Shown: piece after piece, positions 1 to 64,000 of the stretch
Layout of the letters: each line of letters opens with the position of its first letter
Position numbering within the stretch: the stretch's first letter is position 1
DNA from: Promethearchaeota archaeon
GTDB lineage: Archaea > Asgardarchaeota > Lokiarchaeia > Sigyniarchaeales > SOKP01
Assembly (NCBI GenBank): GCA_048940925.1
Contig: JBHLOC010000003.1
Span: 32,001 to 96,000, forward strand
Direction: 5' to 3'
Length of the DNA: 64,000 bases
Notes under the pieces: model-generated
What the model saw: the letters and a program-made list of their open reading frames with translations, nothing else
What the model was told of the DNA's origin: nothing
Databases searched by the model: none
Position numbers and translations under genes: made by a program

Positions 1-248
1 AAAAAATGCTCTCTTGAAGGATTCTTGTATTTTTGCAATATTCCCATCTTAATCATTTGATCAACTGCTCTTGATATTGATGAAATTGAATACCCTGTTA
101 AATCAGAAAGAACTTTCTGATTTAATTCTCGTCCTTCAAGAAAAAATGTAGCCATAATTCTTCCAAAAATTATTGGCAAACCTCTCTTATCAACAATTCT
201 CTCGTAAATTTGTAAAAATTTAGATCTGATTTCCTCAACATAACTCAT
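1..248 (-). CDS. GbsR/MarR-family winged-HTH regulator (3' part outside window)
   Basis: Manual translation from ATG at 248: MSYVEEIRSKFLQIYERIVDKRGLPIIFGRIMATFFLEGRELNQKVLSDLTGYSISSISRAVDQMIKMGIL...; GLP..GRI and L...TGYS.SSIS wHTH pattern. Not in the ORF track. Confidence 0.8.
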   Translation of the reverse strand, partial: MSYVEEIRSKFLQIYERIVDKRGLPIIFGRIMATFFLEGRELNQKVLSDLTGYSISSISRAVDQMIKMGILQKYKNPSREHF

Positions 249-308
249 AAATTATACAATAGAAGTAAAATTTATATAATTTTTGATTTTATTATAATTT
301 GTGTAATT

Positions 309-1118
309 ATGAAAATTATGAAAAAAAATTCTAATTCCTTTGTTTGCCCAATTTGTAAATCAGATTTATCATTTCTAAAGAAAAAGTATATATGTCATTC
401 ATGTCATAGGAATTTTAATATTGTTAATAGTATTCCAAATTTCTTTATTGCTTCAGAATCGGAAAAAGAAATCCCAGCGATTAAATCAGTAAAATTTATA
501 GATTACCTCTCAAAAGTTTATGAATCAAAGATTTGGTATCCTTTAGTATATCATTTATATGGAGGTATTAAAATTCCTAATATTCAAAAGACTGTTAATT
601 TAATAACAGAAATGACTAATTCTTCAGATGGTATTGTATTAGATGTTGCATGTGGGACAGGAATTTATACTAGAAGTATTGCTAAGAATGTGAATAAAAT
701 ATATGGTATAGATTTATCTCAAGGAATGCTTGAAAAAGGAATAAATTTAGCTTATAAGAATAAGATTTTTAATATTGAATTTCTTAGAGCTAATGTTGAA
801 AGAATTCCCTTTTCGAACAATTATTTTGATGGAGCATGTTGTTCAGGAGCTTTGCATTTGTTTCCAAATACTATCTTAGCACTAAAAGAGATTGCTAGGG
901 TTTTAAAACCGAATTGCCCTTTAGCAGTTATGACATTTACAAGAAGAAGATTTTTGAAGTATAAATTTATATACGATCATATTAAGAAAAATCATGGAGC
1001 AATTATATTTGATCTAAATGAACTAAGTATCATTTTAAAAAGAGCTGGTTTTAAAAGTTTTAAACCAAAAGTATTTGGTTCTATGCTTTTATTCAGTGCA
1101 AAAAAAAATTATAAATAA
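309..1118 (+). CDS. Class I SAM-dependent methyltransferase (UbiE-like) with N-terminal Trm112-like Zn ribbon
   Basis: CPICK...CHSC; VLDVACGTG motif I; IPF...YFD; ARVLKP. Confidence 0.85.
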   Translation: MKIMKKNSNSFVCPICKSDLSFLKKKYICHSCHRNFNIVNSIPNFFIASESEKEIPAIKSVKFIDYLSKVYESKIWYPLVYHLYGGIKIPNIQKTVNLITEMTNSSDGIVLDVACGTGIYTRSIAKNVNKIYGIDLSQGMLEKGINLAYKNKIFNIEFLRANVERIPFSNNYFDGACCSGALHLFPNTILALKEIARVLKPNCPLAVMTFTRRRFLKYKFIYDHIKKNHGAIIFDLNELSIILKRAGFKSFKPKVFGSMLLFSAKKNYK

Positions 1119-1183
1119 ATAAAAATATTCGTCTATTGAGTCAATCTCAAATTTGTTCCTATTACAGAAAAGTTAAAAATTTC

Positions 1184-2257
1184 TTAAATTGATTTTTCAA
1201 CAATTTTTAATTTGCTTTTAGCGCCAATCACATTAAATTCACTAGGGCTGATTTCAATGTCTTTACCTGTTAAAACATTCACGATTGTGGCTGTTAGAAT
1301 TCCCCAAGGGCATATTGAATTTTCTAACTCTTCCGGTTCCATATATGAGCGAACCACAGATGTTGAACAATTGATAGATTCCACGGTTAATTCATTTTCA
1401 GATATCCAATCTAATTTTAATTTTTCTGCCATACCTATTTCAGTAAATTTATTCATTGCGATTTCTAAAGCTTCGTTTAGATTATATTTTTTTAATTCAT
1501 CTAGATCGAGTCCAATTTGTTTGGAATATCTTTCTAGAAATTCATAGGTTTTAGGAAATACATATTTATATAAAACTGGAGTTCCAACTAATTCTTTTGC
1601 GCTTCCTTCATATCCAAATGTAATTCCATGTAAAATCATAGCAACACCATGAAGATTTGTTTGTTTTGTTATTTCTCCATAAGTTTTAAATTTAAAAGCT
1701 TTTACTATTGCAAAAAGAATAATGCCGATTAATACTGATAGAATTAATGACAATACGTAATTTGGTATTAAGGCTGGTGTAGGTATCCCAAGCGAAGGAT
1801 TTACAAAAAAATAAAAATCAATATTGCTAGTAAAATAAGCTAATGCCCATCCAGCAAATCCAATAGGTCCAATGATCTTTCCATAATTATAAATGAAATC
1901 TTTTTTAAATCTAGCAATTACAAATTTAAATGTAAATAAACAAAATGCAATGATCCCTCCAAGAAATGTATGCCAAAAAATGGTTGTAATATAAAAATCA
2001 CTAAAACCATTTGGATTCAATCGTGGTATTACAGCAAAATAAATGCATAGAGCAGAAAGCAAATAGAAAATAGTTGCTGCAATCCACCCAAATCTCTTAT
2101 GTGCTTTAACTTCTAATAATGTTAATTCCTTTAAATCCCTAATATGTGAAATCCCTATGGATGCATTGGCAAGGGCTAAACCAAAACCTACTGTTGAGAG
2201 ATACAACATAAAGTGATTTAGAAATATCATTTGATCAAAGGTTAATTGAAAAATCAT
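1184..2257 (-). CDS. Membrane protein (about 5 TM, His-containing, cytochrome-b-like) fused to a C-terminal V4R/MetOD1-like domain
   Basis: TM helices with HKRFG and WHTFLG; C-terminal 'ELTVESINCSTS...SICPWG...VLTGKDIEI' V4R-like pattern; SD AGGTGA upstream. Confidence 0.55.
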   Translation of the reverse strand: MIFQLTFDQMIFLNHFMLYLSTVGFGLALANASIGISHIRDLKELTLLEVKAHKRFGWIAATIFYLLSALCIYFAVIPRLNPNGFSDFYITTIFWHTFLGGIIAFCLFTFKFVIARFKKDFIYNYGKIIGPIGFAGWALAYFTSNIDFYFFVNPSLGIPTPALIPNYVLSLILSVLIGIILFAIVKAFKFKTYGEITKQTNLHGVAMILHGITFGYEGSAKELVGTPVLYKYVFPKTYEFLERYSKQIGLDLDELKKYNLNEALEIAMNKFTEIGMAEKLKLDWISENELTVESINCSTSVVRSYMEPEELENSICPWGILTATIVNVLTGKDIEISPSEFNVIGAKSKLKIVEKSI

Positions 2258-2322
2258 TCTTAAATTTCACCTTAAGTTCATTTATTTTAAAGGTAATAGT
2301 TTTCGGATATTAAAATTCAGTC

Positions 2323-2348
2323 AAAGAATATTTACCAATATATTCTTT
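2323..2348. promoter_or_regulatory. Inverted repeat (operator candidate) between the TATA-like box and the start of the 1184..2257 gene
   Basis: AAAGAATAT-N8-ATATTCTTT; minus-strand TTTTATATAT immediately upstream. Confidence 0.35.
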
Positions 2349-2386
2349 TTATATATAAAATTAATGCTTAAAAGAAAAAAGTAAAT

Positions 2387-3490
2387 TTATTTTATTTGGA
2401 GAAATATGTTAAAACAGATATCTTGAATTTTTTGAAATTCATTTAAATCTTCAACTTTTCCTATCATAATTAGAGCAATATTATTAAAATTAATACAAAT
2501 TGTAGTTATTCTCTCTCCACCGATAGAACAGTTAAATAACACTCTATTATATACTTCCTCACTCAATTTTTTTGAAGAAGTTAATACACTTATAGTTTCA
2601 GGTATATAATCAGTGCAATCATACTCCTCATCAAATAGCTTCGAGTAGATAATTTTTCCAATCAAATCTACTAAGTATACTTGTTTAATTTTAGAATCCC
2701 AAATTAATTTCTCAAATTCTTCTGCTATTTTTTTAGGTTTCTTAACATATTTTTCTTTACTCTTGAAGAAATCCAAATCTAAAAACGCTTTTTCAATATT
2801 ATCTACTAATTGGTATTGTTTTACAATAAGTATCTTTTTTCTAATCTCTACTAATATATTTTCATTCCTTACGGTAGTTAATAATATCCATTTTGCATTT
2901 TCATTAAGATTATTTTGATATAAAAATTGAGCTGAGTTAACGATCAACGGAATAAGAAAACTTACTTTTTCTTTATTGACAAATTGTTTAGCATGTATAT
3001 AAAAAACATGTCCTGCTTTTGGTTCAAGAAGTATTATCGATTTAAATATTCCTCCTTCATCAATCTGTTGAATTGACTTAATTAGTGTATCTAGTCCATG
3101 AGCAAAGATAATATCTTCCATTTTTTTATTAAATTTATTAAATTTAGTTATTTCACCATCAAATTCTTTGTTTAGTGGTTCTCTAAACATTTTCGTAAAG
3201 TTTTCCATTATATCATGAACAAGCGAATGTAAAACTTCTATTAATTCTTCATTCTTACTTGTTGCGACAAAAGTGAGTTTTTGTGTATATTCAGCCCATT
3301 TTTCAAAAATTATATTAGTTTCTTTCAATTTTAATGCTTTAATATCTTCTCCTCTTTCCACACTTGCAAAATTATTTAAAGCTGTTAAAAAACCGCTAAT
3401 CAAATCATCATCACTAGTTCTACTACTTTTTTCTGAATGCCAACTAAATAACAACTGACCTGATTCATTGATTATAAATAAGTCATCCAT
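2387..3490 (-). CDS. Longin + two roadblock/longin-like domains (Asgard eukaryotic-signature protein)
   Basis: N-terminal 'LFIINESGQLLF...DDLISGFLTALNNFA...IKALKL' longin pattern; two further ~120-aa units begin IILLEPKAGHVFY and VYLVDLIGKIIY. Confidence 0.7.
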   Translation of the reverse strand: MDDLFIINESGQLLFSWHSEKSSRTSDDDLISGFLTALNNFASVERGEDIKALKLKETNIIFEKWAEYTQKLTFVATSKNEELIEVLHSLVHDIMENFTKMFREPLNKEFDGEITKFNKFNKKMEDIIFAHGLDTLIKSIQQIDEGGIFKSIILLEPKAGHVFYIHAKQFVNKEKVSFLIPLIVNSAQFLYQNNLNENAKWILLTTVRNENILVEIRKKILIVKQYQLVDNIEKAFLDLDFFKSKEKYVKKPKKIAEEFEKLIWDSKIKQVYLVDLIGKIIYSKLFDEEYDCTDYIPETISVLTSSKKLSEEVYNRVLFNCSIGGERITTICINFNNIALIMIGKVEDLNEFQKIQDICFNIFLQIK

Positions 3491-3620
3491 GATAATATTA
3501 AAAATGATTTTAAATTAAATGAATATGAAGTTTTTTTTAACTTTAACCTAATATAGTATAATAAAAAGATTTTCTCCATTGCTAATTAGTATTACCTAAT
3601 TTTTAATAGATATAAGAGAT

Positions 3621-3640
3621 TTTACCCTATCAAGGGTAAA
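3621..3640. promoter_or_regulatory. Palindromic operator candidate upstream of the thiolase-like gene
   Basis: TTTACCCT-ATCA-AGGGTAAA ending 13 bp before ATG 3654. Confidence 0.5.
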
Positions 3641-3653
3641 TTGGTAATTACTT

Positions 3654-5159
3654 ATGGATAAAAAAAACATTCCAATTATTATAGGTGCAGCACAATTCAC
3701 ACAGCATAAGGGTACTTCCAAACCATTAGATCCACTCAGTTTAATGGCTAAGACTAGTAAAATGGCTATTGATGATAGCAAATCGAAAAAATTAGTAGAA
3801 TACATCGATGCTGTATATATGATCAACATTATTTCATGGTCTTATGAAGATGGTCCGGTTGAGCTCAGTACAAGATTGGGTATTAAACCTATTAAAAAAG
3901 TATATTTACCTGAGGGTGGACATTCACCCCAGATGTTGGTTAATCGAGCTGCTAACGACATATCATCTGGAGAATTTCGCTGTATTCTTGTCACTGGTGG
4001 AGAGGCAGCTTATTCTATATTTAAAACTTTTCAAAACCAACCTCCACCATATTGGCCAGAAAGAAAAATACCTAAATACATAGAAAAAAAAGCGTGGGAA
4101 TATACTAATAAAGTTGAGAGGAAATATGGAATGATAAATGCACCACTCACATACGCTATTTTAGAAACAGCATTGAGGGCTTCATCTGGTCGAAATCCAC
4201 AAAAACATAATAAATATCTTGGAAAGCTCTTTGAACATTTTTCTAAACACGCATCGAATAATCCTTATAGCTGGACTCAAGAAAATTATACAGCAGAAGA
4301 AATAATTACAGCTTTTCCTGAGAATCGATATATTGATTATCCTTATACAAAACGTATGTGTGCTAATGTTTTTGTAGATCAGTCAGCTTCTCTTTTGATT
4401 ACAAGTGAAGAACTTGCTAAAACACTTAATATTGACCATAAAAAATGGATATATGTAATGGGGGGTGCTGATTTATATAATATCCCACATGTTACTCAAC
4501 GTCCGAAACTTGACAACTCTCCTGCGGTAAAGGAAGCAACTAGAATTGCTCTAAGACAAGCAGGACTGAAACTTAAAGATATTGATAAATTTGACTTATA
4601 CAGCTGTTTTCCTTCTATAGTTGAGATTATTATGAATGAGCTCGAGATCAAAGAGGATGATCCTCGTGATTTAACAATTACAGGTGGGCTTCCCTATTTT
4701 GGTGGACCACTAAGCTTTTATTCTTTACATTCTATTATAAATGCCGTAGATTTAATTCGAAAAAATCGTTCTTTAAAGATATTCATTGTAGCAAATGGTG
4801 GGTATAACACTAAGCTATCTGTTGGAATTTATGGTTCTGAACCCCCTGTAATACCTTGGGGAACCCATAAGGATCAAGAAATCCAACAATCGATTTTAAA
4901 AGATGCTTTACCAGAACCTGTTGAAATGGCGAATGGTAAACTTGTCATCGACGGATATAGTATTAAGTATGACCGATCTGGTCAACCTGAAAAAGCAATT
5001 TTTATTGGAACACTTCAAAATGGAAAACGTGCTCTTGCCATTATTAAATCGGGATTAGATATAAACCTAAATCTAGAAGCACAGGAGCTTGTAGGAAAAA
5101 CTTGTATTATTGAATATGATCCTCAAGAAGATCAAAATCTAGTACTCAGTTTTGAATAA
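3654..5159 (+). CDS. Thiolase-like protein (TLP1 type, acetyl-CoA acetyltransferase family) with C-terminal extra domain
   Basis: PIIIGAAQ, GG.SPQ, YPYTKRM.AN..VDQ, DLYSCFP, TITGGLPYFGGP, ANGG. Confidence 0.85.
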   Translation: MDKKNIPIIIGAAQFTQHKGTSKPLDPLSLMAKTSKMAIDDSKSKKLVEYIDAVYMINIISWSYEDGPVELSTRLGIKPIKKVYLPEGGHSPQMLVNRAANDISSGEFRCILVTGGEAAYSIFKTFQNQPPPYWPERKIPKYIEKKAWEYTNKVERKYGMINAPLTYAILETALRASSGRNPQKHNKYLGKLFEHFSKHASNNPYSWTQENYTAEEIITAFPENRYIDYPYTKRMCANVFVDQSASLLITSEELAKTLNIDHKKWIYVMGGADLYNIPHVTQRPKLDNSPAVKEATRIALRQAGLKLKDIDKFDLYSCFPSIVEIIMNELEIKEDDPRDLTITGGLPYFGGPLSFYSLHSIINAVDLIRKNRSLKIFIVANGGYNTKLSVGIYGSEPPVIPWGTHKDQEIQQSILKDALPEPVEMANGKLVIDGYSIKYDRSGQPEKAIFIGTLQNGKRALAIIKSGLDINLNLEAQELVGKTCIIEYDPQEDQNLVLSFE

Positions 5160-5243
5160 TTTCTTTTATTCATACAAAAATTTTACAAAAAAAAAGCTTA
5201 AATATAAATTCTATTATAAAATTGTTGTAAAAAAATAATAAAG

Positions 5244-5278
5244 AAAGCTATAGATATCAATTTAGCTTTTTTTTTTTT
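5244..5278 (+). terminator. Hairpin plus long T-tract downstream of the thiolase-like gene
   Basis: AAAGCTA-N12-TAGCTTT followed by a poly-T run. Confidence 0.45.
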
Positions 5279-5329
5279 CTTTACTAAATCTAACCTTTTA
5301 ATTTAAGAGAAGAAAGAGGTGTTATTTTT

Positions 5330-6031
5330 ATATCTCAAGATGAAATGAAAGAGATTACAGAAAATCTCGATGAAAAAATTGTACAAAGTTTACAAGAAAA
5401 AGTTTCCGAATATTCTGTTAAAATTAGTGAGCTTGCAGAAAAACTATCTAAAAAAAGTGAAGAGTTAGAAAATTTGACAAAAAATAATAGTGATTTAAAT
5501 TCCAAACTAGAAGAAACAGAATTAAATTTAGAATCTAAAGTGAGCGAACTAAGTAAACTAAATTCGGAGATATATGACTTGAAAAAAACTATTTCTTTAC
5601 AAGAGAATGAAATTAATAAGTTAAATACAAAAGAGAGCAAATTGAATTTAAGAGATGAAGAATTAGTTAATTCACTCCAAGAAAAAGATAATATTATAAA
5701 AGAATTAAATAATAACGTTACAGCTAAGGAAAATAAAATCAAAGGACTAAATGATAAACTGGCAGTCAACGATAAAGTTATTCTTGACCAACAAAATAAA
5801 TTAGAACAGTTAGAAGCAGAATTGAATAAGGCTAAAACAGAATTATCAGAATTAAAACCTCAGGAACCAACAATATATACAAGTGAAGAAAGATTAGTTT
5901 GCCCCCGCTGTGGTGCGAAAGGGAAAGATCTAAAAACTGAAGAAGATAAAAGTAAAGTTCTTAGTTATGTTGGACATAGTCCTATGTACGCGAAGAAAAA
6001 TGTGTGTAAAAAGTGTGGTTATGACTTTTAA
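5330..6031 (+). CDS. Long coiled-coil protein with C-terminal Zn ribbon (probable ATA start at 5330; first ATG at 5345)
   Basis: Heptad-rich E/K/L/N sequence; CPRCG...CKKCG; SD GAGGTG at 5316-5321. Confidence 0.75.
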   Translation: MSQDEMKEITENLDEKIVQSLQEKVSEYSVKISELAEKLSKKSEELENLTKNNSDLNSKLEETELNLESKVSELSKLNSEIYDLKKTISLQENEINKLNTKESKLNLRDEELVNSLQEKDNIIKELNNNVTAKENKIKGLNDKLAVNDKVILDQQNKLEQLEAELNKAKTELSELKPQEPTIYTSEERLVCPRCGAKGKDLKTEEDKSKVLSYVGHSPMYAKKNVCKKCGYDF

Positions 6032-6174
6032 TTAAGTAATTTCATTTTTCTTTAAACTATATTACCTATACTTAATTTAATAATTTAAATTAACCAATAT
6101 AGTCTAGATTATTTTTTACATCGATGAATAAGATATAAAAAAGTATATTTCTAATTAATAAACTGTGATGAGAG

Positions 6175-7197
6175 TTGATAAAAACAAGAATTACAGAAAA
6201 ATTTGGAATAAAGTATCCTATTATTAGTGCTCCTATGGGTCCATTTTATACTACTAAATTAACAATTGCTGTTTCTGAAGCTGGTGGACTTGGTGTTTTA
6301 AGTCATGTAACTTTACGAGGTAAAAATTCAGTTTTAGATTTTAAAGAACAGTTAGATTACGTAATTGAGCACACAGATAAGCCCTTTGGCTTAAATGTAA
6401 GAACTGCTCGTATTCAAACAGACCATAAAATTTTATTAAGAAAAATCCCTGAATGGCGTAAAAAAGATCCAAAGCTTCGAGAACAGCTAATTTATGCCGT
6501 AACAAGTGCAGGTAGTCCCCGAATTGCAGCAAAAATGTGGAAAGAAAAAGCACCTGATATGTATCATTTTCATGTTGGCCCTGCTTTATGGCTAGTAGAT
6601 AAAATAGTGGAATCTGGTTGCGATGGAATTGTGGCTACGGGAACAGAAGGTGGAGGCCATCAGAGTTATGAAGGTATAACTACTTTAGTATTAGTTCAAC
6701 AAGTCGCAGAAAAGTATCCTGAAAAAATGTTAGTAGCATGTGGAGGATTTGCCAATCCTGAAGGAATAGCCGCAGGTTTATCTATGGGGGCTGATGCTAT
6801 CGCAATGGGTACTCGATTTATTGCTTCTAATCAGAGCGAATTTCATCAAAATTATAAAGATCTTATACTTCCCGCAACAGCTCGAGATACAATGCTTACA
6901 ACCGGAGGATTTGGTCCTATCCGTCTATTAAAAAATAAATATTGCTTAAAACATGGGAAGGTGATCTCTAAAGAAGAAAAAATTTCACAAGAGATAGCTT
7001 ATGGGATGGATGAATATCTCGAAGAACTCTATAGGTATGAAATTGTGTATACCCAAGGAGATGTAGATAATGGTGCTATACCCGTAGGCCAAACCTGTGG
7101 ATTAATTGATACTATAATGGATGTTGATGATATTGTATGTGGATTTACAAAAAAAGCTGAGGTTTTATTAAAAAAAATATGCTCAAATATCTCGTAA
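6175..7197 (+). CDS. Nitronate monooxygenase / FabK-like FMN oxidoreductase
   Basis: YPIISAPM, AVSEAGGLG, G.EGGGH, ACGGF, MGTRF. Confidence 0.88.
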   Translation: MIKTRITEKFGIKYPIISAPMGPFYTTKLTIAVSEAGGLGVLSHVTLRGKNSVLDFKEQLDYVIEHTDKPFGLNVRTARIQTDHKILLRKIPEWRKKDPKLREQLIYAVTSAGSPRIAAKMWKEKAPDMYHFHVGPALWLVDKIVESGCDGIVATGTEGGGHQSYEGITTLVLVQQVAEKYPEKMLVACGGFANPEGIAAGLSMGADAIAMGTRFIASNQSEFHQNYKDLILPATARDTMLTTGGFGPIRLLKNKYCLKHGKVISKEEKISQEIAYGMDEYLEELYRYEIVYTQGDVDNGAIPVGQTCGLIDTIMDVDDIVCGFTKKAEVLLKKICSNIS

Positions 7198-7258
7198 AAT
7201 TCTGTTTTTTCTATTATTTATATTGTGTTAAATAAAAAACAAAAAAATTAAATAATCA

Positions 7259-9073
7259 TTATTCTTCACGCAATTCTCTTCTTAATATCTTTCCTATAAC
7301 AGATTTAGGTAATTCAGGGACGATTTCAATGTATCGTGGATATTTAAGTGGGCCGATATTGTCCTTACACCATTCCATTAAATCCTCTTCGGTGACTTTC
7401 CCTTGATATTCTGGTTTTAATGATATAAAAGCTTTGATGGTTTGAACTGCTTCTGGATCTGGCACACCAATCACCCCTACTTCATTTACGGCTTCATGCA
7501 TATATATGAGATCTTCAACCTCTCTTGGGAACACACCATGTCCTTTATATTTTATCATATCTCGCTTTCTATCTTTAATACGGATATATCCATTATTATC
7601 TATACACCCAATATCTGCAGTATAATACCATGGTATGCCTTTTGAATCCTCCCTTAAAGCAAACTCAGTATCTTCTTTTCTACCTAAATATCCTAACATA
7701 ATTTGAGGACCTGTTCCACATATTTCGCCAATATATTTAAATTCTTCCGAACCACAATTTTCACAGCTTTCATTTGGACATGGAGGTAGAATCGTTTTTC
7801 CGTCTTCAATATCAACAATCCTAACGTATGTATCTGGTAAGGGAAGACCAACACTGTTAATTCTAAAATTCTTAAATGGATTCAACGATAATACTGGTGA
7901 ACATTCTGACATACCATATCCTTCAATAATTAGAGCACTAGTTATCTCTTCAAATCTTTGCTTAACTTCTAACGGTAAAGCAGAAGCTGAACTTATACAG
8001 GCTATTAAAGAATCAAGTTTTCCTTTATATTTAATGGAATCCGGATCTTGATTAATTTTTATGTACAATGTAGGAACTCCAGGTATAAATGTAGCTTTTT
8101 CTTTCATCATTACTTTTAATATTTTTGATAATTTTTCAGGTGGACGAGGTAATAAAATTATTTTCCAACCTTCAAGTATTGCAACTGTCATTCCTATATT
8201 TCCATAAGCATGAGCTAAGGGTACAACTAATAATATCCCCCCTGTTCCTTTTGCATCTTCCATTTCAGTTAATTGCTTTGTGGCCCAGATGTCAGTTTGT
8301 TGTGCATTCACTACCATATTAAAATGAGATGTCATAACTCCTTTTGGAACTCCCGTGGTTCCCCCAGTATATATAAGAATAGCCGGATCATTCTTAATAT
8401 CGATATTTACGTTAGGAACATTGATAGGTATTCCCCTTTGTAAGACATCTTGGTATTTGTGGAATTTAATTTCACCTACTTTTTCTGGCCATACTTTCAT
8501 CCTAGGAACTTTACCTAAAAAGGTCCCGAGTTTTGCTTTTATATTAGGTAGATATTCTGCTAAACCGGTTAAAATAACTTTCTCTAATGTAGGCATCTTT
8601 CTTAAATCTTTCCCTAAAAGATATTCTTCATACAAGTAATCTAAGATAATCAAAATCTTAGCTTTTGAATCATTTACCTGATGAACAATTTCTATAAAGC
8701 GATTTACTGGAAGTATTGGATTAGATATGGCCCCAATTCGAACAATTGCCCAGTGAGCTATAATATATTGAGGAACATTTGGTAAATCGATACAAACAAC
8801 ATCCCCTTTTCTAATACCTAATTTAGAAAGCCCAGTAGCAAATTGATCTACAAGAATATCTAAATCTAAATATGTCATTCGAAAACCTTCAAAGAAAATC
8901 GCTTGAGAGTCAGGATATCTGTTAGCTGTTCTACTAAGAAGTTCTCCTAAAGGAATTTCATCATAATCATAATGTCGTGGGACGTGTTTTGGCCAATTTC
9001 GATCCATACCGTAAAATTTAAAGAGTTTTTCTTTATTCATTTCATTTAATTTCATTAGTTCTTCTTGACTCAT
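7259..9073 (-). CDS. Long-chain fatty acid-CoA ligase
   Basis: YTGGTTGVPKG, EGYGMSE, YTADIG, DRKRDMI, LPKSVIGKILRR. Confidence 0.92.
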   Translation of the reverse strand: MSQEELMKLNEMNKEKLFKFYGMDRNWPKHVPRHYDYDEIPLGELLSRTANRYPDSQAIFFEGFRMTYLDLDILVDQFATGLSKLGIRKGDVVCIDLPNVPQYIIAHWAIVRIGAISNPILPVNRFIEIVHQVNDSKAKILIILDYLYEEYLLGKDLRKMPTLEKVILTGLAEYLPNIKAKLGTFLGKVPRMKVWPEKVGEIKFHKYQDVLQRGIPINVPNVNIDIKNDPAILIYTGGTTGVPKGVMTSHFNMVVNAQQTDIWATKQLTEMEDAKGTGGILLVVPLAHAYGNIGMTVAILEGWKIILLPRPPEKLSKILKVMMKEKATFIPGVPTLYIKINQDPDSIKYKGKLDSLIACISSASALPLEVKQRFEEITSALIIEGYGMSECSPVLSLNPFKNFRINSVGLPLPDTYVRIVDIEDGKTILPPCPNESCENCGSEEFKYIGEICGTGPQIMLGYLGRKEDTEFALREDSKGIPWYYTADIGCIDNNGYIRIKDRKRDMIKYKGHGVFPREVEDLIYMHEAVNEVGVIGVPDPEAVQTIKAFISLKPEYQGKVTEEDLMEWCKDNIGPLKYPRYIEIVPELPKSVIGKILRRELREE

Positions 9074-9186
9074 TTTGATCAGTTTTGATGTTTTTATGCG
9101 ATTTTATAATATTTATTTCTATTTAATATTATAAAAAAATTTGGAGTCAAAATCAGTTTATTTATTGCAGATAAGAAGTGTCATTA

Positions 9187-9624
9187 TTAGATATTCATCT
9201 TATATAAGTTCTTATTTGGGATAAAACTCATCATGATTAAATCATCTCTTATCTCCCAACCTAGATTTTGATAAAAACTAACTACTTCTTGATTATATTT
9301 TTCAATAAATAAGTGAATTTTGTGAGCCCCAATAATACGAAATCTTTCAATCAATTCATCCATTATCTTTTTACCATATCCTTTTTTTTGGTGATCCGGA
9401 TCTACTGCAAGATGGTGAACATAGCCTCTTCTCCCATCGAATCCCCCTATTACAACACATATGACTTTTTTGTGTAATTTTCCAATTAAAAAAAGATTTG
9501 GATTTCTCTGAAGCATTTTATTTATTTCTTGTCTTGTATCTGAGGAACCTACATTTATTCCTGCTTTCCTCCAGAGCTTAATAATTTCATCATATAAATC
9601 CATAGTATATTTTTCAATCTTCAT
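9187..9624 (-). CDS. GNAT acetyltransferase (YpeA-like)
   Basis: GGFDGRRGYVHHLAVDPDHQKKGYG; FYQNLGW. Confidence 0.9.
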   Translation of the reverse strand: MKIEKYTMDLYDEIIKLWRKAGINVGSSDTRQEINKMLQRNPNLFLIGKLHKKVICVVIGGFDGRRGYVHHLAVDPDHQKKGYGKKIMDELIERFRIIGAHKIHLFIEKYNQEVVSFYQNLGWEIRDDLIMMSFIPNKNLYKMNI

Positions 9625-9911
9625 TTGCTATAATATTGAGAGGTTATATATTGTTAATTTATCAAGTTTTCATAATGATTTAAAAGATTCTAAAGATAGT
9701 TTTATGGGAGTTATTTAGCTTATATAGGAATTATCCAAAAAAATAAAAGCTAATGATCACTAATTTTTTGAACCATCATAGAATATATTAAAGTTTAAAA
9801 AATTTGGATTTTTTTGGAAATTCAAAAAGACTAGTATTACATGTTCAGAAAAATTTATTAATCTATGAGTTAAAGAGTGCTGAATAAATTAAAACAAGAG
9901 TGATATAATAA

Positions 9912-11504
9912 ATGAGTAATGAGATGAAAGTACTTGAAGATCTAGCAAAATTAACTGAGAAAGAATTTAATAAGAGAAACTATCTTGTAAAAAATGATTT
10001 TCTTTTTTGCTATTTTGTCGAAGACGAGTCTGTAAAATATCTCGGTATGGATTTAGCAAAACTAAACCTAGAAGAAAGAAACTTTGAACTCGTTGAAGAA
10101 TCTATTAAAAAACTTCAAAGGTTAAAAGGACTCAGCATCAGATATCCTAAAAATAGAGAATTTCCTGACTGGTTCAAAAAGTTTAAGGATATGGAATATT
10201 TAAGTTTGAAGAATACCAATTTGCACACCATACCTGAATGGATTAAAGAATTCAAGAAGATTAGCTATTTAAACTTAGAGTCCAATGATATTACTATTTT
10301 ACCTGAATGGTTAACAACTTTAAATGAGTTAAAAGAATTTCTAATACGAGGCAACTTTAACCTTGAGTGGAATGATAAGAATCTCAATATTCTAAAAACT
10401 CTTAATAATAAAAGTATAAAAATAACTGCTCCAAGGTTATTTCAATTTATAATTCAATATGATTTTGAACAAAACAAAATAGAAATAATTAAAGAACTCG
10501 AAAGGGAAAACTCTGAAAAAGAGAAGCAACATTATTATGTTAATCCTATTAACATTAAAATAGAACATGGAAATGTTGTTGAATGGCGAATGTTTCAATA
10601 CAACATTAAAGCTTTACCGGAAAACTTCGGAATCTTTAAAAATCTAAGATCCTTAACGATTTCCGGCACACCTATCGAATATTTACCTAATTCTTTCGGG
10701 GATTTAACAAATCTTAAGTTTCTTGATTTGTCTAATAATCGTCTTAAATCTCTGCCAGATTCATTTTCTAATTTAACCTTAATTACTAAATTAAATTTAA
10801 GCAATAATCAATTTACTGAGATTCCTACGGCTTTATGGGCTCTTAAAGAATTAACTGAATTGAATTTAAGTAACAATCCCCTTGGTACTGAGGAAAAAAA
10901 TATTATACAGAAAGTTCCTGATTTAATCAGAGAATATCTTAGAAAGAAAGCCACGATAAAAATTTTTATCTCTCATGCAGTTGTAGATTATGAACCCTAT
11001 CGCATAGGAGAGCTTGTAGAATATCTTAAAAAACAAAAAGAAATCTCAGAGGTCTTTTTTTGTGAAGAAGACCTTGCAGGAAATATCGATGAATGGATGT
11101 TGGATACAGTACAAAAATGCCAACTATTATTATTCATTGCAACAAAAAAGTCAGTGTTTGACTCAGAAGATTGTTCAAATGAATTACAGCTTGCCGACAA
11201 GTTCTCTATTCCAGTTATTCCTATAAAAGGTTATAATGTAGATTGGTCAGATTTAGCAGAAAGAAATCTTTCTCGTGAATTAGGCTTAGTATTTAATAAA
11301 GATAATTTTGATGCGTTTTGTGAGGATTTGTATAGATACATTGAGAATTTCAAGCGTGAGATTGATTTAATGGGGAAAGAAGAACGGAGACAAGGAATTA
11401 TTGACATCTATGAACGATTTCGATTAATTTTAGATGAAGCTCTAGGAGAAATCAACAGAAAATTAAATACACTGGAAGAAAGAATTACAAAACTAGAAAG
11501 ATAA
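9912..11504 (+). CDS. Leucine-rich repeat + TIR domain protein
   Basis: Multiple LxxLxLxxNxL repeats; TIR box IFISHA ... SEDCSNELQLA ... IPVIPI; C-terminal coiled coil. Confidence 0.88.
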   Translation: MSNEMKVLEDLAKLTEKEFNKRNYLVKNDFLFCYFVEDESVKYLGMDLAKLNLEERNFELVEESIKKLQRLKGLSIRYPKNREFPDWFKKFKDMEYLSLKNTNLHTIPEWIKEFKKISYLNLESNDITILPEWLTTLNELKEFLIRGNFNLEWNDKNLNILKTLNNKSIKITAPRLFQFIIQYDFEQNKIEIIKELERENSEKEKQHYYVNPINIKIEHGNVVEWRMFQYNIKALPENFGIFKNLRSLTISGTPIEYLPNSFGDLTNLKFLDLSNNRLKSLPDSFSNLTLITKLNLSNNQFTEIPTALWALKELTELNLSNNPLGTEEKNIIQKVPDLIREYLRKKATIKIFISHAVVDYEPYRIGELVEYLKKQKEISEVFFCEEDLAGNIDEWMLDTVQKCQLLLFIATKKSVFDSEDCSNELQLADKFSIPVIPIKGYNVDWSDLAERNLSRELGLVFNKDNFDAFCEDLYRYIENFKREIDLMGKEERRQGIIDIYERFRLILDEALGEINRKLNTLEERITKLER

Positions 11505-11560
11505 TATAGTTAATTTCAAATAAAAACTTTATTTTATACTTAGCCTGAAAAATTGATTCT

Positions 11561-13636
11561 TTATAATTGTATGGATAAATTGCTAATTTTCTTTCTAATT
11601 TCAGTTTTATCTTTAATAATTTTCTTGATATAGTCTGAAATTTCTATTCTTTTATTAATATCAGTGGGGATTGGCAATATCACTTTCATTATACGATTTC
11701 CTATAGTAGCAATTGTCCCTTGAATGAAAGTGATTGCCAGAATCTGTTTTTGAACAATATCCAAATTCAAGAGGTATAAAAGAAGGTAAGAATCAATATA
11801 TTCTTTATTCTCTAATACTTTTATTTGGAAAATATGGCTTTGAGTTATTATTTTTGTATCTAATTCGGTAATATAAGCTGTTTTCCCTATTAAATTAGGA
11901 CCTCCATCTTTAACTAATAGGATGTCCCCAACTTCTATATTTTGCTTATTCTTATATTGTTCATATACTTCTTCACTCGTTTTTTTGTATGAATCTAAGT
12001 TTATTTCCCAGTTATTAATTTCACTCGTTCGAATGAAAGGGATTTTTCCAAGACCATAAAGGTGAGAACCAATTTCATCCCCTCGAGGAAGATATCCTCC
12101 TTTATTAGTATAGATGATTTTCTTTTCAACTAAATCTTTAATAGTTACTAGTTCAAACTCTTTATTATTTGAAAGTGTCTTTAAAGTCTTTTCCACTCCA
12201 GTATAGTACATTGGTATGAAAATTTTATTGTTAATCTCCCTATACTTTATCTTAAATACTTTTTGCTCTTTTGAATAATCAAATTCTTCAGCTTCCTCTA
12301 ACTTTAAATGTAAATCTATTAAATCATCATTAACAATTGGTTTTCCTTCATTATCCAATAGTTTACTTCCATCATTATTTAGTTTATATAGAAGCTTTCC
12401 GTCTTTATCATGTCCTACATTTTCAACTATAGCAAAATCTATAGTATAATCATTTGGGATATCTTTTAACTTCTGAAAAAACAGGATACTTGTTTTATTG
12501 CATGTATATGGTTGAAAAGTATTTTGATCTAATGAAATAATTCCTAATATTTTACCATTTGAGACTAAATATTCCCAAATATAACGTTCAGAAGGATTTC
12601 CAAAAATTCCTTCTGGTAAGACAATGCCTAATTTACCATTATTTTTAAGAAGTTGAATGCATCTTTCAATAAATAACACTTGAGGGGGCTGTTGTTTGAC
12701 CAATTTCTCTTGCATTTCCCATTTATTATTAATATCTCTCCAGGTGTGACCTAATTTATAATTTTTAAGGATTTCTTTATCATTTAAGGGAATCTTTGCT
12801 CCAAAAGGAGGATTAGTAAAAATAAATTCAAATGAATTATCTTGAATGGCTTGTTTTGCTTTAACTCTATAACTTTCCGGATCTAAGGAGTCCTCACAAA
12901 AAATATTTGACTTACCTCCACTTAATACGTCCAAGTATAATTTAGCAATTTTTGAGAGAAATAAATCTTTATCTATACCATATAGATTCCTGATAATCTT
13001 AAGTTTGCTTTCTTCAGAATCTAATTTTGACCATAAATGATCTTGAGCTTCAAGCAAGAATCCTCCATGCCCACATGCAGGATCCAAAATTCTTGAATTA
13101 AGTTCAGGATTTAAATAATTTACCATAAATTTTACAACATTTGGAGGAGTAAAAAATTGACCTCCTTCATCTTTTAATATTTTACTTACAAAAATCTCAA
13201 AAGCATCACTTAAAATATCTTTAGATGATTGAAGGAGAGAAATGTGTTGTAATTCTTTTACTATTAAATAAACAAGGTCTTGATTTAAGTTGATTTGGTC
13301 ATTATTATCAAAAAACTCATAATATTTTTTTCTAACTTTTACTTCAAAAAAAGAATTTATTCTTTCAAAAAAATCAGTTTTCTGTTCTCCATCTTTTATA
13401 CAAAATTCTACCTCTTCGTAAGGTTTTTTACCAATTTCATCAACCAACTTGCAAAGCAAAAGATTAATCATTTGCTTTGAACGTGTTCTTGTGTCAGTAT
13501 CAGTATATTTCAGTTTACCATATAAGTGTTGATTTATTAAGTTGAATATTTTTTTTAAATTAGTTGATGGTACTAAATCTTTTTTCTTTAATCCTTTAGA
13601 TTTCTTCTCTACAAAATCAGTAATTTTAATTGGCAT
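11561..13636 (-). CDS. N6-adenine DNA methyltransferase (HsdM-like) fused to one target-recognition (HsdS-like) domain
   Basis: GQFFTP, ILDPACGHGGFL, NPPF, GIVLPEG; C-terminal IPFIRTSEI...GDILLVKDG...IGKTA TRD pattern. Confidence 0.9.
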   Translation of the reverse strand: MPIKITDFVEKKSKGLKKKDLVPSTNLKKIFNLINQHLYGKLKYTDTDTRTRSKQMINLLLCKLVDEIGKKPYEEVEFCIKDGEQKTDFFERINSFFEVKVRKKYYEFFDNNDQINLNQDLVYLIVKELQHISLLQSSKDILSDAFEIFVSKILKDEGGQFFTPPNVVKFMVNYLNPELNSRILDPACGHGGFLLEAQDHLWSKLDSEESKLKIIRNLYGIDKDLFLSKIAKLYLDVLSGGKSNIFCEDSLDPESYRVKAKQAIQDNSFEFIFTNPPFGAKIPLNDKEILKNYKLGHTWRDINNKWEMQEKLVKQQPPQVLFIERCIQLLKNNGKLGIVLPEGIFGNPSERYIWEYLVSNGKILGIISLDQNTFQPYTCNKTSILFFQKLKDIPNDYTIDFAIVENVGHDKDGKLLYKLNNDGSKLLDNEGKPIVNDDLIDLHLKLEEAEEFDYSKEQKVFKIKYREINNKIFIPMYYTGVEKTLKTLSNNKEFELVTIKDLVEKKIIYTNKGGYLPRGDEIGSHLYGLGKIPFIRTSEINNWEINLDSYKKTSEEVYEQYKNKQNIEVGDILLVKDGGPNLIGKTAYITELDTKIITQSHIFQIKVLENKEYIDSYLLLYLLNLDIVQKQILAITFIQGTIATIGNRIMKVILPIPTDINKRIEISDYIKKIIKDKTEIRKKISNLSIQL

Positions 13637-13747
13637 TTGATATGAATTTTAAGTGTAAACCTTTCATTCAACTTTTATATCTCTATTATTCATTAATATT
13701 GAATGAATTTATTATTCTTTTTTATTAAGTAAAAATTAAGGTTAATT

Positions 13748-14533
13748 ATGTCTTCAAATCATTTAGAATTTGGTGAATATATAGAATTTTACATAAAGAA
13801 ACGTTTTGGAATTATAAACTTAAACAGAGTTCATAGATCTAATGCATTTACTATTGAACAATTAGAAAATTTAAAGAAAGCCGTAGAATATTGCCAGAAA
13901 AATGAAAAAATTAGAGGTTTGATTTTAACAAATAATGGGAATTCTTTTAGTACAGGAATAGATATAGGAGCTATTAATGGAAGTGATCACGATGCTGTAA
14001 AATATTTAGAATCAACTGCAGCAACCATCTGTAAATTATTATATAATGGCAAACCAGCCATATGCGCAATTAATGGAAGAACAATGGGAGAAGGAGTAGT
14101 TTTTGCGATTTCTTGTGATTATCGAATTGCTACGAAAGGAAGCTTTTTCCAAATGCCAGAAATCTATTCAGGAATTTTTACTGGTACTGGATGTATAATT
14201 CTCTTTTCAAAAATAATCGGAATTTCGTGGACAAAAAAAATGTGTATGTTTGGTGAGAAAGTAAGTTCCCAGAAGGCGTTAAAAATAGGTTTAATTGATC
14301 AAATTGTCGAAAATAAAACTGAAGCAATGGAAATAGCCTTGGAAAAAGCAAGATTTCTCTTTACAAAAAATCAGACTGTTTTAAATGCTATCAAATTATG
14401 TAGTAATCATTTACATGATAGATCTTTTTATAATGCTTATGAGTTAGAAAAAAAAGGTTCTGCTTGGTATGAATATGAAGATCCCGAAGCACTCCTTAAA
14501 ATGTTTAGAGAAAACTTTAATTGGAACACATGA
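13748..14533 (+). CDS. Enoyl-CoA hydratase/isomerase (crotonase) family
   Basis: FSTGIDI, KPAICAING, CDYRIA, MPEIYSG. Confidence 0.9.
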   Translation: MSSNHLEFGEYIEFYIKKRFGIINLNRVHRSNAFTIEQLENLKKAVEYCQKNEKIRGLILTNNGNSFSTGIDIGAINGSDHDAVKYLESTAATICKLLYNGKPAICAINGRTMGEGVVFAISCDYRIATKGSFFQMPEIYSGIFTGTGCIILFSKIIGISWTKKMCMFGEKVSSQKALKIGLIDQIVENKTEAMEIALEKARFLFTKNQTVLNAIKLCSNHLHDRSFYNAYELEKKGSAWYEYEDPEALLKMFRENFNWNT

Positions 14534-14582
14534 TAAATTTAATTGCTTTGGATTAATTTTTTTTTTATTCCAATAAAAAAAC

Positions 14583-16283
14583 ATGAAGATGAATGAAATG
14601 TCTTGGGAAGAATATAATCAATATCCTCATACAATTGTAGGTGTTATTGAAAAATGGGCGAAAGAACGACCTAATAAAATTGCTATAATCATATATGATA
14701 CTGAAAAAAAATATACATTTATAGATTTTAATAATGCTATTACTGCTATGGCATTTAAATTATATAATATGGGTTTCAGAAAGGGTGATATCATTACTAC
14801 TTCCCTCCCATTTTTGTACGAACATATTGTCTTAGGATATGCTTGTGCAAAACTTGGAGTTATGTGGACACCATTTGATTTACGCTTAAAACCTCCAGAA
14901 ATAATGAGAAATTTAAGTTTGCTAAAAGAAAAATGCAAAATGTTTTGTCATCTTGGAAAAACTTCACTAGCAAATTTTGGATTAATAGGAGCCGCTGTAA
15001 AAAAGAATAATCCGTGGTTAGAATATGTTGTCCAATTTAGCACGCCTGATGATAAATATAGAGCGGGGATCATTCCTGCATATCAAATAGCTAAAGAAGC
15101 TCAAGATGAGATTCTAGACGCAATGAAAAATCCTGATTTAATGAAACCATTTATGGAAGAGTGTGCGAAAGTAGGAAAAGATGATCCCATTATGATTATC
15201 TTTACTACAGGATCTACAGGATATCCAAAACCTGCTATGTTAACTAATAAAAGTATTACTTGTCAAAATATGTGTCTTTCAAAAGGTTTTAATGTTGATG
15301 AAAATGACAAAATGCTAGTTAATCTCCCTCCTTCTCATGTAGGTGGGACCACTGAACAATTTATGACTCCTATGTTTATTGGGGGTACATGTGTTGTTTT
15401 ACATATTTTTGATGCTGAAAAAACACTAGATGCTATTCAGAAGTATAAAGTAACTACGTTTGGTCAGATACCGGCAATGTTCGTCATGCAATGGAGGTTA
15501 CCTAATTACAATGATTATGATTTAAGTTCCTTAAAATTTGCTTTGTATGGAGGTCAAGCAGTAGATAGACCATTCTTAGAAAGGTTATCAAGTATGGCTC
15601 CTAAATTTGGTAGTGGGTTTGGGTTGACAGAAAGTTCTGGTTTCTGCACATTCACACCATTAGATGGAACTGTTGATGATATTCTAGCAGGTATTGGAGA
15701 AGATTATCCAATTTACCCGATGAGCATCAGAAAACCCATGAAAGAAGATAATTCATCTGGAGATGAAGTACCTGATGGAGAAATTGGTGAAATATGTTTT
15801 CAAGGTCCTCAAAATTTCTTAGGATATTTTGGAAATGAACAAGCTACACGAGAAACTTTATCAAATGATGGAGTTCTTTATACTGGAGATATGGGTTATA
15901 AAGATGATAAAGGATTGCATTTATCTGGAAGAAGGAAATACTTAATTAAGCCAAAAGGCTTTCAAGTTTTTCCACCGGAAGTTGAAGCTTTTATAGCTGA
16001 AATTCCACAAGTCGAATTTGTAGGAGTTATTGGGGAAAAACATGAAGTTTTCACAGAAGGGATTGTAGCTTATATTAAAGTTAGAGAAGGTCAAATACTA
16101 ACCCAGGAAGAGGTTTATGAGCATTGTAAAGGTATAGCGGCATATAAGAGGCCGTCTTTAGTAGTGTTTTTGGATGAATTCCCATTAAATAGAGTTGCAA
16201 AAACTGATTATGTTGCATTGAAAGACCGCGTAGAAAAAGATATTGAAGAAGCTAGGGCTAAGGGTGGCTGGGATGCATCATAA
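14583..16283 (+). CDS. Acyl-CoA synthetase (class I adenylate-forming enzyme)
   Basis: FTTGSTGYPKP, GFGLTE, YTGDMG, GRRKYLIK. Confidence 0.9.
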   Translation: MKMNEMSWEEYNQYPHTIVGVIEKWAKERPNKIAIIIYDTEKKYTFIDFNNAITAMAFKLYNMGFRKGDIITTSLPFLYEHIVLGYACAKLGVMWTPFDLRLKPPEIMRNLSLLKEKCKMFCHLGKTSLANFGLIGAAVKKNNPWLEYVVQFSTPDDKYRAGIIPAYQIAKEAQDEILDAMKNPDLMKPFMEECAKVGKDDPIMIIFTTGSTGYPKPAMLTNKSITCQNMCLSKGFNVDENDKMLVNLPPSHVGGTTEQFMTPMFIGGTCVVLHIFDAEKTLDAIQKYKVTTFGQIPAMFVMQWRLPNYNDYDLSSLKFALYGGQAVDRPFLERLSSMAPKFGSGFGLTESSGFCTFTPLDGTVDDILAGIGEDYPIYPMSIRKPMKEDNSSGDEVPDGEIGEICFQGPQNFLGYFGNEQATRETLSNDGVLYTGDMGYKDDKGLHLSGRRKYLIKPKGFQVFPPEVEAFIAEIPQVEFVGVIGEKHEVFTEGIVAYIKVREGQILTQEEVYEHCKGIAAYKRPSLVVFLDEFPLNRVAKTDYVALKDRVEKDIEEARAKGGWDAS

Positions 16284-16502
16284 TGTATAAATTCTTGATT
16301 TTAATTTATATTAGAACTATTCTTATGTAAAAGAAATTTCTAAATAATTCTTTGAAATTGCGAAATCTTAAAATCTAAATGTTGTTTATAAAACTTAGTT
16401 ATCAATTGATAATAGACCTAATACAAATAACATAAAAGAAGAACAAGGGATTTAAGCCCCTAATAAGAAAAAATATTTAAAACGCAGATAAGGTGAAGAA
16501 AA

Positions 16503-16787
16503 TTGCCTAAAGAAGATGATTCAAAAGTTTTTATTGGTAGAAAGAAGACGATGAGCTATGTTATGGCTGCTATGGTTGTTCTAAATGAAAAACCAGTCAG
16601 ATTATTAGCGCGTGGTCGTTCAATTTCACGAGCAGTTGATGTTGCAGAGATATTGATAAATAAATTTATCAATGGAAGTACTTATGGAGAAATTTTGATT
16701 GGAACTGAAACTGTGACTAATCAAGATGGAAGTACAAGTAATGTTTCCTCCATTGAGATTGAAATTCTTCCACCAAAGAAGAAATAA
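16503..16787 (+). CDS. albA: DNA/RNA-binding protein Alba
   Basis: VFIGRKKTMSYV, LARGRSISRAVDVAE, NVSSIEI; SD AGGTGA, TTG start. Confidence 0.95.
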   Translation: MPKEDDSKVFIGRKKTMSYVMAAMVVLNEKPVRLLARGRSISRAVDVAEILINKFINGSTYGEILIGTETVTNQDGSTSNVSSIEIEILPPKKK

Positions 16788-16810
16788 AAGAAAAATCTAA
16801 AAAAATACAG

Positions 16811-16846
16811 GAGAAAATCAGGAGACTTTCTCGTATCTTTTTTTTC
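16811..16846 (+). terminator. Hairpin/T-tract after albA
   Basis: GAGAAA-N10-TTTCTC then T-run, between convergent genes. Confidence 0.4.
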
Positions 16847-16868
16847 ATATTATTTTTAAAAAGTTTTA

Positions 16869-17741
16869 TTATTTAGATATGAATTTGTAATGGTTTTCAT
16901 CTATAATTGGACGATAACCTACTTTTTGGTATATGCTGTTTGAAGTAGGATTACTTAAATCTGTAAAAAGAAAGCAATATTTGTTTCCTTCTTCTAAGAG
17001 TTTTTTACTTAATTTTGCAACGCATTCAGTTGCATATCCTCTTCTTCTCAAGGAGGGGGGCGTATATACTAGATTAATAGCATTTCCATTAGGTGTTTTA
17101 CCAGCTTTCCTTGCCATTGAAACAGGTTTATCATTATCAAAGAGTAAAAAGATTTTACTCGTCTCATTCTCAAATTCAACCTTGAAATTACTAATATTTC
17201 GATTTACTTCTTCTTCAGTGATATCAATTAAAGCTTCAGTTAACATTTCTTTCGCCCATTTAAGTACTAGTGATTGATAACGTTTGGTGGCAACAGAAAA
17301 TTGCCTATCTCCAATTGTTTCTTCTGAGACTTTTACTAATTCATAAATTCTTTCTTTTCTTAACAACTGTGATTTTAAAGAATTTTTTTTACACCATAAT
17401 TTCATAAATTTATCTGCTGCTTCGCTGAAGCTTAAAACTCCAGGTAACTTTTCATTTGCTTTTTTAAGTCCTTCTACTAATATATCAATACACTCAATCT
17501 TATCCGTATAAGATATGAGGAGATCATGAGGAGGTGTTCTTAGAGCTATTAAATTTATCCTATTACCTTCCATTATTGTAATTAAACGGGGATGCTCATC
17601 TCCATATCTATGAAAATTCTCCTTTAGAGAATTAAGAATTGATAAGAGAAGTCCATTTTCAACCTCTCGTTTAAGTAAGAAAGGAGTAGCTAAATCGTAA
17701 AAAGTATTTATATCATTGTAAAAACTTGCTTCCATATTCAT
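16869..17741 (-). CDS. GNAT acetyltransferase (FR47-like C-terminal domain)
   Basis: VYTPPSLRRRGYA; LFTDLSNPTSNSIYQKVGY. Confidence 0.9.
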   Translation of the reverse strand: MNMEASFYNDINTFYDLATPFLLKREVENGLLLSILNSLKENFHRYGDEHPRLITIMEGNRINLIALRTPPHDLLISYTDKIECIDILVEGLKKANEKLPGVLSFSEAADKFMKLWCKKNSLKSQLLRKERIYELVKVSEETIGDRQFSVATKRYQSLVLKWAKEMLTEALIDITEEEVNRNISNFKVEFENETSKIFLLFDNDKPVSMARKAGKTPNGNAINLVYTPPSLRRRGYATECVAKLSKKLLEEGNKYCFLFTDLSNPTSNSIYQKVGYRPIIDENHYKFISK

Positions 17742-17795
17742 TTAAGAAGATATTGTATTTAAAAAAGCTTCTTATTAGGATGTCATATTTTAACT

Positions 17796-18095
17796 TTAAA
17801 GATCTTGTTTTAAGGCTTCTAGTTTCCTGACAACCTCATCAATATTTGATTTGGTAGCAGATTTATTGCTTAATTTGTTAACTAAATTGATGAAATCTTT
17901 GATTATTGGATGCTCAATTATATTACATTTTTGATTCATGGTGTTCACCTCTAAAATAAGAGCAGATTCAAGTATTTCTCCCATCCCTATGACATCTTTG
18001 AGAATTAATTCGTTTTCTTCATTGTAAGATAAGATGACAATATCTTCTAATATCTGAGACCCATCATTTTTCCTAATTATCTTAAATTCACACAT
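17796..18095 (-). CDS. cooT: CooT-family nickel-binding protein
   Basis: N-terminal MC, ILEDIV, LKDVIG, C-terminal helical extension; SD GAGGAG; cdhBC nearby. Confidence 0.7.
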   Translation of the reverse strand: MCEFKIIRKNDGSQILEDIVILSYNEENELILKDVIGMGEILESALILEVNTMNQKCNIIEHPIIKDFINLVNKLSNKSATKSNIDEVVRKLEALKQDL

Positions 18096-18220
18096 TTAAT
18101 GTTCTCCTCTTAATTAGTAAAAAAATTTCTAATACAATATAAAAAATAATGTATTTATATTAAATTTTCATTCATTTTATCAGAAATCTAAATTAAAAAT
18201 GAATCACTAACTTAAATGAC

Positions 18221-19684
18221 GTGATTATGTTAGATGTGAAAAAAGAAGAAATCTATTTTATGTCTGCTTATGAAATGGTGGATAAAATAAAAAGCCAAGA
18301 ATTGACTTCAGAAGAAATAACTGAAATAATCATAGAGAGAATAGAAAAAATTAATCCAATAATCAATGCTTATTGCACTCCTACCTTTGAACTAGCTCGA
18401 GAAACAGCTAAAAACGCAGATAAGGCTGTAAAAGAGGGAAATAAATTAGGATTATTACATGGGATACCCACTTCTATAAAGGATGAGACAGACACCAAGG
18501 GGATTAGAACCACTTATGGTAGTTATTTGTTCGAGAACAATGTCCCGAGGGAGGATGAAGCTGTAGTTAAAAGACTAAGGGATGCTGGTATTGTACTTTT
18601 GGGTAAAACTAATACACCTGCGTTTGGGTATAAAGGAGAAACAGATAACTTGATTTTCGGAGTTACTAAAAATCCTTGGAATTTGGAAAGAACCACGGGA
18701 GGGTCTAGTGGTGGTGCTGCCAGTGCTGTGGTTTCAGGATTAGGTCCCATCGGTATAGGATCCGATGGAGGTGGATCAATTAGGATTCCTAGTTGTTTTT
18801 GTGGGCTATATGGTCTTAAATCCACTTTTGGACGAGTTCCCCAGAGTACTATGAAATTAATGGGGTATCTTGGTACATTTACTCATAAAGGGCTTCTTGT
18901 ACGATATGTAAAAGACGCTGCCTTGGTATTGGATGTAATAGCAGGTCAAGATGATTCTGATAGGTATTCTGTTCCGAGACCAAATTATAGCTATGTAGAA
19001 AAGCTTGATGAGAAACCGACTAAACTCAAAATAGGATACTCGTTAGACTTAGGTTTCGCAGAAGCTCTTGATCCCGAGGTAGAGAAATCGGTTCTAAATG
19101 GAATTCAAAAATTTGAAGAATTCAGTTGGTCTATAGGAAAAATTAGAATAAGATTGAGGAATCCTGAATCAACTTTTTTAACTATCTGGAGCGCAGGATT
19201 TGCTTATACTCTTGGACCCTATTTGGAGACTGCAAAAGAGAAAATGGATCCTGGTCTTGTGGATTTGATTAATCTTGGTTTTACATTTTCTACAAAGGAA
19301 ATAAAGATAGCAGAAATTCAAAGAGAAACGATTTATGAAGAGATTTGTAAGATATTTAAAAAGGTTGATATTTTAATAACTCCAACAGTAGCATGTCCTG
19401 CTTTTGAACTTGGTAAATCAGAAGTAATAGACGAGGAAACTATGAAAACAGGCATTATTGTGAATGGAAAGAATATGACTATAGCAGGATGGTTCCCTTT
19501 TACTTATCCCTTCAATGCTAGCGGTCATCCAGCAGCCACGATTCCATGTGGGTGGTCAAAAAATGGTTTACCTATTGGAATGCAAATTGTGGGAAAAAGA
19601 TTTGATGAATTGACTGTTCTTCAGGTTTCAAAAGCATTTGAAGATATAGCCCCCTGGCAAGATAAAAAACCAATGTTTAACTAG
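18221..19684 (+). CDS. Amidase signature family enzyme (paralog 1)
   Basis: HGIPTSIKD, GKTNTP, GGSSGG, GSDGGGSIRIP. Confidence 0.92.
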   Translation: MIMLDVKKEEIYFMSAYEMVDKIKSQELTSEEITEIIIERIEKINPIINAYCTPTFELARETAKNADKAVKEGNKLGLLHGIPTSIKDETDTKGIRTTYGSYLFENNVPREDEAVVKRLRDAGIVLLGKTNTPAFGYKGETDNLIFGVTKNPWNLERTTGGSSGGAASAVVSGLGPIGIGSDGGGSIRIPSCFCGLYGLKSTFGRVPQSTMKLMGYLGTFTHKGLLVRYVKDAALVLDVIAGQDDSDRYSVPRPNYSYVEKLDEKPTKLKIGYSLDLGFAEALDPEVEKSVLNGIQKFEEFSWSIGKIRIRLRNPESTFLTIWSAGFAYTLGPYLETAKEKMDPGLVDLINLGFTFSTKEIKIAEIQRETIYEEICKIFKKVDILITPTVACPAFELGKSEVIDEETMKTGIIVNGKNMTIAGWFPFTYPFNASGHPAATIPCGWSKNGLPIGMQIVGKRFDELTVLQVSKAFEDIAPWQDKKPMFN

Positions 19685-19792
19685 ATTTTTTTTAATCTAT
19701 AATTCTAAATTAAGAGAGAAGAAACAGCTTTTAAAGAATATTAATTTTAGGATCTATATAACCTTAAAATTATTTTTATCAAGGTTTAAAAA

Positions 19793-21253
19793 TTGAAAGA
19801 AAATGAACTCTGTTTTATGCCTGCGTGGCAAATAAAAGAAAAAATTTCTTTGCAAGAATTCTCTTCTGAAGAAATAACAGAAATTTTCATTGACAGAATA
19901 GAGAAGATAAACCCCATAATTAATGCGTATTGTATTACTACATTTGACCTAGCCAGAGAGTTAGCCAAAAAAGCTGATAAGGCGGTGAAAAAAGGTGGAA
20001 AGTTAGGACTCTTACATGGCATTCCTACTTCCATCAAAGATAATGTTGATATTAAAGGAATTAGAACCACATTTGGTTGTAAAGCATTTGAAAATTATAT
20101 TGCATCTAACGATGATATCGCAGTCAAAAGATTGAAAAAAGCAGGAGTAGTCATATTAGGTAAAACAAATATGCCCGCCTTTGGGTATAAAGGAACCACA
20201 GATAATCTAATATTTGGCGCAACAAAAAATCCTTGGCATTTAGAAAGAACTGTAGGAGGATCTACGGGGGGAGGAGCAGCAGCAACAGCTTCTGGATTAA
20301 GTCCTTTAACGCAAGGTTCTGACGGAGGAGGATCTATCAGAATTCCAAGCAGTTTTTGTGGATTATATGGTATTAAACCAACATTTGGACGCATTCCACA
20401 GACATCTATGAAAATTGAAGGTAATATGGGTACATATGTTCAAAAGGGACCAATAGCTAGATTTGTAAAAGATGCGGCATTAATGTTAGATGCTTTAGTT
20501 GGAGCTGATGATATAGATAGATATTCTCTACCAAAACCAAATTATAGCTTCTATGATGCATTAGAAGAAACACCTAAAAAACTGAAAATAGGATATGCAA
20601 TAGATTTAGGAAATCTTGAAATTGTTCATTCTGAAGTTGAGAAAGCGGTATTTGATGCTGTTAAAAAATTTGAAGTATATGATTGGCCAGTTGAAAAAAG
20701 TAATATTAGTTTATTATCGAGTGGAAAAACACTCAGAGGAAATGTCAATATAGAAAATTATGGTTTAACTTGGTATATTTTATGGTCATACGGATTTGGA
20801 TATTTTATGAAGCCGATAATTGAACAATACGGAGATATTCTAGATCAAGAATTAGTACAACTAGCTCAATATGGATTGCAACTTTCCGCTGAAAATATTT
20901 ATACAGCAGAAATACAAAGGGAAATCATATATGATAATATATGTAGACATTTTAAAGAATTTGATATTTTAATTACTCCAACTATGGCATGTCCTGCTTT
21001 TGAATTAGGTGTATCCGCCCCAACTAAAATTGAGGGGAGGGAGGTTTCCGGAGGAGCCTATTCACCCTATACTCATCCCTTTAATATGAGCGGTCATCCA
21101 GCAGCATCAATTCCCTGTGGATGGTCGAGTGAAGGATTACCTATAGGGATGCAAATTATAGGGAAGAGGTTTGACGAGGTTACTGTTCTTCAGGTCTCTA
21201 AAGCATTTGAAGAAATTGCTCCATGGCAAGATAAAAAACCAATTTTTGAATAA
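19793..21253 (+). CDS. Amidase signature family enzyme (paralog 2)
   Basis: HGIPTSIKD, GGSTGG, GSDGGGSIRIP; collinear with the upstream paralog. Confidence 0.92.
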   Translation: MKENELCFMPAWQIKEKISLQEFSSEEITEIFIDRIEKINPIINAYCITTFDLARELAKKADKAVKKGGKLGLLHGIPTSIKDNVDIKGIRTTFGCKAFENYIASNDDIAVKRLKKAGVVILGKTNMPAFGYKGTTDNLIFGATKNPWHLERTVGGSTGGGAAATASGLSPLTQGSDGGGSIRIPSSFCGLYGIKPTFGRIPQTSMKIEGNMGTYVQKGPIARFVKDAALMLDALVGADDIDRYSLPKPNYSFYDALEETPKKLKIGYAIDLGNLEIVHSEVEKAVFDAVKKFEVYDWPVEKSNISLLSSGKTLRGNVNIENYGLTWYILWSYGFGYFMKPIIEQYGDILDQELVQLAQYGLQLSAENIYTAEIQREIIYDNICRHFKEFDILITPTMACPAFELGVSAPTKIEGREVSGGAYSPYTHPFNMSGHPAASIPCGWSSEGLPIGMQIIGKRFDEVTVLQVSKAFEEIAPWQDKKPIFE

Positions 21254-21449
21254 TATTAATAATTCTTTGACAATTTAGTACGTTTTACATTTTAAAATAA
21301 CCAATATTTTATTTTTCACATTTATTTTAATACTTCACCTAGCTATTTTTAGTTAAACTTCATAAAAACAATTTTTTTAAATTGTCCTTAATAATTCTAA
21401 GTATAACAATTATTTTACAACTTATAGCTAAAAACAAAAAGAGAGAAAA

Positions 21450-21989
21450 TTGAGTAAAATGGCACGACCATATCAAAAAGCTAATATTCCTGGTCCTGAG
21501 ATGGGCACCTCTGTCTCAGATCCAGCAGTGATGGCAAATTTACTTAAAGCACCTAAAAAGAAGGTCTTCGTTATAGGCGCTGAATCCCTAACCTGGGAAC
21601 TTGATGGGAAAAAGCTTGCAGATTATTTCATTGAAATAGCAAATAAACTTGATTGTCATGTAGTCTCAACAGGACATGCATACAAATATTTGAAAGATAA
21701 AATAGCTGATAACAATTTATTCGATATGTCTTTAATAAATATTACAAACCGTTTATCTGATAAAGATTGGGCTGGTTTTGATGGTGAAGGACAATATTCG
21801 ATGGTCATTTTCGGGGGACATATTGTATTTTACGTCTCTCAAACATTATCTCGTCTCAAGAACTTTACTAACTGGTTAAGAACGATTGATCTAGATAAAT
21901 ATTCTCATCCGAATGCTCGATTTAGCTTACCAAATTTAAGTGAAGCAGATTGGAAAACATTTTTAGAAAATTTAATTGAAAAGTTATAA
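21450..21989 (+). CDS. cdhB: CO dehydrogenase/acetyl-CoA synthase epsilon subunit
   Basis: PYQKANIPGP, RLSDKDW.GFDGEGQY, FYVSQTLS.LKNF, HPNARFS; adjacent to cdhC. Confidence 0.9.
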   Translation: MSKMARPYQKANIPGPEMGTSVSDPAVMANLLKAPKKKVFVIGAESLTWELDGKKLADYFIEIANKLDCHVVSTGHAYKYLKDKIADNNLFDMSLINITNRLSDKDWAGFDGEGQYSMVIFGGHIVFYVSQTLSRLKNFTNWLRTIDLDKYSHPNARFSLPNLSEADWKTFLENLIEKL

Positions 21990-22047
21990 AAGTTAAAATA
22001 TTGAAATAAATTACCAAAATGAAAATTCAAATAAGGAGATATGTAAA

Positions 22048-23472
22048 ATGAGTTTTGCAGATTTACCTTTTGACGTAGGACCTGTTTACGAGGGTGAACG
22101 TATAAGAGGTAATCAAATGTATGTTGAACTTGGCGGTCCTAAGATAAATAAGCATTTTGAGCTCGTAAGGGTCAAGCCAGAAAAGGAAATCGAGGATGGA
22201 AAAGTTTCAATTATAGGGCCAAATATTAAAGATATGAAAGAGGGTGAGCGATATCCAATAGGTATTTTAGTCGAAGTAGCGGGTCCAGAATTGGAAGAAG
22301 ATTTAGAAGCAGTGTTTGAGAGGAGAGTTCATGAATTTTGTAATTTTATAAATGGAGTTATGCATCTGAACCAAAGGTATACAAATTGGATGAGACTCTC
22401 AAAGACTCTTATTAGTAAAGGTTTTGATGATCTTACTATGTTGGGCACAGTTCTAATCCGACTCTATAAAGCAGAATTACCAATTATCAAAAAAGCACAG
22501 GTAACTTTACTAACAGACCCTAAAGAAATTGAAGAACCATATAATTTCGCTATGGGTATATACAATAAAAGAGATGAAAGAGCTCGGACTATTCATGATG
22601 AAGATGTTGATATGTATTACGGTTGTGTACTCTGTCAGTCATTTGCCCCAACTCATGCTTGTTGTATTACACCTGATAGAACGTCCCTATGTGGTAGTAT
22701 TAACTGGTTTGATGCTAGAGCCGCAGCAAAGGTGGATCCGAAAGGACCACTATTCGAGGTACCACCAGGTGAATGTGTGAATAAAGATGCTGGAGAGTTT
22801 ACTGGTGTAAATGAGATGATAAAGAAACGTTCTTTAGGTGAAATCAAAAGAATATATCTTTACAGCGGAATGGAATTTCCACATACATCTTGTGGATGCT
22901 TTGAGGCTATTGATTTTTACATTCCTGAAGTAAATGGTCATGGGATAGTTGATAGAAATTATGGTGATGTCGCAATCAACGGATTACCCTTCTCAGCTAT
23001 GGCGAATCAAACAGGGGGCGGAAAGCAGATGCCTGGTTTTAACGGAGTAAGTTTCCAATATATTGGCTCTCCAAAATATCAATTATATGACGGATTACAA
23101 TTGGGACTTGAAAGTGGCATTTACACAATCGTATGGATGCCAACAACCGTGAAAGAAAGAGTAGCGGAGTTTATTCCAGAGGATTTGATCGATAAAATAG
23201 CAACAGAGGAAGATGTTCAAGATATTAATCAATTAAAAACCTGGCTGAAAGAGAAGAATCATCCTATTGTGAGTACATGGACTGAGATGGAAGAAGTGGA
23301 AGAAGAAGAGGAATGGGAGGAAGAAAGTGCAATGGTTCCTATGGGAACAGTTGGACTGACGATTCCTGGAGCTGGAGGTGCGGGAGGATTTAAAGTAATC
23401 TTAAAGAATTGTAAAATACACGCAGAATCAATAATAATTAAGAAAATCGAGACTAAACGCAGGAAGAAATAA
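22048..23472 (+). CDS. cdhC: Acetyl-CoA synthase beta subunit (ACDS)
   Basis: YEGERIR, ERRVHEFCN, CVLCQSFAPTH, LCGSINW, HTSCGCFE. Confidence 0.96.
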   Translation: MSFADLPFDVGPVYEGERIRGNQMYVELGGPKINKHFELVRVKPEKEIEDGKVSIIGPNIKDMKEGERYPIGILVEVAGPELEEDLEAVFERRVHEFCNFINGVMHLNQRYTNWMRLSKTLISKGFDDLTMLGTVLIRLYKAELPIIKKAQVTLLTDPKEIEEPYNFAMGIYNKRDERARTIHDEDVDMYYGCVLCQSFAPTHACCITPDRTSLCGSINWFDARAAAKVDPKGPLFEVPPGECVNKDAGEFTGVNEMIKKRSLGEIKRIYLYSGMEFPHTSCGCFEAIDFYIPEVNGHGIVDRNYGDVAINGLPFSAMANQTGGGKQMPGFNGVSFQYIGSPKYQLYDGLQLGLESGIYTIVWMPTTVKERVAEFIPEDLIDKIATEEDVQDINQLKTWLKEKNHPIVSTWTEMEEVEEEEEWEEESAMVPMGTVGLTIPGAGGAGGFKVILKNCKIHAESIIIKKIETKRRKK

Positions 23473-23653
23473 TGTTTTTATTAATATCTTTTTTTAATTT
23501 TTTTTGAATTTTTATTTACACTAAACTTTAGTTCTAATCTTTCATTAAGTAATTTCTTACTTAAAAAGAATACATACTTTACATATATCAATTTTTTTTT
23601 GTAAAAATATCAAGTTTAAAATAAGTTAGAATATATCATTAATTAATCCAATA

Positions 23654-24217
23654 TTGAAAAAAGTGGTTTTCATGAGTTATGAACCCAATATATATGACCC
23701 ATCTGATAAAATTGAAATTGAAGAAACTTTAAGAGGGCAAGCTACAGGGATAATTTGTGTTGATGTTTGTGCTGTTATACTATTCATAGTAGTTTCGATA
23801 GCAACTATAATCATATCGGAAGGTAGTATTATAGGGATTGTCATAGTCATATTTATCTGGATCGCCATGACTGGAATTGGTCTTTGGTCTTACCATTATA
23901 TAAGAGGTAGCGGTAAAATAAGAAAATTTATTATCACAAATGATTATATTAGTATTCAAGTACCAGATAATCCCCCTTTCACTGTAAATGTATCAGATTT
24001 TAATACAATTGAAACGAGAAGAATAATAACAGGATATAAATATACCAAAAAAGCATTTTATATTTTTACGTTTACTGGTCCGAATTATTCAAATAGTCAT
24101 CAAATTCAAAGTCAAAAAGATTTTTCAAGAAAAGCAATAAAAAAATTTCGACGAGAGTTAGAGGATTTTTCCGCGAGGAAAGGTCTAAACTATAGTTTTC
24201 GGAAAGGTAGAAGGTAA
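23654..24217 (+). CDS. Hypothetical 2-TM membrane protein with soluble (PH-like?) C-terminal domain; likely ATG start at 23672
   Basis: Two hydrophobic helices followed by a beta-rich region. Confidence 0.6.
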   Translation: MKKVVFMSYEPNIYDPSDKIEIEETLRGQATGIICVDVCAVILFIVVSIATIIISEGSIIGIVIVIFIWIAMTGIGLWSYHYIRGSGKIRKFIITNDYISIQVPDNPPFTVNVSDFNTIETRRIITGYKYTKKAFYIFTFTGPNYSNSHQIQSQKDFSRKAIKKFRRELEDFSARKGLNYSFRKGRR

Positions 24218-24545
24218 TAATTATCTAGTAATTCTTTTTTTTATTTCTTTAATATTAAATACAAGTTTTAAAATATTGATTTCAATTTCAACATTAAATT
24301 CTCTAGACAATTAATATTAATTACCATGGAAGATATTAGATCCAGTTATTAATAGGAAACCTATTTATGTTAAATACAGTGAAAGAATATTAGGATAAAA
24401 AGATATAAAAAATTATAAGATTTTTTTTGTTTTGTAGTATATTTATACGTATTGACGCAAAAATCATAAAAAATAAAATCGATATATATAACAATAATTA
24501 ATTATTTTTAATTAGGACTAAATTATCTATTATCAAGATGGGTAT

Positions 24546-25265
24546 ATGGCTTTTTTTCAACTGGATATTACAAGATTCTTAACCGTCTATATCGTTCAAG
24601 GGGTAATGTTTGGAATATTTGCTTATTTAGCCTATAAAATCCTAAAACGAGATAGGAAACAACTGAATATGATTTTTTCTGGTTTTTATATATGTGTTGC
24701 TATTAGTTTATTTATCAACTTTATATATGCCCCTATTAACAATGAAGATGTGGTGCTTATAATGAATTTCATAACAAATTTTTTTGCTTTCTATTCCCCT
24801 ATCTTTATACTTGTTTTTGAATTAATCCTATTGAAGTCAAAGTATGTCATGAGTTTTGGTAAACAGTTTATAATATTAATTTTATATGGAATAGCGATTT
24901 TTAGCATGATAATTTTTCTCTTTATTGAAAATTGGGGTGTGGAAATTGGTCCCCCCGAATGGACACCCCATTGGATGATCCCCTTTTTTCTTTATATAGT
25001 GTGTTTAGCCTCTTTAATAATAGTGGGACCAACCCTTTACCTTTCTTTCAAAATATATAAGAAATTTAGTGATAGTATGTTAAAGAAAAAATGGAGATAT
25101 TTTACATTTGGTTTATGTGCGATTTATATATTTATGTATAGTATTTTTATTTCTAATACATTACATATTCCTACATTTAGAGCAATAATTGGAATCTTAA
25201 GTTTAATATTGGTAATAACAGGCGGATATTTAATGTATATTGGTGTAGGTCGACAATTAGAGTAA
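24546..25265 (+). CDS. Standalone 7-TM membrane protein (HisKA_7TM-like sensor domain), paralog A
   Basis: Seven hydrophobic segments counted; LN..FSGF, SPIF, LKKKW, LMY.G.G motifs shared with 27201..27980. Confidence 0.7.
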   Translation: MAFFQLDITRFLTVYIVQGVMFGIFAYLAYKILKRDRKQLNMIFSGFYICVAISLFINFIYAPINNEDVVLIMNFITNFFAFYSPIFILVFELILLKSKYVMSFGKQFIILILYGIAIFSMIIFLFIENWGVEIGPPEWTPHWMIPFFLYIVCLASLIIVGPTLYLSFKIYKKFSDSMLKKKWRYFTFGLCAIYIFMYSIFISNTLHIPTFRAIIGILSLILVITGGYLMYIGVGRQLE

Positions 25266-25486
25266 GAATATTTAATATATAAAGGGAGATAACATATATT
25301 TTTTAAATTATTAAGCAGTTATTGGGATTAATTTCTCAAGATAATAACAGAATTATGTCGTTCTAATACTACGAATAATCACATAAGACCAATATATTTA
25401 AATATTTAAATTGCGGTATACAATAAGAGCATTTATATAAGAGTATCTCCTATAAGCAAATTAGTTTAAACCTATTCTAGACAGAT

Positions 25487-25942
25487 ATGTTAATACGAGA
25501 AGCAGGTATTTTATTCCAAGGAATTCCCATTATATTTACTAGTTATCATAGGGCTAGTAAGGACGAAACCAATCTAATTTGTTCGAGTGGATTAATGAGT
25601 GGGTTATTAACATTTGCTGAATGTTTAATGGAGCCAGTTGAATATTTTGAAAGCAGTAAATATTCAGTAATTTTTAAAAAAGGAACACTTATTGATTATT
25701 ATGGAAAAACGCAGGAAATTGTTGCATTTATTGTATTAGATAAAGATGAAAGACTTGAAAAATATTTAAACAAATCTATTTTACCGCTTTTAGAAAAATT
25801 ATTAAAAAGATTTAAAGTTCAATTTAATGGATGCAATCTTACTAAAATGGCTCAGTTTGAGTCTTTTAAAGTGACACTTGATAAACTTTTCGGAACAGGC
25901 ACTCAAACCTTGGAAGAAAAAGTAGTCTCTTTATTGCTTTGA
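25487..25942 (+). CDS. Longin-like domain protein
   Basis: IREAGILFQGIPI...SGLMSGLLTFAE...VEYFES.KY.VIFKK...LLKRF..F; same fold pattern as the N-terminal domain of 2387..3490. Confidence 0.6.
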   Translation: MLIREAGILFQGIPIIFTSYHRASKDETNLICSSGLMSGLLTFAECLMEPVEYFESSKYSVIFKKGTLIDYYGKTQEIVAFIVLDKDERLEKYLNKSILPLLEKLLKRFKVQFNGCNLTKMAQFESFKVTLDKLFGTGTQTLEEKVVSLLL

Positions 25943-25981
25943 ATGAAATAGTTAAAAATAGAGGAAATTAGGTCAATTAAA

Positions 25982-27085
25982 CTAATTTACACGAGAAAAA
26001 AATATTTCCCTGACTTTATTAAATAGTGGTTTGTTCTCATCAAGGGTTTTTAAATTTAGGACATGCGATCCTCCATTAGGATAGTAAGCCATTATAACTG
26101 AATCATATAATGTCCAATTGAAATTAGAGTACCCAACATCGTATCCAACTATATTGAATCCTTTTTCAAGAGCAAGAGACATTGAGTATATCCCATTTTG
26201 AGTCGTGGGGATTCTCCACAAGATAATTCTCCAATTATTATGGGTATTAAGTAATTGAGTTAATGACTTCTCCTTAATATATCCATACATATTATATCTC
26301 CCTCCATAGAAATCCCTGGATACACCGTAAAGTTCATATCCTTTATTTTTTTTGCATTTTTCAAAAATTAAGATATCTTTATTCATTTTTTTTGACTTAG
26401 TTCTAACAAAATCATAAAAGAAAACAAAATCCTCATTATCTAATAAATAAACCTCTTTTTCTCTTTTTTTCCATAGAGTTTTAAATATAATTGAATAAAG
26501 AATTGCAGCTTCTTCACGTAACGCAGGAATAGGGGTATCATGATCATTCATAAATTTTCTTTTATCTCCATAATTGAGATACGCAGGGACTAACCCATAG
26601 GGTATCGCTCCAGCATTACGAATAAGTTTTTGAGCACCAATCTTCATTCCTCGAGTTTCCCCATCAAGTCTTAAAACATCCTTGAATTGAGGCAATTTGG
26701 TAGCAGAAACTATACCTGCTGCACCCATTTTTACTCCTAATCCAACGTCTTGAAACTTTTTCCTCACAACCATTCTACTCGCTCGTGCAATATACTTATT
26801 TTTTTCTACTAATCCAGCACCTCCGATTTCATTGGTTTCTAATAAGTCTCCTACGAACCAAAAATTCCCTTTGTTTAATAACTCTTGTTTTAATAGTTCA
26901 CTATCATAAACATATGGATTGATATATTCATAATTATATATTTCTTTGAAAATCTTAGAGATTGATTCAGCGTCATCTGGATTTGCTAATCGCAAACCAA
27001 ATTCTTCACCATTTTTTGATAAAAACTTGTGAATATATACATTATCTTCTTGAAATTCCGAAAATTTCTTACTTATACTATGCAT
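25982..27085 (-). CDS. Tandem-domain GNAT-family acetyltransferase
   Basis: LRLANPDDAESI, VVRKKFQDVGLG acetyl-CoA motif A. Confidence 0.7.
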   Translation of the reverse strand: MHSISKKFSEFQEDNVYIHKFLSKNGEEFGLRLANPDDAESISKIFKEIYNYEYINPYVYDSELLKQELLNKGNFWFVGDLLETNEIGGAGLVEKNKYIARASRMVVRKKFQDVGLGVKMGAAGIVSATKLPQFKDVLRLDGETRGMKIGAQKLIRNAGAIPYGLVPAYLNYGDKRKFMNDHDTPIPALREEAAILYSIIFKTLWKKREKEVYLLDNEDFVFFYDFVRTKSKKMNKDILIFEKCKKNKGYELYGVSRDFYGGRYNMYGYIKEKSLTQLLNTHNNWRIILWRIPTTQNGIYSMSLALEKGFNIVGYDVGYSNFNWTLYDSVIMAYYPNGGSHVLNLKTLDENKPLFNKVREIFFSRVN

Positions 27086-27152
27086 TCAAATCGCCTTATT
27101 ACAAATTTTTTTAGAGAGCTAATTAATACTGATTAAAAGTATATAAATAATT

Positions 27153-27180
27153 TTCTATTTTTTCACGTGAAAAAATAGAA
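27153..27180. repeat. Perfect 28-bp palindrome
   Basis: TTCTATTTTTTCACGTGAAAAAATAGAA. Confidence 0.9.
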
Positions 27181-27200
27181 TTTGTTCTAATAAAAGAAGC

Positions 27201-27980
27201 TTATTTATGTAATCTATAGCCGATTCCATAATACATTAAAAAACCCCAGATTATTATTGTAGTGCTATATAAGGTAAAAAATAAATTAAAAGTAGGGCTT
27301 TCTCCAAAATAAAAATATTTAATCCAATTTATAAGGTTATTTACAAAAACCACATATGCGATACTAAACGAGCCCAAAGAACCAATAAAATAATAGAACC
27401 ATTTTTTTTTAAGAGCATCCGTTGTAAAACTATGGTAAATTTTCAAGGATGTAATTATTATAGGTATAATTGCGAAACTAGTAATAACGGAAACTACAAA
27501 TATGAAAAAAAAAGGTGTCCAACTAATCCCTGATGTACTTATTATGACTCCCCATCGTCCGATTGCTGTAGGTGATAAGTTTCTTACTCCATCCAAGATA
27601 TAAAATATTAACATTCCGATTAAAAGTATAATACCATAATATAGAATAAATTTATTTTGTCTTTTTACAGAGAAAATTATTGTCGATTCTATTATTATCA
27701 AATTTACAATAAGAATAAAAATCGGTCCAAAACATATAAAGAAATTAGCCCAAAAATTAAGAATTAGAATTGTTGTTTCATCTGTTAATGCACCAAAATA
27801 AATCATATTTAAAATTAAACTAATAATTGTACATATAAAAAAACCGCTAAACATATAATTTAATCGTTGTCTTTTTCTTCTTATTATTTGATAAGCCAAT
27901 ATTGAAAAATATATTACGAAAATACTAAAGACAACATAGATTAATATAAATCTTGACGTATCATTCTGAAAGAGAGTGAT
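27201..27980 (-). CDS. Standalone 7-TM membrane protein, paralog B (extended to an ATC start at 27980)
   Basis: Open in-frame extension ITLFQNDTSRFILIYVVFSIFVIYFSI aligns with the N-terminus of paralog A; GGTGA SD just upstream of ATC. Confidence 0.7.
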   Translation of the reverse strand: MTLFQNDTSRFILIYVVFSIFVIYFSILAYQIIRRKRQRLNYMFSGFFICTIISLILNMIYFGALTDETTILILNFWANFFICFGPIFILIVNLIIIESTIIFSVKRQNKFILYYGIILLIGMLIFYILDGVRNLSPTAIGRWGVIISTSGISWTPFFFIFVVSVITSFAIIPIIITSLKIYHSFTTDALKKKWFYYFIGSLGSFSIAYVVFVNNLINWIKYFYFGESPTFNLFFTLYSTTIIIWGFLMYYGIGYRLHK

Positions 27981-28151
27981 TTTTTTTCACCAATCTTGAA
28001 TACATTAATACTTACTTAATTAAGTTTTAAAAATTTTTCATTAATATAATATCACAATATGGTTTTAAATAGATTTGATTAAAGAATTTTTCTTTTTAAT
28101 ATTTGTTGAATGAATTTCATAATTTTGATAATTTTAAGATATAATATTTAT

Positions 28152-28727
28152 TTACTTTGAAATTAAATTTTTCAATTTTCGAGCAATTTTCCATTCTTTC
28201 ATATATTTTACTACACTTTTAGGAACTAAATGCTCCCAAGGCTCTCCTTTAATCATAGATTCACGTATATCCCTTGAGCTAAGTCCTTTTTTCTCTAATG
28301 GAACTTCCCATAACACATGAATTTTTAAACCTAGCGATTCAAAGTATTTTTTTTTTTGACGTCCCCAATCATCATAGATAGTAAGAAAAAATATAGCATC
28401 GATCGGAACATAATATTTAATAAGTTCAGGTACATTTATAGGAAAAGGGACGATGGAAAATTCTGATAAACTTAAACCTTGTTCTAAAAGAGCTGCTTGT
28501 ACCATGACATACCGTTCATAATAAGTTAAAGGATTTGATAATGGAGTGCTCCTGTGAGGATTTGTTTTTGAATATTTGGTTAAAGAGGGATCAGGATTAG
28601 TAATCCCTATAATAAGATGTTCACAAAATTCCTTACCAGCAAGAAGGTATTTAATATGATCATTATGTAATACTTGAAATCTACCATGAATCACACCAAT
28701 TTTATATTTATGTTTTGAGTTTCCCAT
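28152..28727 (-). CDS. Nicotinamide/nicotinate-nucleotide adenylyltransferase (HxGH cytidyltransferase superfamily)
   Basis: HGRFQVLHNDH, IGITNPD, NPLTYYER, LSSRDIRE. Confidence 0.82.
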   Translation of the reverse strand: MGNSKHKYKIGVIHGRFQVLHNDHIKYLLAGKEFCEHLIIGITNPDPSLTKYSKTNPHRSTPLSNPLTYYERYVMVQAALLEQGLSLSEFSIVPFPINVPELIKYYVPIDAIFFLTIYDDWGRQKKKYFESLGLKIHVLWEVPLEKKGLSSRDIRESMIKGEPWEHLVPKSVVKYMKEWKIARKLKNLISK

Positions 28728-28873
28728 TTTAATGCTAAATCTTGAATTTTTTTTAATTAAGCATTTGTGCTAAATAATTTTTCTTCACTATTTTGCAAGA
28801 CTTCTACCCCTTATAAAGCTCGTTTGTATATAAGTATTAAACTAATTTTAACAAAATAATTTCAATATTATAA

Positions 28874-30064
28874 ATGACGTTAGAAAACTATTTCAAATCT
28901 AAATTCAAAATTTTTAAGTTTTCTAAAAATAAATTTCAAAATAATGTCAAATTTATTCATGCTAGTGATTTACACTTAGGTGCAGCACAATATCGAAATG
29001 AAAATCGATCAAATGATTTCATTAGAGCTTTTCAGGAAATATTAGAATTAGCAATAGAGTTTCAGGTTGATTTCATTTTATTAGGGGGCGATATTTTTAC
29101 GTCCCTTGAAATGTTACCAGGAAAATTGACTAAAATTATTAAAATGTTAATGGATTTCAAAGAATTTACAAATAATTCAATTTTAATTATAGCAATAGAG
29201 GGGAATCATGATATTCGTAAATTTTCAAGAGGTGTAAGATTCGAACGAAGAGGTCAATCATGGGTGAAACTCTTAAATAGCTTAGGATTAATAGTCCTCC
29301 TTGATATGGATTCAGAGGCTCCTCCTAAAGAGATGTTCACAAAATATAACTTTGAAAAAAGAAAAGGAGGAAAGATCCAAATAAAAAATGCAGTGATTTA
29401 TGGTACTCGTTATCTTGGTGAAAAGCCGATCTCTTTTCTTTCAAAAATTAGAAAAGCTATTGTTAAGAATAATAATTTTTTTAACATTCTTTTGCAACAT
29501 TTTGGTATAGAAGGCCAGATGGAAAATGTTCCAGGAGTAAAAACAGAAGATATTCAAGTCCTACGACACCGAGTTAATTATTTAGCATTGGGTCATTTTC
29601 ATAAGCAATTCATACTCGAAGATTGGATATATAATCCAGGTTCTTCAGAAGCAGTGAGTTCCATAGATAACTCATTCAAACGAGGTATTTTTTTAGTAGA
29701 AATTTCAAAAAATTTTGAAAGATTTAATAAACAAGTTAAAAAAATCCGTTTAAAAAATCGAGAATATTTATGGCATACAATTCATTTGAATTATGAAATT
29801 AGAAATAAACAAGAATTTGAAATTTTTATAATCAATAAATTAAAGTCCTCGTTAAAATATCTAGATTATGATATTCACCCATCTAATCTCCATATGCCAT
29901 TATTATATTTGATTTTAAAAGGCATACCACCCTCTAAATCATGTAAAATTACCGAAAAGGATTTAAGAACAAAAATTTGTGATACTCTACCTATTGTTGA
30001 TGTTATGATTTATCAAAAATATGTGAATTCGCTAAAGACATTAGACAATTATATACTAGCTTAA
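28874..30064 (+). CDS. Mre11/SbcD-like metallophosphoesterase nuclease
   Basis: HASDLHLG, GGDIF, GNHD, LALGHFH, YNPGSSE. Confidence 0.85.
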   Translation: MTLENYFKSKFKIFKFSKNKFQNNVKFIHASDLHLGAAQYRNENRSNDFIRAFQEILELAIEFQVDFILLGGDIFTSLEMLPGKLTKIIKMLMDFKEFTNNSILIIAIEGNHDIRKFSRGVRFERRGQSWVKLLNSLGLIVLLDMDSEAPPKEMFTKYNFEKRKGGKIQIKNAVIYGTRYLGEKPISFLSKIRKAIVKNNNFFNILLQHFGIEGQMENVPGVKTEDIQVLRHRVNYLALGHFHKQFILEDWIYNPGSSEAVSSIDNSFKRGIFLVEISKNFERFNKQVKKIRLKNREYLWHTIHLNYEIRNKQEFEIFIINKLKSSLKYLDYDIHPSNLHMPLLYLILKGIPPSKSCKITEKDLRTKICDTLPIVDVMIYQKYVNSLKTLDNYILA

Positions 30065-30135
30065 AGATTCTTTTATTGTGATATTATTCCCTATTTCTTT
30101 CATATTTATTAGTTAGTTTAATTAAATTAGTTATT

Positions 30136-31743
30136 ATGAATTTTAAACCATTCATAAAAAATAATAAATTCTTTTTGATTGTTTCTGCTATTTTCTTAAC
30201 TTGGTTAGTCTTCTTTATAATTTTAGCAATTATTGGAGAAAGAATTGTAATATTTTATGATGCTCTTGGACAGGTTGATGTTTCTTCAGAATATTCAAGT
30301 AATTTACCACTATTAAGATACATCATAGAGCCATTTATGGCTTTAGCTTTCATTCTAGAATATGAATTTACATGGTTGATACTATTTTTCATATTTTACC
30401 CAATTCTGAGAATACTATATTTGTATTTAAAGAAAAAGGAGTTCTTTAACTCAAAAAAGTATAATTATATTACTTATCTTTTAGCTGACATCATTTACTT
30501 TTCTTTTAAAATTTTGACTTTGACAGTCTTAATAATCGGAATGTATATTCTTATTGGGTTTGCTATACAAGGATATTTCTTTGTAAGTAGATACTTCATG
30601 GTGCCTATCCAAGTAGGAGTTCATCTTGCCATGATTCTCATTTTCATAAAAGTTGCTTATACCTTACTTAAATTATTTCATCCTAAACTAACACTTAACT
30701 TATCTAGAAAATTCTCAAACCGAAAAGCAGAAGAAAAATCAAATTTTAAGTTGATAAAACGAGAAGCTGTATTTTATATTGGAATTGGTGTTTTATTACT
30801 AAGTGCTAACATTTTTTTAATATCTACACCATTTCCACGGCATAAAATTAAACTGAAAGTTCCGCTCGAAGATAATGAATTTCTACTTGATTTTCATGTT
30901 CATACTATCTTTAGCGATGGTTGGTTTACCGTAGAGGAAAGAATAAACTGGTATATAAAGCAAGGGATCTCAGGGGCAGCCTTTTCTGACCATGATAACA
31001 TAAGAGGGGCTAGAATGGCTCAAAGATATGTTGATGAGCATGATTTAGATTTTATAGTTTTCATGGCCGAGGAATGGACAGATAATGAAAATGATATTCA
31101 TATGAATTATTTTGGTATTGCCGAAGAAATCGTACCTCTTCAATCCTATACTCCTGATGGTCCAAAAGCGATGAATGCTTCAGATATTATCAGTTATGTG
31201 AAAAGTAGAGGAGGTTATATTACAGTTAATCATTATAATTATGATCCAAATCCAAAAGGGGGTTTTGGTGTTCCATATACACTAGATCAATTGAAAGATT
31301 GGGGTGTAGATGGATTTGAAATTGTAAATAGTGGAGGATATGACGATAAATATCAACAAATAAGGGATTACTGCTTAAATAATAACCTAACCTGCATAGG
31401 AGGAAGTGATATTCATTCAAATGAAGATTTAAACACCTTTATTAAATTGAAGCTATCTGATCCTACAAATCTCACCATTGCTAACATTTTTAATACATTA
31501 AAGCACAATACACATCAAGTTATTGCGATTGACCTCAGTCCAAAAGTAGTAGGTTTTTCAAGTGATTTGAATGATTTTGGATTTTATGTGTTGGAGGATT
31601 TTATTAATTACATTATGAATATAGATACTTTTCAGGCAATGTCTTGGATAATTTGGTCAGGATTAATTTATTTACTCTTTTATATTAGCTATAGAAAGAT
31701 AAAAAAAGTTGATCTGAAGTTTTTAAAATATAAAATATATTAA
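30136..31743 (+). CDS. Membrane-anchored PHP-domain phosphoesterase
   Basis: About 5 N-terminal TMs plus 1 C-terminal TM; DFHVHTIFSDG, FSDHD, NH, GGSDIH. Confidence 0.82.
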   Translation: MNFKPFIKNNKFFLIVSAIFLTWLVFFIILAIIGERIVIFYDALGQVDVSSEYSSNLPLLRYIIEPFMALAFILEYEFTWLILFFIFYPILRILYLYLKKKEFFNSKKYNYITYLLADIIYFSFKILTLTVLIIGMYILIGFAIQGYFFVSRYFMVPIQVGVHLAMILIFIKVAYTLLKLFHPKLTLNLSRKFSNRKAEEKSNFKLIKREAVFYIGIGVLLLSANIFLISTPFPRHKIKLKVPLEDNEFLLDFHVHTIFSDGWFTVEERINWYIKQGISGAAFSDHDNIRGARMAQRYVDEHDLDFIVFMAEEWTDNENDIHMNYFGIAEEIVPLQSYTPDGPKAMNASDIISYVKSRGGYITVNHYNYDPNPKGGFGVPYTLDQLKDWGVDGFEIVNSGGYDDKYQQIRDYCLNNNLTCIGGSDIHSNEDLNTFIKLKLSDPTNLTIANIFNTLKHNTHQVIAIDLSPKVVGFSSDLNDFGFYVLEDFINYIMNIDTFQAMSWIIWSGLIYLLFYISYRKIKKVDLKFLKYKIY

Positions 31744-31767
31744 AATTGATATCTAATTAGCATTTGA

Positions 31768-32226
31768 TCAAATATAATAACCGGTATTATCTTCTTTTTT
31801 TTCTTTGTCGTCATCTTTGTCATCATCATCCTTATCTCCAAGTAATTTCTTATAAAAATACTTAAACATTTCTTCTGGATCTCCCTTAAAATCTTTTAAG
31901 TCACGAGGATCAATTTTAATAATACCACCTCTTTTAAGGGGTATTATGTTATTACGTATTTGTTGTTCAATTCTTTCTTGTTTTCTTTTATAGATTTCTA
32001 GCTCCTTTTTCATTAACTCTTTTAATTCATTTACAACAAGTTTGTCAAGATATTCTGGTTCAAATTCCATAAGATCCTCTGAACCATAAATTTTCGTGAC
32101 TTTTTTAATTGCTTTTTCCTTTTTAAATTCAGGAATTTGAGTGATACTAGTTAAATCAAGTAGATTTAAAATATTCAACCAATCAAGCTTAATTGTCCAG
32201 CTTAGTACTTTGTCGTTTTCGACCAT
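31768..32226 (-). CDS. Hypothetical protein with coiled coil and acidic tail ending ...TGYYI
   Basis: ORF track; amino-acid composition. Confidence 0.7.
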   Translation of the reverse strand: MVENDKVLSWTIKLDWLNILNLLDLTSITQIPEFKKEKAIKKVTKIYGSEDLMEFEPEYLDKLVVNELKELMKKELEIYKRKQERIEQQIRNNIIPLKRGGIIKIDPRDLKDFKGDPEEMFKYFYKKLLGDKDDDDKDDDKEKKEDNTGYYI

Positions 32227-32546
32227 GGTACATTTTTATATTTGATTCAGATAGTATAGTTATCTGAGTAAATTAAACTTTTTCTATTATATTGTACTCG
32301 ATAAATGATCCTTATAAACTTATTGATTCTAATCTATAATAACCATTTAAGGAAAACATTCTGGTTTAATTAACTAATTCAGATAAATCTTTCATAAAAT
32401 TTATTTCTAATAAAATTAAAAAGAAAAGAATAAAGGATCGTATTTGAAAGAATTTTAAAAATAAATAAAATAACTGATAATTATTTAAAAAAGAGTTATT
32501 GAAAAATCGTTTAAATTTAAGATAAGATATTACAATTCAAATTTAA

Positions 32547-32756
32547 TTATTCAAAATAACTTTTAAAAGATCTAGCAAAATCTTTCACTAAAATATTATC
32601 AATTTCTCCGAATTTATAATGTCCTCTAGGTACTTTTTCTTTGGCTGAGAAATGTTTCTTAAATGATAATTCAAAATCATTAATCGGGATACTATTTTCT
32701 TCAGCGAACTTTATTTCTCCAAATTTTAAAAGGAAATCAGGATTTATAATAGTCAA
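32547..32756 (-). CDS. Small protein with internal duplication
   Basis: Strong SD GAGGTGA before TTG; repeat KFGEI...DF..SFK..F. Confidence 0.65.
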   Translation of the reverse strand: MTIINPDFLLKFGEIKFAEENSIPINDFELSFKKHFSAKEKVPRGHYKFGEIDNILVKDFARSFKSYFE

Positions 32757-32905
32757 CTAATTTTTCACCTCAAATATTGATGTTTTATTCAAATGTTTTT
32801 TTAATTAAATAATAATTTTTATTAATAAAGATAGGTAAATATATAAATCTTTTCCTACACTTACAATGGTTATTTTTCCTAATTTTTAACCGAATCCCCA
32901 TTCAC

Positions 32906-32923
32906 TGAATGATCGTTCATTCA
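32906..32923. promoter_or_regulatory. TetR-type operator, FadR(YsiA)-box-like
   Basis: TGAATGA-TCGT-TCATTCA in the divergent intergenic region upstream of a TetR gene. Confidence 0.7.
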
Positions 32924-33198
32924 TTAAATTATTATCTTTATTATATAATAGAATTTTGGAAAAAAGATATAAAACTACCCCATTTGTAAAATTCTCATCA
33001 TTTTCCTATTTATTGCAAATATTTAGACATTAATTTCTAAAGTTGAGAAGATTCCAGATTTCTAAGAAACTTTAAAAAATAAATGGAATTAGATATTTAA
33101 ATAGTATAATAAATTTTAGTATAATTTCTTATATAACAATAATTTTAATGTTTTTTCCTATGAATTAAAATGGTCTTCATTTTTTGAGTTGATTATAA

Positions 33199-33813
33199 GT
33201 GTCTTTAAGAGCAAAAAAGTCTGAAATAATTAAGAAAGAAAAAAGAAATTTATTTATAATATCAGCTCTCTCTGTTTTTGAAGAAAAAGGATTTAACAAT
33301 ACTCGTATAAAAGACATCACAAAAAAAGCAGGGACCTCTGTGGGAAATTTTTATAACTATTTCAAAAGTAAAGAAGAAGTATTCGAAGTTATAATTAGTG
33401 GATTAGCTGAACTAATGGTCAGTAAGTTTAAAGAATTGTTCAAATTTTTTCTAGAAGATAGAATTCCCCCAATCTCTGCTGTCAAGAATCTTTTTCAAGG
33501 ATATTCAAAAATGTTTAGAGCTAAGAAAGAGACTTTTCTTATTTTTCTTGAGCAAATGGGGGGGATTAATAATAAATATAGGAAAAAAAGAAACGAAATT
33601 ATTGATAATTTTACGAGGGAAGTAGAAAAAATCATCTTAAAACTTTTAGAGTTTGGAGCTCGTGATCAGAATCCAAAATTAACTGCTAGAGTTTGGACAT
33701 CTACAGTGCTTGGTGTCTTTAATTGGTGGATTCGGAGCGATTTTGCCCTTGAAGAGGAAGAACTTGTTAACAATTTGACAGATTTTCTTGTTAGGGGGAC
33801 AATGACAAGATAA
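33199..33813 (+). CDS. TetR/AcrR-family transcriptional regulator
   Basis: ALSVFEEKGFNNTRIKDITKKAGTSVGNFYNYFKSKEE. Confidence 0.93.
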   Translation: MSLRAKKSEIIKKEKRNLFIISALSVFEEKGFNNTRIKDITKKAGTSVGNFYNYFKSKEEVFEVIISGLAELMVSKFKELFKFFLEDRIPPISAVKNLFQGYSKMFRAKKETFLIFLEQMGGINNKYRKKRNEIIDNFTREVEKIILKLLEFGARDQNPKLTARVWTSTVLGVFNWWIRSDFALEEEELVNNLTDFLVRGTMTR

Positions 33814-34025
33814 ATACATAAAATTTTACTTTATTCTAATCTGAAAGATTAAATTCGCGTGTTTTACACTTATTGTAAGATAGAAACTATTTTTATTCTT
33901 TAATATGATTATTTTTTCTGATAGTATTTTGATGAGAAAATATTTACAATAGTTATAATTATAAGCAATATATTCAAATTGTACTTGGAGATTTCATAAA
34001 TTAAATTTTTTGGGCTTAACCTAAA

Positions 34026-34952
34026 ATGAGTAGAGAAATAGATGATAGAACTTATTTGAATTATCTTTTACAATCTTTAAATGTAGATGATTTAAAACAA
34101 ATTTGTCGAGATTTTGAAATAAAGGGATTTTCAAAACTGAAGAAATCAGAATTGATAGACTTTATCCTTGATAGTCTAGCTGAGGAAGAGTTTAAAGAGC
34201 TATTAAAACAAAAGGAATTAGCTATAATCTCAAATGGAATAGATTTAGCAATAAAGAAGATCAACGACGAAGATAGAGAGACTATTACTGAAATTAAAAT
34301 AGTAAATCCAGATAGGCATGAGATTGAGCTTCAATTTAAAGGTTGGAATTGGGAAGTTGCTTCATTTCTATCTATTACTCCCTCAAATATAAAAAATCCT
34401 GAACGCGATTGTGACTGCCGAATAGGTTCAGAAATGGGTTTTTGTAGTCATTTTTGGATTGGTTTTATCTATTCATTAAAGCAAGATTGGTTTAAAATTA
34501 AAGATTGGACATTAACTATTTTACCTGAAGACTTTAAGGAAAGAATAAAGAATATCTCCTTAAAAACTAAAGCAAGTGAAAAGACAGAAGTTCTTATATA
34601 TGAGAATTCTCTCAAAGGAAAATTAATTAGTTACCTTAATTCAAGAATTACTATTTATCAGGGAGAAATATCAGATATAGAAAAAAGAGAATCAGAATTT
34701 CAAGGGAATATTACAGTTTTTTATATGATTATTCTTATAAACGTAAGATTTGGACCCCAACTTAAGAAAAAAAGTGATTACAATGAAGATGATATTGATA
34801 CTATTGAAAACTTAAAGATTAGAGTTAGTGAAAATGCTTTTGAAAAGGCTAATTTATCAGTTGGAGATAAAATTAGTTGTAATGGTGGAGTTAACAAGGA
34901 TAATTTTTGGGGATTAATGATAAAAAGGATTTCCAAACTTCAAAAGCTATAA
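34026..34952 (+). CDS. SAP/Rho-N-like + SWIM zinc finger + OB-fold protein
   Basis: LNVDDLKQICRDFEIKGFSKLKKSELID; CDC-x8-CSH; C-terminal beta-barrel with LSVGDKISCNG. Confidence 0.65.
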   Translation: MSREIDDRTYLNYLLQSLNVDDLKQICRDFEIKGFSKLKKSELIDFILDSLAEEEFKELLKQKELAIISNGIDLAIKKINDEDRETITEIKIVNPDRHEIELQFKGWNWEVASFLSITPSNIKNPERDCDCRIGSEMGFCSHFWIGFIYSLKQDWFKIKDWTLTILPEDFKERIKNISLKTKASEKTEVLIYENSLKGKLISYLNSRITIYQGEISDIEKRESEFQGNITVFYMIILINVRFGPQLKKKSDYNEDDIDTIENLKIRVSENAFEKANLSVGDKISCNGGVNKDNFWGLMIKRISKLQKL

Positions 34953-35089
34953 TATTACATAAGAGTGATATATAGCTGATTCTGCTATATTCTAAGATTT
35001 CATCCTAGATTTTATTAATATTGCTTTATTTTTCAAATTGTTTTATTGCTATTAATTAGGAAATTAAAGTTCTTGTAGAATGTATTACC

Positions 35090-35962
35090 TTGAGTAGAGC
35101 AGAAAATAGAAGAATTATCAGTGGGAAAATCTGTATGATCACTGGTGCTAATTCTGGTATTGGTAAAGCCACTGCAATTGGTTTAGCAAAATTAGGTGCT
35201 CATTTAGTGATGGTATGTCGCAATCAAGAACGCGCTGAATCAGCAATAAAAGAAATTAAAGAGAAAAGTGGAAATGATTTAATAGATTTGTTATTAGCAG
35301 ATTTATCTTCTCAAAAGGAAATTCATAGAGTTGTTGATGAGTTTAAGAAAAAGTATGATAAATTAGATGTTTTAATAAATAATGCTGGAGTGACACTTCC
35401 AAAATATTCCTTAACAATTGATGGAATCGAAAAAACGTTTGCGATTAATTATTTAGCCCAATTTATGTTATGTATTTTATTATTTGATGTTTTGAAAAAA
35501 GGAAATCCTGCAAGGATAGTGAATGTAGCTTCAAGTGTTCAAGCAAAAACCGTTGATTTTGATATTTTAAATAGCGAGGAGAATTATGGGCAATTAAAAG
35601 CATATGGTTTATCAAAGTTAGCAGTAATTCTCTTTACTCGTGAATTCGCGAAAGAGATAAAAGGATCGGGAGTTACTGTTAATTGTCTTCATCCGGGTTA
35701 TGTAAAAACTAAATTAATACGTAATTTCAGACCTTTTGTTAAGTATTTTTATCACCTTATAGGATTATTTATGATAAGTCCTAAAAAAGGTGCTAAAACA
35801 TCAATCTATTTAGCCTCCTCACCCGATGTGAATAGTATTAGTGGAAAGTATTATAAAAAAAGAAAAGAAGCAAAAACTGTAAAAATTTCATATGATGACG
35901 AAGTAGCAAAAAGACTTTGGGATATCAGTGTGGAATTAACTAACATTGATTTTAAACTTTAA
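35090..35962 (+). CDS. Short-chain dehydrogenase/reductase (retinol dehydrogenase-like)
   Basis: TGANSGIG, LINNAG, YGLSK, HPGYV. Confidence 0.92.
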   Translation: MSRAENRRIISGKICMITGANSGIGKATAIGLAKLGAHLVMVCRNQERAESAIKEIKEKSGNDLIDLLLADLSSQKEIHRVVDEFKKKYDKLDVLINNAGVTLPKYSLTIDGIEKTFAINYLAQFMLCILLFDVLKKGNPARIVNVASSVQAKTVDFDILNSEENYGQLKAYGLSKLAVILFTREFAKEIKGSGVTVNCLHPGYVKTKLIRNFRPFVKYFYHLIGLFMISPKKGAKTSIYLASSPDVNSISGKYYKKRKEAKTVKISYDDEVAKRLWDISVELTNIDFKL

Positions 35963-35974
35963 ACTATTCCTTAT

Positions 35975-37360
35975 TTACGAATAATTTTCTTTTAGTGAAT
36001 TAGTTAAGGTTCTTAACTTTTCAGAAATTTTTAGTTTGAATATTTGAGCTTCTTCTAGGCTTTTTAAGGGTTTAGGCAATCTTTTTATATTTTCTAAGTA
36101 AAATTGTTGGATTTCATTTAAATTTGGTAATTTTATTATTAATTCACCATTTTTCAGTATTGGTTTTAATAATGCATTAGAATTAGGAGGAGCCGGTTCA
36201 TTATCTAAAGCTAAGATATCTTCTTTAAACATATTATTATCGTAAACTCGATATACTTGTTTTATTCCCGGATAAGTTATTTTTTCCTCACTAATTTTGA
36301 TTCTTGGTGTACCATTGTATTCCATTAGTTTATAAACTCCCGATATTGTGGGATCGTCTCGAGATGTTGCTAATTCCGTTCCTACTCCAAAAGCATCTAT
36401 GGGCGCATTCTTATCAATGATTTCTTTTATTTTGTATTCATTTAAATCAGAACTTGCAACAATTAAAACATCTTCACATCCTTTATTATCTAAGATTTTT
36501 CTGACCTCTTTGGCATGTTTAATAAGATCTCCAGAATCTATTCTTACACCTCTTATGTTATTTCCATACTTGCATGATTTCTCAGCACCTAACTCTGTAT
36601 CATAAGTATCTATTAATAAAATAGAGTCTTCGCCATAGATTTTAAAATAGGATTCAAAACTATCCTCTTCAGTTTCAAATTTCTGAACAAAACTGTGAGC
36701 CATCGTACCAGTTGAATTGATTCCCAATTCAAGATCAGCAAGTACATTACTAGTTGCGCTAAAACCAGCTATATAGCTTGCTCTGGCAGCGTACACTCCT
36801 GCGAGCGGGCTATGAGATCTTCTCGTTCCAAATTCAAGAAGAACTTTATCCTGTGCTATGTTTTTAATTCTTGATGCCTTAGATGCAACCAATGTTTGGT
36901 AATTAATCACGTTTAATAAGTAAGTTTCGGCAATTTGAGCATGAAACATAGGACCTTTAACTCTTAAAATTGGTTCATTAGTAAAAAAAAAATCTCCTTC
37001 CCTCATAGCCCAGACATCTAGGTTGAACTTAAAATTAGGTAAATACTCATCAAAGAAATTAGGATTTATATTTTTAAAGACGGCTTTATTTTTCAGAAAT
37101 TCAATTGTTTGTTCTGTGAATCTCGCATTTTGCAGATAGTGGATTGCTTGTTCTAAACCCGCAAATATTAAATAATTCCGTTTTTTTGGAAATTTTCTTA
37201 TAAATAATTCAAAGGTAGCAATATCTTCTGTTTCATCAATATGATGTTCTAGATTATATTGATAATACGCCGCACCCATAGTTAATTGGTAAAAATCTGT
37301 TGCAAGAATCATATTTTTATCATTTACAAAACCAGAGTTCATTTCATTCATTTTTGCCAC
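35975..37360 (-). CDS. pncB: Nicotinate phosphoribosyltransferase
   Basis: TDFYQLTM, EFGTRR, GTMAHS, VRIDSGD, FGVGT, VYKL. Confidence 0.93.
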   Translation of the reverse strand: MAKMNEMNSGFVNDKNMILATDFYQLTMGAAYYQYNLEHHIDETEDIATFELFIRKFPKKRNYLIFAGLEQAIHYLQNARFTEQTIEFLKNKAVFKNINPNFFDEYLPNFKFNLDVWAMREGDFFFTNEPILRVKGPMFHAQIAETYLLNVINYQTLVASKASRIKNIAQDKVLLEFGTRRSHSPLAGVYAARASYIAGFSATSNVLADLELGINSTGTMAHSFVQKFETEEDSFESYFKIYGEDSILLIDTYDTELGAEKSCKYGNNIRGVRIDSGDLIKHAKEVRKILDNKGCEDVLIVASSDLNEYKIKEIIDKNAPIDAFGVGTELATSRDDPTISGVYKLMEYNGTPRIKISEEKITYPGIKQVYRVYDNNMFKEDILALDNEPAPPNSNALLKPILKNGELIIKLPNLNEIQQFYLENIKRLPKPLKSLEEAQIFKLKISEKLRTLTNSLKENYS

Positions 37361-37570
37361 AATGAAATTAAATTTATTGCTTTAAATATTTATTTTGAAT
37401 TTTTTTATTTTAAATCTTATTTTAAAGAATAATTAGATAAGGATAAAAAAAATTGTTTAACTCTTTAATGTCAAATATACATATGTCAACATGAATATTT
37501 CTGGATAGGTAATTATTATTTAAATATTCTTAAAAAGTGAAATGAGATAGAAAAAAAATAAAAATTAATT

Positions 37571-37849
37571 CTAAATTATCTCTTGAACTAATAAAGTGCG
37601 TGTTCTATTAAAAGCTGGAAAAGATAAATTTAATTGTACACCTCCAGTTGCATCATATTCGGATTTCCAAAGAACAGAAACAGTATAAGTTCCAGAGGGT
37701 AAACTTTCTGTTTGATAAACAATATTAAGATTATGACTAAATACCCTTGTAGTACCTGGATAGGGACCTGAGTCGTCATAGAAATGAATTGCCATCGTTT
37801 GGTTGCCTGAGCCTTCTATCTTAAGAACGACAAAGAAGTTACAACCCAA
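37571..37849 (-). pseudogene. Isolated beta-rich C-terminal domain fragment (surface/fibre-protein-like), probably a 5'-truncated remnant
   Basis: LPSGTYTVSVLWKS...RTLLVQEI pattern; weak TTG start, in-frame stop shortly upstream, no signal peptide. Confidence 0.4.
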
Positions 37850-38030
37850 GTTAAAATCTTCCCATTTAATGATACTAGAGCCTTATATTTAGTAGTTTTT
37901 GAGTTTTACGAACTTTACTAATATTATATGTAATAATATGAATCATCTGAAAGTGTTTATAAATTAACTCAACTATTTTTGTATAAATATATATTTTAAT
38001 AAAACATAGTTTAATCAAAAAAGTGATAGT

Positions 38031-39764
38031 ATGTACCACTTAGATGATACTGAATATTTAAACGAAAAATATTATCGTAAAACTGAAAGTGTATGTCCTG
38101 AATGTCTCGAGAAAATCGGTGCTGAAGTATATGAAGAAAATAATGAAATTTGGATGCGTAAAACATGTCCAGAGCATGGGGATTTCAAGGATAAGCTTAG
38201 TTCAAGTGCAAAATATTATAAATGGACTCATTGGGCAATAAAGGATGACCATGGAAAAGTAATTTGGCAATTTGATAAGGATGGGGAGGCTAATCCGCCT
38301 GATTGTGTCGGTGATGATCCAAGAGGGTGCCCTTATAATTGCGGATTATGTGAACAACACCTTTCAACCTGCTCATTAGCTTTAATTGACCTTACAAATC
38401 GATGTAATTTTAATTGCAATTTTTGCTATGCAAATGTGCAAAAAGCAGGATACCTTATAGAACCTACATTAGAAGAAATTGATAGAATCATGACGCATTT
38501 CAGATCTAAACCAATTCCTGCTGTTGCTATAATGTTTACTGGGGGAGAACCCACAGTTAGAAAAGATTTTCCGGAAATTTGTAAAATGGCAAAAGATAAG
38601 GGATTTAAGGAAGTTATTGTAGCTACCAATGGCTATGGATTCCAGAAAAAAAATGGTGGACTAGAGTTTACTAAAAAATGTAAGGAAATGGGTTTAGATA
38701 CACTATATTTCCAATTTGACGGTATAAATGATGCGACATATGAAAAGACTCGTGGTATTAGAAACCTTATGAAATATAAACAAAGAGTCATAGATAATTG
38801 TCGTAAAGTAGGATTTGGTTCTATTGTATTAGTAGCAACAATCGCTAAAGGTGTTACTGATATTGAAGTTGGTAATATTGTTCAATATGCTATTGATAAT
38901 GTAGATGTTATTCGAGGTATAACATTTCAACCTGTTTCCTTATGTGGTCGAATTGCGTTTGAAGAAAGACAAGATTTAAGGATTACTAATGCAGACGTTC
39001 TTAAAATAATAGAAGAACAGACAGCAGGGAAGATTGGTATGGAAAATGCTTGGTATCCTTTAACTACAATTGTAGAGTTTGGTAGAGCCATAGCATATCT
39101 AGCTGATGTCGAACCTATTGAATTTACCTGCCATCCGGACTGCGGTTTTGCTTCGTATATGATTATAAATCCCGATTCAGGCGAAATGATGCCAATAATG
39201 GAATATTTCGACCCACTGAAGGTTATCGATTTTGCGAACCGTTTTTGGGCAAAAATAAAGCATAAAGAGAAGAAACCAATTAAACTTTTTGAAGATCTAT
39301 TGGGTGATTTTGGCAAGACACTTGATAAAGGACTAAATTTTCTCGATAAGACGCAGCTCCGGGCTCGTTTCCTGCTTGGAATATTACAATATTCAAAGAA
39401 ACCTGGTAAGCTTATGGAAATGATTTCAAGAATTCTAATGCGAGGGGATTGGGAAAGCATAAGTTCCTTTAGTTACGGTGCTCTATTATTATCTAGCATG
39501 CATTTTCAGGATGCATATAATATGGACTTAGAAAGAGTAAAGAGATGTATTGTACACTTCGGTGTAGCAATGCCAGATGGTTCCGTAAAAGAGATCTCAT
39601 TCTGTACAATGAATACTCTTCATAGACCTGTAATTGAAAAACAAGTAGCCAAGAAATTAACTGAGAAAGTGAGAAACGAGTTTGACACCAGCACAGGTCA
39701 GCCTATGATAGCACGACCACAGCAAGTAGCACGTAATGGCGGAATCAAAAAGGAAGGTGATTAA
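38031..39764 (+). CDS. tes: Tetraether lipid synthase (Tes/GDGT-MAS, MJ0619 family radical SAM)
   Basis: SVCPEC...KTCPEHG; CPYNCGLCEQH; CNFNCNFC; FTCHPDCG; MHFQDAYNMDLERVKRC; FCTMN. Confidence 0.88.
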   Translation: MYHLDDTEYLNEKYYRKTESVCPECLEKIGAEVYEENNEIWMRKTCPEHGDFKDKLSSSAKYYKWTHWAIKDDHGKVIWQFDKDGEANPPDCVGDDPRGCPYNCGLCEQHLSTCSLALIDLTNRCNFNCNFCYANVQKAGYLIEPTLEEIDRIMTHFRSKPIPAVAIMFTGGEPTVRKDFPEICKMAKDKGFKEVIVATNGYGFQKKNGGLEFTKKCKEMGLDTLYFQFDGINDATYEKTRGIRNLMKYKQRVIDNCRKVGFGSIVLVATIAKGVTDIEVGNIVQYAIDNVDVIRGITFQPVSLCGRIAFEERQDLRITNADVLKIIEEQTAGKIGMENAWYPLTTIVEFGRAIAYLADVEPIEFTCHPDCGFASYMIINPDSGEMMPIMEYFDPLKVIDFANRFWAKIKHKEKKPIKLFEDLLGDFGKTLDKGLNFLDKTQLRARFLLGILQYSKKPGKLMEMISRILMRGDWESISSFSYGALLLSSMHFQDAYNMDLERVKRCIVHFGVAMPDGSVKEISFCTMNTLHRPVIEKQVAKKLTEKVRNEFDTSTGQPMIARPQQVARNGGIKKEGD

Positions 39765-39767
39765 TAA

Positions 39768-40055
39768 ATGCCCGAAGAAATCGTTGAAGATAGAGACGGT
39801 ATAAAGATTCGCAAGCTGGCGGAATTAAGAACCAACACTGCGAAGGAATACGAAGAGGCAATGCTTAGTCGTGTTGAGGAATTTAAAGACTTAAAAGGAG
39901 ATAAAAGCGGATTCAACAATTTTCTTCAAAACACAATATTCTCTAGCTTGGGATCCCTCTTAGACCTGAAAGTGAAAGCAGATAAAGCTTTGGGGGAAGA
40001 AAACTTAAAAAAAGTTCATAAGATTCTAGATAATATTCTTTTATTTGGACTTTAA
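39768..40055 (+). CDS. Small helical hypothetical protein coupled to tes
   Basis: ATG 3 bp after the tes stop; SD AGGTGA within the tes 3' end. Confidence 0.75.
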   Translation: MPEEIVEDRDGIKIRKLAELRTNTAKEYEEAMLSRVEEFKDLKGDKSGFNNFLQNTIFSSLGSLLDLKVKADKALGEENLKKVHKILDNILLFGL

Positions 40056-40213
40056 CTGTTCTGATTTTTTATATTTTACTTATTTTTTATTTTGTATCTT
40101 TTCTTTTGGGTGAGTAATATTTTCTTATAAAATTAAAATTATATATAGATGAAGCTCGAACTATCCTTTAAATAAAATTTCTTAACTTTCAGAAAATTTG
40201 AACTAGTATTAAG

Positions 40214-41500
40214 ATGAGTTACATGACTGAAAATAGCGAAATTAGAATAAAAGAACGTTCAAAATCTTATTTCAAATATTTAATCTTAGTTTTAATGCTG
40301 GTACAAATAATTGATTCATATGCTACTGTTTTTCCAGGAGCAATTCCCTCAGCTATAGCAGCTGAATTCTTAAGTGGAAAGCCTGTGAATGTGCAAAATT
40401 CGATAATGGCTCTTGCAAGTGGTATAGTTTCCATTGGTATGTATTTTCTTTTTTTTAGTCAATATTTATCAGACAAATTTGGTCGCAAGAAAATGCTGGC
40501 GGTTACAGTTCTCGGAATGGCGATAGCCTCGTTAGGTATGTTTTTATCAGTTAATTACATCATGTATATGGTTTTCATATTTTTCTTATCTTTTTTCTTC
40601 AGCAGTGATGTCTGGTTGATCTATATCAATGAAGAAGCTAAGCCAAATAAACGAGCAATGTATTCTAATATAATTTTAATGGCTGGCTTAATAGGACCGA
40701 TAATAATGGTGATTTCACGGTTTATATTCATAACTGAAACAGAACCATTTTGGAGAGGTATGACATTTTTACCTATGATAATCGGATTTCCATTATTTTT
40801 TATTATTCTTTTCTCATTGAAAGAAACCTCTAGATATCAAATGATGAAAGAGAGTGGGACAATAAAGTCAAGATCCTTTAAGGAAGACATAGTTTCTATT
40901 TTTCAAACAGAAAATCGAAAACCATATATTATGATATTACTGATAGTGTTCATACGAGGAATTTCTGGAACAGCTATAGGTTTATTTGAAAAATATATTA
41001 GAGACGTTGGAACACTGACTCAAGATCAAGTATCAGTTGTTTTCCTTTTAACAGTTTTTGCAGTGATAATAGCATATTCTATGAACGGTTTTCTTGCAGA
41101 TCGAATTGGGAGAAAGCCTTTACTTTACCTTTGGTCATTTCTAGCACCAACTTCAGTTCTAACATGGGTATTGGGAGCACATAATACGAAATATGCATTT
41201 TATCTTGTTTTGCTGGGATACTCTTTGACCCATATCTCAACATGGGGCGCAATAGGAATGATTAGACTTTTAACGTTAGAAATGCTTCCAACTGATAGGA
41301 GAGGAACTGGTGTTGGTTTTAGAAGTTTAATTGGATCGATTGGTGGCACTGTGGGATTACTTTTAAGTAGTATGGTAATTTTAATAGTCGGGTTAGGTAC
41401 TACTTTCATAATTTTCGTAATGGGAAATTTTATCGTTATACCTTTAGCATATTTTTTCCTTAAGGAAACTAAAGGAGTCGAACTTGCCGAAATAAAATAA
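40214..41500 (+). CDS. MFS transporter
   Basis: LSDKFGRK and LADRIGRK motif A, PTDRRG, ETKG; about 12 TM. Confidence 0.92.
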   Translation: MSYMTENSEIRIKERSKSYFKYLILVLMLVQIIDSYATVFPGAIPSAIAAEFLSGKPVNVQNSIMALASGIVSIGMYFLFFSQYLSDKFGRKKMLAVTVLGMAIASLGMFLSVNYIMYMVFIFFLSFFFSSDVWLIYINEEAKPNKRAMYSNIILMAGLIGPIIMVISRFIFITETEPFWRGMTFLPMIIGFPLFFIILFSLKETSRYQMMKESGTIKSRSFKEDIVSIFQTENRKPYIMILLIVFIRGISGTAIGLFEKYIRDVGTLTQDQVSVVFLLTVFAVIIAYSMNGFLADRIGRKPLLYLWSFLAPTSVLTWVLGAHNTKYAFYLVLLGYSLTHISTWGAIGMIRLLTLEMLPTDRRGTGVGFRSLIGSIGGTVGLLLSSMVILIVGLGTTFIIFVMGNFIVIPLAYFFLKETKGVELAEIK

Positions 41501-41634
41501 AAAAATAATTATTTTTTCTTTATTATTTTTCAAGACCTCTTTTTTTCGTTTCCTGTGTTTTTTTATCAATTCTTTTTATCATTTCCTACATTTCATAACT
41601 TATTTTTAAAATTAAAATTTAGATTAGTTATATT

Positions 41635-42720
41635 ATGGTTTATAACTGGTTTACAGTACCAATTACTATTTTTTATATAGGGAATGGGTTTGCTCACTTA
41701 TATTATGCTCTTAAATTAAAACGTATGTTTCCACAATATCATAATTTTTTAAATTCATTTATAATAGTGATTCTATGGATCATAGCTGGAGTTGTTTTTC
41801 CATTATTCTTTATTAGAGATACAACCCAAACCAGATGGTTTCACGGATTAGCGCTTCAAATTATATGTATTTATGCCCCATTATTAATTGTTTTTATTTT
41901 ATATTATCAATATCAAGTTGTATTAAAAAAAAATCCACAATTAAAGGATAATAGAACGATAAATAAGTTTGTAGAACAATTTACCCTGATGGACATAAAT
42001 AATCTCAATAATAGAAAAATTGCTTTAAAGACTGATTTTCATAGAAAATTATTTCATTTATTGCCTGCTGTGATTATTATTTTTTTATGGATTTTTGCTG
42101 TTTATATTTGGGATGGGTTATGGAATGCTGATAACTTTTGGGGGATTTCAGGAAAAGAATATGGTATTTTTTTGATATTAACAGTTGGTTATACAGGTGT
42201 AATCATATTTGCTGCTTTAGATTATATTAGATTGTCTTATATATTTGACAAAGGTAATATTTATCATTTACTCCCGAATTGTATTTCTAATACATTAGGT
42301 AAAACTTTAAAGAAAAATGAGATCTATGAATTTTCGAGACCTGTTGCCTTAGTCTTATCACTTGTTCCTACTTTATTCCTTCCTTTCGGAATATTTACTG
42401 CTACCGCACTTATAGCCACCCTAGGTGATGGTGCAGCGTCGATATTTGGACTCAAATTTGGGAGGATTCACATTCCAAAATCTTCAAATAAAACCTTAAT
42501 CGGATATCTTTCCGGATTTTTAGTATCTTTAGGTATCAGTATTTTAGTTTTATGGTTATTCGAACTTAAATCTTTTACAATTTCACAGATTGTTATTATT
42601 GGACTTGGTGGGGCATTAATGTTTTTTATTATTGATATTCTAAATCTTAAAATAGATGATAATATACTAAATCCAATTTTTTGTGGATATTTTATGGCAT
42701 TCTTAGCTTTACTCTTATAA
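41635..42720 (+). CDS. CTP-dependent polyprenol/diacylglycerol kinase (dolichol/phytol kinase family)
   Basis: RKLFH, LGDGAASIFGLKFG...NKTLIG, IDDNIL. Confidence 0.82.
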   Translation: MVYNWFTVPITIFYIGNGFAHLYYALKLKRMFPQYHNFLNSFIIVILWIIAGVVFPLFFIRDTTQTRWFHGLALQIICIYAPLLIVFILYYQYQVVLKKNPQLKDNRTINKFVEQFTLMDINNLNNRKIALKTDFHRKLFHLLPAVIIIFLWIFAVYIWDGLWNADNFWGISGKEYGIFLILTVGYTGVIIFAALDYIRLSYIFDKGNIYHLLPNCISNTLGKTLKKNEIYEFSRPVALVLSLVPTLFLPFGIFTATALIATLGDGAASIFGLKFGRIHIPKSSNKTLIGYLSGFLVSLGISILVLWLFELKSFTISQIVIIGLGGALMFFIIDILNLKIDDNILNPIFCGYFMAFLALLL

Positions 42721-42851
42721 TTATATAAATCTATAGAGGAGTTCTTACATTACTGGCTCTTTTTAAAAATAAAGCTTTATTAACTATTCCATTCTAAATA
42801 CATTATATAATTTTTAATTATTTAAATCAAACTTCTAATGGTGTAAATAAA

Positions 42852-43265
42852 TTGCCACGTGTTGAGAAAAAATTAGATATTTCAGCCCCTCAAGATTTAA
42901 TATTTAAAATTGTAGATGACGATGATAATTATGCTAAATGGAACATTGTTGTAAATGAAGTGACTAAACTCGGAGAAGGAAACTATTTCTTTAAAACGAA
43001 CGTAGGAGATGTCACTTCCACACGGATAGAAACTAATCCTCCTAAGAGCCTTTCAGCAGCTCAAGAGGGAAGTCCTATGACAAGTTTAGGGTATGTTTTA
43101 AAACCAAAGGGAGATGTTGTTGAAGCAACAATTTGGGCTGAATTTGATGATGCCAGTCAAGAACCCGTTCTCGGAATAGCTGGAGAGATGTTACTAAAAA
43201 GTCTTAAAAAATACGCTGAATTTCTAGAAACTGGTGGAAATCCAGAAGAATTTAATAAAAAATAA
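42852..43265 (+). CDS. SRPBCC/START-domain protein
   Basis: VEKKLDISAP..IF..V.D...YAKWN; C-terminal helix LKSLKKYAE. Confidence 0.8.
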   Translation: MPRVEKKLDISAPQDLIFKIVDDDDNYAKWNIVVNEVTKLGEGNYFFKTNVGDVTSTRIETNPPKSLSAAQEGSPMTSLGYVLKPKGDVVEATIWAEFDDASQEPVLGIAGEMLLKSLKKYAEFLETGGNPEEFNKK

Positions 43266-43306
43266 GTATAATTTTCTATTTTTTTTTTATATATTTTCAT
43301 TACAAA

Positions 43307-46219
43307 TTAAAAGAAGGCATCCATCTTTTTTATACCTCTAATTTCATCAAAAGTTATACCTAATGCATCTAAAACCTGTTCTAAAGCAGATTTTAGTAGT
43401 TCTTTATATTTTCTGGTATCGATATCTTGAAGTTTAGCTAATTCAATTGCTTTAGCTCCAATTGGTCCCTTACTCTTTATAAAACTAATTGTTTCACCTT
43501 TTTGATATTCTTTTCCTGTTGCATCTTTCAATTCTATTGCAGCTCTAACATGTTGCGGAATAACTTTAGTGTAATTCTTCATATTCTTTTGTAAAGCTAT
43601 ATTTATAGCATAATCTTCAATGCTAAATGTATCTGGTTTGCCAATTTTCTTTAAACTTTCTCTCACAATTCCTATAATCTGATCCTTAGCTTTTAAAAAA
43701 TCCTCATTATTTTTAATATGTTTCAATATTTCAATCATTTCACTAAAAACTTGTTTGATAAATTCGGGTGTGTTTTTCTTTTTGGCTACCAAGCCTTTAA
43801 TATCTGTATATTGAGTATCTTTATAGATTCCAACATAATTCTTTTTTCTATCAGAAAGTGCTAAAAATTGGTATGTTTTTTCTTCTTCTAAATCAAGATC
43901 TAACTCTTCTTTACTCCAATTAGATATTTCTTTCATTTGTTCTTTATTAGGATGTAAAAGAAAAACAGAATCTGTATCACCGTATAAAACCTTTATTCCT
44001 AGAGTTTCTGCTTTGTTAATTGTTTGTTTTATTGAATATTGACCTATTCCAGTAGTACTTTCTGCAACTGGTAAACAAAATAAGGGAAAATTTTGAGATC
44101 CAAAAACTCCATAACTACCATTAATAAAAACCTTAAGAGCTTGTTGAATTGTCAGATAATAACTACGTTGTTTGTCTGTTAAAACATTATCACTTGATTT
44201 TGGTTTAAAATATTTCACTCTGATATCCCGGAAAAATCCAACTACATAAGCAAAAATTCCCATCTTATGTGTACATATATGATAGGGTGTTCCTTTTACT
44301 AGATTATCTTCATCATCCTTGTGAGGACATAGGACTGTCTCGTAGGAAAGATTATACTCTTTTATGATAGAGGGATATAGGCTTGCAAAATCCATCACTA
44401 CTACATTAAAATGGATACCTGGAATAGGCGGTACAACATATGCGCCCAAAAATTTTTCTTCATCAAATTTAGAAGAAAGAATCCCTCCTGGTTTCTCTTC
44501 TTTAATTTCTGATCGCCTGGGAATAAGAGCTTCTTTTCTACGATGCTCAAAATAAAAAATATTCTGGATCCAGGTTGAAATTTGTCTTCTTACCATATCG
44601 TGGATTGGCATTTTTGTAATTCTGCATAATAAGATTATTAAATTCCAGACTAGGGAATTATTAAATTTTGTTAACTTTAATGTTAAAATTGAATCTTTCA
44701 AATTATACCAAGAAAGGATATCATATTCCATTTCATGAATTATTTCATCGTGTTGAAATTTTTCTTCACCTAATAATGCAGCACTGATGTCATTTAAGGA
44801 TGCACTCTCATAAGCACCTCCGAATGCATATCCAGAGATACTACGGTTAAAAAATAGATTGAATAAATCAATGTGTATTCCTCTTCTTAAATCACATTCA
44901 GCTTTTGATAAAATTCCAAAACCACGCTTTACATGAATAGGATTTAAGTCTCTTTTAATTTTTAATTTCTCTGCTCTGTGAAATAAATAATTTAAATCAA
45001 AATTATCACCATTGAATGTAATAATTATAGGGTATTCCCAAATAAGCCGAAATGTTTCTTTTAATAAATTCTTCTCAGATTTAAATAAAATAACCTCAGC
45101 ATCTGAGGGAAATTTTTCATGCAACCTTTCAAAAGAATATCCTTCTCTTTTAAGCATATAAACAAGTTTCAACCCATCTGAAGCTACAAATGATATACTA
45201 ATTACTTCTTGGTTAGCTAACCGAGGATCTGGAATCTTATAATCTCTTTCACCAACCATAACTTCAATATCCATTGCCAACCTTTTGACATCAGGAATAG
45301 GCGTAATAAATATATCTAAAAATTTCTCAGAAAATTCTTGTATTTCTGGAGTTTCATCTTTAAATAAAATCCGAAGCTCATCAGCCATTTTTTTAGAATT
45401 TTCATCAATCTTTTCAAAATTTACTTTAATTAGCTCTCCATTTTTAATAGTGTAAATTAATCCTGGGATTAATTGTCTATCAAAGATATAATTCAAATGA
45501 TATCGAATATCTGCTTCCCACGCTTTTTTATCATTTTCAGCTAAGATATTACGAATATTAGTACCGGATCCTCCAATATTTGTAGGTGTCTTACCATAAA
45601 TTTTAGTTATTTCAATCTCTTTATCTCGTAGTAAGTCAAACCGAGTAATTTTTTCAAACCGATTAAATCCTTCATACTCAGTCAATTTTTTTATTTTTTT
45701 TAATTCTATTATCGACTCTTTACTTAGACAATAAGGTTCATGATTAGTTGTATCAATCCAAACCTTTATATCATCAGTATCTAAGTCATAAAATTTACAA
45801 AATGCTTTATTTTGTCCACCATCATAGTCTACATCTAGTAGTAATCCTCGCTCCAAATTTTCAATTATTTCTCCCTTTTCAATTAAATAACGGATATATT
45901 TTGAAGTCACTCCTTCTCTGAGTACTCTCTCTAATTTTATATTTCCTTCTTTTAAGCCAAAAGGTTCATCTTTTTCTATATATAAAGAGACTTGAGGGTT
46001 TTCTGATTTTTCTGCTAACGGTACTTTTGTTATTTTCTTTCTCTCACTAACTTTTGATTCCTCTACAGGCTGTTCTTCTTTTAATGCCTTAATTCCTTTT
46101 TCTTCAATTTTTTCTTCGTGCTCTTCTTTTTCCTTTTTTTCTTCATTCGCAAAAGAAAATAGTGACGTTTGGGTTTTATCGTCAATTCGCTTCTTTTTAC
46201 CTTTTTTTGGACTTGGCAA
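43307..46219 (-). CDS. polB1: Family B DNA polymerase, PolB1 type
   Basis: AMDIEV, FNGDNFD, DFASLYPSII, KVFINGSYG, YGDTDS, KKNY. Confidence 0.93.
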   Translation of the reverse strand: MPSPKKGKKKRIDDKTQTSLFSFANEEKKEKEEHEEKIEEKGIKALKEEQPVEESKVSERKKITKVPLAEKSENPQVSLYIEKDEPFGLKEGNIKLERVLREGVTSKYIRYLIEKGEIIENLERGLLLDVDYDGGQNKAFCKFYDLDTDDIKVWIDTTNHEPYCLSKESIIELKKIKKLTEYEGFNRFEKITRFDLLRDKEIEITKIYGKTPTNIGGSGTNIRNILAENDKKAWEADIRYHLNYIFDRQLIPGLIYTIKNGELIKVNFEKIDENSKKMADELRILFKDETPEIQEFSEKFLDIFITPIPDVKRLAMDIEVMVGERDYKIPDPRLANQEVISISFVASDGLKLVYMLKREGYSFERLHEKFPSDAEVILFKSEKNLLKETFRLIWEYPIIITFNGDNFDLNYLFHRAEKLKIKRDLNPIHVKRGFGILSKAECDLRRGIHIDLFNLFFNRSISGYAFGGAYESASLNDISAALLGEEKFQHDEIIHEMEYDILSWYNLKDSILTLKLTKFNNSLVWNLIILLCRITKMPIHDMVRRQISTWIQNIFYFEHRRKEALIPRRSEIKEEKPGGILSSKFDEEKFLGAYVVPPIPGIHFNVVVMDFASLYPSIIKEYNLSYETVLCPHKDDEDNLVKGTPYHICTHKMGIFAYVVGFFRDIRVKYFKPKSSDNVLTDKQRSYYLTIQQALKVFINGSYGVFGSQNFPLFCLPVAESTTGIGQYSIKQTINKAETLGIKVLYGDTDSVFLLHPNKEQMKEISNWSKEELDLDLEEEKTYQFLALSDRKKNYVGIYKDTQYTDIKGLVAKKKNTPEFIKQVFSEMIEILKHIKNNEDFLKAKDQIIGIVRESLKKIGKPDTFSIEDYAINIALQKNMKNYTKVIPQHVRAAIELKDATGKEYQKGETISFIKSKGPIGAKAIELAKLQDIDTRKYKELLKSALEQVLDALGITFDEIRGIKKMDAFF

Positions 46220-46343
46220 TTTTACAAACCATATAAGAATTGTAATTTTAATGTATAATACTAGATAATATTATAATATTTATTATAATACTCACTATTC
46301 CTTCTTTAATATTGAATTTACAGAACAATTTAAATTGCTTTAA

Positions 46344-47618
46344 TTAACTAATTTTCTCTTTCTTGAATCTACGTTTCAATCGGAGTGTTTCAAAAACTAA
46401 TGGGAAAGCTAGGGTTGGAAGGAAAAAATTTAGTTTCCTCTTCGAACCTGTCATTATTTTTCCCCATTTAACCATGAATTTATCTCCTTTTTTTTGACTG
46501 AGGGAAGCAAAAGCATCAAAAAATATTGGATGCTTTGCACAGAAGCGGGCCATTCGAATGGACCATTTAAAGTCTTTACCAAAACTTTTCATCCACTTTC
46601 TTTGATATTGTTTTAAAAATTTTTTTGTAAAGTCATTTTTCTTAAACGCAGCTACAATTATATCAGCAGCGATTTCAGCAGCATCCATGGCATATTGTAA
46701 TCCCTCACCAGTCAGAGGATCTATCATCCCTGCTGCATCCCCGACTAAGAGTAAGTTATTATCATAGCTTTGTGATGTTCCACCAAAACGTATGGGTGCA
46801 GCTTTCATCTCTTCAAGTTCAGCATTAGGACCTAAAGCTTTACTTATGAAAGGGTCATTCTCAATTAAATCATGATGTATTTTATATAAATTTTCGGTAC
46901 GCGTTTTCCCAAAGGGAAGAATATAACAACATAAAACTAGATCATCATCGGCTTCTCTTAAAAGGGCACAATAACCAGGAACAAGATTCATTGGAATAAC
47001 ACATATTCCATCTTGGTCAAACTTATAGGTTCCTGCTTTCACATAAGATCGACTACATACTGCTTGTGGTGATCCTTTTACAATTCCTAGAGATTGAGCA
47101 ATGTGAGAAGAAGCACCATCTGCGAGAACTAGGATTTTAGCATAATAAAGTTGCTTTTCTCCTTTCTTAGGATGGATAATCCAATAGTCCATATTTTCAT
47201 CGAAAGATACCCCCTTTACTGAATAATTCTCTATTAAGATTGATCCAGCCTCAACTGCTGTTTTACAAAGTAGTTCATCTATAATTTTTCTTTTGACTGC
47301 AATTACTAAATGTGATTTAGTTTGTGCATATGAATCTCCAGTATACACAATTCTTCTAGGGCTAACTAGTCCTCCTTGTGCCGTCCATCGCCCTTTGTTC
47401 TCTTCAATTAATTTTTGTAAAATTCCCATCCTCTCGAGATGAATTTGAGCCCGTTGAGTAAACGCATCACCACATATTTTATCTCTAGGAAATTCTTTTT
47501 TTTCAAGTATTAATGGGATTATCCCCTTTTGGGTTAAATAAAATGCACAAGTTGATCCTGCTGGTCCAGCACCAACTATACATACATCATAGATCCTATT
47601 TTCTGGCATTGTTAGCAC
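46344..47618 (-). CDS. Geranylgeranyl-reductase-family FAD oxidoreductase
   Basis: VGAGPAG, FPRDKICGD, ADGASS, VGDAAGMIDPLTGEG. Confidence 0.88.
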   Translation of the reverse strand: MLTMPENRIYDVCIVGAGPAGSTCAFYLTQKGIIPLILEKKEFPRDKICGDAFTQRAQIHLERMGILQKLIEENKGRWTAQGGLVSPRRIVYTGDSYAQTKSHLVIAVKRKIIDELLCKTAVEAGSILIENYSVKGVSFDENMDYWIIHPKKGEKQLYYAKILVLADGASSHIAQSLGIVKGSPQAVCSRSYVKAGTYKFDQDGICVIPMNLVPGYCALLREADDDLVLCCYILPFGKTRTENLYKIHHDLIENDPFISKALGPNAELEEMKAAPIRFGGTSQSYDNNLLLVGDAAGMIDPLTGEGLQYAMDAAEIAADIIVAAFKKNDFTKKFLKQYQRKWMKSFGKDFKWSIRMARFCAKHPIFFDAFASLSQKKGDKFMVKWGKIMTGSKRKLNFFLPTLAFPLVFETLRLKRRFKKEKIS

Positions 47619-47860
47619 TACTTCAAAAATATTTCACTTATGCTTTAAGGTTTTAGGTCTTACTTTGAAGTAAAGATTCCTTTCCTTCACGTTTGAATGT
47701 TTGAATATCAATGTTGGAATATCAATCCTCAAATTATGATTTATTACCGATTCCAAAGTAGCTAAAAAGATTATCATATATATCATCTAATTAAGGAGAC
47801 CCTAATATCAAATTAAATAATTTCTAATTGGAGAGATAAAAATTCTATAAAAAATTGATA

Positions 47861-48205
47861 TTATCTGTTATTATTTATTAACTTTTTTATTTCTTCTAAA
47901 AGTAGGTGTTTCTCTGCTATATACCAATCAAGTTGACTCTTTGAAGGATTTTCATAATAAATAATCTCAGCAACCTCTTTAATCTCTTCCTCGGGAGGGG
48001 TGATTATTTCACCATTCACATCTTCTCTTATTAATAACACTAAATTATCAGTTTCTAAAGGTTTAATATCATAACCATTCTTCACATTTTTATTAATGGT
48101 AACGCATAATTCTGCCAATCTCCAAATTGACTTTTCCATACTCTCATTTGCTTTGTAAATCTTAAATGCTAGGGATGTTACTTCTTCTTTTGAGAATGGA
48201 GACAT
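47861..48205 (-). CDS. Hypothetical protein with two DUF2934-like helical repeats
   Basis: EEVTSLAFKIY...IWRLAE and EEIKEVAEIIY...DWYIAE; SD GAGGTGA. Confidence 0.6.
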   Translation of the reverse strand: MSPFSKEEVTSLAFKIYKANESMEKSIWRLAELCVTINKNVKNGYDIKPLETDNLVLLIREDVNGEIITPPEEEIKEVAEIIYYENPSKSQLDWYIAEKHLLLEEIKKLINNNR

Positions 48206-48494
48206 TTCTTTTCAACTCACCTCATAATGTGTTATTCCTAAGTAAGACAAGTGAATTTTTAATTAATAATAAGATAATTGATTAACAAAAAGATAAGTTA
48301 ACATTTAATTATTTGTATCGACTTTCATAGGTGTTAAAACTACAAAATTAAAAATTTAGGATGTTGTCAGTGACTTTTTATATAAAAGAAATCCAAGTTT
48401 TTTTAAATGATATAGAAAAATTGTTCAGCTTATTTTAGACATTTAAAAAAAGATGAAAACCTGAGTTAAAAAAAGTATTTAGAAAAATTTATGA

Positions 48495-48791
48495 GTTCAA
48501 AACATCTCGTATAATAATGATATTAGTAAGAAAAGGATTTTAAATATTATAAAGAGTCATAAAAGTGTTAATCTCAATAGACTTTCATACTTAATTGATA
48601 ATAATAGAACAAAAGAAATTATAGTGCCTTATTTAAAAACATTAATCAAAATGGTTCACTATATAAGAGAACATCGAGATGATAAGTTTATTGCAAATCA
48701 TATAAATAAGAATTTAAATTTAACATTTAATCAAGTTAAAATTCGCTCTATCATTGATGATTTAAATGATTATTTTCCAGATTTCTCTTAG
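48495..48791 (+). pseudogene. Start-less 98-codon open frame, probable gene remnant upstream of tRNA-Thr
   Basis: VQNISYNNDISKKRILNIIKSHK...IRSIIDDLNDYFPDFS* is stop-free in very AT-rich DNA; upstream frames are broken. Confidence 0.4.
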
Positions 48792-48872
48792 TATCAAAAA
48801 ATTATAAAAACAAAGTAGCAGAACAAAATAAAAATATTATTATTGTTTAAAATATAATAAAGAATAAATAAA

Positions 48873-48944
48873 GCCCTTGTAACTCAGCGGTAGAGTGATT
48901 GACTTGTAATCAATTAGTCGGGGGTTCAAGTCCCCCCAAGGGCT
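48873..48944 (+). tRNA. tRNA-Thr(UGU), intronless, no encoded CCA
   Basis: GCCCTTG/CAAGGGC acceptor; ACTC/GAGT D-stem; ATTGA-CTTGTAA-TCAAT; GGGGG-TTCAAGT-CCCCC; T73. Confidence 0.96.
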
Positions 48945-49112
48945 AATTACAAATCATTGATATGTTTCTTAAATTAATATTAATGTATAATTCTCTCTAT
49001 CTCTTTTAATGGGCACAATTTATTAGCAAAAATAAAAATTGAAAAAACCCAATCGAGAGTAAAAATTTAAGAAGGAGATAAATTATTCCTATCTTAAATA
49101 AAATAGAATGTA

Positions 49113-50153
49113 ATGCATGAATTCAAAATTAATAAGTATATAACACTATCTCTTAAAGATAGAAAGACTGTCATTTATGTGAATAATGAAGAATTTATGC
49201 AATGTAAGTCGATCTTATTAAACATTCCAATTGATAAGAACTATAACTATGATTATATTGCCTCAATTGACGATGCTACAGAAGTCTTTGAATGGTCAGA
49301 AAAAGAACAAAAGGTATTTGAATATAAAATTCCACCAGAAGTGGAATTTTGGGGACATTGTTCAAACCTACAAGCATGGGTGGAACATGAATATGATACA
49401 AGGTTATTACACAGCAACTTAACGTTTCCCCTCCTAAAAAAATTAACAGATGTAGGAGATCCTGATGCTGAGAAAATCTTTAAGCTTGAAATCCTAAGGA
49501 GATTTGTTGAAAGTAACGAAATCACTAGAGAATACTTAATTGAGAATAGATATATTGATTATTTAACAGAAGAAGATACCAGAAGCGTTCTACCTGTCGA
49601 GGAAATATTGCTACTTGAAAAATTAGAAGACATCCTACAAGTGAAGTTTACATTAGCAAAAAATTTAGAAATGATCACTGGGATTAATAGATTTTCGCAT
49701 AATAACTGTTATTATATTGAAAACTATAATATCATAGGATTAAAACTATATAGACCAAAAATAAAGGAATTTCCAGAAGAAATTATAAAATTCAAAAAAC
49801 TTAAATTTCTCGACCTATCTTATAATAACACCACTCACTTACCGAAATTCTTATACAAATTAAAATATCTAAAATATCTAAATTTAGAATGTAACAATAT
49901 AGAAAGAATACCAGATTCATTTAAGAATTTTAATAAATTAGAAGAAGTTAACTTACTTTTTAATAAGTTAAAAGAAATGCCTCTCCCTATGAAAGACCTA
50001 TACTCACTGAAAAAATTATATTTAGCAAAGAACCCAATAAAATCATTTCCAAAAAAATTTGGAAATTTGAAAAAAGAAGATAAAGAAGGCTATTATTTTA
50101 TAAGCAAGTATTGCTTGATAAGGATGGGAAGAAATCAAAATTGCGTAAGGTAA
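49113..50153 (+). CDS. Lokiarchaeal-type LRR protein
   Basis: N-terminal EFKINKYITL...EFWGHCSNLQAW...LLHSNL.FPLLKKL domain plus about 4 C-terminal LRRs. Confidence 0.85.
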   Translation: MHEFKINKYITLSLKDRKTVIYVNNEEFMQCKSILLNIPIDKNYNYDYIASIDDATEVFEWSEKEQKVFEYKIPPEVEFWGHCSNLQAWVEHEYDTRLLHSNLTFPLLKKLTDVGDPDAEKIFKLEILRRFVESNEITREYLIENRYIDYLTEEDTRSVLPVEEILLLEKLEDILQVKFTLAKNLEMITGINRFSHNNCYYIENYNIIGLKLYRPKIKEFPEEIIKFKKLKFLDLSYNNTTHLPKFLYKLKYLKYLNLECNNIERIPDSFKNFNKLEEVNLLFNKLKEMPLPMKDLYSLKKLYLAKNPIKSFPKKFGNLKKEDKEGYYFISKYCLIRMGRNQNCVR

Positions 50154-50209
50154 TTACAATTACAGATTGACCACAGGTGAGTATTAGAGCTTAAAAATAT
50201 TGATAAGCG

Positions 50210-50281
50210 CTTTATTTGGCAAAGCGGTATAGCAGCAAACTTGTATTCTGCAGGTCGCGGGTTCAAATCCCTTCGGGGGCT
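50210..50281 (+). pseudogene. Degenerate tRNA (UGU anticodon) lacking a pairing 5' acceptor strand
   Basis: AGCGGTATAGCA-GCAAA-CTTGTAT-TCTGC-AGGTC-GCGGG-TTCAAAT-CCCTT-CGGGGGCT. Confidence 0.72.
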
Positions 50282-50343
50282 TATTCTTTTCATTCTTATT
50301 CTCTTCTGTTATTCTTTATAAATTCAAAAGTATAATAAATTAT

Positions 50344-51672
50344 ATGTCTAATCAAGATGAATTAGAATTTAAGAAATCATATCCATATATCTTCTCTTTT
50401 TTTTATTTAGCTCAAGGATTATATAATGGGATACAATATATTGTAATTCCGTTTTGGTTAATAAGTATGATGACAATCGATTTAGCAGTGATTCTAGGTA
50501 TATTTTCAATTACTGTTATTCCTTGGGCGTTAAAATTTTTAATTGGGTTATTCAATGATAAATTTGGTTCAGAAAAGTATGGAAGGAGAAAATTATGGAT
50601 TTTAATTTTTGGTGTATATGCTGGGATTTGGTTTATGATAACAGGTTTTACAATAAATTTGCAATCAAGTAACACGATTCTTGATTATATTTTACTCTGT
50701 GCTCTTATGTGGAATATTGGCATCGCTGTTTCTGACACTTCTTTAGATGGACTAATATTAGATGTCACACCAAAAGAAAAACTAGGAAAAGTTCAAGGAT
50801 ACACTTGGGCAATGAATCTATTTGGAAACGCTGGTGGAGGTATTATTTTAGGAGCATTATTTCTAGCTTTTAATGCAATACCTTTATTGTTTGTCTTTGA
50901 AGGTTTTCTATTAATAATCTCAAGTTTTTTCCCCTTTTTTGTTAAAGAAAAACCACTTCCAGAAGAAATTCATGTTTGGAAAAATGTAAAAACAATTATT
51001 ACTAAGGGAAAAAACTGGAAAGCCTTCACATTTTCATTTTTAGATTCCATTCCCTATGGAATTGTGACAATAACTTATACAATCTTAATTTTGCTTTATG
51101 CCCCAAATTCTCCTATTTCAGGTCCAATAACTTCTTTATCTTTGAAAGGTTTGGCATTAGAAGCCTTTTTAATTTATGTGCTTCTCGGTGCAATTAATGG
51201 TGCTGGTGTAATATTAGGAAGTATAATAACTGGAAGATTTGCAGACAAGAATCGTAGATTTGCGGTATATATAGCAAATATTATGTATATACCCTTTTTA
51301 ATTTTATGCGTTTTATTCCGTGGACCATATATTCTTGGTGGTATAATGATCTTTTTATTAGGCGTTGGTCAGGGCGCTCTTACAGCATCTTATCAATCTA
51401 TTCGGGGAGATCTTTCAAAACAGTATCCAGAATTAAACAGTACTTATTTTGCAATAGTTATTTCTTGCCTAAATCTTGGTCAATCTGTAGGAATGGCAAT
51501 TACCAGTGGACTAATAACGATTTTTTCTTCATTATTTAATGAATATTATGAGACATTTTTCTTTATAATGTTAATTATGGCTGGATTTCAATTTCTCAGT
51601 TTTTTAATATTCTATACTATTAATCGAAAAGAATATGAGCATAAAGATATAATACTGAAAAATAATGATTAA
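50344..51672 (+). CDS. MFS transporter (AmpG/acetyl-CoA-transporter-like)
   Basis: YLAQGL, IPWALKF...D...YGRRK.W, SDTSLDG. Confidence 0.88.
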   Translation: MSNQDELEFKKSYPYIFSFFYLAQGLYNGIQYIVIPFWLISMMTIDLAVILGIFSITVIPWALKFLIGLFNDKFGSEKYGRRKLWILIFGVYAGIWFMITGFTINLQSSNTILDYILLCALMWNIGIAVSDTSLDGLILDVTPKEKLGKVQGYTWAMNLFGNAGGGIILGALFLAFNAIPLLFVFEGFLLIISSFFPFFVKEKPLPEEIHVWKNVKTIITKGKNWKAFTFSFLDSIPYGIVTITYTILILLYAPNSPISGPITSLSLKGLALEAFLIYVLLGAINGAGVILGSIITGRFADKNRRFAVYIANIMYIPFLILCVLFRGPYILGGIMIFLLGVGQGALTASYQSIRGDLSKQYPELNSTYFAIVISCLNLGQSVGMAITSGLITIFSSLFNEYYETFFFIMLIMAGFQFLSFLIFYTINRKEYEHKDIILKNND

Positions 51673-51715
51673 AGTTACTTTTTATTTTTTCTATAATTCA
51701 ATAATTTGAGGCTAA

Positions 51716-53290
51716 ATGAATAAAGTAAACAGAGTAATTTTTTGCATCATTGATGACGTCAGAGCAGAATTCTTTTTTAATTTAATGCGTAAAGGATTCC
51801 TCCCTAACATGAAGAAATTAATGAAGCAGGGGATTTATTCAGAGAATTGTATAACAGATTTTCCTCCCATTACGTATCCTACCCAAGTATCTCTTTTAAC
51901 AGGAACTTACACGGGAAATTATAAACAAGAATTATGTCATGGCATTCCCTTAATGAATTGGATGGATCGTGATTATTCTCCCCCAATTCTGAGAAGTTAT
52001 GCTGCTATAGATATGCAAATCTATAAGCTTAATAGCGAAATTGAGAATAATTGTAAAACTATTCTTGAAATGATAGATGAAGGTAATACTGTAAGTATAA
52101 CACAATTTATCAGCAGAGGATCAAATTATTTTTTTCCTGAAAGAAAAACAACACTTGCTTTGTACTATCTCATTTTGAAGTATTTTCCAAGTGTAAAGAG
52201 AAGGCTTATTAGAGCTAATTCGGGAGTAGTGCAAAAATTAATTGGAGTTTTTGAGAAACCAAAAAGGTTTTTTGAAAACTCAGAACCTCCTATCTGCTCT
52301 TTAATATGGTTTATATCCTCTGATTTATTAATGCATGCCTATGGTTATGATTCAAAAATCTATAAATTAAACATTTTGCATATTGATAAAGTCATTGGAA
52401 TATTAATGGATACTTTAGAAAAAATGGGATATTTAGATGATACTGCAATAGTAATTACTTCAGATCATGGTAATTATAAAGCAAATAAAGTGGGAAATTT
52501 AACAGATTTTTTTACGCAAAATAAGCTTACTCATTATCATCCTCGCAAAAATTTAAAGGGAAATATGAACATTTCTGAATATGCGGGTGTAGGATTTTTC
52601 AATTTCAAAGGTCTAACTGATCCAGAAGATATTTATAAATGGGCACGTCCTTCTCTTAAGGAGCTTGAAAATTATGGTCCAAGAAGAATAAATTTGTTAG
52701 AAAAATTATTTAAAATAGAAGGAAGTCTTATGATGTATTATAGAGATGATGAGAATACACATAAGAAGGGAGTTATTTATTTAAAGAAAAAATGCAATCA
52801 AAATGGTAAAACTTTATCTGGAACAATTGAATATCAAGGACGAGGTAATGAATATAAAACTTGTTATATATCTGATGATAGTGATAACGATATTTTTGGC
52901 TATTTAAATGATGATAAAGCAAGAGGATTAATGGATAAAAGATTTCATTCTATAAATGAATGGTTGGAAGCAACTTATCATCTTAATTTCCCTATATTTC
53001 CTGATTTAATTCCTCGCCATTTTAAAAATCCCAGAAGCTGCGATATAATATTGAGTAATGATGGCACTGTTGTTTTTAACATCCATCATGGAAAACAAAA
53101 AAATAAGAATTTATATGACCATGATCTTGGGCTAAGAAAATGTATGGTTGTTCCCCTAATAATTGGAGGCTCATTGGAAATTCCCTCCAAACTTATTCCA
53201 TTTTGTAAAATTACAGATATAGTTCCAACGTTGTTGAAACTTTTAGGAAAAACACCACATAAAAGTGTTATGGGAGAAAGCCTAATATGA
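51716..53290 (+). CDS. Alkaline-phosphatase superfamily / nucleotide pyrophosphatase-phosphodiesterase
   Basis: IIDDVR, FPPITYP..SLLTG, D...H.YG, TSDHG, YDHD. Confidence 0.85.
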   Translation: MNKVNRVIFCIIDDVRAEFFFNLMRKGFLPNMKKLMKQGIYSENCITDFPPITYPTQVSLLTGTYTGNYKQELCHGIPLMNWMDRDYSPPILRSYAAIDMQIYKLNSEIENNCKTILEMIDEGNTVSITQFISRGSNYFFPERKTTLALYYLILKYFPSVKRRLIRANSGVVQKLIGVFEKPKRFFENSEPPICSLIWFISSDLLMHAYGYDSKIYKLNILHIDKVIGILMDTLEKMGYLDDTAIVITSDHGNYKANKVGNLTDFFTQNKLTHYHPRKNLKGNMNISEYAGVGFFNFKGLTDPEDIYKWARPSLKELENYGPRRINLLEKLFKIEGSLMMYYRDDENTHKKGVIYLKKKCNQNGKTLSGTIEYQGRGNEYKTCYISDDSDNDIFGYLNDDKARGLMDKRFHSINEWLEATYHLNFPIFPDLIPRHFKNPRSCDIILSNDGTVVFNIHHGKQKNKNLYDHDLGLRKCMVVPLIIGGSLEIPSKLIPFCKITDIVPTLLKLLGKTPHKSVMGESLI

Positions 53291-53336
53291 ATTTGTAGAA
53301 ATTCGATTTTTTTAAATATTTAAAATCTAATTTAAG

Positions 53337-53864
53337 TTAATTTTTACTTTTATATAAGTTAATTGAATAATTCACTATCTCTTTTGCACCTTCAGCATTT
53401 TTCCATTCTTTAAATTTAACCCATTTATGTGGCTCTAGTCTTTTATAAGTTTCATAAAACTCCTGAATTTCGATTAGTTTGTGTTTATGTACATCTTGAA
53501 TATCATTATATCCACTAAATCTTGCATCATTGATTAAAACGGAGAGTATTTTTGGGTCATCTCCATGCTCATCTTCAATAATCAACGCTCCAATAACTCG
53601 AACCTTTACAATACATCCCACTTCTAGTGGTTCATAACTTAATACCATTATATCAAGAGGATCGTTATCATCGGAGAGAGTCATAGGTACGAAACCATAT
53701 TCTACAGGAAAGATCACAGAGGAGGGTATAATTCGATCCAATACAAAGGCTTCCCATTCTTGTTTGTACTCATATTTATCTCTTGATCCCGTAATCACTT
53801 CAATTACTGCATTTAAAATGAGTGGAGGGCTGTCTCCAGGCGGAATATTGCTCCATAAATTCAT
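53337..53864 (-). CDS. ppa: Family I inorganic pyrophosphatase
   Basis: KYEY, LDR, YGFVP.TLSDDNDPLDIMV, D.K, YKRLE. Confidence 0.95.
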   Translation of the reverse strand: MNLWSNIPPGDSPPLILNAVIEVITGSRDKYEYKQEWEAFVLDRIIPSSVIFPVEYGFVPMTLSDDNDPLDIMVLSYEPLEVGCIVKVRVIGALIIEDEHGDDPKILSVLINDARFSGYNDIQDVHKHKLIEIQEFYETYKRLEPHKWVKFKEWKNAEGAKEIVNYSINLYKSKN

Positions 53865-53981
53865 AATAATCTAAATTTTATAATTTTTTTATTTTATTTC
53901 TTTATAAGTTAAATATAAAAAAGAAATTTTGTTTGGACACTAACAATCTCAAGTTTTTAATGATTCTTCTAACAATCAATC

Positions 53982-54006
53982 TATATAGAATATATAGGAT
54001 ATATAG
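53982..54006. promoter_or_regulatory. Three TATATAG direct repeats at 9-bp period in the ppa/ABC divergent promoter
   Basis: tatatagaa-tatatagga-tatatag. Confidence 0.45.
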
Positions 54007-54124
54007 ATGGATTATTCAAGATTTATTTAATACATATAATAAATATATCACTATATAATATTACTAATTGAATTAAAATAAGAAATAAAAGAAGTAGGTA
54101 TAGACAAAAGAGTTAACAGGTCTT

Positions 54125-54223
54125 ATGAAGAGGCAACTTTTATTCTCACTAGTTTTAATAATTGGAATTGCTTTTGGTATAATCTTTGCTGTTATAGATA
54201 ATTATATCAGAGCTTTTGTATAG
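54125..54223 (+). CDS. Unannotated 32-aa single-TM protein
   Basis: MKRQLLFSLVLIIGIAFGIIFAVIDNYIRAFV*, ends 28 bp before the SBP gene. Confidence 0.55.
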   Translation: MKRQLLFSLVLIIGIAFGIIFAVIDNYIRAFV

Positions 54224-54251
54224 AGAAAAATTAAAAAATAACCTATAAATT

Positions 54252-55376
54252 ATGAAGCCCTCTCGTAAAGCGAAGAAACGTGGAAAAAGTGCCATTATAA
54301 TTGTTTTTTTAATTGGATTCATAGTAGGTTTGCTCTCTACTAATTTCGTTCTTGAAAGTAGAAAAAAAAAAATCACTATTACAATTATCTATAGCTCTGA
54401 AAAAGCAAGCTGGATGACTATAGCATATTCAGATTTTATGTCTGAGTGGCAAAAAACACACCCTGATGAAAAAATAACCATTGATATGCATCCATATGGT
54501 TCTTCAGACTCAATAATCAGTATCTTAAATAATGAAATTTATCCAACAATTTGGAGCCCTGCAAGTTCTATTTGGTTGCCAATCTTAAATACTAAATGGA
54601 GAGATTTAACAAAAATAGAAGAACCAATTGTAAATATTAGTGAAGCTATAAAAATAATTTATTCACCAGTTGTAATTGCTACATGGCAATCTTTTAATCA
54701 ATCCTATAATATCAGAGGATTTTCTGACATTTATAATTTGAGTGTAAATCCAAATGTAGATGTTAAAATGGCTCATACAGATCCTAGATTGTCAAATTCT
54801 GGTTTTATGAGTGTTATAATGGCATTATCTGCAGCATCAGGGGTTTCTTCAGTAAATTTATCTATAGCAGAGCTCACCAACACAACTAATCAAAAATGGT
54901 TTAAAAAATTTGAATCAAGCGCAGTATTATATGGAAAATCTACTGGATTTTTAGCCCGTTATATGCAAAGTGAAGGACCCCGTGCCTTAAATATAGTGTT
55001 CTTATATGAAAATTTAATAAGGGATATTTCAAGCACATCAACAGGGGGAAAAGTTATTGCTATTTATCCTAAAGAGGGAACATTACTTAGTGATCATCCT
55101 TTTTGTATATTAAATGCTGAATGGGTAACTCCTGAACGAAGAGCCGTAGCTGAGGCTTTTCTTAATTTCCTTAATGAAAGTGATACAGTTAAATCTGCTA
55201 TTGAATATGGTTTTAGACCCATCAATCCTTCAATCCCTTTAGATCCGAATGTATTCAATTATGAAACTAATGGAATTGCTCTTGAATTTAATGTACCTAT
55301 ATTAGAGCCACCAAATGAGGGAAATGTTTTATTAAAAATCCCTGATTTTTGGCTACTTACTAAAGCAACAGGATAA
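54252..55376 (+). CDS. ABC substrate-binding protein (type usually found fused to vWA domains), N-terminal TM anchor
   Basis: YSSEK..W, GS, WSPASS, SPVVIA, HTDP..SNSG, YEN, YPKEGT..SDHP. Confidence 0.8.
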   Translation: MKPSRKAKKRGKSAIIIVFLIGFIVGLLSTNFVLESRKKKITITIIYSSEKASWMTIAYSDFMSEWQKTHPDEKITIDMHPYGSSDSIISILNNEIYPTIWSPASSIWLPILNTKWRDLTKIEEPIVNISEAIKIIYSPVVIATWQSFNQSYNIRGFSDIYNLSVNPNVDVKMAHTDPRLSNSGFMSVIMALSAASGVSSVNLSIAELTNTTNQKWFKKFESSAVLYGKSTGFLARYMQSEGPRALNIVFLYENLIRDISSTSTGGKVIAIYPKEGTLLSDHPFCILNAEWVTPERRAVAEAFLNFLNESDTVKSAIEYGFRPINPSIPLDPNVFNYETNGIALEFNVPILEPPNEGNVLLKIPDFWLLTKATG

Positions 55377-55427
55377 TATTTAATTATTATTAAATGAAAG
55401 AAAGATTCTACTAAAAAACATCAGAGT

Positions 55428-57074
55428 ATGAGGAAAAATAAAAGCATAGATGATAGTAAATTAATACTTAGTCTAAAAATAGATAGATTTTTTTCCAAAC
55501 CAGTATATAGAAAGAGTTTAGATGTTATCACTATAGGCTTTTTTATTTTAGTAATTATTGGTCCAATAATTAACATATTTTCTACAATTCTTTTGAATAT
55601 TCCCGCAATAAACCATGATGTGTTTAATGACGAATTATTGGGCAATTTACAGTGGTTTAATATCTTAAAATCCCTTGGATATTCTTTCACAATTGCTTCT
55701 ATTGCTGTCGGAGTAGATATTATAATAGGTTTTCCTATCTCAATTATTTTAACGCGATACAATTTTAGAGGTAAAAAATTTCTTGATGCATTAGTGGATT
55801 TACCTATGGCTGTGCCTACAAGTGCGTTAGGATTTTCTGTATTGTTATTTTGGGCAGTATTTGGAATTGAACCAGGATTTACTTTAATACTTCTTGGTCA
55901 TATCGTATTCACATTTCCATATATAGTACGAAATATTAAAATTGTGCTAGAAAAGACATCTACATTATATGAAGATGCGGCTCTTACTCTTGGTGCTCCA
56001 GGATTCACTGTATTTCGAACTATTACTTTACCTTTAATGAAAGAGGGGTTAATAGCTGGAGCTATACTTTCCTTTACAAGAAGTCTAGGTGAGACAGGTG
56101 CGACACTTATACTTTCAGGTTTGATAGAAACAGCTCCAATTTTGATAGTGGGATTTAGAAGACAATTAGAACTCCCCTCTGCTTCATTATTAGCTGGAAT
56201 TTTAATTGCAATATCAATTTTACTCTTATTTTCAGTTAAATTTTTTACTCGAAAAGCTGGATTTCCAATTAAATCTGTCTGGCCAAGGATTGAACGCTTT
56301 TTAAGTCATAAATATTTAAGATATTTAAGAGATATTTTAGCTTTATTAATCCTTTTAGGTCTGATTTTATTTCCTGCCTTTTATATTATAACTCAAATTA
56401 TAGGTGAAGATTGGATATCAGAATTATTTTTAGGGCAAGATTATAAATGGGTATATCTATATATAAGTATTATATATTCAATAGAAATAGGAGCTTTAGC
56501 TGTTTTAATTAACCTTATATTTGGTATCCCATTTGCTTTCATTATTACAAAAAGAAAGTGGGGTAAAGTTATAACATTTCTTGATACCATTCTTGATATC
56601 CCAATTGCTATTCCCTCAGCAGCTTTAGGATTTGCTACTTTCTTATTTTGGGGTCCCGCAGGATTCGGACTTTTTAAATCTGGTTTTTATATGATTTTAT
56701 TTGTACATATTGCATTTACTTTTCCCTATATGGTTAGACCAATTATTGGGGTATTGGAAGCTTCAGATAAAGGAGTAGAAGAAGCTGCTCGTACTTTAGG
56801 CGCTTCTAATTTAACTGTCTTTAGAAGAATAACCCTTCCAAATATAAAGCAAGGAATCATTGCTGGATGTATCATGGTATTTACACGTTCTTTAGGAGAA
56901 ACAGGGGCTACTATTGTAGTTATGGGCAGTATTAGAACAGTGCCGGTATTAATTGTAGATTGGGTAGAAAGTAATGCGTATGCTTCCGCAATTTTTGCGA
57001 GTGTTGTCGTTATAATTATTAGTGCAATATTGATTTTTGCTTTACGAGCTGTTACAAAAAGGAGGTTAATGTAA
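55428..57074 (+). CDS. ABC importer permease with two fused TMDs (CysT/W-ModB-FbpB-like)
   Basis: Two EAA motifs (EDAALTLGA, EEAARTLGA), LP.AVP, FTRSLGETGAT twice. Confidence 0.9.
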   Translation: MRKNKSIDDSKLILSLKIDRFFSKPVYRKSLDVITIGFFILVIIGPIINIFSTILLNIPAINHDVFNDELLGNLQWFNILKSLGYSFTIASIAVGVDIIIGFPISIILTRYNFRGKKFLDALVDLPMAVPTSALGFSVLLFWAVFGIEPGFTLILLGHIVFTFPYIVRNIKIVLEKTSTLYEDAALTLGAPGFTVFRTITLPLMKEGLIAGAILSFTRSLGETGATLILSGLIETAPILIVGFRRQLELPSASLLAGILIAISILLLFSVKFFTRKAGFPIKSVWPRIERFLSHKYLRYLRDILALLILLGLILFPAFYIITQIIGEDWISELFLGQDYKWVYLYISIIYSIEIGALAVLINLIFGIPFAFIITKRKWGKVITFLDTILDIPIAIPSAALGFATFLFWGPAGFGLFKSGFYMILFVHIAFTFPYMVRPIIGVLEASDKGVEEAARTLGASNLTVFRRITLPNIKQGIIAGCIMVFTRSLGETGATIVVMGSIRTVPVLIVDWVESNAYASAIFASVVVIIISAILIFALRAVTKRRLM

Positions 57075-57076
57075 AA

Positions 57077-58222
57077 GTGCCAACTATAGAATTAATTAAT
57101 GTTACAAAAACATATAATGAGGGGAGAGTTCTTGCCGTTGACAATATTTCCATAAAAATAGAAGATGGTGATTATATCTTTTTAATTGGACCTACCGGAT
57201 GTGGTAAGACAACAACACTCAGAATGATAGCAGGTTTAGAACAACCGACTAAAGGGAAAGTTTTAATAGATGGAAAAAATGTTGAGGGTATTCCTCCAGA
57301 AGATAGAGATATGGGATTTATTTTTCAAAATTTTGAAATATTCAATCATTTAACTATATGGGAAAATGTTACATTTGGCTTAGAAATGCGGGGTTATAAT
57401 GACCAGTATATTATTGATAATGCAGAAAAAGCTTTAGAAATCGTTGGTTTATTACAATATGCTGACGATTACCCAGACATTTTTGGTAACCCAGGGTTAC
57501 AGAAATTAGGAATAGCACGAGCTATTGCAATAGGTGCTAAGATTCTAATAATGGACGAGCCTTTAGGTTCTTTAGATCCAAAAATTTCGAAAGTTTTCCG
57601 TCATGAGCTTCGGAATTTAATTAAAGATTTAGGTCTTACTGCTATACATGTAACACATAACCAAGAAGAGGCAATGGCTATTGCTGATAAAATCATTATC
57701 ATGAGAGCGGGACGAATTCTTCAAATGGGAACTCCTTATGAATTATATGAAAATCCAGATACTATTTTTGTAGCCAACTTTCTAGGAGAGACTAATTTTC
57801 TTCAAGGTTTTGTCTTAAAATTACTAGATAATGAATTAATGGAAATTTGGATACGTTTAGGGGGACCTAAGTTAATTTGTCTTAATTTTAATAAGAAATT
57901 TAATTTGGATGATAATATTGTGATTTCATTTCGTTTTGAAGATGTATATTTATTTTCTAAAGATTATAATTTTGAAAAAAGTCAATATGAATGGACTAAA
58001 ATGCAATTTTTTGAAGCAATTCTAGAAACATCTAGATTTATTGGAGCTACGAAGAGATTTTATTTAATCTTAGATAATGGTGATAAATTTATATCAATTA
58101 AACCAGGAAATTTTGAAGAAAATTTTATTCCAGGAGAGAAATTAATAATTGGGATTCATCAAGATGATATCAATGTATTTAAGGCTCCAGATAACCTTCT
58201 TTATGAATTGTCATTATCATAA
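57077..58222 (+). CDS. ABC ATPase 1 (MalK/PotA-like with TOBE), degenerate signature
   Basis: GPTGCGKT, FQN, MDEP, HVTH; signature reads FGNPGLQK. Confidence 0.9.
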   Translation: MPTIELINVTKTYNEGRVLAVDNISIKIEDGDYIFLIGPTGCGKTTTLRMIAGLEQPTKGKVLIDGKNVEGIPPEDRDMGFIFQNFEIFNHLTIWENVTFGLEMRGYNDQYIIDNAEKALEIVGLLQYADDYPDIFGNPGLQKLGIARAIAIGAKILIMDEPLGSLDPKISKVFRHELRNLIKDLGLTAIHVTHNQEEAMAIADKIIIMRAGRILQMGTPYELYENPDTIFVANFLGETNFLQGFVLKLLDNELMEIWIRLGGPKLICLNFNKKFNLDDNIVISFRFEDVYLFSKDYNFEKSQYEWTKMQFFEAILETSRFIGATKRFYLILDNGDKFISIKPGNFEENFIPGEKLIIGIHQDDINVFKAPDNLLYELSLS

Positions 58223-58241
58223 CAAAAAAAGTATTAATATT

Positions 58242-59465
58242 ATGGTACATATAAATTTGAAAAATGTGACTAAATCTTTTAGAAATATTAAAGTTCTTAA
58301 TGAAATTTCACTTGAGATTAAAGATAAAGAGTATTTCATAATCCTTGGACCTACAGGAGCAGGTAAAACTACATTACTTAAGATTATTGCAGGACTTATT
58401 AGACCTGACTCTGGACAAATATTGTTTAATAGTAAAGATGTGACTAAAAAAACTGCGGGAGAGCGTAATATAGGATTTATGTTTGAAAATTATGCGTTAT
58501 TTCCTCACATGAATATTGTGGAGAATATATCGTATAGTGGAAGAGTCCATGCACGAGATTCCGCACAAACTCAAACCTTAGTTGATCAAATTTTGATGAT
58601 GACTTTGCTTACAGGTAGAAATGATGCTATACCTGAAGAACTAAGTGGAGGAATGAAGCAAAGAGTAGCATTATGTCGATCTCTTTTGAATCTCGAACAA
58701 TCAAAATTGTTAATTTTAGATGAGCCTCTAAAAGCGCTTGATGCTGGCCTTAGGAATAGCCTGAGAAGAGAATTGTTGCTAATGGCAAAATCAAAAGAAT
58801 TAGAATTGACAGTATTACATGTTACTAATAATGAACGTGAAGCAATGATGGTCGCCGATAGAATCGCGTTATTAAATGAAGGGAAAATAGTTCAAATTGG
58901 AAGCCCTTATGAAATCTATTATGAGCCTAAAAATCTTTTTGTAGCGTACTTTATGAGTGAAATTAACTACTTTAATGGAATTTGCGTAAAAAACACAGAG
59001 CCTAAGTGGGATATTTATCGTAAATCAGAACAAGGAGATAGATTTTTCGCACAAATTCATGAAAGTTTAGTTCCATTACCATTAGACATAGGATTAAATG
59101 AAATTTTTGCGGGATACTTGAAAGAGTCATTATATAGTGAAATTGGGCAGGGAGATAAAATATTGTTAGTTGTTCGCGCAAATCATATGAAAATACGACT
59201 TGGTAATCGTATTAACGAAAAAAAAAATTCAATTTTAGGTAAAATAATTCGACGTAAATTTATGGGAGTATTTTATCGATTTGAAGTATTAACAGAGATA
59301 AGTAATCAAGAAAAAAAAATTGTGGTTATTAGACCTGCTACTTATGAAATCCATGATAGATTTTTAGAGGGATCAGAAGTAACAGTATATTTCCCTAAAG
59401 AATTAGGAATAGTATTCAAACATCCAGGTGATGATGTAATAAAAGAAGTATTAAAATTAGAATAA
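58242..59465 (+). CDS. ABC ATPase 2 (MalK/PotA-like); start reassigned to ATG 58242
   Basis: MVHINLKNVTKSF, GPTGAGKT, LSGGMKQR, LDEP; Q-loop E and H-switch N. Confidence 0.9.
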   Translation: MVHINLKNVTKSFRNIKVLNEISLEIKDKEYFIILGPTGAGKTTLLKIIAGLIRPDSGQILFNSKDVTKKTAGERNIGFMFENYALFPHMNIVENISYSGRVHARDSAQTQTLVDQILMMTLLTGRNDAIPEELSGGMKQRVALCRSLLNLEQSKLLILDEPLKALDAGLRNSLRRELLLMAKSKELELTVLHVTNNEREAMMVADRIALLNEGKIVQIGSPYEIYYEPKNLFVAYFMSEINYFNGICVKNTEPKWDIYRKSEQGDRFFAQIHESLVPLPLDIGLNEIFAGYLKESLYSEIGQGDKILLVVRANHMKIRLGNRINEKKNSILGKIIRRKFMGVFYRFEVLTEISNQEKKIVVIRPATYEIHDRFLEGSEVTVYFPKELGIVFKHPGDDVIKEVLKLE

Positions 59466-59522
59466 GAATTTTAAATATTTTTAAAAATGATAACGAATAT
59501 ATAATTAAAGGAGAGTAGATTT

Positions 59523-60209
59523 ATGAGTTCCTTATTACGTTATTTTAGTACTAGAAATGAAGAAAACGCAATGAACATGACTTTAATTCATACTCAGAAA
59601 GTCCTTGAATGTATAGTTGAATTTGAGAAGGGTTTATCTTTCCTGCTTGAAGAAAAAAATATTGACCTTGCATTAAAAGTTTTTTTTAGAGTAGATGAAT
59701 TAGAACATCAAGCAGACAATATTCGTAGAAATATTCTAAATATGTTATCCCAAGCAGAACTTCCTTCGAAAATACGTGAGAATTTTATGCACCTTATTAA
59801 AAGAATTGATGATATAGCAAATGCAACAAATGCAAGTTCTAGAATTCTGATCTCTATGAATCATAAAGACTTTATGAATTTAGGGGAAGATGTTCATAAA
59901 AATATCCTAGATATCTCAAGAGATTCAGTAGAAGCTGTTAAAAAGGTTAATCTTATGGTAGATAAACTTATCAAAGCAGAAGAAGAAAAAGAAATCCAAA
60001 GTTTGGGAGAAGAAGTTAATGTTTTAGAACATGAATGTGATGAAAAGCGTTATGCAATAAATCGGAGCTTAGTTTTGAATAATCTTGATATTAACCCATT
60101 TAGTGCAATAATAATTCATAATTGTATATCTGCTATGGAGGCTATTAGTGATAACGCTGAAGATGTTGCTGATTATATTATTATGTTAACACTAGCAAAA
60201 AGAACTTAA
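59523..60209 (+). CDS. DUF47 (PhoU-like) phosphate transport regulator
   Basis: ELEHQADNIRR, RIDDIA, LEHECD, ISDNAEDVAD. Confidence 0.88.
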   Translation: MSSLLRYFSTRNEENAMNMTLIHTQKVLECIVEFEKGLSFLLEEKNIDLALKVFFRVDELEHQADNIRRNILNMLSQAELPSKIRENFMHLIKRIDDIANATNASSRILISMNHKDFMNLGEDVHKNILDISRDSVEAVKKVNLMVDKLIKAEEEKEIQSLGEEVNVLEHECDEKRYAINRSLVLNNLDINPFSAIIIHNCISAMEAISDNAEDVADYIIMLTLAKRT

Positions 60210-60243
60210 AAAAAATTATTTGTAGATTACACACTTCAAAAAT

Positions 60244-60864
60244 TTAATTATTCTCTTTATTTCTTTTTTGCAGATTAGAATTCTTTTTTAAAAGTTTAAT
60301 TGATTCTTCTCTCGCTTTTAGAAGATTTCGTTCTTTAACTCCTTCCATTTCTTTAGACGGTAAGACTTTTTCCTTTATCACCTTTTTAAAAAGTAAATAT
60401 TCCTCTTTTCTTGAAATAAATGGATCAACCTTCTCTTCATGTATGAATTCTTCTATAGATGTATTTTTTCCATTACAATTCCCTTCAGTAAGATCGAATC
60501 GATTATTTTTATACACTAAAAAACAATGCACCATTGGTACATAAGGAATGTTATATTTTTTCAGAATTTCATTTGTACCATGTGAGATTTCTTCTGTAAA
60601 TTTATAAATTCCCACATGTTTATAGAGTGGTATGTCAAGTTCTTCCGCAAGTCCTGCAATGACAGCATGTTTAGTTGTACAAGTTCCCATATTTTCTTTA
60701 AACAAAATCATCTTGTCTTCATAATCTGTATTATATCCATAATCAATATTATGGATAAGATTACAGGCTTCTCTAAATGAATTAATTCCTAGATTTATAA
60801 ATTTCTTTGATAATTGTCCAACAGGTTTAATTTCAGCATCAGGCAAATTATTATATGTATCCAT
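60244..60864 (-). CDS. Hypothetical protein, transglutaminase-like Cys-His-Asp fold candidate
   Basis: GTCTTKHA...L, HCFL, FDLT. Confidence 0.55.
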   Translation of the reverse strand: MDTYNNLPDAEIKPVGQLSKKFINLGINSFREACNLIHNIDYGYNTDYEDKMILFKENMGTCTTKHAVIAGLAEELDIPLYKHVGIYKFTEEISHGTNEILKKYNIPYVPMVHCFLVYKNNRFDLTEGNCNGKNTSIEEFIHEEKVDPFISRKEEYLLFKKVIKEKVLPSKEMEGVKERNLLKAREESIKLLKKNSNLQKRNKENN

Positions 60865-61015
60865 AATAGTCTACTTAGTTATTTAAATAGCTTTTATATT
60901 TATCACTAAATTATGATTTATAAGATTAATTTCTAATAATTATAAGATGAATTTGAGTATGTAATCTTTTTTTTATAAATCTGGATTTTAATTATTATAA
61001 ATAAAGAAAAAAAAA

Positions 61016-61669
61016 TTAAGAAATCTCTTTATGTTTACCAGTTACCATATAGTGAACTTTTTCAGCAATTTTACAAGCATTATCACCACATCTTTCTAAA
61101 TATCGCGCAATCATGGCAAAAAAGGCACAAGGAGTGATTGTTTTAGGATCTTCCATCATATAGGTCAAACATTCTCGAAAGATTGACCATCTCATTTCAT
61201 CAATTTCATCATCCCTCTCCTTAAATTTTTCGATGTACTTTATATCAGCCTCATCAAAAGCTTCTATTGCATTTTCAATCATCAGTTTTACATGTTCCCA
61301 CATATGTTCTAAGTTAATAAATGGGGCAGGATATGGATGTTTTTTTGAAATTTCCTCAACAACTGAAGCAATATCTTTTCCATATCTCCCAATCCTTGCA
61401 AGGTAGGTAATTGTCTTTAAAATAGTTGCTAATCTTCTGAGATCTATTGCCATTGGTTGATAAAGCGCTATTAATTTTAATGCTTTTGACTCTATATTTG
61501 CATCAAATTCTCTAATCTTATATTTCTTTTCCACCGTAGTTTTAGCTAGTTCAATATCTTGAGTCGCTAAAGCTTTCATTGAATCATCTAACATACTCAA
61601 AGCTAAATCAGCCATTTGAACAACTTCTTTTTTTAATGTAAAAATTTCTCGGTGCAATTCTTTTGCCAT
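61016..61669 (-). CDS. phoU: Phosphate signalling protein PhoU
   Basis: QPMAIDLR, LARIG, DDEIDE, RYLERCGDNA.KIAE. Confidence 0.95.
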   Translation of the reverse strand: MAKELHREIFTLKKEVVQMADLALSMLDDSMKALATQDIELAKTTVEKKYKIREFDANIESKALKLIALYQPMAIDLRRLATILKTITYLARIGRYGKDIASVVEEISKKHPYPAPFINLEHMWEHVKLMIENAIEAFDEADIKYIEKFKERDDEIDEMRWSIFRECLTYMMEDPKTITPCAFFAMIARYLERCGDNACKIAEKVHYMVTGKHKEIS

Positions 61670-61679
61670 TAAAATTCAC

Positions 61680-62450
61680 CTAACCAAATCTTCCTGTTAT
61701 ATAATTTTCAGTTAAATGTTCTTTTGGATTCTCAAATATCTGAGTTGTTTCCCCAAATTCAATTAATTCCCCTAAATACATAAAACCTGTAAAATCACTA
61801 ATTCTTGCTGCTTGTTGCATATTATGGGTTACAATTACAACAGTCCATTCTTTCTTCAATTCAAGTATTAGTTCTTCAATTTTCCCAGTAGCAATTGGAT
61901 CTAAAGCTGAACATGGTTCATCCATTAAAATTATCTCAGGTTCAACTGCTAATGCTCTAGCTATGCACAATCTTTGTTGTTGTCCACCGGAGAGACTTGC
62001 TCCAGATTTTTCTAAATCATCCTTAACTTCATCCCATAATTGTGTTAATTTTAAATATTTTTCAACCATCATTTCTAATTTTTCTCTATTTCTTGTACCC
62101 TTTAGTTTAAGACCAACTATAACATTATTAAAGATTGACATAGTTGGAAACGGATTTGGTTTTTGAAAAACCATTCCTATTTTCCTCCTAACTAAAACAG
62201 AATCAATTGATTTATAATTATTGTTATTACCATATATATTATAATTGTCCATTGAAATGCTGCCGGTTACTTTAGCATTAGGTATTAGATCATGCATTCT
62301 ATTCATACTTCTAAGTAAAGTTGTTTTACCGCATCCCGATGGACCAATAATCGCAGTAATATGGTTTTTTTTAATATTCAAATTAATATTGTTTAAAACA
62401 TGTTTATCGCTAAACCATACATTTAAATTTTCAATTTTTAATTTAATCAA
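61680..62450 (-). CDS. pstB: Phosphate ABC ATPase
   Basis: [43 protein letters not shown]. Confidence 0.97.
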
Positions 62451-62462
62451 AATTCATCACAT

Positions 62463-63311
62463 CTAATATTTTTCCCTTGTTAAAATTCTAACCACGATAT
62501 TTAATAAAAGAACCAAAAATATTAAAACTAGCGCCGCACCCCAAGCTTTTGGCCAATCTATACTCACAAATGGAGATTGCGATGAGTTAAAAATTGTTAA
62601 TGGAAGCGCTGCTGTTGGCTCAAAAAAACTAGCGAAAAAGAATCTACTTCCAAGTATAGTTAATAGCAAAGGAGCTGTTTCTCCTGCTACTCTAGCAATT
62701 GCGAGTAATATGCCTGTTACTATCCCTTTTTTTGCTGTTGGAACAGTTATAGTTAAGGTTGTCTTCCATTGAGCTATTCCTAAAGCTAGAGCAGCTTCTC
62801 GAACCGTAGAAGGTACTATTTTAATAGATTCTTCTGTTGCTCTTGTTATTAAAGGAATCATCATTATTCCCAAAGCAAAACCACCAGCTAAAACTGACCA
62901 TCCCGTAATAGTTACAATCAATATCCAAGTAAAAATGCCGATAACAATTGAGGGCATGTTAGATAGAACATCATTTAAAAAACCAGCAGCAAAACTAATT
63001 TTACTATATGGATATTCTGCTAAAAAAATTCCAGAAAAAACGCCTATAGGTATTCCCAGTAAACATGCAAGCATAATTATTATTAATGTTCCTTGGATAG
63101 CAGGTCCAATTCCTCCTCCTGTTTGCCCTAATGGCGAAGTTTCTTGTGTTAAAAAATTTATATTCATTTGACTAATTCCATTAATAATAATTTCGTATAA
63201 AATGCTAATTAAAGGTATTAAACCAATAATTAGGGCAAAAAAACAGAATGATATCATTAAATAATTCTTGAATTTTCTGACTTTAAATCTTGTTTCTTCT
63301 GAAAAAGCCAT
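62463..63311 (-). CDS. pstA: Phosphate ABC permease (likely ATG start at 63311)
   Basis: GGIGPAIQGT, PSIVIG, REAALALG, ARVAGETAPL. Confidence 0.95.
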   Translation of the reverse strand: MAFSEETRFKVRKFKNYLMISFCFFALIIGLIPLISILYEIIINGISQMNINFLTQETSPLGQTGGGIGPAIQGTLIIIMLACLLGIPIGVFSGIFLAEYPYSKISFAAGFLNDVLSNMPSIVIGIFTWILIVTITGWSVLAGGFALGIMMIPLITRATEESIKIVPSTVREAALALGIAQWKTTLTITVPTAKKGIVTGILLAIARVAGETAPLLLTILGSRFFFASFFEPTAALPLTIFNSSQSPFVSIDWPKAWGAALVLIFLVLLLNIVVRILTREKY

Positions 63312-63312
63312 C

Positions 63313-64000
63313 TTAAAACGTCTCAACTCCTTTGAATTTCCTCATAGTATATCGGATTATTAATCTTGCCGTAACATTAACAATTAAAGCCATTATTAAT
63401 AATACAAATCCTACCTCAATTAAAGCTGAAAGATAAACTTCTGGAGAACTAGCCTCCGTAAATTCATTAGCTACTAATGATGCTAAAGTATAAGTAGGAT
63501 CAAATAAAGAGTGAAATAGATTAAATGAGTTTCCAATAACCATCGTTACAGCCATTGTTTCTCCTATTGCTCGACCAAGTCCTAAAATCACCGCTCCTAT
63601 CACGCCTGATCGTCCATATTTTCTAATAATTTTTGTTGACTCCCATTTTGTTGCACCTAATGCTATAATAGCTTCTTTTTGACTCTTTGGAACCGCCGCA
63701 AATATATCTCGAGAAATGGCAGTGATAGTAGGAATTATCATAATTGCTAAGATAATTCCACCTGTTAAAACATTATATCCATGAGTTGCTCCTTGAAAAA
63801 TCGGGATAAAACCAAATATATTTTGAATGACGGGATATACATTTTGATTTAAAAATGGTATAAGGGTAAATATACCCCAAAGTCCATAAATTACACTTGG
63901 TATAGCTGCTAATAGTTCTACTAGAAATGAAACCCAAAAGTTAAATCTTTTTGAAGTGAATTCAGAGAGAGTTAAAGCAATTCCTATGCTTATAGGAAAA
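63313..64000 (-). CDS. pstC: Phosphate ABC permease (5' end outside window)
   Basis: ELLAAIPSVIYGLWG, MIIPTI, LGRAIGETMAV.MVIGN. Confidence 0.95.
   Translation of the reverse strand, partial: FPISIGIALTLSEFTSKRFNFWVSFLVELLAAIPSVIYGLWGIFTLIPFLNQNVYPVIQNIFGFIPIFQGATHGYNVLTGGIILAIMIIPTITAISRDIFAAVPKSQKEAIIALGATKWESTKIIRKYGRSGVIGAVILGLGRAIGETMAVTMVIGNSFNLFHSLFDPTYTLASLVANEFTEASSPEVYLSALIEVGFVLLIMALIVNVTARLIIRYTMRKFKGVETF

Follow-up and report, generated by a model that had tools for sequence, protein, structure and literature searches.

What does an archaeon do with a protein that runs from leucine-rich repeats (LRRs) straight into a TIR domain? TIR signalling is common to bacterial, plant and animal immunity, and archaeal TIRs have barely been studied. 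We analysed a 64,000-nucleotide stretch of the genome of a Promethearchaeota archaeon (the window) that encodes such a protein, here called LRR-TIR, asking how it is built, whether its TIR domain is likely to be an enzyme and whether its surroundings mark it as a defence gene.

LRR Pfam families match the whole protein strongly (LRR_8, E 5e-21), with two blocks of 23-residue repeats at residues ~69-150 and ~222-325, and an AlphaFold model of the whole chain places all 530 residues in two capped LRR modules, the TIR domain and a tail helix. Pfam and the model thus confirmed the order given by a sequence-only reading of the locus, two LRR blocks and then a TIR domain at about 10950-11350. Modules 1 and 2 align to each other (E 1e-9), marking a duplicated cap-plus-LRR unit, and the repeats of module 2 are of the 23-residue cytoplasmic (Roco/SHOC2-like) type. 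The protein contains no hydrophobic segment (the maximum 19-residue Kyte-Doolittle mean is 0.76), and a membrane segment at a hydropathy of 2.2 or above occurs in none of the 121 close homologues. Pfam found neither an NTPase family (NB-ARC/NACHT or other P-loop) nor a Roc-COR tandem in LRR-TIR; the model leaves no residues over for the former and likewise contains no Roc-COR tandem. The earlier statement that the protein has no transmembrane and no NTPase domain is therefore borne out by hydropathy, Pfam and the model, and its terminal coiled coil corresponds to a single long helix whose heptad register is 90% hydrophobic, predicted to be coiled-coil-like. LRR-TIR is a soluble single-chain protein, a candidate sensor, in which a leucine-rich-repeat part is joined to a TIR domain. 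We rejected an artefact or misassembly because more than 100 independent records share the architecture.

Table 1. Features of the LRR-TIR locus, in window coordinates
Feature	Position	Strand	Remarks
LRR-TIR gene, 530 aa, soluble	9912..11504	+	full-length AlphaFold model pLDDT 90.5
Module 1 (residues 1-175): helix/beta-hairpin cap, ~4 LRRs, capping helix	9912..10436	+	fastest-evolving part
Module 2 (residues 176-347): second cap, 5 LRRs, conserved C-cap running into TIR	10437..10952	+	
TIR domain (residues 348-484), TIR_2 type	10953..11363	+	80% identity among homologues, dN/dS ~0.11
Asp420, position of the WxxxE tryptophan	11169..11171	+	invariant in close homologues
Glu424, catalytic position, helix alphaC	11181..11183	+	121/121 close homologues
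C-terminal amphipathic helix, heptad pattern (residues 489-530)	11376..11501	+	first half nearly invariant
Orphan N6-adenine methyltransferase fused to specificity domain, no nuclease domain	11561..13636	-	convergent neighbour, Pfam/PADLOC
GNAT acetyltransferase, divergent neighbour, part of conserved housekeeping locus	9187..9624	-	8/21 distinct loci

The TIR domain is a divergent one. Pfam detects it only when the domain is cut out, as TIR_2 at residues 351-441 and barely over the cut-off (29.4 vs 28 bits, E 1e-6). Modelled together with the tail (pLDDT 85), it adopts the five-strand/five-helix TIR topology around a five-stranded parallel sheet. Compared with solved TIRs (VIA), the model matched SPARTA TIR-APAZ best (Z 15.2 across 127 residues, 2.3 Å), with RPV1 at 14.8, SARM1 at 14.1 and the related nucleotide hydrolase DNPH1 below the true TIRs at 13.1, although these fold scores do not separate TIR classes. 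The best profile match was a TIR-TPR protein (PDB 9m0n, E 1.3e-7); a single-sequence search of the PDB found no TIR, the TIR relatives coming from profile and fold searches. Atlas searches returned only generic bacterial TIR clusters by feature (scores <0.9) and only LRR matches by fold (TM <0.4). For the full model, Foldseek ranked the Chlorobium Roco LRR first and also listed Leptospira and SHOC2 LRRs, all at low TM scores; TLR ectodomains are absent from the best 50 fold matches, which excludes nothing.

The sequence-only reading rested its catalytic claim on an intact glutamate (in the motif SEDCSNEL) and named conservation of that residue in homologues among the points on which its reading could fail. 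Glu424 is intact, lies on helix alphaC and aligns gap-free with the Glu of TLR2, TLR6, Cat1 and 9m0n, the Glu of TIR-1 also aligning. It is invariant among the 121 close homologues and is kept in 157 of 165 TIR domains family-wide, including 40 of 40 from membrane members and 100 of 107 from LRR members. The eight Glu-less domains all fall in one long-branch group of a quick tree, and because the losses are confined in this way, the Glu-bearing copies appear to be selected for the residue. S354, H355, E385, S418 and C421 in the pocket region are likewise invariant in the close homologues, and conservation of the TIR surface is high. Glu424 alone is weak evidence for catalysis. More than 70% of all TIRs carry this Glu, TLR1/2/6/10 included, and its presence does not correlate with reported activity (PMC7075850); when 154 Glu-bearing eukaryotic TIRs were assayed with cyclic isomers as the target, only 25 gave a detectable product (bioRxiv 2026.04.20.719644). 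As judged from sequence conservation, the retained Glu and the strong purifying selection on the TIR domain together favour catalysis.

Four positions before the Glu (E-4), Asp420 replaces the Trp of the WxxxE motif. The residue is Asp in 121 of 121 close homologues and Asp, Ala or Ser family-wide, aromatics being missing from the common states. By alignment, TIR-1, Cat1, TLR2, TLR6 and 9m0n all have Trp here, as does AbTir (W204), and all cyclase TIRs surveyed by Manik et al. carry an aromatic at the position; when it is removed, the product becomes linear ADPR or the enzyme is less active. Loss of the Trp left AbTir and SARM1 with reduced activity and L6 and ROQ1 with none (bioRxiv 2022.05.07.491051). 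From the residues observed we infer that, with Asp in place of the aromatic, LRR-TIR is unlikely to make a cyclic ADPR isomer or to signal through one. If active, it should yield linear ADPR or show weak activity, not produce a Thoeris- or plant-type cyclic messenger. Asp420 could also mark a weak or inactive enzyme, since Trp loss has those effects in the four proteins above.

A variable sensor atop a conserved effector is supported by comparison of substitution rates along the chain. Relative rates are ~1.5 and ~0.9 for the LRR modules vs 0.6 for the TIR domain; module 1 changes ~2.4 times as fast as the TIR and is only 34-44% identical to its homologues, and dN/dS is 0.11 for the TIR vs 0.21 for the LRR region. 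Among exposed LRR positions, those on the concave face change faster than those on the convex face (1.95 vs 1.30, p = 0.006), as expected of a binding surface; positive selection on the concave sites was not shown (dN/dS 0.35 among seven close pairs). These rates would fit a binding face with drifting specificity, an arms race not being proven. The tail, which distant family members swap for another helical tail, had been read as the means of oligomerisation. In AbTir, the coiled coil does the opposite of what was assumed for this tail: it holds an inactive dimer and inhibits the NADase (bioRxiv 2026.10.06.757174). By that precedent, the LRR-TIR tail is as likely to restrain the TIR as to activate it.

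To place the protein, we surveyed its relatives. LRR content is shared by 140 close homologues, of which the named ones are Asgard (mostly Promethearchaeota/Lokiarchaeota) or from sediment metagenomes, and the wider family comprises 484 representatives at 50% clustering, with named members from Lokiarchaeota, Promethearchaeota and Helarchaeota. Within the host's family, 30 of 126 genomes carry an orthologue (at least 69% identity over TIR plus tail). A profile of the TIR detected the TIR family in 55 of 77 genomes of Lokiarchaeia families vs 1 of 223 other Asgard genomes, counts that come from incomplete genomes with the top candidates per genome scored; the family is therefore a lineage-specific expansion, not a pan-Asgard trait. 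Unrelated TIR_2 proteins occur in other Asgard families. A single-protein contig scan recovered 21 loci, almost all of them from records with Promethearchaeota/Asgard or uncultured-archaeon titles; the one record titled as a bacterium (L094, Nanopelagicaceae bacterium) is probably mistitled, its coordinates matching G038 of the host's family. The viral contigs and plasmids searched held no relative of LRR-TIR. No longer fused form such as Roco-TIR scored, a weak negative given that long family members do exist, and Roc and COR are absent from the Pfam lists of 120 close homologues.

The host genome has 11 TIR genes with varied sensors. Four encode soluble LRR-TIRs, one a protein with four membrane helices, and six a protein in which an N-terminal hydrophobic segment and a large ectodomain precede a membrane helix and a C-terminal TIR. 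Five of these six ectodomains match NosD/beta-helix, solute-binding, Ig-like or propeller families, the sixth being without a match, and none of the membrane forms carries an LRR array. Distant relatives add LVIVD/TSP3 ectodomains, TPR-LRR-TIR proteins and tandem TIRs. Across the family, shuffling has joined this TIR domain to LRR arrays, to TPRs and to membrane receptors whose ectodomains are of the beta-helix, solute-binding, propeller or Ig-like kind. On a quick tree (142 columns), membrane and LRR forms are clustered, not separate, and well-supported branches force at least three changes of membrane label; mixed in this way, the TIR acts like an output module that can be moved between sensors. 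Solute-binding and similar ectodomains would suggest general sensing no less than immunity.

Several other members of the family and its surroundings deserve record. A tandem LRR-TIR pair with overlapping stop and start lies at L012:7305-12085 (G000 contig C18, 49304-54084, minus strand), its upstream gene (793 aa) without and its downstream gene (800 aa) with the catalytic Glu; at least 10 relatives likewise have a Glu-less and a Glu-bearing gene of similar size on a single contig, an arrangement that recalls paired sensor/executor receptors. Five clustered membrane TIR genes, all with the Glu, occupy L013:7663-12453 and L014:341-11077 (G000 contig C34): four combine a large ectodomain with a membrane helix, a true single-pass receptor topology without LRRs, and one is a four-helix form. 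At L016:6123-9797 and L017:1088-4519, an SBP_bac_5 ectodomain and a Peripla_BP_6 plus beta-helix ectodomain are joined via a membrane helix to a TIR, making these fusions candidate nutrient or peptide receptors. P0122, P0264 and P0245 are members with three or four tandem TIRs, or in one case TPRs, LRRs and two TIRs, and are candidate adaptors. G000 also encodes ~22 ORFs with at least three LRR motifs, mostly without a TIR.

The gene had been described as lying tail-to-tail with a restriction-modification-derived gene, in the manner of defence genes. The neighbour is as described, a methyltransferase-specificity fusion on the opposite strand; the defence setting did not hold up. Of 126 family genomes, 105 have the methyltransferase, mostly in single copy at 62-81% identity, and it is almost absent outside the host family in the class sample; at that frequency it behaves like a core orphan methylase, possibly a domesticated one. 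HSDR_N_2 was not found in the host genome. LRR-TIR adjoins the methyltransferase in 13 of the 30 orthologue-bearing genomes. Across the 21 distinct loci, the methyltransferase is linked to it at 9, Alba at 9 and GNAT at 8, and because GNAT and Alba are linked about as often, shared locus ancestry explains the methyltransferase linkage; we therefore rejected defence linkage through this near-core gene. At other loci, the genes around LRR-TIR are those of histidine biosynthesis, CODH/ACS, cysteine desulfurase, ferredoxin, flavoprotein and fucosidase. Among 143 neighbour clusters from the 21 loci, the top PADLOC matches were to methyltransferase, ATPase and cysteine desulfurase models and the Pfam picture was metabolic, so the expected enrichment of homologues near defence genes was not seen in PADLOC and Pfam matches at these loci, taken without a genome-wide background. 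Locus GC is 27-29% vs 29.6% for the genome, and across relatives the gene occupies several different chromosomal positions. A horizontal island was rejected because GC is typical and synteny conserved. Nothing in the surroundings of LRR-TIR marks an antiviral gene; its patchy presence and several chromosomal positions may leave room for a defence role. Two further observations concern neighbours: in the relative G076 (L048:4476-7004), one of the 21 loci, a longer, type IIG-like enzyme with HSDR_N_2 and N6-methyltransferase domains replaces the orphan beside LRR-TIR, and at 5345-6031 of the window lies a long coiled-coil protein ending in a zinc ribbon, found at the same locus in two relatives.

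Searches for known defence partners gave little. The LRR-TIR protein has no PADLOC match; of 118 family domains, 22 give weak hits to PADLOC ThsB models (best E ~3e-7). No thsA-type effector lies beside LRR-TIR or its orthologues, whose neighbours are GNAT, methyltransferase and metabolic genes. A genome search for a ThsA effector (SLOG/STALD or Macro) gave no match, its control searches being blank too; the genome does hold two long proteins with N-terminal SIR2_2 that are not linked to TIR genes (L076 and L077; G000 C24:39833-42994 and C35:23488-25617). A caspase search of the genome had no match, and a promoter/terminator scan, run with a bacterial model, stayed at chance level.

Comparison with characterised systems narrows the assignment. 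The enzymatic TIRs (SPARTA TIR-APAZ, SARM1/TIR-1, RUN1/RPV1/RPS4, AbTir and Cat1) have the fold in common with LRR-TIR (Z 13-15), together with the alphaC Glu, a FISH-type first strand and, probably, the need for self-association. Identity is only 14-23%, however; TIR-1, Cat1, 9m0n and AbTir have the E-4 Trp that LRR-TIR lacks, and their class is regulated by Argonaute/APAZ, ARM-SAM, NB-ARC or CARF parts in place of an N-terminal LRR array. Toll-like receptors share the LRR-then-TIR order and, in TLR2 and TLR6, the Glu position, but they have a signal peptide and a membrane helix between LRR and TIR. LRR-TIR has neither, so its LRRs are cytosolic; its repeats are of 23 residues with best fold matches to Roco, Leptospira and SHOC2, and the membrane members of its family, unlike TLRs, carry non-LRR ectodomains. 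The Toll-like label thus survives as a statement of domain order and fails as one of TLR membership, and with the TIR family confined to Lokiarchaeia, TLR ancestry is without support. Thoeris ThsB shares a Glu-bearing TIR, and a minority of the family gives weak ThsB profile matches, but in LRR-TIR the TIR is fused to an LRR sensor, the aromatic associated with cyclisation is missing, and the surrounding genes are of housekeeping type and do not include ThsA. TIR-NLRs (plant TNLs and bacterial TIR-STAND-repeat proteins) likewise place an intracellular repeat sensor and a TIR in one chain; they have an NTPase switch, absent here, and an N-terminal TIR, whereas that of LRR-TIR is C-terminal to the repeats. 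Prokaryotic Roco proteins (LRR-Roc-COR) have LRRs of similar type, as in Chlorobium Roco, joined to the Roc and COR that LRR-TIR is without, and the bacterial coiled-coil TIRs AbTir and TcpB share a TIR with a long helical appendage, which in LRR-TIR is C-terminal. LRR-TIR is not a TLR, NLR, Roco protein or Thoeris member; its mode of action is probably that of an enzymatic TIR to which a repeat sensor has been fused.

We give about even chances to a model in which LRR-TIR would be an LRR-gated, non-cyclising NAD+ hydrolase within a lineage-specific sensor network. The two LRR modules would bind an intracellular protein ligand on their concave faces, and binding would lift a restraint imposed by the LRR C-cap, the tail helix or both. 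The freed TIRs would then associate head to tail, as in AbTir and SARM1, forming a composite active site in which Glu424 would hydrolyse NAD+ to nicotinamide and non-cyclic ADP-ribose; LRR-TIR would thus be one output node of the Lokiarchaeia-specific TIR family. The enzymatic part is supported because the best fold matches are enzymatic TIRs (SPARTA, RPV1/RUN1, SARM1, AbTir); against the model as a whole, neither a ligand nor a downstream ADPR reader was identified. Should the mechanism hold, ordinary stress, contact or nutrient signalling has a slightly better than even chance of being the trigger, and a foreign or infection ligand a chance just short of even. What stands of the single-chain, pattern-sensing, NAD-cleaving receptor first proposed is the Loki-type Asgard host, the soluble LRR-then-TIR chain, the conserved Glu and the variable sensor part; signalling of the cADPR type is unlikely, given Asp420, and the defence context does not stand.

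The enzymatic reading competes most directly with a non-enzymatic scaffold, which we regard as unlikely, in which TIR-TIR contacts as in most TLRs and MyD88 link membrane TIR receptors to LRR-held partners and the Glu is structural. The missing WxxxE Trp, the same Glu in TLR2 and TLR6, a genome that pairs membrane TIR receptors with soluble TIR proteins (one of them Glu-less), tandem multi-TIR members such as P0122 and the high surface conservation all suit a scaffold. They have to be set against a Glu kept in 157 of 165 domains across very different architectures and lost in one long-branch group, against best fold matches that are enzymes and against a report that even the TLR4 TIR is catalytic. 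If the domain is an enzyme, its substrate might be something other than free NAD+: NAD-capped RNA, a nucleic acid (2',3'-cyclic NMP synthesis, as by plant L7) or a nucleotide N-glycoside. The invariant Cys421 occupies the position of the Cys on which 2',3'-cNMP synthesis by flax L7 depends, but this Cys is also frequent in the TIRs of TLRs; TIRs from bacteria and archaea are able to strip nicotinamide from NAD-RNA (PMC10937652), but in AbTir such decapping needs the Trp that is missing here; and the DNPH1 match, at Z 13.1, falls below true TIRs. We hold another substrate to be improbable.

Two further alternatives concern the biological role of the protein. In the strong form of the sequence-only reading, LRR-TIR is a dedicated antiviral receptor in a defence context, activated by its coiled coil and making a cyclic ADPR isomer in the manner of Thoeris or plant NLRs. 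LRRs joined to a Glu-bearing TIR, the patchy distribution (30 of 126 family genomes, at several chromosomal positions), the faster concave LRR sites, the weak ThsB matches of 22 of 118 family domains and the complete type IIG enzyme adjoining the gene in one relative all speak for it. With no aromatic at the cyclisation position, no PADLOC match for the protein, no ThsA-type effector nearby, metabolic neighbours, a genome-typical GC and an inhibitory coiled coil in AbTir, we think there is little chance that it is right. That LRR-TIR instead forms a guard pair with the adjacent methyltransferase, monitoring it or its inhibitor and firing on attack, is more improbable still: adjacency is found in 13 of 30 genomes, in more than one genus, and was retained after local rearrangement in one, but the methyltransferase occurs in 105 of 126 genomes, mostly without LRR-TIR, its linkage to LRR-TIR (9 loci) is about as frequent as that of Alba (9) or GNAT (8), and the LRR-TIR and methyltransferase genes are convergent and not co-transcribed.

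LRR-TIR is a real and apparently undescribed variant of TIR sensor proteins. In the literature searched, which did not extend to subscription papers, we found no description of the LRR-TIR family and no paper joining Lokiarchaea with TIR domains, and the Asgard defence surveys searched do not mention LRR-TIR proteins. A repeat sensor wired straight to a TIR, with no NTPase switch, offers a testable case, and the Asp-for-Trp active-site variant carries a clear product prediction. The family does not show an origin of TLRs from Asgard archaea, and we make no such claim because searches of the other Asgard classes recovered almost none of it; the LRR-TIR order and the ectodomain-membrane-TIR topology, the parts from which TLRs are built, appear to have arisen by convergence in this Asgard lineage. 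Tentatively, and with the odds against it, Lokiarchaeia may have independently built an innate-immune-like network of surface ectodomain-membrane-TIR receptors, cytosolic LRR-TIRs and paired active/pseudo-TIR LRR proteins, all signalling through a DCxxE TIR and a non-cyclic NAD-derived product, that would detect viruses, parasites or partner cells.
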